Origin: Mizuhopecten yessoensis
Taxonomy: Eukaryota
DNA: 64,000 nt
Reading direction: 5' to 3'
NCBI RefSeq assembly: GCF_002113885.1
Contig: NW_018408917.1
Location: 1,137,390-1,201,389 of the forward strand
Made by a program: the position numbers and the translations under genes. Numbering within the stretch: the stretch's first letter is position 1; the number at the start of each line of letters is the position of its first letter. The notes under the pieces were generated by a model. It had not been told where the DNA came from. It did no database searches and saw nothing but the letters and a program-made list of their open reading frames with translations. Shown one piece after another: positions 1 through 64,000 of the stretch.

Positions 1-13000: not shown

Positions 13001-15471
13001 AGATTATATAGAAGGGGGTCTTAAATGTTACATGTACAGTCGTTTATTGACTCGTTAAAGGGGCATAACGGTGAAGTAACTTTATTTTTTGTCTTTTTTT
13101 CAAATACTACATAAACATATCAAGTGAGACTCCTTATGGAAAATAACGATCGGATTTGGCTGAAATAGATTCATAAAAATGATTAAATCTAAGAAAATAA
13201 TCGGTATTTCTGCTGTCTGACCAACGTTTTGTTCAGGGATTTCCCTCTACTAGCGCATGCGCATAGCACACCATTTCTTTGTAAACAAAATGACTGGCCG
13301 TGTGAAGTAAGCGAAAGAAAAGTGTTGTACCGTGTCAGCTACGAAACGAAAAGTTGCCAAATGGTCAAAAGATAGCGCAAGGAGTACGTTACGGAATCAT
13401 TATTGCAGGTGGGCAGTATTCAAAGGAGAAAATAACTGCCGTAGCAGTTAGTACGGTGCATGTATTCTTCCGGATAGCCGGTTAAGCTGAAATGGAATCG
13501 ACAGAAATGCTAGCGCTGTTTATGTCATGAATAAATATCTAAAACTATTAAGCTCGCTAGTATCTTTGTCTGAGTTTGAACACAGATGAACTTAGTTTAA
13601 TATGTTAATGGGCATGTATTGGAGAGAGTTTACTTTGTGTTTCTATAATTATACAGTGATTTATGCGAAAGGAAGGGATAAGTGACTGGGTAGTTTGATT
13701 TTTCCATGAGGCCCTCCAAGGGATAACTGTTGTGATGGCCCACGGCGTATTTTCTGGGGCACCGAGATACGTGTTATCGAAGTCCGTGGATTTACATAAT
13801 TTATAATATTACCGGGTTCAATAAAATGGTATGTTTTAATTATATTGCTGAATTAAACGATTATTTTTGTTTTTACATGCAAGATTTAAATTAGTATTAA
13901 TATGAATACCCGGCCTCCACTGCCCCGGCAACATATAAAAAACAATCAGAAAGGTTTGTCCCTTGGTGTAGGGAAGGTGTTTAGCCACGTACCATCTGTA
14001 CCGGCCACATTCCGGTACTTAATTCAATATATATTTAAATATATCTACTTTATGTTTATGCCTATTATCATTGTTGACATTTAATTGTAAATGTATGACG
14101 GGAGAAGGCTGTGATAAATTGTAAAAACTTGTGTCCAATCCCTTGTTTAATTTTATTGGCAACGCATTTATGTTTAAAGCTAAATAAATTTAAATTCTGA
14201 ATATTGGCAAGTGTGCAATTTACTACTAATGATGAATAATTATTGTTAAATAAGTTTGAATACAGACTTAGAAATCATATAACTTGGTTTCATAGTGCGG
14301 CAAGAAGTTGCATTGCCTGACGGCCCCTTTCTGGGGGCCTCTTTTGAAACCGTTTCATCTCGCTCGCACCACCTGTGTTTACTGCCTAGTCAGGTGACGT
14401 TATTGGCGCTATTTTTAGCAGGGCTTTCCCGAACAATTCAAGTGGTCAAACTGGACATTTGGAACGGACTATGAATATGGGGATAGCATGGTAACATAAG
14501 TGGAAGTGCATACAATACATACATTCATTAAAAAAAAAACGCCTTTTCACGTGATGTCCCTTTAAAACTTATGTGGGTTAGGAGGTTATATATAAATTCT
14601 GGTAAATGGCAAACGATTTTAAAATTACATTGTGATAAATAATTCTGGCAAATTGTAGAACTGATTATATTTCAAAATGTCAAAATCAAACTCAAGATCT
14701 ATTTTGGGTTGATTTATTGAGGGCATGGAGAAAAATTAATGAAAAATATAAGTCACCTTGCAGTAAGTTCAAAATGCCCATCTTGTACAAGAATAAGGTT
14801 AGAATAGAAAAAGAAGTTTATTTTACAGAGTATGGTGCAATAAAGGAATAATCATAATTAATGATCTAATCAAAGACAGAAATACCTTTTACACATTTCA
14901 AGAATTCAAACAGATTAATGATATTAATACAAACTTTATAAGATACTACGGTCTAATTACTGCCACTAGAGAGCATATTATACAACAAGATATGTCAAAC
15001 TTTTCGTAGACATTGCTTGAGATTTCCTCAAGTCTAAGATTTCCCATAGACAATACATTGCTTGAGATTTCCTCAAGTCTAAGATTTCCCATAGACAATA
15101 CATTGCTTGAGAATTCCTCAAGTCTAAGATTTCCTATAGACAATACATGCTGGAGTTTTTTTTCGCAACTTTGAGATGTTTTATACAAGCTATCCAGGTT
15201 AAAGTAATCCTCAGTCAGCTATAAATTTCAGAAGATAATACCAGGTACTTGTTTTTGTTAAACAGGATTCTGGAGTCGGGGAGAAGCTTCTCCATACATC
15301 GCAGCTGTCATTGAGGCATTTGAGACCCATGTTTTGAAAGAAAACATGGACATTCTGAAGCTGTTGACCAGAATCAACGGAATAATGGCCAAAGAGGATT
15401 CCCTAATTCCATTAGTGACATCACTGTTAACAAAACGCTTTCACTTCCGACCGAAAGTACCGGTTTCTTGA
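4003..15471 (+). CDS. Caspase-3/7-like protein lacking the catalytic dyad (pseudo-caspase), 278 aa; join(4003..4043,5567..5829,8655..8848,12244..12376,15266..15471)
   Basis: Five exons, all GT-AG, phases 2/1/0/1 consistent, 837 nt open to TGA. Caspase motifs: GRALIVNN, RKGSEID, NLT..EL, CFLCVIMS(F)G, FTGDKCKSLATKPKIYFI, KIPRECNF, DILKLLTRIN, IPLVTSLLTKRFHF. Confidence 0.88.
5567..5829 (+). CDS. Pseudo-caspase exon 2 (start of p20: YPENFQFVGRALIVNNHIF..RKGSEIDVQKIEALLSKLGF..NLTKDEL)
   Basis: tttctattacag| acceptor, AAG|GTAAAT donor, open frame with caspase p20 motifs; absent from the ORF track. Confidence 0.88.
5925..7602 (+). mobile_element. Complete Helentron-type HINE with a central 321-bp tandem array (~4.5 units), in caspase intron 2
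   Basis: Subterminal inverted repeats GGTCACCTGAG (5931) / CTCAGGTGACC (7569), (CGT/CGTC)n microsatellite, 3' hairpin AGGCCCTTGGGCCT then CTTGT; units start at 6061, 6382, 6703 and 7024. Confidence 0.85.
8122..8258. repeat. Fold-back (palindromic) MITE-like element
   Basis: ATAATTATTCAATCTAAT..CTTCACATTGCTCCCGTTTACTGATATGTC versus GACATATCAGTAAA..AAACGGGAGCGATGTGAAG..ATTAGATTGATAATTAT. Confidence 0.75.
8481..8547. repeat. (TG)n microsatellite and poly-G flanking a 17-N assembly gap
   Basis: Direct reading. Confidence 0.95.
8655..8848 (+). CDS. Pseudo-caspase exon 3 (p20 core: CFLCVIMSFGEPGII..FTGDKCKSLATKPKIYFIM)
   Basis: ctttcag| acceptor, ATG|GTAAAG donor; aligns by eye to caspase-3 FVCVLLSHGEEGII..FRGDRCRSLTGKPKLFIIQ. 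Confidence 0.92.
8948..9256 (+). mobile_element. Short HINE-like element
   Basis: Subterminal inverted pair ATCCCCCACTTT / AAAGTGGGGGAT, T-run start, ends CTTGTT. Confidence 0.55.
10235..12151. repeat. 38-bp minisatellite, ~50 copies, in caspase intron 3
   Basis: Unit ATTGTATCGTGATACGTATCATATCGTGAGGTATGCGT; period 38 (e.g. 10501 to 10539). Confidence 0.97.
12244..12376 (+). CDS. Pseudo-caspase exon 4 (linker and start of p10: GNDNY..KKIPRECNFVTQYSS)
   Basis: ttgcag| acceptor, AAG|GTGAGA donor; KIPRECNFVTQYSS resembles caspase KIPVEADFLYAYST. Confidence 0.85.
12740..15000 (+). mobile_element. Degenerate L1/Tx1-type LINE ORF2 fragment (post-RT region), split by a Kolobok-type insertion
   Basis: W.KRLLTPI..GRIHIIKSLSISQFNHLFISLPNP..F.W.SKVDK..DYIEGGLK; rejoining across the TTAA gives FIDSLKLMWVRRL. 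Confidence 0.8.
13059..14561. mobile_element. Non-autonomous Kolobok-type DNA transposon (TTAA TSD)
   Basis: TTAA|AGGGGCATAACG ... CGTGATGTCCCT|TTAA; further copies at 30036-30527 and 43272-45182. Confidence 0.85.
15011..15147. repeat. 45-bp tandem repeat x3
   Basis: CATTGCTTGAGATTTCCTCAAGTCTAAGATTTCCCATAGACAATA at 15011, 15056 and 15101. Confidence 0.92.
15266..15471 (+). CDS. Pseudo-caspase exon 5 (p10: SPYIAAVIEAF..DILKLLTRIN..IPLVTSLLTKRFHF..*)
   Basis: ttttgttaaacag| acceptor, phase 1, caspase p10 C-terminal motifs, TGA at 15469-15471. Confidence 0.88.
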
Positions 15472-17646
15472 ATGAGTCTGCACGTCAGCGCTGTCAGCTG
15501 GATCATACCACAGGGGTTGTACAAATCTGGAAAAGGGCTTTAATACATGATGAATTTTGTGAAATATTAATTTCAGTTATTAAGAAATGTTGGAAAGCAA
15601 TTCAACATAGTTTTTTCCTTGTAGAAAAGATAACTATTAGATGTGATGTTGCCTAATGGATTCAACCCATCACTTCATGAAGGGAAATATTGAATTATTT
15701 TGTGGTCTCCACCCATATTTCACTGCTTAATATATCTAATTGTAACATTAATAGCTTTTTGCTATTATATATACTTGTACTCTTATTGAGACAACAAGAC
15801 TGAATTAAAGACTTGCTTGTTTCCCTTCAATACTGCTTTTACTATGCAACGAAATTTAGAATATGCATGGTAGTATATATGTTATTTTAGAAGTTGAAAT
15901 ATTGCATCAAATTACAGTTAGTCTACCTGTAAATCAAACTTCCATAAATCAAACATCGAAGATTCAAGTTTCTCGATGTGTCAAACTTCGGGCAAAGTCC
16001 ATTTTCTTCCCATATATAACACTACTGATATTCCATTAATGAATCAAACTTTTGTAAGACACATTTCTCACTGTTTCGAACTTAAATCAAAGGTCCAATC
16101 ATAAGAAAAACTTTGAAAATTTAAATAAATCAAAGTGAAACAGTTACTTTTACAAGAGCATTGAAATGTCCCAGGGCCATTTAAATACCTAAGCATGCAA
16201 TCTACCGTGTATAAATAAATGAGAAATATTTTTTCTAGTTACATGAAATTTGGTATAAGTAGATTTCAAGTTAAATTTCTTGTCCTATGTTCTGTCACAT
16301 AGGATTTACATTCGGTCTTATGCAGCACATACAGGATCGCAATAATGTTTTGAATTTTTCCTGGTGGGGAGTCCCGCAAAGTTCGAAATATCAAAGTTTA
16401 AGTAGATGATAATATCTCATCGATAATCTGATATGTTTTCTGGAATACATATGTGTAAGTTTTTGTTTATGTACATCAAATGAATCTTGTAAGGAAAGAT
16501 TTTACATTAATCATCTTGGTCATTATATCATACAGTTGGACCAAATAACTAATGTTCCTAACACTATTAAAAACATCTGCTTTACAAGCATTTGTTTGAC
16601 TGAGATTTGTCATATGATAAAACCACTACCTGGTAATTTCTTTTTTTTTCAATAAAAATCACATATCATGAATGCATATATTTCAGTGCAAACTTTTTTG
16701 TATGAAAAGTGCTACAAAATATTTTTATTTTAGTGTGCTCTTGTGCTTCTATCCATAATGACATACGTAGGCTTGCAATTATGTGAAAACACCTTTTTTT
16801 AATTTACCTAGCTGAGGGCTTTCTGTGCATTTTATGTTATAAAATATATAATCATTAGATAAAAAAAAATCAGCTTGAGTATTTTTCACGTCATTCATGA
16901 ATGTATGAACATCTAACTTTTGCAGCAAACATATACACTTCCGTACAAATAAATAAATTGCCTTTATACATATAAGAGCTTGCTGCATTTAATATTCGTT
17001 CCATTTCTAAGGGAATAACAGTAGATTGTCAATATACGACTGGATTTTAATATTACATAGAAAATATATATACACTATATGGAATTTGATATAAAAAAAA
17101 AACTTTATTTAGTACATCATAGAGAATATGTTTGAAGGAAACTGTGTTGTATACAGTGTGCCGCCGTCAATGTTAAACACATGTATCTGATGTCCTTTAT
17201 GTGTATTTACATTCAACAACAAGGAAGATTCAATTTTCTTTTTTCTGGGTGGGTTCTTTTGGAGCATAGAACGTATCAAACAAGCCATTTCACATAATGG
17301 TAGAACAGCAGTTTTTTCATAAACATGAAGATATAGTTATACATCCCTCTAAGGTAAAATTATAGGTTGAAACAGAGACGTATATATTGATTTATTGAGA
17401 GAAAAAAATCATTAAACCACAATTTTACTGGTATGTACATTATGAGAAATAACAAAGAAAATTTTTTTCCTGATACAAATATGTAATGTTTCAAAGTCAA
17501 CATTCTTTTTCTTTTTTTTACACTGACTTTTCCATGAAGTGTGTTTTATGTCTAATTTGCAATTAACTGTTGGCAGTCATATTGACTGTGGATGCCAACT
17601 TGCGGTTGTTCTATGTTTTTGCTACAGAAGTCATTATATTTTTAAT

Positions 17647-17718
17647 GCCTCCACCAGGAGTCGAACCAGGGACCTCTGGCTTACTAGTCTTATGCTTTAC
17701 TGAATGAGCTAAACAGAA
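17647..17718 (-). pseudogene. tRNA-Thr(AGT)-derived pseudo-tRNA / SINE head
   Basis: Reverse complement reads TTTCTGTTTAGCTCATTCAGTAAAGCATAAGACTAGTAAGCCAGAGGTCCCTGGTTCGACTCCTGGTGGAGGC: A-box-like, CT-AGT-AA loop, B-box GGTTCGACTCC; acceptor and anticodon stems pair poorly. Confidence 0.65.
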
Positions 17719-17869
17719 ATTCTCCCTAGCCAAGTCGGTTGGAAGCGGCTTGTATTTTGCAAGGGTGACACTTTTACAGTGCCAAATACAGTTCAGCAGA
17801 AAAGTGATTTCATTGTCCTGCAATAAGCCCACCTGCTTGCTGAGAAAAAACACTGACCTTTTGTCCTAT

Positions 17870-17980
17870 GGCTAGTACCTGGCGACTGCCCAACATAGGT
17901 CTCGAACCTGCGACCCAATGATGGAGTGCTAGCTGTAGCAGAATGTCAGACGACTTGACCACTTGGCCACCGCGGCCCCC
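17870..17980 (-). mobile_element. tRNA-derived SINE 5' part (same family as 2853-3068)
   Basis: Reverse complement GGGGCCGCGGTGGCCAAGTGGTCAAGTCGTCTGACAT..GGGTCGCAGGTTCGAGACC..TTGGGCAGTCGCCAGGTACT. Confidence 0.75.
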
Positions 17981-19689
17981 TTATATGGTGGTATTGTCTT
18001 ACAGTGACAAAAAGTTTATGAAAGTGGTTGAGAAATTTAAAAAAAATAAAAATAATAAAAACATGTTAATCATAAATATATTCATCAATAATTGTTACCA
18101 TGCAAATGGAGGTATTTGTTGAAACATCTATTGACTGGTTTTGCTGAATCTAGAAATTTCATAAATTTGTTAGCATGTTTGCTCCTGTCCATCATCATAT
18201 TGTGGTTAATTGTATAAAAAGGAATTGTTTACCAAAATTAAGAGTTTATTTATTGTTATAGTATTGTATATTTTTGTAAGACTGTAAAGCATGGATTTTG
18301 AAGCATGATGAATTTTACATCTACTGTTCTACTGATATTTTGTTTTTTTATTAGTAGTTAAGTTTTCACCAAGTGCTTGAATGGAAACAGTATATATGAT
18401 GGTATAATACAATGAAGTATGGATTTACCAGAGTAATCACAGACACTAAAAACTAACAGATTAAGAAATATTCAGTTCATTGTTCAAAAACTTACTATGC
18501 CTCTTTGTACATATACATGTATAAGCATTTTAATGTCATACATATTTATTAGAATATATATAAGGCCCCTAAAAAATATGCATGATTTTAGGTAACATGA
18601 CTGAAAAAAAAAAAAATGAGGGTGGGGGGCTTATTAAAGAAATTACAAAATCACCAAACATAGATACTCCGATCAATTGTCAATTGTATTCATTTGTCAA
18701 TAAAATTTTAGGTCTTTTAGATAAAAATATGGGATTTAAATTTGGCTTTGATACCTGACTATGAAAAAGAGTGGTGTCATAAAGACACTAACGATTTTTG
18801 GCACGTTCGGATTTGACTTTTAAGTGCATTGGAGTGAAAGAAAGTTGTTAGGGTTGGAGGTAAGAACTAGGGTCGGTTAGGGTACCTGAAGCATTTATTT
18901 CTTTTGTCCTAATCATTATGAGAGTTTTCATGTACATGTACTATGCAAGGGTTGAACTAGAACCCAATATTAGGAAGATGCCAGTAAATGTTGTTGATTT
19001 TATCGATCTATCATAACAATCCTACATACCTGCATTAGGGCGAAAGAATGACTGATTTTAAAATTCGTTAAACATACCTCATTGTGAGACTATATTTTAG
19101 AGTAAAAATTAATGTTAATCTGAAAAGCATTTTTGAAACGGATCAGTTAAACAAAATTGCCTACCGACAGCTATCTTCGATTTTTGACATTGAAGGTTTG
19201 TTAGTACTATTTCTCAGGGATAACTTGAGGGATCTTTCTCAAATTTTATATGTAGGTTGCCTTTGATCCCTCGTTGTCCATGTTATATTTTGAGACTGAT
19301 CATAAACATAAAATGGCTAAAGGAAAAACTAAACAGAACTTTCTCATATTGCAATGATCAATTCTATATCTTTCACATCAAGTACTGTACTAGTAGATAT
19401 GTGAAGTGACAAACTCACTTTGAAGTTTGGCTTTCATACACATCAGTATTAAGTTTAGATCAAAAGTTACCTCAAGGTGCATTTACTGTTAACATGACTC
19501 GATCAAACAGATTAGAGGATAGAAGAGAAAAGATCGAACTGACAAAGAACTAATGAAGATGGTACAATGGTGGGCGCCAAGATCCCTCTGGGATCTCTTG
19601 TTAAAAAATATGTTGAATATGTTGAATTTTTAACCTGATCTCAAGTTCATAAGTGAAAGCTTACAATTCCATTGATATATTGTTTTGTG

Positions 19690-19924
19690 CGTTCAAACCT
19701 GTATACAGAGACCACCTTCAGAAAGACCATGAAGTGGTCTCAGTTTGCAGGTGGTTTCCTAATGCAGGTTCATTAAGTCATTCACCCCTGAAATTTCATA
19801 TCCAACTATTTGAATTGGAAGAGTTCAAATGTGTCTTCAGGGTTGAATGAGTTTAACATAGGAAAATAACCTTCAACAATGGGAAGTTGTAAAAGAGGTT
19901 ATCTCTCAGGCAGGTTTGACTGTA
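19690..19924. mobile_element. Tc1/pogo-type MITE with a nested ~84-bp TTAA-flanked mini-MITE (19773-19856)
   Basis: TCAAACCTG..AGAG left versus CTCTCAGGCAGGTTTGACTGTA right; nested TTAAGTCATTCACCCCTGAA..TTCAGGGTTGAATGAGTTTAA. Confidence 0.6.
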
Positions 19925-21415
19925 TGTGAAGAATATCCTACAAATATAACGACAAATGTAACGTCACTTTACATGTCACAAGTTACATGGAAGATAAGAT
20001 GTTTCAAATGAAGTATTACATTATTGGCTAGATATTTCTATTGATTGCTTTTTGCCATCATAATTGAAAATTTTGTTTCCCTTTTTATATTTTTTAATCT
20101 ATACATCTAAAGACAGAAAATATATACTGATGCACTGTATATACATTGTATGTTTTGAACTTTTGTTCAAGCTGGGATTTTGTATCTTCTGAGCTATGTA
20201 AGGCAATGAATCTGCAGTTGAGCCTTGAATATATTCAGCAACAAGCTGTATTTCAATAAAAGTGGGTATGTTGTGAGGTGACAAGATGGTCAGGACATAC
20301 TTGTGCAGAAACCGGCCCATCTATGCCCTAAAACAGTGGCTCAAGGATAACGGATAAATTTGTCCCGTTAAACACAGGCCAGAGTTGTGGTGCTTGGATC
20401 GAGCAGGCTCAACTGAACATTATTTGCTTACTACATGCAAACTGTGTGTTATAATCATCAGCTGTATTATAAGATTTATTGTTAAATAAAAAGGCAGATC
20501 AATATATGTCAAATTAAGATTTAATCATAAGTCCAACTTACCTTAGTGACCATTTCATGTTTTCACTAAACAGACAGACGTAAACATTTCATGTTACCAA
20601 TATATGTCTCTTTTATTCCTGTGGGAAAAGGTTACAATGCTGTATATATGTGTCAATGTAAGGCGGTTTATAGGTGAACTTTATTATATAGAGAACACTT
20701 TATTTCTGTTCTTTCATAGGCTGTTCATGTCATTGTTTTCCTTTTCCCAGGCTATTCATTCTATTGCTTTGTATACATGTAATGATTTTTATATGATTTA
20801 GATGAGAAATGTCTTTACTCGCTCTGCTCAATACATTCGCCTTGCTTTGTAGTTTTCATAGATATCAGATTTATCAAATAAACTATGGAACATATTACAT
20901 GGTCATTTTTGTTTGTCATTTAATTGCCTCGTTGGTTTTCGTATTTTGGTTCTCGGGAAATTGTTATTTGTAGGGTAAAATAAAAATAAAAAATTACGAT
21001 AGCATCAAGGACCAATGGACCCAGGGACGAAATTGTACCTACAGGTAATAATAATTATTTATTCTTGATATCATATTGAGCATGAATCTTGTTCTACATA
21101 TGGTCAATATTTACAGCTTTAAGAGATAGATATGGGGAGAAGGTCATAAATCATTCCACATAAAATTGCTTTGCAGATCTCTTAAATTCTAAAAGTAAGG
21201 AACAGTATCTAATACGACTCGGTAAAAGATTCCATGTAAGGGGTCCCTGATATCGAAAAGATTTTCTAAAAGTTAGTTTTATGACATGGCAAGTAAAACA
21301 CAATGGTAGATGACGATCTTGGAGCTAAATTGTTAAGTATCTTGTTCATAAGAACTACTTGGTTATATAGTGCGTGTTTATATAAAATTCTTCTGTAAAA
21401 AGATAACCAATTCAG

Positions 21416-22560
21416 TTTTTAGCTCCACTGGCCCTTATGCCATGATTACTATAAACAACTTCTTCTCAATAACCAAGAGGCTCAGGGTGATGATATTTGG
21501 CCATTAGCATGCTGGGAGGAAGGACTACCAAGTTTAGGAAAATGAATGACCTTGACTTAAATTCAAGGTCACAGGGGTCAAATATGTTAAAATCTTTATA
21601 CAACTTCTTCTGAATAACCAGAAGGCATATGATGATAATATTTGGCCAATTACATACTGACATGAAAGGCTTCTAAGTTTGTTCAAATAAATGTCCTTGA
21701 CTTCAAGGTTAAAGGGGTCAATTATCTTAAAACACTTTCAAACAACTTCTTCTGAATAACCAAAAGGCCCAGAGTGATGATATTTTGGCCAGTAGCATGC
21801 CAGGATGAAGGACTACCAAGTTTGTTAAAGTGAATGACCTTGACTTAAATTCAAGGTCACAGGGGTCAAATATGTTAAAATCTTTTAACAACTACTTCTT
21901 AATAACCAGAAAGCACAGGGTAATAATATTTGGCCAGTAGCATGTGGGTATAAATGGCTACCAAATTTGTTCAAATAAATGACCTTGACCTTTATTCAAG
22001 GTCACAGGGGTCAAATATGTTCATAATTTTTAAACAACTATTAATGAATAACCTTAAGGCCTAGAATATTGATTTCTGGCCAGCAGCATGCTTGGATAAA
22101 GGGCTACCAGGTTTGTTCAAATAAATGACCTTGACTCATATTCAAGGTCACAGGGGTCAAATTTGTTTAAAATCTTTAAACAACTTCTTCTGGGTAACCA
22201 TAGGACCCAGATTGTTGATATTTGGCCAGTAGCATGCTTGGATTAAGAGCTATCAAACTTTTTTTCATTTTAATGACCTTGAACCACTTTCAAGGTCACA
22301 TTTGGTCATATGTGTATAAATCTTTTAATAATCTAATCTCAATAAGGAAAAGGTGGTATTTGGCAAGTTGCATGCTGAGATGAAGGGCTTTAAAGGTTGT
22401 TCAACGTAATGACCTTTTTCGACTTTCAAGGTGACAGGGGTCAAATGCTTTTAACTGTTTCAACATGCTCTTTTGATTGACTTTATAGTCATAAATACTG
22501 ATATTTTGCCTGCAGCTTTATTTGAGATCACTTTTAAGGTTACAGGTGCTAGATTAACCC
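21416..22560 (+). mobile_element. HINE-type element with a diverged ~150-bp tandem array
   Basis: T-run start TTTTTAGCTCCACTGG; repeated AATGACCTTGAC..TTCAAGGTCACAGGGGTCAAATATG; related fragments at ~12460-12735 and ~25740-26045. Confidence 0.75.
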
Positions 22561-23169
22561 AGGTGAAATCTCCCACTCAAATACTTCAAGTTCATAGATT
22601 TGGATGAATACCCATACAATTCCAATTAAGACATTTAAACAGAGTGGTTCACATCACAAGGTTGAATGCTTTTTGAAAATTTTGAAATAAAACACCTGTC
22701 AAAATACCTTTGTCTATAGCCTCTTACCAGGTGTTTGTAATGTTTGGGCATTTCATCGAAAAAAAATGAATGGTAAGAAAAATGTTTGACTAACTCGAAA
22801 TTTATACAAATTAGTTGGACCTAATAGTTAACAAAACGCTTCTTTTCGTAAAAGTGGTATAAGTAGAGGAAATGGATTTATAAAGGAAATATAATAGAGG
22901 TTGTCATTAAATTCAATTATCTAGGACTTTTGTTAAGATATATTGCAACCTTTGCAATGAAGCAGCACAACATCGCTGAGCAAGGTAGAGGGCGCTCTTG
23001 TCTTTTACTTTTCACTGGTGTTTTTCAGGGAACAAAATTTAATTGTTGAAACTTCATTATCAGAAGCGATGCATATATATATTTTTTGAACAGACTGAGT
23101 AAATTAACCATCTTTCATTCTTTCATTTTAAGTAATTTTAATTTCTGCCTTTTGCACAGATAATTTTTT

Positions 23170-23570
23170 TTTTAGAAAAGGTGCAAGAAAGAGCACTCCG
23201 TTTTGTATATGAAGACTTTTCAAACTCATATGAGAATTTACTTGTAAAAGCGAAGATGCCTTCTCTGCAAGAATGAGAACAATGGCAATTGAAACTTTTA
23301 GAATTTTAAATAAGCTGTCACCTGTATGTTTACAAGATTTATTAAAGGTAAAACAATCTAAATATTTTTTTCAGATATAATAATATATTGGACATTCCAA
23401 ATATAAGAACTACAACCAATGGTAAGAAAAGTTTTAAATTTGCTGCTGCTACATTGTGGAACAGTCTTCCGGACCATTTCAGGACGGAAAACAGTTTCTC
23501 TTATTTCAAGAGTCTAATGAATACAGTCATGGAATGGTTCAGAATGCCGCTGTTCTGCATGTAGATAAGC
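23170..23570 (+). mobile_element. LINE ORF2 3'-end fragment (CR1/L2 group)
   Basis: EKVQERALRFVYEDF..YENLL.KA..MAIETFRILN..GKKSFKFAAATLWNSLP. Confidence 0.75.
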
Positions 23571-23835
23571 TTTTCAGTTAATTTTAATGTGCCTTTGTGT
23601 CATTATTGTCCATTTTTATTGCATATGCATTGCTCTGCCATTCTTAGTGCTTGCTTATTTTTATGTGTTCATTCTCTATTTTTAGTTTGCTTGCATGATT
23701 TTGTTTTTATGTTGTTGTAAAAATATGCTTGTATGTATTCGGTTAAAAGCTTACAAACTATACCGAATTAAAATAAAACTTTCATATTAATAGAATAAAT
23801 AGAATGATGCATGACTTGTCATATTTATTTTGTTA

Positions 23836-24100
23836 GATTCCGGAAATATTGTTCAGGTACCGTTTTTAGTTTAAGCGACACCGGAAGTAAATCTATAATG
23901 TCTAAAAACAACACTACGTCTGTTGCGTCAGCTGTTTCGTAACGACGAACGAGTGTCTCGTGTCGGTAAATTGTGGGTAACAGTTAGAAGAAAACATAGA
24001 AGATCGAAGGTGACCTATTAAAAAAAGCATTGACTAGTTACCGGAACATGAAATTTACAGGTGGTATTGTGCAGTATTACCGTAATACTGCACAAGGTTT
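23836..24100 (+). promoter_or_regulatory. Probable promoter / non-coding first exon region of the SLC52 gene
   Basis: Locally CpG-rich unique sequence with ETS-type sites (TTCCGGAAAT ~23838, ACCGGAAGTA 23880, ACCGGAAC 24040) and TTGCGTCA; candidate donor AAG|GTTTGG ~24096; the coding exon has an acceptor 20 nt before the ATG, so an upstream exon is needed. Confidence 0.4.
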
Positions 24101-26113
24101 GGTTTCAGAACACAGAGCTACAGTACAACTCTTTACATAGCGCCGTTGCCTCCCCCCCCCCCCCTTATTTTGGAAGGAGACTCCCGATGTTGGACTCTAA
24201 AAATTGGTGTTTTCAATCGGTGAATTTGCTTAACTGTTCCTATATTCCAAGATCTAATGATTTCATCTGAAAGAACAACTCATAACATGTCATTTAAAAG
24301 GGTTATTTTGTTTCTCGGGTGTACCAGACTTACACATTCTGTAATTTCTGACATACAGATATAGATGTCTGGTGTGGGGCCAGCAGAGGAAATGAAAACA
24401 TTCCTAATAGGAATAATATAGTCAGAATAAAATATGTGTGTAATATTTATTATTATAATAGTCGATAACGATGGATCTTCAGTGTGAAGTAACTTCCTAA
24501 GTTCCTATATCGTACAATGAAAATATCTATATAGTCAATCTCTGATGTCACTGCGAATCGGTACACTATATACACTTCGTGCCCAGTTTCTGTGGCTGTC
24601 AATTTATAGCACAAATTCTACTGTGATACCTCTATGGTTAATAAACTCGGAAAAGTATCAGGGGAAAATGTTGACAAATATTTCAAATTGAACTTTTGTA
24701 TAGATACAGTTTTTTTTAAATGACAATAAAATGTTATGCATATATACAGTCGATATAATATGAAAAGACAAAGCCTGAAAAGAGGATACTGTAGCTTTTG
24801 CTAATCCCTGATATTTACTGAATCAGAATATTTTTGTATCATAGATGATTGCAATTGGTATTGAAAATATATTATTGTTTGCTTCAACGTCATCTTTTTT
24901 GTTTTGTGCCCATCAAAATCAAGGTAAAGATTTGTTCTTGTTTAAATTATGAAGGTAAAACTGACGCTAAACTAAAACTGACCATAATCGCAGGCTCCAA
25001 AATTCTGATTGGTCGCCTGTTTATGGTCAGCTATATATTATATATCTATAAGCTACCTGCTCAATAAAACAGGGATTTGTCGCGGAAAACTGGAAAATAT
25101 TTATACCTAGTATATTTCAGTTGATTCATTTCTTACTCACTTGACTATTTGTCATGTCCCAACAGTGAACTAGACTCATTTATATAGATGCTAAATCATT
25201 TTATTCCATTGAGGTAGTGTCAATTGCTTACACAGACAGTCAGAATAGCCCTTAAAATCTTATTCAAACAGCAACAAGCTTAATACATAAGTATCAATCT
25301 CAGGTGTCATCAAGTCACAGGTACTACATACCCTCTTCTGTCAATACACCCAGATTATAATATGGGTAGGTTCCCCTTGGTCTGTAGTTGTGCATGTTTA
25401 CTTTAGTAAATACATGAAACGGTGCGTTTACTGTTCACATGACTTAATCAAACAAATAAGTGAAAAGAAAAAAAAAGATCAAACTGACAAAGAACTAATT
25501 ATGAAGATGGTACAATGGTGGGTGCCAAGATCCCTCTTTGATCTCTTGTTTATAATTATTCTCTTGTTTATGTTATTTTACGTTAACTGCTGTTATATTT
25601 AGATCACTATACATGTATGTACAATATAGGTACCCATACTTAATTTCTCATGAGACATTTAATGCTACAGAAAATTGTCAATAAAAAATCATGTAAAGAG
25701 AAGTTGTTTATTTTATGAAATTTTCATCTTTGATGACGCACCACCTGTCTTCTACTGTATGCATGTCCAGCCATCAACCATCAACATTTTCTGTTTTCAA
25801 GTTCTTTAAACCATAAGGCTTAGAGGCATAGATATGAAGTAAACATGCTACCAAGTTTGTTTATATTAATGACCTTGACCCACATTTAAGATCTATCACA
25901 TGGTATATTTAAATTTTTTGATAACTACTTCTTATAAAGAACCATGATATTAAGTATGATGGTATTTAGTCTATATATAGCTTACTTGGATAAGGGACTA
26001 CATAGAAGCTTGTTTGATTGAATGACCTTGACCAAATTTCAAAGTTGCTCATCTGCACAATATATCTGGCAACAAGTATTTTGTCTGTTTCAGCATCACC
26101 AAGACAGTTCAAT

Positions 26114-28857
26114 ATGGGGAAAGGAAAGAATATTTTCGAATGTGGAGAAATCAATGTGTTTGTGTACTTTGTTGTCGCCATGTTTGGTGTTGGATCGTGG
26201 GTAGCTGTAAATGGATTGTGGGTAGAACTTCCAGTGATGGTCCCATACCTACCAGAGGGCTGGAAACTGCCATCATATTTGACTGTGATCATCCAACTAG
26301 CCAACATTGGACCTCTTCTGGTTACACTTGGGTATATGTGTTACAAAGATTCCCTGAATGAGAAGGCAATAGTGTATCTTATTCTTACAGTTGGAGCGGT
26401 GGCGTGTCTACTTCTTGCCTTTTTCTGGAAGGCCACTTCGTTGATTGCTGGAGAGGAACACAGTACAGCATTACTGGTCCTGCAATTTTTCCTTGCCTGT
26501 GTTGACTGCACATCATCAGTATTGTTTTTACCCTTCATGTCTCTGTTTCGGGTTGAGTACATGACAGGATATTTTATTGGAGAAGGTTTGAGCGGGTTAA
26601 TTCCAAGCCTGGTTGCCCTTGCACAGGGAGTGGGGAAGGTGACATGCCAAAATGTCTCCATTGTGAATACGACTACAAATATTTCTCACTACGAAATTCA
26701 ACCCAATTATCATAATCCATCGTTTCCAGTGGAGGATTTCTTCTTTTTCCTTTTTGCAATGATGATAATTAGCGCAGCAGCGTTTACATTATTGAATTAC
26801 CTCCCTTACTGCAAGAAAGAACATGTGGTTGAATTCATCATGGATGACAAAATGGAATCGAGTAGCTTAAGCAGTAACAGTCATTACGAACTGTCAAATG
26901 ATCACGGCACATTTCAGGGTAACACTTATGACAACCCCTCCGAGACGGGTCATTCCAACTCGGAACTAGTTCTGAGCAACAAGAAAAGATCAAGTCTCGC
27001 TATATGCACAGATACATATTCCTCGTCTGTTCATTCACTTAGTAAAGCTACCTATTTTTATTATCTGATTCTTATTGCTTGGATCAACGCCTTCAGTAAC
27101 GGTGTTCTACCTTCTATCCAGACGTATTCCTGTCTCCCTTACGGAAACAATGCCTACCATTTAGCTGTTACCTTGGCAAGTATTGCCAACCCTGTGGCTT
27201 GTTTTGCAGCGTTTTTACTACCAGTGGCCACTAGTGTCGTCATAAATGTGCTCACTTTCTTAGGAACATGCTTGGCTGCTTTCATATTGGTTATGGCTGT
27301 TCAGAGTCCCACCCCAGTATTGTACGATAGTGAAGCTGGACCAGTGATTGTGGTAAGAAATTTTTGAAACAGCTTCATATGTAAAAGTACATCCGTGCGT
27401 CGAAAACCTGTTCAAACTTAACACACACACATATTTAATACAAAGGTTTACAGTTACATGTACAAAGTGTCAGTCTACATTGAAAATTTACACAGTGATT
27501 GAAACGAAACTACATATATAATTGATGCAGGTCTATAAATTAATTTTCAAATACACTAGTCAGTTTGGCTAGTAGTTTCAAGTTTTCTTCTAACCCAATA
27601 TTATTCAAAATGATACTTAATATCAAATTTTTACTTGTTTTCAGAACCACTAGCATGCACAATAGTCCAGCTGGAGATTTCACTAGTCTCAGACTATTGG
27701 GCTAGCTACCCTTATAATTATTGTCCAGTCCTGAAATGACTACATCCAGAAAATAAATTGATATTGTTTTTCAATTTGTTCAAAAGTGTTTATATTGTGT
27801 CTATGGAGCACGAAACTTGATATTGCTAGTAAGTTAATGCTTGTCTTACAAAGATTATCAAATCTGTAGGCTCAAGCTCAGCATTAATAATAAAGATAGC
27901 TCTAGGAAACGTAAAACAAGTTTTCAGATAATGAAGTGTTCTGTTTGGACAGATCATATTCTTAAGTGTCAAGATTGATCATTTTCCGTCAGAAAATGTC
28001 GGCTTATACATTTCGGCTAAAAAAGTTTATTTCGGCTAAAAAAGTTTCAGCAAATCTTAACAGACAATTTTATGTGACTGTTCATATCATAAATCATGAT
28101 CAATGGAAAACTAACTCATTACTTAAAATTGAGTGGTCATTTAGAATGGACCAACAACTATTGCCCAGCTCCCCCCAAAGAAAAAAAGATCCCAGATCTT
28201 TATCACCAGAAGTGATGAAACAGTTTAAATAGTTGATTTATATCATTTTCTATATAATACCTGTCAATGACAGGTATCAAGCTCAAATCCCAGGTTTGTA
28301 ATAAACTGTTACAAATGGAGGTCCTATAGCTACTAGAGAAGACAGCTGTTTTACATTTATCTTAAACAAGTTCTGCCACCATTTGTCCAGTACATTTTGG
28401 CATTTTAAAGGTGATTTTATGTATCGAGATAACCATATAGAAGAAAAAAGAGAAATAAAGGAATCGTAAAAAAAAAAGGGAAATTAGGAATCGTAAAGAA
28501 AAAAGGAAAATGGGGACCTTGAAATACATTCAGAGTACCCAAGGTTTGTAAATGACGATCACTAAGATTTTTATTGCTTCTTCATCAAATATTTCAATGC
28601 ATATTGCTAAATCAATATAACATAATGTAAATCAATTACTTTTATTTTCATAATTTCAGATTTTAGCCTGGGTCCTATTTACCACACTGATGACATTTTC
28701 AAAAGTTTCCATAGCAACGCTCTTCCGGAAAGAAGGGAAGAAAGCTCTGCTTTGGTGCGGGGCCGTTACCCAGGTGGGATCAGTCATTGGTGCCCTTGTG
28801 ACATATCAATTGGTCAATGTGTTCACCATTTTTCAAAGTGCTCCAGCATGTCCTTGA
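26114..28857 (+). CDS. SLC52A3: Riboflavin transporter, SLC52A (RFVT/GPR172) family, 478 aa; join(26114..27352,28660..28857)
   Basis: FGVGSWVAVNGLWVELPVMV..LPEGWKLPSYLTVIIQLANIGPLLVT, VDCTSSVLFLPFM, GEGLSGLIPSLVALAQGVG, NGVLPSIQTYSCLPYG, ANPVACF; second exon ILAWVLF..ALLWCGAVTQVGSVIGA..; GTG|GTAAGA and tttcag|ATT, phase 0; acceptor at 26093 precedes the ATG. The symbol marks family likeness only; one-to-one orthology to SLC52A3 is not established. Confidence 0.95.
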
Positions 28858-29520
28858 CCTTGTGAGAGAAGTTTGTAATCAAAAGGTTTTTCATTTACTT
28901 AAAAGTATATGTGTGAATATATACAAAGCCACTCCTGTGTAACTTTGTGATAAATACAGAAGTACTTATTGCGTGCCTTATATATGCCTCATAATATTAA
29001 TAATTATAATTACGGAAAAGAAAGCTATAGATTAGATATATTATGTTTTTTATAAATCATGTTACATATCATCATTCTTAAACTCAGAATCTGTGCAACT
29101 CGAAGCATTGTTCAAGAGATTTTTTTTCTATTTTTGCTGACAAATATAATTCTTTCTGCACTTAGGCGAGATGTCATTCCTATGTTTAGTGCTGACTTTT
29201 TTTTAAATTTGTTGCAAGATCTCTATTAGTTGAAATGAAAGTTTGTTTGTGGAGTTGGATATACTTTGTACTAGTATTTGGTACCATGACCGGATTAGAA
29301 CTTGCTAGGAAAAATACTGGTCCATACCCGTTTCCAAATTTATACTGGCAATGTACCACTATCACGTGAGGTGAACTTTAATGAATATTTGGTTAAAAAT
29401 TGAGAGAGAAAAAAATGAAGAAATGATGTTTGCATTTGAGTAATTCATGTGTGCCACTATCACAGGAAAGGATCAGGAGTCTGTGTTCTCTATTTTTTTA
29501 CTTTTCACAGAATATAAAAA

Positions 29521-29643
29521 AAATACCCATACTAAAAACTTAGCACAATCCTTAGAATTATAATAGGTAAAATGAAACTCATAAATTACCCATACTAAAA
29601 ACTTAGCACAATCCTTATAATAGGTAAAATGAAACTCATAAAA
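29521..29643. repeat. ~62-bp direct duplication downstream of the SLC52 stop
   Basis: TACCCATACTAAAAACTTAGCACAATCCTTA..TAATAGGTAAAATGAAACTCATAAA present twice. Confidence 0.85.
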
Positions 29644-29940
29644 TGCTTATTATTCAAACAGTAGAAATAGATAACAAATAGTTCATATAGATCCACATGA
29701 GATTGTTTAGTTATATAGTTTATTCAATATTTAGATTTTAGGATTATCATATAATGTATGTCTATAACATTATACAAACACGACCTTGACCAGCTGCTCT
29801 ATACGTACTGAAAGTGATAATAAATATACTGTCACAATAGTCGTAACCAAAACAACTGTTGCTCTTTGTTTGCTGACTAGGAGAATATGATGGCTTCTAA
29901 TTTGAATAACAAGTGGTACATATGGAGAATAAATGCCTTT

Positions 29941-30035
29941 TTAACCCTTTCACCCCTAGGTAACTTTAGTAGACTACATGTACCATACATTTATTTGGAT
30001 GAGTCCATTATGGTCTACATTGGTGAAAGGGTTGA
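29941..30035. mobile_element. piggyBac-like mini-MITE
   Basis: TTAA-CCCTTTCACC ... GGTGAAAGGG-TTGA; relatives at 19773-19856 and 32651-32746. Confidence 0.6.
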
Positions 30036-30527
30036 AGGGACATCACAGTGAAGCATATTTTCATTCATTTTTTTTACAAATACTACATACACATATCAAG
30101 TGAGTCTCCTTATGGAACATAACGGTCAATTTGGATTTGGCTTATATGTGTTCATAAAAATTAATAATTTTAAGATAATTATCGGGATTTTTGCCTGTCT
30201 GACTAACGTTTTTGTTCAGGGATTTCTCTGCATCACAGCTACTAACGCACGCCCATAGAACACCATTTCATTGTGAACGAAATGACTGGCTGTGGGTAGT
30301 GTTAGTGAGTGAAAATCTCGGTCTGACCACCTGTGTTTACTGCCTCGTTTCAAACCGTCACGTGACGTTATCAGTGCCATTTAACAGGGCTTTCCCGAAC
30401 AATTTAAGTGGTCAAAGTAGCCGTTTGGAATAGATTATGAATATGGGAATAGCAAGGAAACATAATTGGCAGTGCGGACAATACATATATTCAATAACTG
30501 AAATATTGGTTTCCGCGGTATGTCCCT
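30036..30527. mobile_element. Short internally deleted Kolobok-type element
   Basis: AGGGACATCAC ... GTATGTCCCT|TTAA; both arms match the 13059-14561 element. Confidence 0.8.
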
Positions 30528-30629
30528 TTAATTCAACATCCAAACGTTATGAACATTACATTGAGAGTCCTGTTATGTATATAGGTTAATACATTTTGAA
30601 TATAACCTCATTTTATCTGTAATGTAATA

Positions 30630-32012
30630 TTTTCAGACCTATATCTGAATATGACAAAGTCTCAAGTGACCTTTTGCAATCGCCTTTTGTCCAGCGGCGT
30701 CCGTCGTCCGCCGTGCGTCCGTAAACAATTTATATTTTCGACTTCTACTCCAAAACCCCTGAACCAATTTCAATGAAATTTTGCAGAAACCTTCCATGGC
30801 CAAAGGTCAACTAAAATTGTGAATTATATGGTCCCCAGCCCCCAGGGGCCTGAGGGGCCGGGCCGAAAAGGGTAACATTGACTAAAATTTAAAAAATCTT
30901 CTTCTCAAGATCCAGATATGGTAGAATCAAATACTCTTCATAGATGTATGGGTCATAAGGTGCTTTACTAAAATTGTGAATTTCTTGACACTGGGGTTTC
31001 ACGTTTCCCCCTGGGGAGGGGGTAAACTTTACTATAGTTTATATAGGGAAATTACATTTTGGACCAACATTTGTTTAATTGCCATTGGAAGTAATTCAAT
31101 TGGGGTTAGCATTATCAGTATTGGATAGCAGTTTGATGGTAAGCACATATCAGCCCTGACTGACCCCCCGGGGCTGATGGGTGGGGCCAAAAACGGTTGA
31201 ATTGACTGAAATTTCAAAATCTTCTTCTCAATACCCAGATATGGTAGAATCAAATACTCTTCATAGATGGAAGGGTCTTAAGGTGCTTTACCAAAATTGT
31301 GAATTTCATGACCCTGGGGTCTCACGTTTCCCCCTGGGGAGGGGGTAAACTTTACTATAGTTTATATAGGGAAATCACATTTTGGACCAACATTTNAAAT
31401 GATTGGAAGTAATTCAATTGGGGTTAGCATTATCAGTATTGAATAGCAGTTTGATGGTAAGCACATATCAGCCCTGACTGACCCCCCGGGGCTGATGGGT
31501 GGGGCCAAAAACGGTTGAATTGACTGAAATTTCAAAAATCTTCTTCTCAATACCCAGATATGGTAGAATCAAAAACTCTTCATAGATGGAAGGGTCTTAA
31601 GGTGCTTTACCAAAACTGTGAATTTCATGACCCTGGGTCATAAAATATGTTATGGTTGATGATGGCAAATGATACTTTGAATATTACATGTTGATAACTT
31701 GATTGGAATTATAACCCTAAGTTGACAGTTTGATACTTTGAAAATTTTGAGCCATCCCCGCCCCCAAGGGCTGTAGGGTGGGGCCCAATGGAGTCTGTGT
31801 GTTAAAATAAAATTTCTTCATTTTCCTTGTTTAGAATCAGAGGTGCTAGTTTCAAATACTTTTCAGTATTAAAGCTGCATGCTAGATATTGAATAAGGTG
31901 GTTTTATTGTTTTTTGTCACTTTGAATAATATTTCTGTTCATGTTAAAAACAAAAATCAACTCTCTGTATAAATATACCAGGTGACCGTTAAGGCCCATG
32001 GGCCTCTTGTTT
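30630..32012 (+). mobile_element. Helentron-type HINE with central tandem repeats
   Basis: (CGTC)n microsatellite ~30700, ~330-bp repeated block, 3' end CAGGTGACCGTTAAGGCCCATGGGCCTCTTGTTT; same family inverted at 43779-44752. Confidence 0.85.
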
Positions 32013-33869
32013 AAATATAACCACGTATTTATATTTTAAACAGAACAGTTTATGCACATAGAAGCAAAATTTCGAAGATGTCTGCACCAGGTTGCTTAGA
32101 TTTCAATAATTATTGCAAGACATGAACATTTGACCATCTGCATCACCTTGCCTTAAATAAGAACCTGGTCTACAGTATCAGCAGGCCTAGGCTTGCCAAA
32201 ATATATACATGTACTGTACTAGTATGACCAGGAATGGTTTTAAGTGGGTTTTTTTATCTTAATTCACATGGGACCAGATTTATTGTGATATCAAATAGAT
32301 TGTTCATGGTTTTTTGTTTTGTTATTTTGTACTTAGATAATTTAAAGGTTTCAGTTTTATTGTGTTTTGATTGTGTTTATGTGTGTTTGGAATATATTTA
32401 ACCAGAAATCTGATATTTTATTGTTTTATTTCACATAGAAAACAGGTGGTTAGATAGACTGGCCTCATTAACAAAATTCTCAGATTGTTGTGTAAGTTAC
32501 ATTATGTATAACATAGGACCAAATGTTTCTGGACTTTGATCTGTGGTTTTGAAGAGTAAGGAACAAATTTATTCAAGCATCTCTGACTCATAGTTTTTAT
32601 TTAATATTATTATAAATGTTATTTACAAAAATATGTGCATTTAAATTGCATTAATTCTTCCACCCTAGGCCTGAAGACACATTTGAACTCTTCCAATACA
32701 AAGGATGGAATAGTTCATTATGAAGTTTCAGGGGTGAATGAGTTAAATGATAGACATCATATTAATAAAGATTGTCTGAAATCCTTATTTTTAATTGGAA
32801 AATATATTTAATTGCGGTAGCATTGTCAAGCTAAGGTGCGTATAGGTGAATGAGGATGATATGTTTAATATATTACAAATGTACATTATTCTTATATATT
32901 TTAACCTCTAATATAAACCTTAAATTACTCTGGCAACATCATGTTTATTTTCCTTCTGAATTCATTTCCGATACATATTATTGTCTAAAAATAAAACAAA
33001 AGTGACATGTTTTTTCCTTTTAATAATACACAAGTTTTATTCACAAACCTTTACTACTGAAGGGGATTATTTGGCCCTACATCCATGGCCATCTGTCAGT
33101 TAGACTAAGCTACTGCAGTCTACTCCATTTTGTCTATGGCACATTTCAATATTTTTTCTCCAGAGTAATTGCCCTTAATTAACCATGTGTCACATTTTTC
33201 GGTGGTATTTCTAAGCACTTTCGAGACTTTCAGAAAATGATTTCCTATTTAGAAATGTAATTGTTGATAGTCAGGGTAAGAAATTGAATCTCTTTATGTT
33301 ACTTGAGGATAAGCCGTACATTTTCTTCTGAATTATTTAATAGAATTTAACCAATTTATTTTATGATGTTAATATTTATTTTGATGTTTGTTGTTGATTT
33401 TCTTTGTTTACTGTACATTTTGTTTTTTGATAATGTTAATTTTTACAACGTGTGTTTTATGATGTCAACTTCACAACATATAATATTTTGGTATTGAACT
33501 TTTCTGTATGGATAATACATTTATGTATTTGTCGCTTCAACATAAATGAAAGATGGTAATATCAGTCAGCCTTAGAATGTTACCTCTGTCACTCTCACTA
33601 TCCATAACGTCATACTTTGGTCTAGTCTATTTTGTACTCATGTGGTCAATATTGTAATGTTATAGGACAAAATTCTCAATATATTTACAATAGCTTATAA
33701 TGGTACTGATGGCACACCTGCATTGGGTCAGACCAGAAGCCTCAATGCTTCGACATTATCGGCAGATGTAATAGATATGTTACATGTAAAAAAGAGGGAA
33801 TGACAAATCCAAAATTATTCAATGTGTGTGCAAGTGTGTGTGTGTGTGTGTGTGAGTGAGAGGGGGGCG

Positions 33870-34460
33870 GGGTGTAGGAGTGTATATATATATATGTCTT
33901 GATTAATAATGGTCGGTGTTATAGTAGTTGGAATAACAGGTGAATGGGAGGTGTGTGCAGGGCTTGGAATGGATATTATGTATATGTCTTGATTCTCACA
34001 GATAATAATGATTGGTTTGATGAAAGTTGGTATGACAGGTCAATTGGGCAGGTTGGTCGGGTTTGGGATGGGAGTGTGTATGTGTCTTGGATTCTTACTG
34101 CTAATAGTGGTCAATAGTGGTCAGTGTGATAGAAGTTCGAGTAACAGGTCAACAGGACAGGTTGATTGGTCAGACTTGGGTGGGAGTGTGTAGGTGTCTT
34201 AGATTCTTACTGCTAATATATAGTTGTCAGTGTGAAAGAAGTTAGAGTAACAGGTCAACAGGACAGGTTGATTGGCCAGACTTGGGTGGGAGTGTGTAGG
34301 TGTCTTAGATTCTTACTGCTAATATATAGTGGTCGGTGTGATAGAAGTTAGAGTAACAGGTCAACAGGACAGGTTGATTGGCCGGGCTTGGGATGGGAGT
34401 GTGTATACTATATGTCTTGATTCTTACTGCTAATAAAGTCAGTGTGGTAAAAGTTGGTTT
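33870..34460. repeat. ~106-bp tandem repeat (3 well-conserved copies plus 2-3 diverged), preceded by (TG)n
   Basis: TAACAGGTCAACAGGACAGGTTGATTGG at 34142, 34248 and 34354. Confidence 0.88.
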
Positions 34461-36454
34461 AAATACATTGGAAATAGACCATACAAATGTTTGCTTCAGA
34501 TCGCCATTAAACCATACCCAATGGTATCCCTGCAGTCTATGATTTAACTACATCATACATAATGTAATGTATATTAGAAATATTGTGGATACATTCCAAG
34601 ATGTGTTTCAGTGCTAGGACTGTGATTTTATTTAAATATCATCATTGGTTTAATTATTTTGCTTTTCATAGTGCTGTTTTGTGATATTTCTTAATACTAA
34701 AGCATTGTAAGTCAATTATAATTATATTTGTTTGATTATTTATTATTATGCTCAATATTTATGTATCACATATGTAGACTGTGTGTACATAGTGGTACAT
34801 TATGTGTATTACTCAATACAAAGGCCTGGCCTAGTCTGTCCATGTGTGAATGTTTACGTCACACCTGAGTGATAGAGTGGAAAGTATAAACATCTAGCCC
34901 CTGTGACTGTGCGTGTCTCGCGATTATTCTCGTAGACGTATGCGCAGCCACATTTCCTCACAGACCACAACCCCTCATCCTATCACTCACAGCTAGGCCT
35001 GAGACCTGGTAAGATAGACTAACCTGGTGATACGTTTCTTTATTATGTATAAATGAAGCCTGCAATTACAATATGAATACTTTTTAAGTCTATGTAATAG
35101 ACAATTGTAGGTCTTAATATATATTATTAATAACATGAATCCAAATAGAGAGGTTAATAAATAGATAAACACAAATGATAAAAGGAACAATTAATACAAT
35201 TGTATTTTTTTTTAAATGAAAATTTTAAGATGCAATGAATGATATATCACGAGGTGTACTAAAAGCTTATAATAATAACGTTTAAGAACTGTTTAGCCTT
35301 AATTTAGATTTTGTATATCAGCAATATAATTCACAAGATAATTTCTTGGAGAATGATTTATTAACTGCCCGTTTTGCTTTGCATAAATAAGTGGCAAGTC
35401 GTTGTCACATCTGAGCACTAACACGATATAAAGCCGAGTTTCCTACTTACTGTAACGTGATGATTATCTCTGCAAAATTATCTTGGAAAATGTAAAAAAA
35501 AATATGTAGACAAAATTTAAAACATTATTGCGACTTATTCATAGATTATGTGACATCTGTTCAAAATTATGTCAACACAGGTAGCTCGCAAGTTGAAAGT
35601 CAATGGCAGAGATATGCCATCATACAAATACAAAAAGAAATCAACAACATTGTTCAGAGTGTTACAATGCAACGGGGCAAGATCGTTAGGGATCTGAGAA
35701 TTTCTTACAGTTATGTTTGGACCAATCCTGATGTGTAGAGTAATATTAGATCGTAATAAGTATTAAAGGTTTAAATCAACACTTGATAAAAGTGCCAACC
35801 GCCAAATTGTGCTATATGTATAAACTTGAAGGGTGGAAAGATCTCAATGTTGAAAAACTGACCCCATGCACCTAACTTTCTTTTAGCAAAATTCCCATTT
35901 CTGGTGGATGTTTGGTTTTGAGTAATATTAGACACCTATTTGTACGTACATCTGTACATTACAACTTCTCATGTCCCTTCTTTCTTGAAATAGGGTTTCT
36001 ACAGAAATATAGCATAAATAACATATATGTTTATGTAAATTGACCAGGATCTGATGTGTGTGATAATAAGTGTAATGTAATGTTAGTGTAGTGTTTGTAC
36101 TACAGAATGGGTTGACCATAGGGATGTTTTCAAACCTAAGTGTTTGTGATTGATGAATTTTGAAATTAAACAGAATATTTAAAAATGAATGATATGTGAT
36201 TTTTAAGTGACTTTATTTGCTAAAGGCTCAAGTGACCTATTGCGATTTATTTTATCTGACGTCATGTGACTTGCAACTTGTTAACTAGTGTTAACTTTTA
36301 ACATGTACATTTTCAGCTATAACTGATATGCTTCTGAAGGGATGTAATCAATACTTTATAAAAGTATAGATTTTATTCATTTCACAACAATTATGAAACA
36401 ATTTATTTTAACTGATATTAATCACTCTTGTTGGCCTGAATGTTAGTGGCGGGG

Positions 36455-36610
36455 GGTGTCTTATTATGGGAGGAAACTGGAGTACCCGAAAAAAAGACCA
36501 CATTGTCGTGCAGGTGACCCCCATACCTTTTTATGTCTGATCTGGGAATCGAACCCTGACCGCCTTTTTGAAAGGCAAGTGCGCTATCTACTGCACCACC
36601 TGAGGGCCTT
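36455..36610 (-). mobile_element. tRNA-derived SINE with V-like domain
   Basis: GGGAGGAAACTGGAGTACCCG (reverse complement of the V core), GGGAATCGAACCC (reverse-complement B-box), CTACTGCACCACC (reverse-complement A-box). Confidence 0.7.
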
Positions 36611-37404
36611 AATCAATACGTTGTGGGAATATTACTGACATCGTCCAAAGTAGGTGTAACATTTCAGGTTCATCACTTATATATTGTGGCTGCTACACTA
36701 AAATAACCCACAAAACTCGAACTTTACTATACATAAGTGATTCAAGCCTTTCTAAGTGACAAACGCTTCAAAGAAATTTCGTACAGGTAATGTTGCTAGA
36801 ATCAATTAATATCAACAAGCAGAATTTGTGGCCGTATTGTTAGAACAAGAGGCCATGGGGCCGTACTTTCTCACTTGGTATTTCATTTTCAATTTAAAAC
36901 CTGCTGAATACCATATACCAGTTAACCTGAGGAGTAAACGATTTTAAATCTTCAAGAAGGAGTTAATCTGTTGTGTTAGGTAAGACCAAATCAAGAGCAT
37001 GAGAGTATTATTCTTCATGCCCAGCATTTTTGTATATGGTTATGGAGTAGTGATTTCAACACTTTCGATATTAAGACAGATGAAGTTATTCCCCAGGGAT
37101 GGGTTTGAGGCCAATCCTGTTATCATGTAGCTATATATCTGGTCATGGGGTGGGGAGAAAATCCCTCGATTTATGCTGAATGTGAAGAGTTTTATTGATT
37201 TACCTCATTTTCACATATTTGCCCTGACTCTCTATCCCTAGGCGTCACACACTCTCCATTCATAAAACAAAAGTGATTGCCTTTTGGCCAAGGATCGATG
37301 CTCTAGACCAAATTGGGTTAAAAATTCCTCAATTGCTACAGAGTCAAAAGTTTTTTTAAAGATTATCCTCTGTTACCCAATGCGATATGTTTGTGTTTGT
37401 CTCC

Positions 37405-37645
37405 TTGTGATAGCGCCGACTTTATAGTGCTACCTCACTGAAACATACTGCCGAAGACACCCATCAGGACACCCCACCCAGTCACATTATACTGACAACG
37501 GGCGAACCAGTCGTCCCAATCCTAAATTGCTGAGCGTTAAGCAGGAGTAGAAACTACCATTTTTACAGACTCTGGTATGTCTCGGCCAGGGGACAGAACC
37601 CAAAGCTTTCCTCACAGGGGCGAACGCTCAACTAAAGGCCAAAAG
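37405..37645 (-). mobile_element. SINE with Meta-like central domain
   Basis: GACTTTATAGTGCTACCTCACTG..CCCCACCCAGTCACATTATACTGACA; shorter copies at ~55720-55805 and ~57715-57825. Confidence 0.7.
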
Positions 37646-38249
37646 TGAGGCATTGTCAAGGGAGACATCAGGAAGAAGGTTGTTTAGAAAGAAGAGAAAA
37701 GATAAGATCCCAAATTTAGTCGCCTCTAACGATCAGGCAATGGGAGCAGCAGGTACAATTCTAACGCCCTACCTGCAGTTTGGAAATAGTTAAAGGGCAG
37801 CAAAACAATTTTCTTAATGTATCGCAAGCAGAAAACAGACGAAACAAACAGTTCTGAAGTGGGTCCCACATTATGCGCGCCTTTTACGATGGCATCCTTT
37901 GGGATACAGCAAGCTTATTCATTCCACAAACCTGCAGGTGATCACTTAAAGGGCCATCGAATATCCCCTAAATAGATAGCATAGAAGAAAAATCCCGGAT
38001 TCTGCCATGGGCTCAACATTAGGTAGAATAATTTATCTTATTCCTGAACCTGGCATGTATTGTACAGAATTTATTTCGATACATTGCATTGGGTATAATT
38101 GATAACTCTGCATATATATATATATATGAATGAAACAGAGCATAAATGAAATCGTTCATCTGTAAACGTTAAAAAATTTCGTACATTTACAAATTCTTTC
38201 AAGCTTTTTAGATCGCACTGGAAATAGGTGCGCATGCGCGGATAGAGGA

Positions 38250-41200
38250 GGTCGTGTTTTACAACCGAGAAGACAACGAAGTACAAAATCAACAAATTAT
38301 CCAACAAACCCACCATCTGGACCAAATTTGACAGGCACAGATGTATATTAGTGAACTGTGATACCAAAATTCCGAAAATGTAGATTATTATCAGTCGGTA
38401 AGTCCGAAAACCAGCCCCAACATACCACCTTACCATGAGTAATGACGAACCTGGCAGCCGCCATCTTTATTTTACGACCAAATATAGTTTAAATGTACGA
38501 GAACAAATTAAGAAAATTCATGACAAAAAATCCCCACTCCCTACAGGAAAAAGCCCTCATCAGCCCGTCGTACTATCAGATAGTAAGGGGAAAAGGCTAC
38601 AAAATCTTGCCATAGATGAAACGGAAAAAATAATACAGTGGTGGTCAAACAGTTCAAAATTATCCTGGATCGAAGATCACCATACTTGAGATACCGATAT
38701 ACTCAAGCAGCAAATGGAACAAGCACAAAGGCCATGAAAACCCCGACCTATTCTCCAGCCAAGACAAAATCTTGTAGGACCAAATCTTCAATATCAATAA
38801 TAAAATCAGACAGCTAAACAGCAGCCTTGAAAGTCACTCCCCAACATTCTCATCAGACTTAGTGCTACATCTAAATACCGCAGTGGCAAAGACAGGAGAC
38901 TTAAGACCAGGACGTATTATAACTTCAACCTGTATGCAGATGGAGTCCACCCTGCTAACCTCCTAAGGAAAATCTGGCCACAGAAGATAACCGAGCAAAT
39001 AAAACAGGATTGTTGGGAAACCCATCTCCCATAGCATTGAACTTTTCACCACAGGGAAAGGTAGAAAGCAGGGTTGACAACAGTCAGCGTGGGCTCATCC
39101 GTGCTATACTGTACTAGTCAGTGTGGGCTACCGTGCTATACCAGCCATGTTGACCCTGACTTTTCTAACCCTTGTCCTTGCACTGGTAAATATATTCATG
39201 AAAACCAACTCGTGGGAACACCAACAACAGATGCACCAATGCCTAAATGGGAAACAACACAGCTCGGGCATACCTATAAGTTTACCCTACAAATGGACAA
39301 AGGGCTATGTATTCTCGCATTTCTACTCTCTGGAGATATCGAAACAAACCCTGGACCTAGAGGGAAACAAAACAGTATTTATCCATGTGGCCTATGTGAC
39401 CACCCAGTCACATGAAACTGCAAGGGAATATGCTGTGATCGATGTGATATATGGCACCACCAGTCGTGAATAGAACTCCGCACCCAAGACTACGAACTAT
39501 TGGAAAGATCCAACGAGCATTGGCTATGCTGTAAATGTGAACGAATTAATGTAACATCTTTTACCTTTCACAGCTATGAGAAAGACATGAGTAATGTTTA
39601 CGAATCACTTTCCATGCTGGATAGCAGTATGGAATCCATAAGATCTTGCGTATTTAGCCCAATTAAGAACAGCAGTCCTTAAGTAAGAACCAATACAACA
39701 AAAACAAACAGTAGAATACCAAGTAGCAAAAAGTCTCAAAAATCAACAGGAACAACCCATATGATACCCAAAAGAAAACAAACCTACGTATCATGACAGT
39801 CAATTGTAGAAGTATAAAAGATAAAGTTCAAGAACTAACAGCAGCCATAGAATACCTCAAGCCTGATGTTATTTGTGGGACAGATTCTGGTTAAAGGGAA
39901 TAAAGCCAGGCACAAACCCAACTGATGACGCCATCAAATCCACTGATGTTTTCCCACCAGGATATACCAGGCATACAGAAATGATAGAAGAACACTAGGA
40001 GGAGGTGTATTTATACTAGTCAACAAAAACATCATCTCCGAGGAAAAACCGGAATTCATAACAGACTGTGAGATAGAACAGGCTAAAATTAAAACAATCA
40101 AGAACAATGACATGCACATATCCAGCTTCTACATGCCATACAGAAACATGAAGGACCTACAGGAACTTGAAAAATCTTTGAAACAAACATCGAAACTAAA
40201 AGACAAAAACATCATACTGGCAGGGACTATAACTGCCCAGATATAAACTGGGAAAATTCAACAGCAAAACACGGCAGAGAGACGAATATACAACAGCGAC
40301 TTGTAGAGATAACAACTAATGCGGGCCTAACACAAATACACAACCAACCCACTAGAGAAGATAACATACTAGATCTCGTCTTCACAACAAACCCATCCCT
40401 CATAAAAACATCCATAAGTGTACCAGGAATATCAGACCACAACATCGTCATAACAGATACGGAAACACGGCCTTATTACTAACCGACACCAGCTAGAAAG
40501 TGCTACATTTACTGTAGAGATGATTGGACCAAATTAAATAATGCCTTAGACAAGCTGGCAAGCTCCATCAAGGAAATGCACGAGAAAAGCATGAGCATTC
40601 AAGACCTGTGGAACACCTTCAAAGCCAAATTACAAGAACACATGGATGACTGCATTCCCTCAAGAGAAACAAAGACAAAATACCCAGTACCGTGGATAAG
40701 ACACAAAGAAAGGAAAATACTAAAGAAAAAGGCTAGACTTTAAAAACAGGCCAAAAATCAAAACAATTGACAAATTACAGGCATTTCCAAAAGGACTGCA
40801 AACGTCACCTTAGGCAAGCCGAATGGAATTATGTCAACAATAACATTCTAGAGGGCCTTTCCAAAAACAATACTAAACCATTCTGGAAGTACGTGAAGTC
40901 AAAGAAACAGGACTCCTTTGGAATAGCGCCACTAAAATCAGGAAACAAGCTAATCAGCTAAACAAGATAAACCAATACAAATCAGTATTCACAAAAGAAG
41001 AACCTGGCCCACAACCATCAACTAGTAAAACTGCAAAACACGAGATTCCACCACGGAAAATTTATATGGAGGGAGTGAAGAAACTGCTCAATAAAGTAAA
41101 CCCAAACAAAGCATCGGGACCGGACAACGTACCAAACAAAATACTGAAGGAGTGTGCAAACCATCTAGAACCAAGTCTCACAAGCATCTTCCAACTATCT

Positions 41201-42476
41201 GTAGACACTGGCCAACTACCAAAGGATTGGGGAGACGCAAATGCCACAAGCGTCTACATGAAAGGGGACAAACACCAAGCCGAAAACTATAGACCGGTCT
41301 CACTAGCATCAGTGTCCAGCAAACTATTAGAGCACATCATATGCAGACACATACTAAAATACCTAGAGAGAAATGAGATACTCACATCATTAAACCACGC
41401 TAAATGACTTCGTCAAAGAATACGAACAAGGCAACCAAATTGATATAGCCATCTTAGACTTCTCCAAGGCCTTTGACACCAAACTACTAAACAAACTGCA
41501 TCAATATGGAGTCAAAAACAACATACAAAAATGACTCACCAACTTCCTTACGCAAAGAACAATGAGGACGATCGTAGAAGGAATGAAATCGGAAGAAGTG
41601 AAAGTGGACTCCGGAGACCACCAGGGCAGTGCTCGGACCCCTCATGTTCCTCTGCCAACGATCAACGATCTACCGGACTCCGTAACATCTAAAGTTCGAC
41701 TTTTCGCCAACGACTGCCATTCTTTACCGCACCATCAAAACTTTTGAAGACCACACACTCCTACAAAAAGACCTACATCTAGAAAACCTGGAGGAATGGG
41801 CCAAAAGATGGGGAATGCGTTTCAATGCCAAAAAAATGCTTTATAATGAGCATGGGCAAGAAAACATCAAAATTCAACATCAACACCCTCAACAACCACA
41901 TATTTGAGGAAGTACAAGACAAACCCTATCTTGGTTTACAAATATCATCAGACCTAAAATGGACCACACACATAAGCAAAGTAGCCAAGAAATCACAATC
42001 AACTCTGGTCTTCCTTCGCAGGAATCTTAAACACTGCACCTAGGAATGTAGGAAAACAGCATATACATGTTTCATCAAACAAGACTACAAGACCAGAGAG
42101 ACAGGATGCATAAATAAGATGGCACAATATCTTGAGCTGCAGACACTATAATGCAGAAGGAAAAGCCTCCGTCTACTGCTCTTATATAAGGGGGTTGAGG
42201 GGTTGGTCCCTGAAGATTTTTTGATCAAATCAACAAACAGAAGACAAATCAGAGCAAAGAAGTTCAGTGGCTGCGTCACGAACATTATCGTAACAAAACA
42301 TGTTAAAAACAACTCGAAATGTTTTGAAATCCCGCAAGCCTAAACAGACCAATACAAGAACTCATACTTTGTGAGAACTAGCCATGGCATAGACTGGAGC
42401 CAACTGGATGAGCATACACTCAGCGCAAAATCAGTCGAGGCATTCAATTCCGCACTCGACAAAATAAGCCATTAAG
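38250..42476 (+). mobile_element. Near full-length decayed CR1/L2-group LINE: ORF1 remnant (SGNH-esterase-like) and ORF2 (2A motif, PHD, AP endonuclease, RT)
   Basis: VVLSDSKG..ADGVHP; LLSGDIETNPGP; CGLC..CCDRCDIWHH..WLCCKC; GGGVFILV, AGDYNCP, LDLVFTT, SDHNIV; KASGPDNVP, NYRPVSL, LDFSKAFD, RLFANDC; many stops and frameshifts. Confidence 0.92.
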
Positions 42477-43271
42477 ATCCGGCAGCCCCATGAAAAAGAA
42501 CGAAATTTTACCCCAACGAAAATATATTCTTTTCTTCAGTACATAAATGATTGAGGTTGTTATTGTATACGAACGAAACTGTAATAGGAAATCGCTCATG
42601 TGTAAATGTTGCAAAATAGGTCAGACGGATCTGATATATTTACTGTTCCCAATTTTGAAGTGTTCATTTTGTTGATTGACAACGTAACCAGCTTGCCTAA
42701 CAGAAAAATACGATGGAACATTGTCAATCCAGGAAAGGTTAGTTATTTACAGTTGCTGAACATTTTTTATTTAGATCGTACATACATGGTCTAACTTGTG
42801 CCTGTGTAATGCATAGGTGATGTTACTGTATAAGCGATAATGTACCAATTACATACACAAGTATAAAAAAGGCTAGAAAACGTTTCTGTGGAAGAGATGT
42901 CGTGTCTGTAGATCCAACAACTAAGCATTACAATAAGCATCGAAAACATGTATCATACTTCAGTTCGTGGCATTTAAGGATCAAGAGAAAACTTATTCTA
43001 GACAATTTCTCCTAGAACTTTTTTGTATGATGTCCAATTCACGCTGAACAACAAGACATAGGTTTTGTCGACTGTTTCAAGAAGAAAAAAAATGCACAAG
43101 ATACGATAAATACATTTGTTAAAAACGAAAGATGTATTGGCTAAAGAAAATGCGTCGTGCAACTGTCCAAAGGTAGGGTCAACGCCAATGGAGATTTAAC
43201 ATTAGCGTCGGCCCCGGCTTGGATTTTCAAAACAAGATAAATCCAAAAAGGTAAGTATATAGGACGCTTAA

Positions 43272-45182
43272 AGGGGCATCACGGTGAAGTAACTTTATTT
43301 TTTTGTCTTTTTTTTTCAAATACTACATAAACATATCAAGTGATACTCCTTATGGAAAATAACGATCGGATTTCGCTGAAATAGATTCATAAAAATGATT
43401 AAATCTAAGAAAATCGTCGGTATTTCTACCTGTCTGACAAACGTTTTGTTCAGGGATTTCCCTCTACTAGCGCATGCATATAGCACACCATTTCTTTGTA
43501 AACAAAATGACTGGCCGTGTGAAGTAAGCGAAGGAAAAGTGTTGTACCGTGTCAGCTACGAAACGAAACGAAACCCGGCCTCATCTGCCCCGGCAATATA
43601 TAAAAAAAGGTTTGTCCCATGGTTGAGGGAAGGTGTTTAGCCCCGTACCATCTGTACCTGTCACATTCTGGTACTAAATTCAATATATATTTATAAATAT
43701 CTAATTTATGTGTATGCCTATTATCATTGTTGACATTTAATTGTAAATGTATGATGGGAGAAGGCTGTGATAAACTGTAACAAGAGGCCCATGGGCCTTA
43801 ACGGTCACCTGATATATTTATACAGAGAGTTGATTTTGTTTTTAACACTAACAGAAATATTATTTAGTGACAAAAACAATAAAACCACCTTATTCAATAT
43901 CTAGCATACAGATTTAAGACTAAAAAGTATTTGAAACTAGCACCTCTGATTCTAAACAAGGAAAATGAAGAAATTTTAGCACACTGATTCCTTTGGGCCC
44001 CACCCTACAGCCCTTGGGGGTTTGGCTGCCTCAATATTTTCAAAGTATCAAACTGTCAACTCGGGGTTATAATTCCAATCAAGTTATTAACATGTAATAT
44101 TCAAAGTATCATTTGCCATTATAAACCATAATAAATTTTGCACCTTAAGACCTTTCCATCTATGAAGAGTATTTGATTCTATCATATCTGGTTCTTGAGA
44201 AGAAGATTTTTGGCCCCTCCCATCAGCCCCGGGGGGTCAGTCAGGCAGGGCTCATATGTGCATACCATCAAACTGCTACCCAATACTGATAATGATAACC
44301 CAAATTGAATTATTTCCAATGGAAATTAAACAAATGTTAGTCCAAAATGTGATTTCCCTATATAAACTATAGTAAAGTTTACCCCTCCCTAGGGATAAAC
44401 ATGAGACCCCAGGATCATGAAATTCACAATTTTGGTAGAGCACCTTAAGACCCTTCTATAAAGAGTATTTGATTCTACCATATCTTGAAAGATATTTGAA
44501 ATTTTAGTCAATTCGACCCTTTTTGGCCCCGCCCCTCAGGCTCCTGGGGGCCGGGAACCAAACCGGCAGCCATTTTTGTTGACTTTTGGCCATGGAAGAT
44601 TTCTGCAAAATTTCATTGAAATTGGTTCAGGGGTTTTGGAGAAGAAGTCGAAAATGTAAATTGTTTACGGACGCACGACTGACGACGACTTACGACGACG
44701 GACAAAAGGCGATCGCAGAATATGGATTGAGACTTTTTATCAGGTGACCTAAAAACTTTTGCCCCCATCCCTTGTTCAATTTTATTGGCAACAAATATGT
44801 TAAATGCATTTAAATTCTGACTATTGGCAAGCGTGCAATTAACTTCTTATGATGAATAATTACTGTTCAATAAGTTTGAATATGGACTCAGAAATCATAT
44901 TACTTGGTTTCATAGCGCGGTAAGAAGTTGCAGTTGTCTGACTGCCCCTCTCTGGGGGCCCCTCTGGAAACCGTTTCATCTCGCTCAGCCCACTTGTGTT
45001 TACTGCCGAGTCAGGTGACCTTATTGACGCTATTTTTAGCAGGGCTTTCCCGAACAATTCAAGTGGTCAAACTGGACATTTGGAACGGACTATGAATATG
45101 GGAATAGCGAGGTAACATAAGTGGACGTGCATACAATATATACATTCATTAAAAAAAATATGGCTCTTCACGTGATGTCCCT
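43272..45182. mobile_element. Non-autonomous Kolobok-type element carrying a nested HINE
   Basis: TTAA|AGGGGCATCACG ... CGTGATGTCCCT|TTAA; arms colinear with 13059-14561. Confidence 0.87.
43779..44752 (-). mobile_element. Helentron-type HINE inserted in the Kolobok element
   Basis: AACAAGAGGCCCATGGGCCTTAACGGTCACCTG ... (GACG)n ... CAGGTGACCTAAAAA; absent at the homologous site (~14122) of the other Kolobok copy. Confidence 0.88.
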
Positions 45183-45186
45183 TTAA

Positions 45187-48100
45187 TAGTTGAGCCGAAT
45201 AGTAAAAAAAAACTTTCATTAAATGATGCAAGCATAAGATTTGGTACATACACTCTTTAAACACTACTTAACCCAAAAAACCCGTTAGCCATTTAAAATT
45301 CAAAAATGGCGGCCACTTTTATCAAGATGGCCGCCATAATGGAGTTTTTTGATAAAATCTCCTTACCTTTTTAGGTAAAGAAACGAAACTAACCGTACTG
45401 TTTCATCTCAAAGTAGATTTTATAGCTATTTCATGATATTTAACATAAAAGACAACAAACACAATACGGGTTAGTAGAGTGCTTGAACATTATATGTATT
45501 TTCTGGTGCTTATACGGATACATGCAACAATGGACATGTATGTTTGTATTTACATGCATGTGCACGTATGTAAGTGCATGCATACTTGCTGATGTTAGTG
45601 TGTATGTTCGTGCATGTGTATGCATGTATGTATATACGTATGTAGGTCGTAGAAGTGTATGTTATGTACGTATGTATATGTGTATGTATATATGTGTGTA
45701 TAAGTGTTTTATTTATGTTTAGTGATTATGATACTGATGTATATGTTAACACGTCTGGATGTGTGTGCTTTGTGTGAAATGCGGTAGTATGTTCTTGTTC
45801 TGTAGATGTCAAATCCTCTTATGTACAAATGTTTTATTTCCCAATCAAATTTCTGAATGTTATATAGATGAAAAAAATGTTATGAAATTGAAATATTTGA
45901 ATTTAGATAAAATTAGCTGAGAAAAATGAACGAGAGCCCTCCTGTGTGAGGACACCATATTGTTTAGGGGACTGACTCCAGGGCTCCCCAACCCTGGCAG
46001 TTCCTATCAATTTATTTATATATATCTGTATATACTTATCAGTATTATATATATATATATAATATTTGGCTGTGGGAAATACAATATCTGAAAAAAACAC
46101 GGAAAAAAACCACACACACAAAAAGACCATATAAGGTTTTATTAAGCCTTCCTTTTGCAAAATTAAAATCATAATGTGAGCTCCTGTCACTTATCTAATA
46201 TTAACATAGTATCTAAGTGTCATAACTGCAACACAGCTGTATATCTATGTTTCACAGTTACAACTCCACAATGCCGTGCAAGGTAGACTTAATCTGAAAC
46301 ATTTGCACCGACCACAACATTCCGTCTTGCGTCCACATTTTGTCAGTTGTTGACAACTCTGGACATTCAGTTTCCATGTTGGATATGATAGACTGACCCC
46401 AGGTGCAACCTGCTTGGTAGGCAGTTCGTCTGGTATGCTCGATTAGAGCTCCACGTGTTGGAGGGATTGACTCATAGGATCTTTGATTTCGAGCAAAGAG
46501 ATCAAGTCTTGCATGGTTGATATTTGCAGTAGGGCTTGATTTGTCATACATAGCAATGACATACATTTGCAATGCGGGAAGAACAAAAGATGTTTCGATA
46601 GTTGGTAGTTCTGGTATCTTGTTAGCTGTGCTGTCAATTAGATTCCTCTCTCGTATTTGGCCTTGATTTACTGATGTTGGGTGTTGGAACAATGAAATAC
46701 TGGTGCCATGAAAAGATGTTGTTACGGTAGTTGCATATGGATAATGGTCAATGTTGTCCATTGCAGCAGTAAAAAAAGTCTTTCCTTAGATCAGATGGAC
46801 ACACAACACCCTCGTTCTTGTATCTATTCACAGCTGCATCCCCAATTGAGCAGACACGTCAAGAACCCTGTCAAAAGAAATACTTAGACCATGTTCGTGC
46901 AGCATTTGTGGACATGCCAATGAACACTGGAAATGGGGTTTCTCGATCTTTGGAATGTCTAAAGGTTTTAGCTCCCTCCTTGTATTTTGCATAGCAATTG
47001 TACTAGAGCAACTGCGCCATGGCCAAAACAGTCTTGGCCGCACCAAACCGTAACTGCGATTTTATGACAGCCCCGTGCTCAATCATACAAACAAATTGAA
47101 GAAGAATAGAGGGCACGGTATCTTCTATGCAACTATCACGGAACGTTCCATTGAATGCAGCCTTGTGCATGGTCATATGCCTTCGTAAGATTTCAGCTGC
47201 TTTGGTAAAAATGAGAGCCTCCGAATAGTCAATTGACTGTGACAGGGCTTCACCAATATCCTGCTTAAATGCCAACACAATATCTCTTCCCTTCTTGTGG
47301 GCCCCCAAATCAGTTATTTCTGCAAGTAACTTGTCCTTTAATCTTGTAGAATTAACATTTCGTGTTTCTACTCAGAATTCTACAGGCCCATCCGCATTTG
47401 TTTTTGTCTTGACTACGTAAACAAGAAGCTCAGAAAACACTATTGGGATGACTTCTCTTTCTTTTGAAGAATGAAAGTCCTGGTTTTCTGTACTTGCCAA
47501 GCATGCCCTCTCTCTATTCAAGCAACAGCGGTGATACTTCAGTTCTGGTGCAACAATATCACCGCCACTTAGTATTGCTAAAAGTTACCCGTCATTCAGG
47601 TTTCTAGCACATTCGTTTAATCTTTTATCAAGATCCATTGTCATGGCAATCCTTAGCTCAGATTGTTGTGCCTCTTGTTCGCAAAGGAAACACACGATTC
47701 TCAAGGCTTGTTCGTCTACTTTTAGCTGGTATTGGACCCTCGTTTAAATCCTTTGAATTGGCAGATCTTTTCATCGCTCTCTCAAGTTTACTGTTATTAA
47801 ACAAAAGCCTGCAACTTTGATGGTATTTTGCTGTTTTCTCTAAGTGTTTCCTCTAAGCCCTCGCCATGATCCAATCTACCAGGGTCCATAATGATTGGCA
47901 TTTGATTGATGGTTTTAAAGAAAGGGACATTTCTAGCTATCATAGCATACCCATCGCCATCCTTGTTTCTGTCGTAGCGAGATGGTGGACATTTCAATTC
48001 TTCATCTTTCTGTTTGACAGAGACGACATCTATTCCAGTCAGTCTCCAAAGTAGACGCCAAAGGTGTTGCTGTTAACGTACTCATCCTACTAATTTAGTA

Positions 48101-48836
48101 AACTAGTGTATGATTAATATAACCGACAAAATTCAAGGCCGAGGGTTTATCCTTTTACCGCCTTAAATTGTCAAAAAGCACTTTGTAGTATGGGATACAA
48201 CTAGGTTCAAACTATAATACTATCCTACATCTAGTCCGATCATTCATCCAGTGACAATTAAAACCCGTGCGATCTGTACACCGTCCGGGTAACATATGGC
48301 TCGTTACCCTTGGCTCGGCTTTCCCACGCTGTCACATCCTGTCAATTCAGGCGCGGCTACCGTACTCATGTAACATTATGTTTAATACTAAAATAATGTG
48401 TCAGGGGCTAGCACGGTAGCATTTTGGACACTTAGCTATAGTTAAATAATTGAGCTGTCACTGAACCACATGCCGAGTTTCACAGCAGTGATGTCACCAG
48501 TGTGCCCTGGTTGTGCGTTGACATTCACTCTATTATTTTGACAAAACCGTAATTCAAGTTTCTAAACAGTTTAAAAAGCACGTTAGTATAGTTTTACCGT
48601 GATTCAAGATGCAAACAAAACACATTCCAACCAGTAGAGCCAAAACAAAATTATTCAGAACAAAAAGCATAATTATATCAACCCCATGGCCGCCATCTTC
48701 GAAAATGGCCGCCATTTTATTTTTCGTGTGGCTAACGTGTTATATTGAATGAAGAATACTTCAATGGTGCACTTGCCAAATTTGGTGCTTGCATCATAAA
48801 TTGAAAGATTTTTTGATACATCGGCATAATCTGCTG
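45187..48836 (-). mobile_element. Decayed, internally deleted large DNA transposon, Academ(X)-like, with ~150-bp imperfect TIRs
   Basis: TIRs ..CTTTCATTAAATGATGCAAGCA..TTTGG..GTTAGCCA..AAAATGGCGGCCA..AAGATGGCCGCCAT versus the reverse complement at 48685-48830; minus-strand remnants AKYHQSC, ELKYHRCC, NSTRLKDKLL, GLSISFDRV, MDNIDH..SFHGTSISLFQHP, IPPTRGALIEHTRRTAYQAG and a Cys-rich C-terminus. The superfamily name is from recall. Confidence 0.7.
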
Positions 48837-50479
48837 GAATTTAAATCAGGAACGGTTAGTTTCAGAATTCATTTTATGATAAATGGGACCTCATTGACTT
48901 ACACCTGTGTGGGCGTTAAAGGTGCGGTAATACAATTCCTCCTAGAGCATTTAAATGACAAAATTACTATAAAAATATATCATCACTGTGTGCAACATAT
49001 TCCAACTGTTATTTTGATACCAACTATAACACTATTTAAAGAAAGAATTATTCTTTTTATTGAAGATTTAAGCAGAAAAATATGTGAAATTTCATTACTA
49101 AAGAGAAAATTTCCATTTTTGACACGTTAATTATATGAAGTTCTAAAAAATTCTTATAACTGATAGGTAAGCTGTTACCAGCTCCTCAGGACTCTGGTAT
49201 ATATATTCCTGTATTAGCGTTGTCGATTAATTTATTATTATCACTATTTCAATAGAGATTCCATAAACAGTGTAAAATTTAACTATAATCAATTTGTGTC
49301 TTATGATTTTTGTCCGTATTTTACACTAATGGCCATAACAGATAGTGAATTACTCTCTTAACATCAAAATTAAATTTGGTTATGATATTCTTGCATGTTG
49401 AATTGCTTTATATCTTGCTATGTACTGTTACACTGTTAATTCTGTATCAAAACCTGTAAGTTGGTTGTTATCGGCTATTCTAGCATCATTGTATCCTGAA
49501 TGTAGTAATACCTATTTGATTTTTCTCTTGAGCAGAGTCGATTTATTTATTATCATTACCACTACTATTATTTGTGTTATTATTGCTAATTATTTTTAAA
49601 ATTTGATATTACATAAATTCTGCGTGCTATAAAATTGCCATGTATTGCTACACTGCAAACCTATACCTAAGTTGTATACCGGATTCTCCGGAATCCGTTC
49701 AATATAATCTTGTATGTAGTAGTACCCATGTTTTCTCTCAAAGTGTGCAACTATCATGGTCATCACTATGAGTCTATTTTGTATATTTTTTACACTAATT
49801 GGTTGTAGCAGATACCAGTGGAATTACTCTACTAAATAATGTAGGCCTAGTGATAATGTTCACGTTACTTTGATTTGTGCCTTAGCATTGTGTAAGTTAA
49901 ATTGTGATCACTAACGCAAGCATGTATGAACGTGTGTGTGTGAGGGTGTGGGTGTGTGCGTGTGCTCGTTACTAGTTGTATTTTCAGTTCCAGTACCGGT
50001 CACAAAATATCAACAATTACCTGGTCTTTTCCCACTCTATTCAAATTTGGTTCTGATGAACGTACTTCAACTCCTCATAGTCAACTTATTTATATCCGTT
50101 TCCTCCTCTGCCCGACCCCCTCCCCTGTTGTCAGTGTGCCTCTGACTACATCTATTATCATGATCACGACACTCACTTACTTCCTTGCCCAGTCTGGTAT
50201 TATATTATGCCTATTGATGTTTCTCTCTATCGTGTTCGAATTGGTGTCTTCAACAACTATATTATATACAGTCCGCAAATTTCGCCCTATACGTAACCGT
50301 TCCCGACATGTTATGTATTGCATACTCTTACTTTTGTTATACGTTATTACGTCTTATTTGCATAATATTAGTACATCGATATCACTCAGAGAGTGGTGCC
50401 GTAGCAGCTCATGCTACCACTTCCCATCCTTTTTAACAGAATTACTTACTTTTATATCAATACATTATGCATTGATCAG

Positions 50480-53400
50480 CTGGTGGTTGTCAGGTGACAT
50501 TGAGTTAAATTCACAGCCCTCTTTTTCCATTCAATCAATTGCGTCTACTTCCTCTTCAAGTATCCAGTTCTGTAACGATAGACAACCTTTCGTCCATCTT
50601 AACGTTTAAGTTTAAGTTTAAAATACAAACCTGCATGATATTCATTACATAAGTGCAAAATTCATCTCCTCTTCTATCATATTGCAGCCTCCAAAAAAAC
50701 ACACACATACACTACACGCATGCATCTTGCACACAGGGGAGGCCGTGCTTAAATGACCTTAGCTGTTAATAGGACGTTAAACAAAATCAAACAAACAAAC
50801 AAACAAACTCGTCTATCATGTCCGCTACTGATCTATATCTCTACGTCGTGCTTTGGACTATTGGCATTTGTTGATATCTGGAGATATAGAACTGAATCCT
50901 GGTCCCATGTCTTCTAGCTCGTCTTCCTCATCTATATTTTCGAATATTAGTGGCCAGCTTGATGCAGTAAGTAATTTTCATTTGTCCATCTTAATGTTCA
51001 AAGTCTCAAACAAAAACTCGATATTCTTTACACCGAGTTAAGTAATATAACAATTTTATTCTTTACTGAGACATGGTTAAATTTAAGTGTTATCTCATCT
51101 GACCTTAACCTGCCTGGATATTCTGACCCATTCTGCTACTGTACACATGATCGAATGGGCGGTGGCATATCGGTTTATGTAAAATATAATATTCCTGCAA
51201 AGAGAAGATCAGATATAGAGATAGCTACCATTGAATGTGTCTGGTTAGAAATTGTACTTGGTTCAGAGAAAATATTATATGTTACTCTTTATCGGCCACC
51301 AAACTCTCCTGTCATCAAATGGTCTCATATCTCGCATTTTATAGAAAAAGCGTATACTACAGGTATTTCTCATATTGTGATAACCGGCGACGTTATTGCA
51401 AATGTCCTAGTAGACCACCATTCGTCCCACTTACGCGATATGCTTGTTTCCTTTAATCTAACTAAGCTTGTTGAATCACCAACTTTTTATACAGAAGCCT
51501 CTGAGTCATTGTTAGATATAGTCTGTACTAGTAGTAATAATCTTATTAATAAATGTTATGTTGGAGAAAGCTTCCTTGACCAACCGGTTAGATATCATTG
51601 TCCAATTTACTGTTCTTTTAATAGTTCAAAGCCAGTGCAGCAGGTGTTTAAACGAAATGTTTGGCTTTTTGACCTAGGAAATTACGATTTATTTTGGGAA
51701 AAAACTAAACTTATTTAACTGGAATTTATTGAGTGATTTTGATGATAATAATGGTGCTGTCAAAATTTTCTTATATGTTTTGCTTACTATTGCTCAATCT
51801 TATATTCCGAAAAATAACCATCAGATCTAATGAACCCCCTTGGCTATCAAACGAAATAAGGAGATTAATTCGTAAACGAAAGCGCGCTCAAAAAAAGCCA
51901 AGCGTACCCTTACTGAAGCTCACTGGGCAAAGTTTCGTCGACTTCGTAACAAATGTGTTAACACAATCAAGCACGCCAAATTAACATATTTTTCTAATTT
52001 ATGTATCGAACTTCGCAAACCGTCTAACATTAGTGCTTAGACTTAAGATGACTTTGAGAAACCTTGCTTATTTAATGACTTCTTTTGTGCCCAGTCTATA
52101 GTTGATGACTCCAATGTAAATATCCCTAACATTAACGACGAATGTAATAATTCCTTAACTGATATTAACATCACAGATAATGATGTCAGATATGCTATTC
52201 TTACCACTGACTGTTCTAAGGCCATTGATCCTGGCCTGGTAAATTCTCGTCCTTTTAAATAATCAGTAAATATCATATGTGTCCCCTTAAGTAATATCTT
52301 TAACAGGTCAATTAGATCTGGGGTATTCCCATCTGAATGGAATTTTCTAACGTCACCACTGTGCATAAAAAGATAACAAGTCTATATTAACTAATTACAT
52401 ACCTATATCACTGCTATCGATCGTTGGAAAATTAATGGAAAGATGTGTCTTCAAATATGTCTACAATTGTTTGCACACTCACTTCCTTCTATCCCCCATC
52501 AATCTCGATTTAAGCACGGTGACTCGCCAACAAATCAACTTCTTGCGATCATTCATGATATATATTTAGCTTTAGACAATGGTAAGGAAATACGTATGGT
52601 CTTTTGTGATATTAGTAAAGCTATCGATCGTGTCTAGCATAAAGACCTTCTTTGTAAATTATCCAGCTATGGGATTCGAAATTCGCTATTAGTTTGGGTT
52701 GAAAATTATCTTTCCAATCGAAAGCAGAGAGTTGTCATCAATGGTAAACATTAAAATTGGTTAAATGTTAAGGCTGGTGTTCCACAGGGCTCAATTCCTT
52801 GACCTCTTTTATTTATGATATGTATACATGACATTGTTGACATTGTTAAAGATAACACGCTAAAATAAAATTATTCGCTAACGACACCTCTCTTTACGTC
52901 ACTGTTGATATTCCTATAGTCAGCGCAGACATTCTTAATAGTGACCTTAATAAAATTCATAACTGGTCGCAAAGATGGTTAGTAAATGTTAACCCTTCCA
53001 AAACAGAAACCCTGCTCATTAGTAGAAAAACCATCAAACCTTTTCACCCTCCCTTAAATATGAACAATACTAACATCTCTGAAGTTACTACACACAAGCA
53101 TTTAGGTATTTTTCTCTCTGGAAATGGTCATTGGAATGAACACATCAGTTATTTGATATCTAAGATTTCACCTAAAATAAATATCTTACGTAAATTCAAA
53201 TTCTCTATGGACAGGTATAGTCTCCAAACTATGTACTACACTCTTATTCGACCTATATTAGACTATGGCGATATCTTATGGGACTGCCTTACTAAAGCTC
53301 AATCTGAGTTATTTAAAAATCTTCAATTAGAAGCAGCACGCATAGTCACTGGCGGCACTAGACTCACAAGTAGAATTAAACTGTATACTGAAACAGGTTG

Positions 53401-53585
53401 GCTTACCCTCGGGGAAAGACGTAAACAGCACAAGCTTATTCTTTTCCACAGAATGGTTCATGGTCTGGCTCCTCAATATCTTCTTAATATTCTACCTCAG
53501 CGTAACTAAATTACCACAACCATGATACTCGCACGGGTAATACTTTTCGTCCACTAGTTTATCATACGAGTCTCTATAAACCTTC
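50480..53585 (+). mobile_element. Decayed CR1/L2-group LINE ORF2 (2A motif, AP endonuclease, RT)
   Basis: LLISGDIELNPGP, VHLNVQSL, FTETWL, GGGISVYVK, YRPPNS, LLDIVCTS, PPWLSNEIRRLIRKR, FCDISKAIDRV, GVPQGS, LFANDTSL, HKHLGI, RPILDYG; frameshifted. Confidence 0.92.
50698..50808 (+). mobile_element. SINE 3' tail fragment
   Basis: CTTAAATGACCTTAGCTGTTAATAGGACGTTAAAC plus (AAAC)n; same tail as the SINE at ~3020-3068. Confidence 0.7.
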
Positions 53586-53939
53586 GTTGAACCTCGTTCA
53601 AGGTCACATAAATAAAATTTGTTAAAATAAAATGTTTGTATGGGGAGTCATTCAAGAATATCTTCCCTTGCTTTATTTGTTTAGAGTTAACGTTATAAAC
53701 TAATGTAATATTCCTTCATATTTTGTTTAGTGAATGGGCAAAAGGCAAAACAAAATTATAACTAGAACTGTAAGCCAAATGTTAGCTAATACCATCCGCT
53801 CCTATATAAACCAGAACTGTAGGCTAAAGGATCAAAAAGGCAAAGCATTCCAAAGCAATCCATGGTCTCCAATCAGTAATCAGTCCTGTACTCCCGCCCT
53901 ATGCCAACATATTCTTGCATACCAAATATTGTCAGCCCA

Positions 53940-54503
53940 GATGAACCGGTTTTGCTGAAATCGTCATAGGAGTAAATAATTCTCAAGACAAAGGTTTTTA
54001 ACAAAGGGCCATAACTCCTTAAAAATGGTCGAAGTGAAAAAAATACTTCCCTGATGCACGACATCAAGGGATAATTACCATATCTGTAAACTTTCATTGA
54101 AATCGGCCCAGTAGTTTATGATGCAGACAAAGGGGTTTTTTTTCAACAAAGGGGCATAACTCCTTTTTAAAGGGTAGGAATGAAAACATTCTACTTTGAT
54201 GCACAATGTCAGGGGCAGCTACCATACTGTTAACTTCCGTTGAAATTAGCGCTATAGTTCTGGAGGAGTTGTCTGGACAAGGATTTTTCAACAAAGGGCC
54301 ATAACTTTGTAAAACAAGGATCAGAAAGAAAAAAAATAGTACCTGGATGCACAATTTCAGGTGGAAGTTATCATATCTGGAAACTTGCGTTAAAATTGGT
54401 CCATTACTTTAGAAGGAGTTGTCCGGACAAACTTTTCTACGGACAGACAGACGGGCAGACAAGCTTATTCCAGTATACTGCCTAACTTCGTTTTGGGGGT
54501 ATA
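53940..54503 (-). mobile_element. HINE-type element (family of 3196-3640)
   Basis: AACAAAGGGCCATAACTCC repeats, (GACA/GACG)n, GACAAGCTTATTCCAGTATAC..GGGGGTATAA. Confidence 0.75.
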
Positions 54504-55389
54504 ATAAAGTGTATAATATTTTTACCATTATGATTATTTTATTGTTTTTCATATAATTGCATATCTTTGTCTATAACACAATCTCAACCTTAAGTAGTTC
54601 TCCAGAGGAAAGATTACTTTGGCAGAATACATATTCATGAGCTATTTCTGTTGCACATAACTTTAAAACATGCATTATATAACAAAGTGTTCTTGTTTAA
54701 TACAAAAACAGAAAATGTATCGGTATTTACCATAATAAATAAAGATAATCAAATCTCCATGATTAGGTGAAATTGGCCTTTGATCATGTTTGGCATGCTA
54801 AAAAAGTACTTTACCGGTTTTGATATTAGATAAAAATGATTCTGTAGAAAGAATATATATATGGAAAGTTTTTAAAGAAGTTAAAAATTTAGACCACCAA
54901 TGTAACTATATAAAGGCAAGTTGACAATGTTGGTTATATTTTAAATTTTGTAAAAAGTTAGCATGTTTTTCTTAATAAAGGTATTACTACGCTTAGCTCA
55001 TGTATACCTTCTTATTTCATCTTTTTAAACTTGCTGCATCTTAAATCGAAATGAGTCAGAGTTCGGCAGTAATAACCTATTATCAAAACAGGTAATATAG
55101 TATTGTAAAAACAATATTGAAGAATGCAAAAAACAATTGCTTTAGTCCCTAAGAAAAGACCTACATGTACACTTGGATGAAAGTATCGGCGTATGGCTTT
55201 ATCTTCAAACTTGTTAGTCCGACATCCCAGGAGGGCAAGAGGCATTAAAAACGACCGCATATTATGCTAAAATGAAGAGTAATACTGATTGCACAAAATA
55301 TACTTTAATGACATTTCGCCTTTTACTTTTCTACAAATGGAATTTGTTTGATTATTTTTGTAACGTTTCAATACATCACTGGTTTTTAG

Positions 55390-58300
55390 ATAAACGTGTC
55401 GTACTGAGGAAGTTATGGGAACAACAAGATGCTTCCTTCAAAGGAATGATGTTAAACTCGAGAGCACCAGAACTCCACCAGCTGGATACCTTGGAAATAA
55501 TGTCCTATCTTCCCAACTTACAAGGACTGAAAGCAGTTGAACTTGGAGCAGGAATCGGGTAAGTCTACGTGCCATGATTGGTTGGTTTAAGTTGATAAGG
55601 TTTAACATTTTATTAAGAGCTAAGTTAATTTACCTGTGTAATGCATGCATGTACGTGTGCCGGTGTACCACCGGAGACAGGGTATGTTGGAGTTAATGAC
55701 TACTTGTAAATAAACGCGGATCTCATGCCGACTTTTAGAGCGCTACTTCATCGAAATACCATCCCGATGAAACACAACACAATATTCTACATATGATACT
55801 GACAGCTACATGTCTTCAATTTTATTTAGAACTTAACAACTGCATTATTATCACACAAAGTGAAATACATCGATGATGAAAGTGCATTTCTGTTTTGTTA
55901 TTTTTTTTTACAGATCGTTCTTTTCTTGTTTTCAATCGAAAGAGGTTATATATAAAATCATTTCACAGACGTTTTACAGGGCATCTTGCGCAGAGAGCTA
56001 AACACGTACTGGCAGTAGACTTTGTGGCCAAGTTCATAGAGAAAAACAGAGAAGTAAACGGTGTCTACAGAAATATAGACTACGTTGTCGATGATGTTAT
56101 GAACATCAATCTGGAGCCAAACAGCGTTGGGTTCGTCTTCACCAATTGGCTCTTTATGTACCTTGACGACGAGGCATCAACACGACTACTCCACGGCATG
56201 CTGACATGGTTACCTTCCGATGGATATGTCTTCGTTAGAGAATCATGCCTATACGGTTCAGGTAGATATCACGACTCAGACAGACCTCATTGTTGACATT
56301 ATATTGACATTTAATTTGAACTAATTTAAGGATACTTTTGTAGAAGGGGGGGGGTGGGGGGTAATACGTGTATGCCACCAACAGAAAAGTAAAAGTATTT
56401 ATTAAGTTACTTCTCTTCCATTAGCATATAAGTCACAAAATCTTTTTATGAATATAGTTACCTATTTTTCCATATTTTATTACATACAGTGTATCTATGT
56501 TTATAGGATATCGCTTCCCGTTTTATATACAAATTACCAAGATAACGGTCCGCCGACGAGCATATGGACAAATTATGATTATAATTGAAAGCTATAAATT
56601 GGTAAACTTTTTAATTATTAATATACACGACATAAATGTGCTTCCTTTTCATTTCTATTTTGCATAAACCATATATATGTATAGTTCTTTGTTAACAACT
56701 AAGATAATTAAAGGACGTACATCTATGTGTTTCATGCAAGCGTGTATGATGGAGGCGGTATGGTGTTTCTCTTTCCATTGAAACCATTTTATCAGGCATT
56801 TGTTTGTTTCAGGTGATTTATCATTTAATGAAGACACTACGTTTTACCGGGAGGCGCAACAGTTTGAAGCATTGTTCCGCTCTGTCAATATTTCAGGCGA
56901 CGACAGAACATCTGTTTACCATCTCCGTATAGTAATGTCGAAATCTTTGGACTCTTACTGCAAGGTAAATACGAAGTCAAATAGAAATAAATACATTTTA
57001 ATTTATTATGTCCCCCAAACGGCATATTGTGTTTACGCCGTTTCTTCTTCCGCCGTGAACTTGTCCGACCATTTTCTCGAAAACCGCAAGTCATATCTTG
57101 ATAAAACTTCACATCATTATTAATGCGCATATGTATTTTGTGCTTTCAAGTATTTATTTTCAGATCGTTGCCAAAGCAACCACATGGCACGTAGGCTTCT
57201 GATTGGTCGAAATTTAGATATTGTTTGATTTTGTTGAAAATTGGTATATATGGGTATAAAGGAATGGGAATTCAACCGCATATGTTTCGTTGCCATATTG
57301 TCACACGTAGGCTTTTGAGATGGTCGAAATTTAGATATTGTTTGATTTTGTTGAAAATTGTCATATAGGGGTACTAGGGGACTGCGAACCCAACCGCATA
57401 AGTTTCGTTGCCATAGCAACCACACAGAGGCTTCCGATTGGTCTTAATTTAAAAACTGCTCGATGCTCAAATGTATTATATACATTGTTGGTGTATTATG
57501 TCATTACGATCCTTTTCTGATGCATCTTTGCGACTATGGGGGCAGCTTTGGAGTCTTCTGAAATGGCCCCCATTACAATTAGTACTTGTTGGTTGATAGA
57601 TTGATTTATAAGGTTATTCATCCTAGAACAGCTAAGGTCATATTAGGATGTGTCTTCATGTGTGTTATGTAAGTGTGCATGCATGTATGGTATGTTCGTG
57701 TATTTGCCTACTTTTGATAGCGCGGAACTGACGTCGACTTTATAGTGCTATCTCACTTAAATACCAGGCACCCAACACAGCATTCCGCCCAGTCACGTTA
57801 TACTGACAACGGGTGAACCAGTGTGTCTTTATCAGCAACATATAGGGCTTGAGTAGACTATATTTATTTATATAAAGCAACATATAGGGATTGAGTAGAT
57901 TATAATTATATATATATACATATATTTAAGTCTTGGATATTGAATCTGAGGTTGTATTTTTGTATGGTGTTTGTGTCGTATTTACAATTCAGGTAATTTA
58001 AGGATGTGCGTCTATGTGTGTTATGTGTGTGTGTTAATGTTGTTGTGCATTTGCCTCCTTGAAAGTTTAGCAGGGATTGGAGGACTTTGGTTTGTCTCCG
58101 ACTAGGGATAGCCAAGGGCGGCACTAGAAAACAAGGTTGAGAGAACTCAACCTAAGTTGAGAGAAAATACGATCTAAACAAATTGGAGAGAAAATACGAT
58201 CCAAATGTTGCAATGAGTGCAGCAGATTTGCTTTGGTCACTTCTTTGTCTCAGAGTAGAGGGCACATAAGCCAATCACCATATCTGCAGGGGTTCTCATA

Positions 58301-58861
58301 TTACGCAATAGTATTGAACTTTCGACATCGAACTATTGTTATTGTTCACGTCAAACTAGTATATTGTTCAAATAAGTGCTTCCTTGATTCGTGTTTCTTG
58401 TGATTAGTTAAAGTTGCTTTATTTGTATCTACTTTGAAGTCAAAATTTGTTTCTTTGTGTTGAAAATGTGGTATACATGTTTCTCGTTCTACGTTAAAAG
58501 GCCTCAACGAAGAATAATCCGTATGCAGACGCATACACTTTCAAATAATTACTGATATGTATAATGCCAGATTATGAATAAAACAAGAAGCGTTTGTAAG
58601 TGCTTTATCGGATAAACTATTCTGCGTTTCTACATGGATTTTAGAAATGAAGTGGTTGCTACATTTTTTCCCTTTTAATTGAATCTTCGAAAGAGGTGTA
58701 GGAAATCACTTAGTTTTAAGTTCTTTTATTATTAGTTTCGAGTTATGGACTTGCTTTAATGCACTGACTACATACTTTTGTTGCAGGTGATGAAGAATGA
58801 AAACCAGATATTATGGCTTCTTCAAAAAGTAAAAAGGGAGACCACTCCGAGACTTCAATAA
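55390..58861 (+). CDS. Phosphoethanolamine N-methyltransferase-like protein, N-terminal (MT1) domain only; join(<55390..55558,55969..56261,56813..56964,58787..58861); start exon unresolved
   Basis: MMLNS.A..L..EIMSYLP, VELGAGIGRFTGHLA, VLAVDFV..FIEKN, VFTNWLFMYLDD, WL..GYVFVRESC..SG, TFYR, KNENQILWLLQKV; canonical GT-AG sites with phases 2/1/0; TAA at 58859-58861, AATAAA at 58991. Confidence 0.9.
57003..57592 (+). mobile_element. HINE-like element with ~116-bp internal repeats in the last PMT intron
   Basis: Start TTATTATGTCCCCC; repeated GGTCGAAATTTAGATATTGTTTGATTTTGTTGAAAATTG and TTTCGTTGCCATAGCAAC; ends ACTTGTT. Confidence 0.65.
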
Positions 58862-61219
58862 CTTAACACAAGCTGTCCAATGATACAACCAGATACTAGA
58901 CATGAGAAACGTCGAAATATGTTTTGTTGTATTCGTGAAATCATAATCTGGTAACCCGATTCTCGTACATAAAATATTTATTCATGCTTGAATAAACCTG
59001 TACACAAAATCTGGAAATCAATAGACGCCTCTATTATTGTTATACAGTGTACAATCATATTCAACGGATGTCAATCAAAAAAATGTATATTCATTATATA
59101 ATTAGATATATTGATTTTAGCTTGCCTTTTTATTTCGAAATTGGACTGGAGTCCCATTCTGATATTAGTTTGCTTAAATCTAACCTCTGCTGCAGTAAGG
59201 GGTTTACATTTTGTGTTTTCCTCTAGGTAATTATTATATATAAAGGGAAATAACCACTACCGACGTAAAGGAATATCTTAAATCAAACGTTGATGTGCCC
59301 TTTTACTTCTACAGATTGTCCGAAATCGGACCTAAAAATTGATACTAAGAAATGAAAACAAGACACATCACCAACCCCCAGGATGAATACCCTCTGGCAG
59401 TGCGAGGACGATTGTTATTATATGAATTTATAAAGCATGATTTCAGGTCGTGTTCACATTCAAAACTATCTTGCATTGTTACTGAATTTAGAACAGTACA
59501 TGTACGCAAAATGATTCTCATCTTTACCTATTCGTAATAAATATCCGCCTAAAGCATTCTCAACTCGTTTATAATTACATGAATAAACTGTCATTTCGTG
59601 GGCTGAAAAAGAGATGTTCTTCTTAAAATGTCAGAGAACTATTTATATTAGACCTTTCTCATTTTGGGACAGACCTAGAACGGAGCAAGGAGACAGAGAC
59701 CTAGACAAGCAAATACAGGGGTCATTTCAAAAATAATTTTATATGGAACGTACCTTATAGGGTATGTCAGAGTGTGTACATGCACGTGTACGTGACTACA
59801 GGTAAGCGAACAGGTAACATCGTATGCATTTCGTGGCTCACTGCGGCAAGTATTTAACCGTGGCCATTGATATTTCAATGTCTCCACTAAAGACCTCACC
59901 CGGGACCTCTGTTGTATTATTCTGACGCCGAATGAGTTAAAAGAAATTCTCCGAGCCCAGGTGTTAGATTCATTTTCGGTAAAATATACCAAATATAATC
60001 AAGATAATAACATAATTGTATTTAATCATTAACTAAATATGTATGATACTCTAACATCCTTCCCGGAATCTATGTTCGTCTACTACTTCCAAACCGGTTT
60101 TTCCGGTGTTATGTTGTGGTCTGGTGAATTACAAACATCAATTTACGAAATGAAGAAAGCAGCTAACACTTCCAACGTCAAAATAGTAAAAACTGGTCTC
60201 TCTTGAACTTTTAGCCACAATGCTTTCTCTGGGATAGAATATCAAGTCTATCTTTTATCTAAACAACTACCACCACCTACTTTCATTTTCTGATGGAGAA
60301 TTGGGCTGTACAAAAATTCTACGTCATTTAATTATTTTTCTTATCTGAAATAAAGCCACACGAGACTGAGTTATCTCTTGAGAAACCTGTTTTAGAAAAT
60401 CGCACATTCGGAAATTAAAATATATCATACATTTGAATGTGTTCCTCTACAGATCTCAGCGCGCTTTTTTTTAATTGGATTTGTCTAGAAAGAGTTACGT
60501 GTATTTTTATAACTAGACTAGAACTGCAATATAGAAATACATTTTCGTGATAAATAGGGGAAAATCTGAATATTTACGAGAATTTCGGACTATATCAATA
60601 TGTATTTGCAACTATTTGTCGAAGGTGACAGCTGAAAGGGACATCACGTGAAGAGCCATATTTCCGCACATCGTCCACACATGGTGCGCACAACTGTGCG
60701 ATTTAGCAATCGTTCTCCCCGTTTTGCGCTTCTCTCCGCACAACTGTGCGATTTGGTATCATTTGTAGATCAAAATTACGGAATGACAAAAATACGGAAG
60801 GCTCCTATGCGATAATGTACACTGTGTATATATCTGTAATTTCTCATCACAATAATCATTTTCACAATGCGTGTTACACAGTATTACAGCGACCGTTAGG
60901 CTGTCAAGAATGGGTTTGGCTCCAAGGTAACAGAACAGGGAAATAACAATTTGATGAGTGTCCGGAGTTTTACCTGACCAGTGCCTGACACACAGAGCTG
61001 ATATGCGATACCGTTTGACCGTACTGAATAGTATTTGTTATTTGCATTCGTTTGCCTATATATACCTCCCCTTCACGTGGATTTTCACACCCCCGGCCTT
61101 ACCCGACGAGTTACGTAAGTGCCCCATGCGGGGAGAAAACTACGGTCCAGGTACATGTACAAAGTGGTTATGTTTACCTGAAAACCGCATGGGACACTCT
61201 ACTTAGACGGCCCTCCTAC

Positions 61220-61530
61220 GTGTACATAGTGATAAAGCTTCTGCATTGGATAACAAGTGCAGAGCGGTGCTTGTCATGCTGGACTTGTCAGCTGCATTTG
61301 ACGTCATCGACCATGGCATACTCTATAAACGTCTGGAAAACTCTTATGGAGTGACTGATACCTGAGTGAACGACGACAGTGCTTGCCATCGGATCTGCCA
61401 CCTCACATGACAAAGTACTAGATTTCGGGGTTCCTCAAGGGTCGGTGTTAGGACCACGAAAATATTGTATGTACTCCAAACCGATTGGAGAGATTTGTCG
61501 TCGCCATAGCCTTCGCTATCATTGCTATGC
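61220..61530 (+). mobile_element. L2-group LINE RT fragment running into the assembly gap
   Basis: AVLVMLDLSAAFDVIDH, FGVPQGSVLGP..Y, YHCYA[gap]. Confidence 0.88.
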
Positions 61531-61950
61531 NNNNNNNNNNNNNNNNNNNNNNNNNNNNNNNNNNNNNNNNNNNNNNNNNNNNNNNNNNNNNNNNNNNNNN
61601 NNNNNNNNNNNNNNNNNNNNNNNNNNNNNNNNNNNNNNNNNNNNNNNNNNNNNNNNNNNNNNNNNNNNNNNNNNNNNNNNNNNNNNNNNNNNNNNNNNNN
61701 NNNNNNNNNNNNNNNNNNNNNNNNNNNNNNNNNNNNNNNNNNNNNNNNNNNNNNNNNNNNNNNNNNNNNNNNNNNNNNNNNNNNNNNNNNNNNNNNNNNN
61801 NNNNNNNNNNNNNNNNNNNNNNNNNNNNNNNNNNNNNNNNNNNNNNNNNNNNNNNNNNNNNNNNNNNNNNNNNNNNNNNNNNNNNNNNNNNNNNNNNNNN
61901 NNNNNNNNNNNNNNNNNNNNNNNNNNNNNNNNNNNNNNNNNNNNNNNNNN
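61531..61950. other. Assembly gap (420 N)
   Basis: Direct reading. Confidence 1.
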
Positions 61951-62343
61951 TACGTCATCACTTACCAAGCAATCTCATTGGCTAACCATAAGAGCTCGTG
62001 CTCCCCGACCTATACGAGTACTCCGTACCTATAGGACAAATATTTCCCGCTATTCTACTAACCGCGGGAAATTTAAAGTCCTCTATATACTCATCATATG
62101 TTATAAACAACAAACTCCTTATATGCAGTTAGCTGCTCTGCCTTTAGATTACAAAAGAACGGGACTGATTAATGATTATATGCTAAAACTATACAAAAAA
62201 CCTGGTGTAATCATAGTAAAAAAAAACACAAAAAAACTCGTACTTAAACAAATACTCACAAACCTGACTGTTACCTAACTTGTACGAGCCTAACTACTCA
62301 GTGTACAAGTACATAATATGCAATAGATATTAGCCTCATATAC

Positions 62344-63285
62344 CTACAAGCCCAACTGCTGGGTAACCTGCAATCTATGCTGAAGCGAATCGGCCACATA
62401 GCCATCCTTAGCAACATCGCTTCTCCATCTCCCATGCCTCTTCCAGCACCTTTCGTTTACATTACTATTTGCCGCTTCTGTAGCGCCACCTGCCCTCAGA
62501 GAATGTAACCCTAAATTCAAACCACTACCTACCTCCTGCAACCTTTTGACAACACATTCTCTTGCCCTCGTATAACTTAATGGTTTCTGCTTACCTATCT
62601 GCTTACACCCGGCCTTTCCACGGACTAATGGTTTGAACAAATAATCATTTGAACTTACCGTTGCTCCAGACAAATCCATAAATTTTTCCAGCATCAAATA
62701 AGGACATGCTGATGTTTTACCTCTTGCGATGACTACCTCATTCCCTAGCCTGTACTGATCGGTTTTAGATTTTCTAATCATTAGCTTTAAGCACGACCCG
62801 TGAAACGATACATCCTCACATCTTAACTCGCTCAACTCATTGTACCTTAGAAAACCAGCAAAACACAGAACAATCATCGCCAAATCTCTCACCACAGTAA
62901 TGTCCCTAGAGTCTTTATGGCTATCGCATAATTTGATAAGCATATCAGCCGATACGCAGTCCTTCTTTATCCTGGGTGCCCGTACTTGTCGTTTTGCGGC
63001 CTCCAACATGTTTCTTACAAAACCATTCTCCGTAGGATCGTCGAAAGCGTTAATAGAATGAGCCCACTTAATTCCGTACACAGCCGATGAAACAACACTG
63101 TATGAACCACCCACATCCAAAATGTGTGTCAAGTACAGCGCCACCTGTATGGGCTGAGCTGGAAGTGAACATCCTCCGTCCTGCTTTATGAAATCCTCCC
63201 ACTTTTTGAAAGCCCTGTAATATTTTACCACCGTATTGTCGCTCCTCGAGTTTAAAATGTAGCCCGCCATTCTCTTAGCCAACAT
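62344..63285 (-). CDS. Tyrosine recombinase of a DIRS-type element (313 aa)
   Basis: N-terminal SAM-like core-binding region (T..KY..AF..W..F); catalytic set FLRYNEL (R), RKSKTDQ (K), HSLRAGG (HxxR), HGRW, GYV (Y) all present. Confidence 0.93.
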   Translation of the reverse strand: MLAKRMAGYILNSRSDNTVVKYYRAFKKWEDFIKQDGGCSLPAQPIQVALYLTHILDVGGSYSVVSSAVYGIKWAHSINAFDDPTENGFVRNMLEAAKRQVRAPRIKKDCVSADMLIKLCDSHKDSRDITVVRDLAMIVLCFAGFLRYNELSELRCEDVSFHGSCLKLMIRKSKTDQYRLGNEVVIARGKTSACPYLMLEKFMDLSGATVSSNDYLFKPLVRGKAGCKQIGKQKPLSYTRARECVVKRLQEVGSGLNLGLHSLRAGGATEAANSNVNERCWKRHGRWRSDVAKDGYVADSLQHRLQVTQQLGL

Positions 63286-63329
63286 GCTTGCCCGAGCCGT
63301 TTCCTGCCCTGTACGCCGTATTTCTTCGT

Positions 63330-64000
63330 CTATGTTTGAGAGTAGCCCAACACCTTATTTGGGCCTTTCTGCATACAGTCTATCCTCCAATGACCGGGCT
63401 TCCCACACGCAAAACATGTTCCAGGACGTCTGGTCGTGCCTGTCGTCGTCGTCGCCTCTGCTGTCACAGGCTGGCTCTGTGTATGTGTCTTCGCGGGGGC
63501 GCCATAGGGAAAATATCTCCTTTGACGTGCAGCTCTCTGATTTTTCATTTTCCGTTGAGCCCGTGCTTCCGCTCTCGAAATCCGTTTCTCATCCTCGGAA
63601 TCCTCCGCCAAAGCATTCGTCTCGTACTCCTCTACTACTTTCCATCCCGTTTCAGAGGAGTCGGCTAACCTAATTAACTTCTGTCTATGTTTCAAAATGT
63701 CCATACCCTCGGCAATTTTCGTGCTGGCCCTCTCCCTGTATACGTTGTGTGACGGGTTTTCCTGCAACGCAGACTGTGCCTCCTGTAACTTGTGTTCTAT
63801 CTTTGCATTTACTTTGAACTGTTCCTCGTTTCCTTTCTTCTTAAATTGGTACGGCGATATTTCCGACATTTTAGATAATTGAACGTCGGAAATAGCTCTC
63901 TGGGTTTCGTTAATTTCTTGCTTAAATGATTCCAGCTTGGACGTCATAATCTCTTCTAATTTATCTAACATATCACTCTGTGAAAACGTGCGCTGGCCCG
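63330..64000 (-). CDS. Gag-like protein of a DIRS-type element (frame open to the window edge; 213 aa from M63971)
   Basis: FKKKGNEEQFKVN, RQKLIRLADSSETGWKVVEEY..LAEDSEDEKRI, zinc knuckle CFACGKPGHWRIDC (CX2CX4HX4C). Confidence 0.88.
   Translation of the reverse strand, partial: GQRTFSQSDMLDKLEEIMTSKLESFKQEINETQRAISDVQLSKMSEISPYQFKKKGNEEQFKVNAKIEHKLQEAQSALQENPSHNVYRERASTKIAEGMDILKHRQKLIRLADSSETGWKVVEEYETNALAEDSEDEKRISRAEARAQRKMKNQRAARQRRYFPYGAPAKTHTQSQPVTAEATTTTGTTRRPGTCFACGKPGHWRIDCMQKGPNKVLGYSQT

Follow-up and report, generated by a model that had tools for sequence, protein, structure and literature searches.

The window (64,000 nucleotides of the Mizuhopecten yessoensis assembly GCF_002113885.1, contig NW_018408917.1) contains near its end, on the minus strand, a copy of a tyrosine recombinase (YR) retrotransposon in which gag is joined directly to the YR frame. 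Judged from its sequence, this copy is probably a retro-copy of a spliced RNA, from an element with a likely programme of three RNAs: one unspliced, one spliced from a non-GT donor at the end of gag, and one spliced from a donor in mid-gag. Three genomic copies, from three families, each lack exactly the stretch from one of two donors to one acceptor. What the locus reveals is a variant expression scheme, new within a known group of elements.

The window copy and its full-length siblings

The first-pass annotation had placed the gag stop at 63330 and the opening of the YR frame at 63354, after a TAA and with a first ATG at 63285, and had described both frames as intact, with all YR catalytic residues present and no reverse transcriptase (RT) or RNase H between them. 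All of these points hold. The gag frame ends with TAG at 63332-63330 and its ATG lies at window-equivalent position 64025, 25 nt past the window end; the whole ORF has 231 aa, made up of 224 aa of Gag with a CCHC knuckle (Pfam zf-CCHC, E 1.3e-5) and a 7-aa tail from exon 2. The YR frame (Phage_integrase, E 7.4e-8) opens after TAA at 63357-63355, its first ATG (63285) is Met24, followed by Met29, and its catalytic set is complete (R170, K197, H284-x-x-R287, H307/W310, Y319). For this contig, databases list a 308-aa protein that begins at Met29. The features are as follows (here and below, a slash within a motif marks the cut).

63330..64000, minus strand: gag ORF, in-window part (ORF scan and Pfam)
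~29-220 nt past the window end: repeat A1 and exact 5' end of the element (sibling comparison)
62344..63354, minus strand: YR frame, 336 aa, catalytic residues intact
63348..63360, minus strand, cut between 63354 and 63353: junction of the end-of-gag non-GT donor with the YR acceptor; RT, RNase H and methylase gone
63701..63710, minus strand, cut between 63707 and 63706: mid-gag canonical donor GAGG/GTATGG, phase 1, unused in the window copy; in copies L109 and L100 the corresponding site abuts the YR acceptor
62078..62147, minus strand: repeat B1, 96-99% match to B2 of copies L031, L032, L033 and L036
61951..62077, minus strand: repeat A2, interrupted by an assembly gap (repeat comparison)
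61531..61950: assembly gap, 420 N, expected to contain the remaining A2, a spacer and B2
61370..61530, plus strand: flanking LINE-type RT fragment; its C-terminal part resumes on the same strand past the element 5' end

Split direct repeats, which had been anticipated, were found in the window copy as A1, B1 and A2. A1 has the same 5' boundary as in L031, L033 and L036 and matches A2 at 97%, and the B1-A2 joint and exact 5' end are identical in layout to those of full-length copies. RT and RNase H could have been sitting just upstream of gag, out of view; past 64000 there is only the gag start and A1. Both flanks are parts of one plus-strand LINE-type RT, which we take to be L2/CR1, and the element sits inside this older LINE. 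The 5' boundary shared with full-length siblings and the single LINE on both sides thus indicate a normal element insertion with no RT upstream. The annotation had also considered a domesticated gag-recombinase gene pair. The frames are intact and an annotated protein is on record, but the copy is very young, keeps the element repeats and exact element ends, and is nested in the older LINE, with no divergence in which selection could show; domestication is scarcely credible here.

Repeat A (window 61951-62010) contains motifs that we take to be CCAAT-like and TGACGT-like, and the full repeat A of the window family has two canonical donor-like sites, potential competitors for splicing. At window 55880-57123, short plus-strand frames resemble gene exons, presumably those of a SAM-dependent methyltransferase.

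A DNA search of the same genome with the window copy, in which the best 40 of 114 candidates were scored, gave four siblings (96-100% identical) whose gag match ends at the window junction. The parent layout is seen in L031, where one 884-aa ORF encoding Gag-RT-RNase H-methylase (RVT_1, RNase H-like and Dam-like domains) is followed by the YR ORF, which lacks a fixed start codon, inside split direct repeats A1-B1-A2-B2 (A ~190 bp and B ~72 bp in L031 and L033). The Dam match in L031 (PF05869, E 6.5e-6) has 26.4 bits, below the cut-off of 28.1, and is also precomputed in relatives. The window copy lacks 2,011 nt compared with L032 and 2,114 nt compared with L031. The piece excised relative to L032 has AT..AG ends with a 2-nt (AG) overlap; it begins with ATAAGT and ends with TTTTGTCATTTCAG, a T-rich tract followed by CAG. 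The donor side, AAG/ATAAGT, is the U1 consensus with A at +1, and the acceptor, TTTCAG, lies at the YR start.

The joint had been likened to an exon-exon junction, and it does unite two sites that are conserved across families; an end-to-end loss between two such sites is far beyond chance. The loss is bounded by a donor (AT) and an acceptor (YAG with a T-rich tract) and the element ends are kept, as in a spliced retro-copy. Thus, the earlier idea of a retro-copied spliced subgenomic RNA is supported in substance, but not in its prediction of GT..AG ends, as the ends are AT..AG and the donor is AT in 4/4 siblings. These features make it likely that the window copy arose by re-insertion of the spliced RNA that would encode free Gag.

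The window locus is a single, one-off copy rather than a member of a set. An exact search of one assembly with the donor-side 17-mer, which gives a lower bound, returned six matches (five family copies and one unrelated), and the window junction is present in just 1/5 of the family copies. The copy is also young, as had been supposed: on the gag side its nearest sibling, L034, shows 2 differences in 833 nt. The annotation had favoured a non-autonomous family that packages and integrates itself and makes YR by re-initiation or a -1 shift. Both frames are indeed intact, the YR motifs are complete, unlike those of L031, L032 and L033, which each have one motif bearing a substitution, and the 308-aa protein from Met29 could be read as a re-initiation product. 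However, intact frames are expected at <1% divergence, the copy is single, and 2/14 families have no Met for re-initiation (see below), so that such a family is highly improbable. For YR, a splice from the mid-gag donor, as recorded in two other copies, is more likely than re-initiation or a shift, and the acceptor needed for that splice is lost in the window copy. The companion claim, that RT would be needed in trans, is supported.

Two other copies show different rearrangements. L036 (G000:C5386:95500-100500) is a solo remnant with only repeat A, spacer and repeat B, as expected from recombination of A1 with A2. L033 (G000:C5494) has a 928-nt deletion with non-splice-like ends, which puts gag-RT-RNase H-methylase and the YR C-terminus into a single 960-aa frame.

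The probable non-GT donor at the end of gag

The donor region was collected in 53 rows with a knuckle, of which 48 were scored after leaving out four with N and the window row, and the site was sought within 120 nt. The donor matrix ignores +1, and a score of at least 9.9 defined a strong site. A strong U1-type site is present at the gag end in 35/48 copies, compared with 0/48 upstream control windows, and is absent in 13/48; since copies and families share ancestry, these counts are not independent and overstate the support. At +1, the 35 strong sites have A (29), T (4), C (1) or G (1), and the lone G row ties with a second site and also has an A site. The distance from knuckle to site ranges from ~20 to 80 nt, and in the distant families L104, L110, L125 and L153 gag has its own stop, with a non-G U1 site just after it. 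The persistence of the site beyond the gag stop and the variable distance thus indicate that a DNA motif is conserved and not a peptide. In proteins from bivalves, sea urchins and other sources, read by eye, K-[IL]-S follows the knuckle in 22/31, and six more have U1-compatible variants. Close to the gag start of L104 and L110 there is another non-G site, whose phase matches that of their own YR acceptor.

The end-of-gag donor is in phase 0. Joined to the acceptor, it would therefore end Gag at a conserved stop, as is seen in the window copy, the one genomic copy with the non-GT splice. The direct parent of this copy is not among the siblings, so its +1 base is one that we infer. This leaves room for a mutant parent with G at +1, in which case AAG/HTAAGT (H = A, T or C) would normally bind U1 without being cut, for example blocking early polyadenylation, and free Gag would be made by other means. 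In the plant element EVD, too, early termination is blocked by U1 (PMC5580714, available text), and AT donors rank lower than GC and TT donors in human reporters (PMC6280755, available text). However, A is found at +1 in 4/4 siblings, the nearest of which is nearly identical to the window copy (2/833 nt), and the gag-frame stop after the acceptor, kept in 38/38 copies, would be useless unless a phase-0 splice occurs. An uncut site with a mutant parent is thus unlikely.

Alternatively, the main product at the end of gag could arise from a cut at the GT four bases downstream, in frame with YR, giving a full Gag-YR fusion with the window junction as a by-product. A phase-1 GT follows the end-of-gag site in 15/15 family representatives, in 14 of them behind AAG, and cutting at +5 has been reported for non-canonical sites (PMC6280755, available text). 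However, the sequence after this GT does not resemble a donor (scores -3.4 to 3.1), the pattern of conservation matches the upstream register, and none of 98 loci has such a junction. Section 6 of the same source describes no +5 use for TT sites, and human sites of the form ..G TTAAGT that have another GT at +5/+6, like the present site, are cut at +1 with weak use. A downstream cut as the main event is accordingly very unlikely, and cutting at +1 of the non-GT donor is preferred. In the available text of PMC6280755, non-canonical 5' splice sites rank as GC > TT > AT > GA > GG > CT, and AT, TT and CT donors are all used in human reporters. Most of the sites described there arose by mutation or are minor sites of human genes, whereas in the present elements the non-G base is conserved across families.

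Other origins of the unusual donor were rejected. U12-type (AT-AC) introns have an ATATCC donor and an AC acceptor; the ends here are ATAAGT..CAG, which is a U1-type site. RNA editing of the +1 A was set aside because T and C are also found at +1. Slippage from a +5 splice was rejected because slippage of the ATAAG repeat removes five bases, not four. In L087, L095 and L092, canonical GT sites lie 50-70 nt farther downstream and are potential competitors.

The mid-gag donor and the YR acceptor

A scan of aligned gag codons found a phase-1 GT site in mid-gag, where E-G meets M or I. The Gly codon at this position is GGT in 34 and GGC in four of 38 rows, with no GGA or GGG (47 rows, 9 without Gly); among Gly codons in RT and YR, 223/516 are GGA or GGG. 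The donor was predicted from this codon bias beforehand, and a gap scan then showed its use in two copies, from two families other than that of the window: L109 (G000:C5514:311000-315500; 2,602 nt gone) and L100 (G000:C4497:115600-123200; 3,267 nt gone). In both, the donor is joined in frame to the YR acceptor, the missing piece has GT..AG ends, and the terminal repeats are kept. The scan of 98 loci gave 40 gap rows of at least 300 nt, many of them partner insertions or flank repeats. Only three of these gaps, in the window copy, L100 and L109, stop at the acceptor; the closest of the others is 54 nt off.

These data also bear on a random internal deletion or an assembly error at the window junction. 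Internal deletions are common in these families and the junction has a 2-nt overlap. However, each end coincides with a conserved splice signal, as in L100 and L109, and none of the remaining 37 gap rows has an end at the acceptor; for a mis-assembly, the nearest N gap is 1.4 kb off and both flanks belong to one LINE. Either accident is extremely improbable.

DNA searches with five other families (best 40 candidates each) and 40 further loci gave no spliced copies beyond L100 and L109. Protein searches for more loci scored the best 120 of 490 and the best 150 of 254 candidates. Neither a mid-gag nor an end-of-gag junction was seen among database proteins examined from 39 matches plus the best 120 of 1,595. 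Among indexed sequencing runs, none from RNA was listed with a match. Four raw RNA runs contributed 6, 5, 5 and 9 reads on L031, and these 25 reads, too few for a test of splicing, include no joints and none at the donor. Two further candidate donors were discarded, one in Mytilus models (at NPLTVA-G), which is not conserved, and a phase-1 GT column in RT (aa 407, 9/14), whose use no copy supports. In one family (L090, L091, L114, L115) the mid-gag site is GC instead of GT, a possible GC-AG intron, and L090 and L114 (C2688, C2573) share an internal break from query position 1323 to 2217, possibly marking a small deleted subfamily.

The acceptor, YAG at the same place and in the same phase, is present in 38/42 loci whose YR match reaches the first residues, and the window copy is among the exceptions. 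Beyond the acceptor, every one of the 38 YAG copies runs into a stop in the gag frame: 31 do so at codon 2 and seven at codon 8. Across 14 family representatives all three stop codons occur (TAG, TAA and TGA), at codon 2 in 11 and codon 8 in three; 88/189 such codon pairs give a stop in a lenient background, and thus 11/14 at codon 2 is modest evidence. The third frame stops as early in 3/14 representatives. YR codons 4-28 precede the usual Met and evolve under constraint (pN 0.39 vs pS 0.71, seven pairs), and in 2/14 families there is no Met in the first 62 YR residues. Thus, the YR start should come from upstream. In YR proteins of other animals, S, T or A precedes the Gly of the G-[LIV]-G motif in 28/33 (motif in range in 33 of 120). 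The RefSeq gene models P0001, P0090 and P0164 use the same acceptor, but with other donors inside RT, and other splices, from RT-internal or nearby canonical sites, may exist.

Proposed expression programme

From the junctions and the conservation of their sites we infer the following RNAs and proteins, together with a purpose for the non-G base. The unspliced RNA would serve as genome and encode Gag-RT-RNase H-methylase. Splicing from the end-of-gag donor, AAG/HTAAGT, to the acceptor would give Gag with a stop 1 or 7 residues on, and hence free Gag. Splicing from the mid-gag GT donor to the same acceptor would fuse ~106 Gag residues in frame to YR, as Gag(1-106)-YR. The non-G base at +1 would keep the end-of-gag splice inefficient, so that full-length RNA survives. 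Both spliced RNAs would retain the terminal A and B repeats and could occasionally be copied and integrated by RT and YR in trans. In the window copy the pyrimidine tract of the acceptor is lost, and so Gag may still be made and YR at most in shortened form (from Met24 or Met29); this copy is likely a dead end.

With somewhat less confidence, the scheme may be extended to a PAT-like clade of marine invertebrates, in which the ratio of Gag, Pol and recombinase would be set by two donors and one acceptor, the U1-perfect Gag donor would be held non-G (AT, TT, CT) by selection as a dial, and the retro-copies would be fossils of both spliced mRNAs. Spliced L1 RNA is reportedly the source of the human genomic copies known as SpIREs; L1 belongs to the non-LTR elements, whereas the present copies appear to record the working mRNAs of the element.

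The scheme addresses two questions: how a recombinase ORF that lacks a start codon is expressed in YR retrotransposons, and by what route free Gag comes from a gag-pol fusion in which no protease domain was detected; no answer to either was found in the literature examined. Exact junctions are given for both the free-Gag and the YR splice. It would also provide a natural case of AT, TT and CT 5' splice sites as a conserved state, useful for splice-site biology, and gene predictors restricted to GT or GC donors mis-model these elements. RT-less copies of this kind are to be read as spliced products and not as new element types.

Classification, known systems and relatives elsewhere

By its split direct repeats, Gag knuckle, same-strand YR and methylase after RNase H, the window element fits a PAT-like YR retrotransposon. 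The Ngaro label raised earlier does not suit it, as Ngaro elements have no methyltransferase domain and a Dam-like domain is present in L031, pointing to the PAT group. Dirs1-like elements have inverted terminal repeats and an internal complementary region; the repeats within the present element are direct only. The Pat1-like group has a methylase, a Gag knuckle and split direct repeats, and the methylase sets it apart from Ngaro (PMC4157794, available text). Echinoderm Pat1-like elements (PAT group, order DIRS) share with the present clade the A1-B1A2-B2 repeats, Gag zinc knuckle, methylase and same-strand YR. However, in the present clade Gag and RT form one ORF, and the available portion of that source does not mention splicing for Gag or YR, non-GT donors or spliced copies.

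The closest parallel in expression is the Ty1/Copia element EVD of Arabidopsis (PMC5580714, available text), which also has one gag-pol ORF and, with U1 in a central role, relies on splicing for an RNA that encodes Gag alone and for Gag in excess. In EVD the splice goes around the protease, with an early end, whereas the present elements remove the whole of pol, use a donor with non-G at +1, and have an acceptor that also starts the recombinase. For copying in trans, the parallel is DIRS-1, whose RT acts in trans: RT and probably other proteins work on RT-less RNA with intact ends (PMC7192593, available text). Since the spliced RNAs of the present elements would keep the A and B repeats, they could be copied in the same way. 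Unlike the present copies, the DIRS-1 constructs were engineered deletions of an inverted-repeat element, and natural splicing is not mentioned in the text available. No report of spliced expression or non-GT donors in DIRS/PAT elements was found in a search that covered subscription literature thinly, nor do the available portions of PMC9341512, PMC9940879 and PMC6681497 contain any.

Outside this genome, a non-G site was found in 1/6 loci with a gag-RT interval, and a GT site in one; the non-G site is thus limited to a clade. Viral contigs gave no relatives, and metagenome loci of related elements are mostly partial. Several bacterial and archaeal MAG contigs (L132-L139) carry animal-type retrotransposons of this kind, likely through host contamination, and most of these have a YAG acceptor near the YR start.
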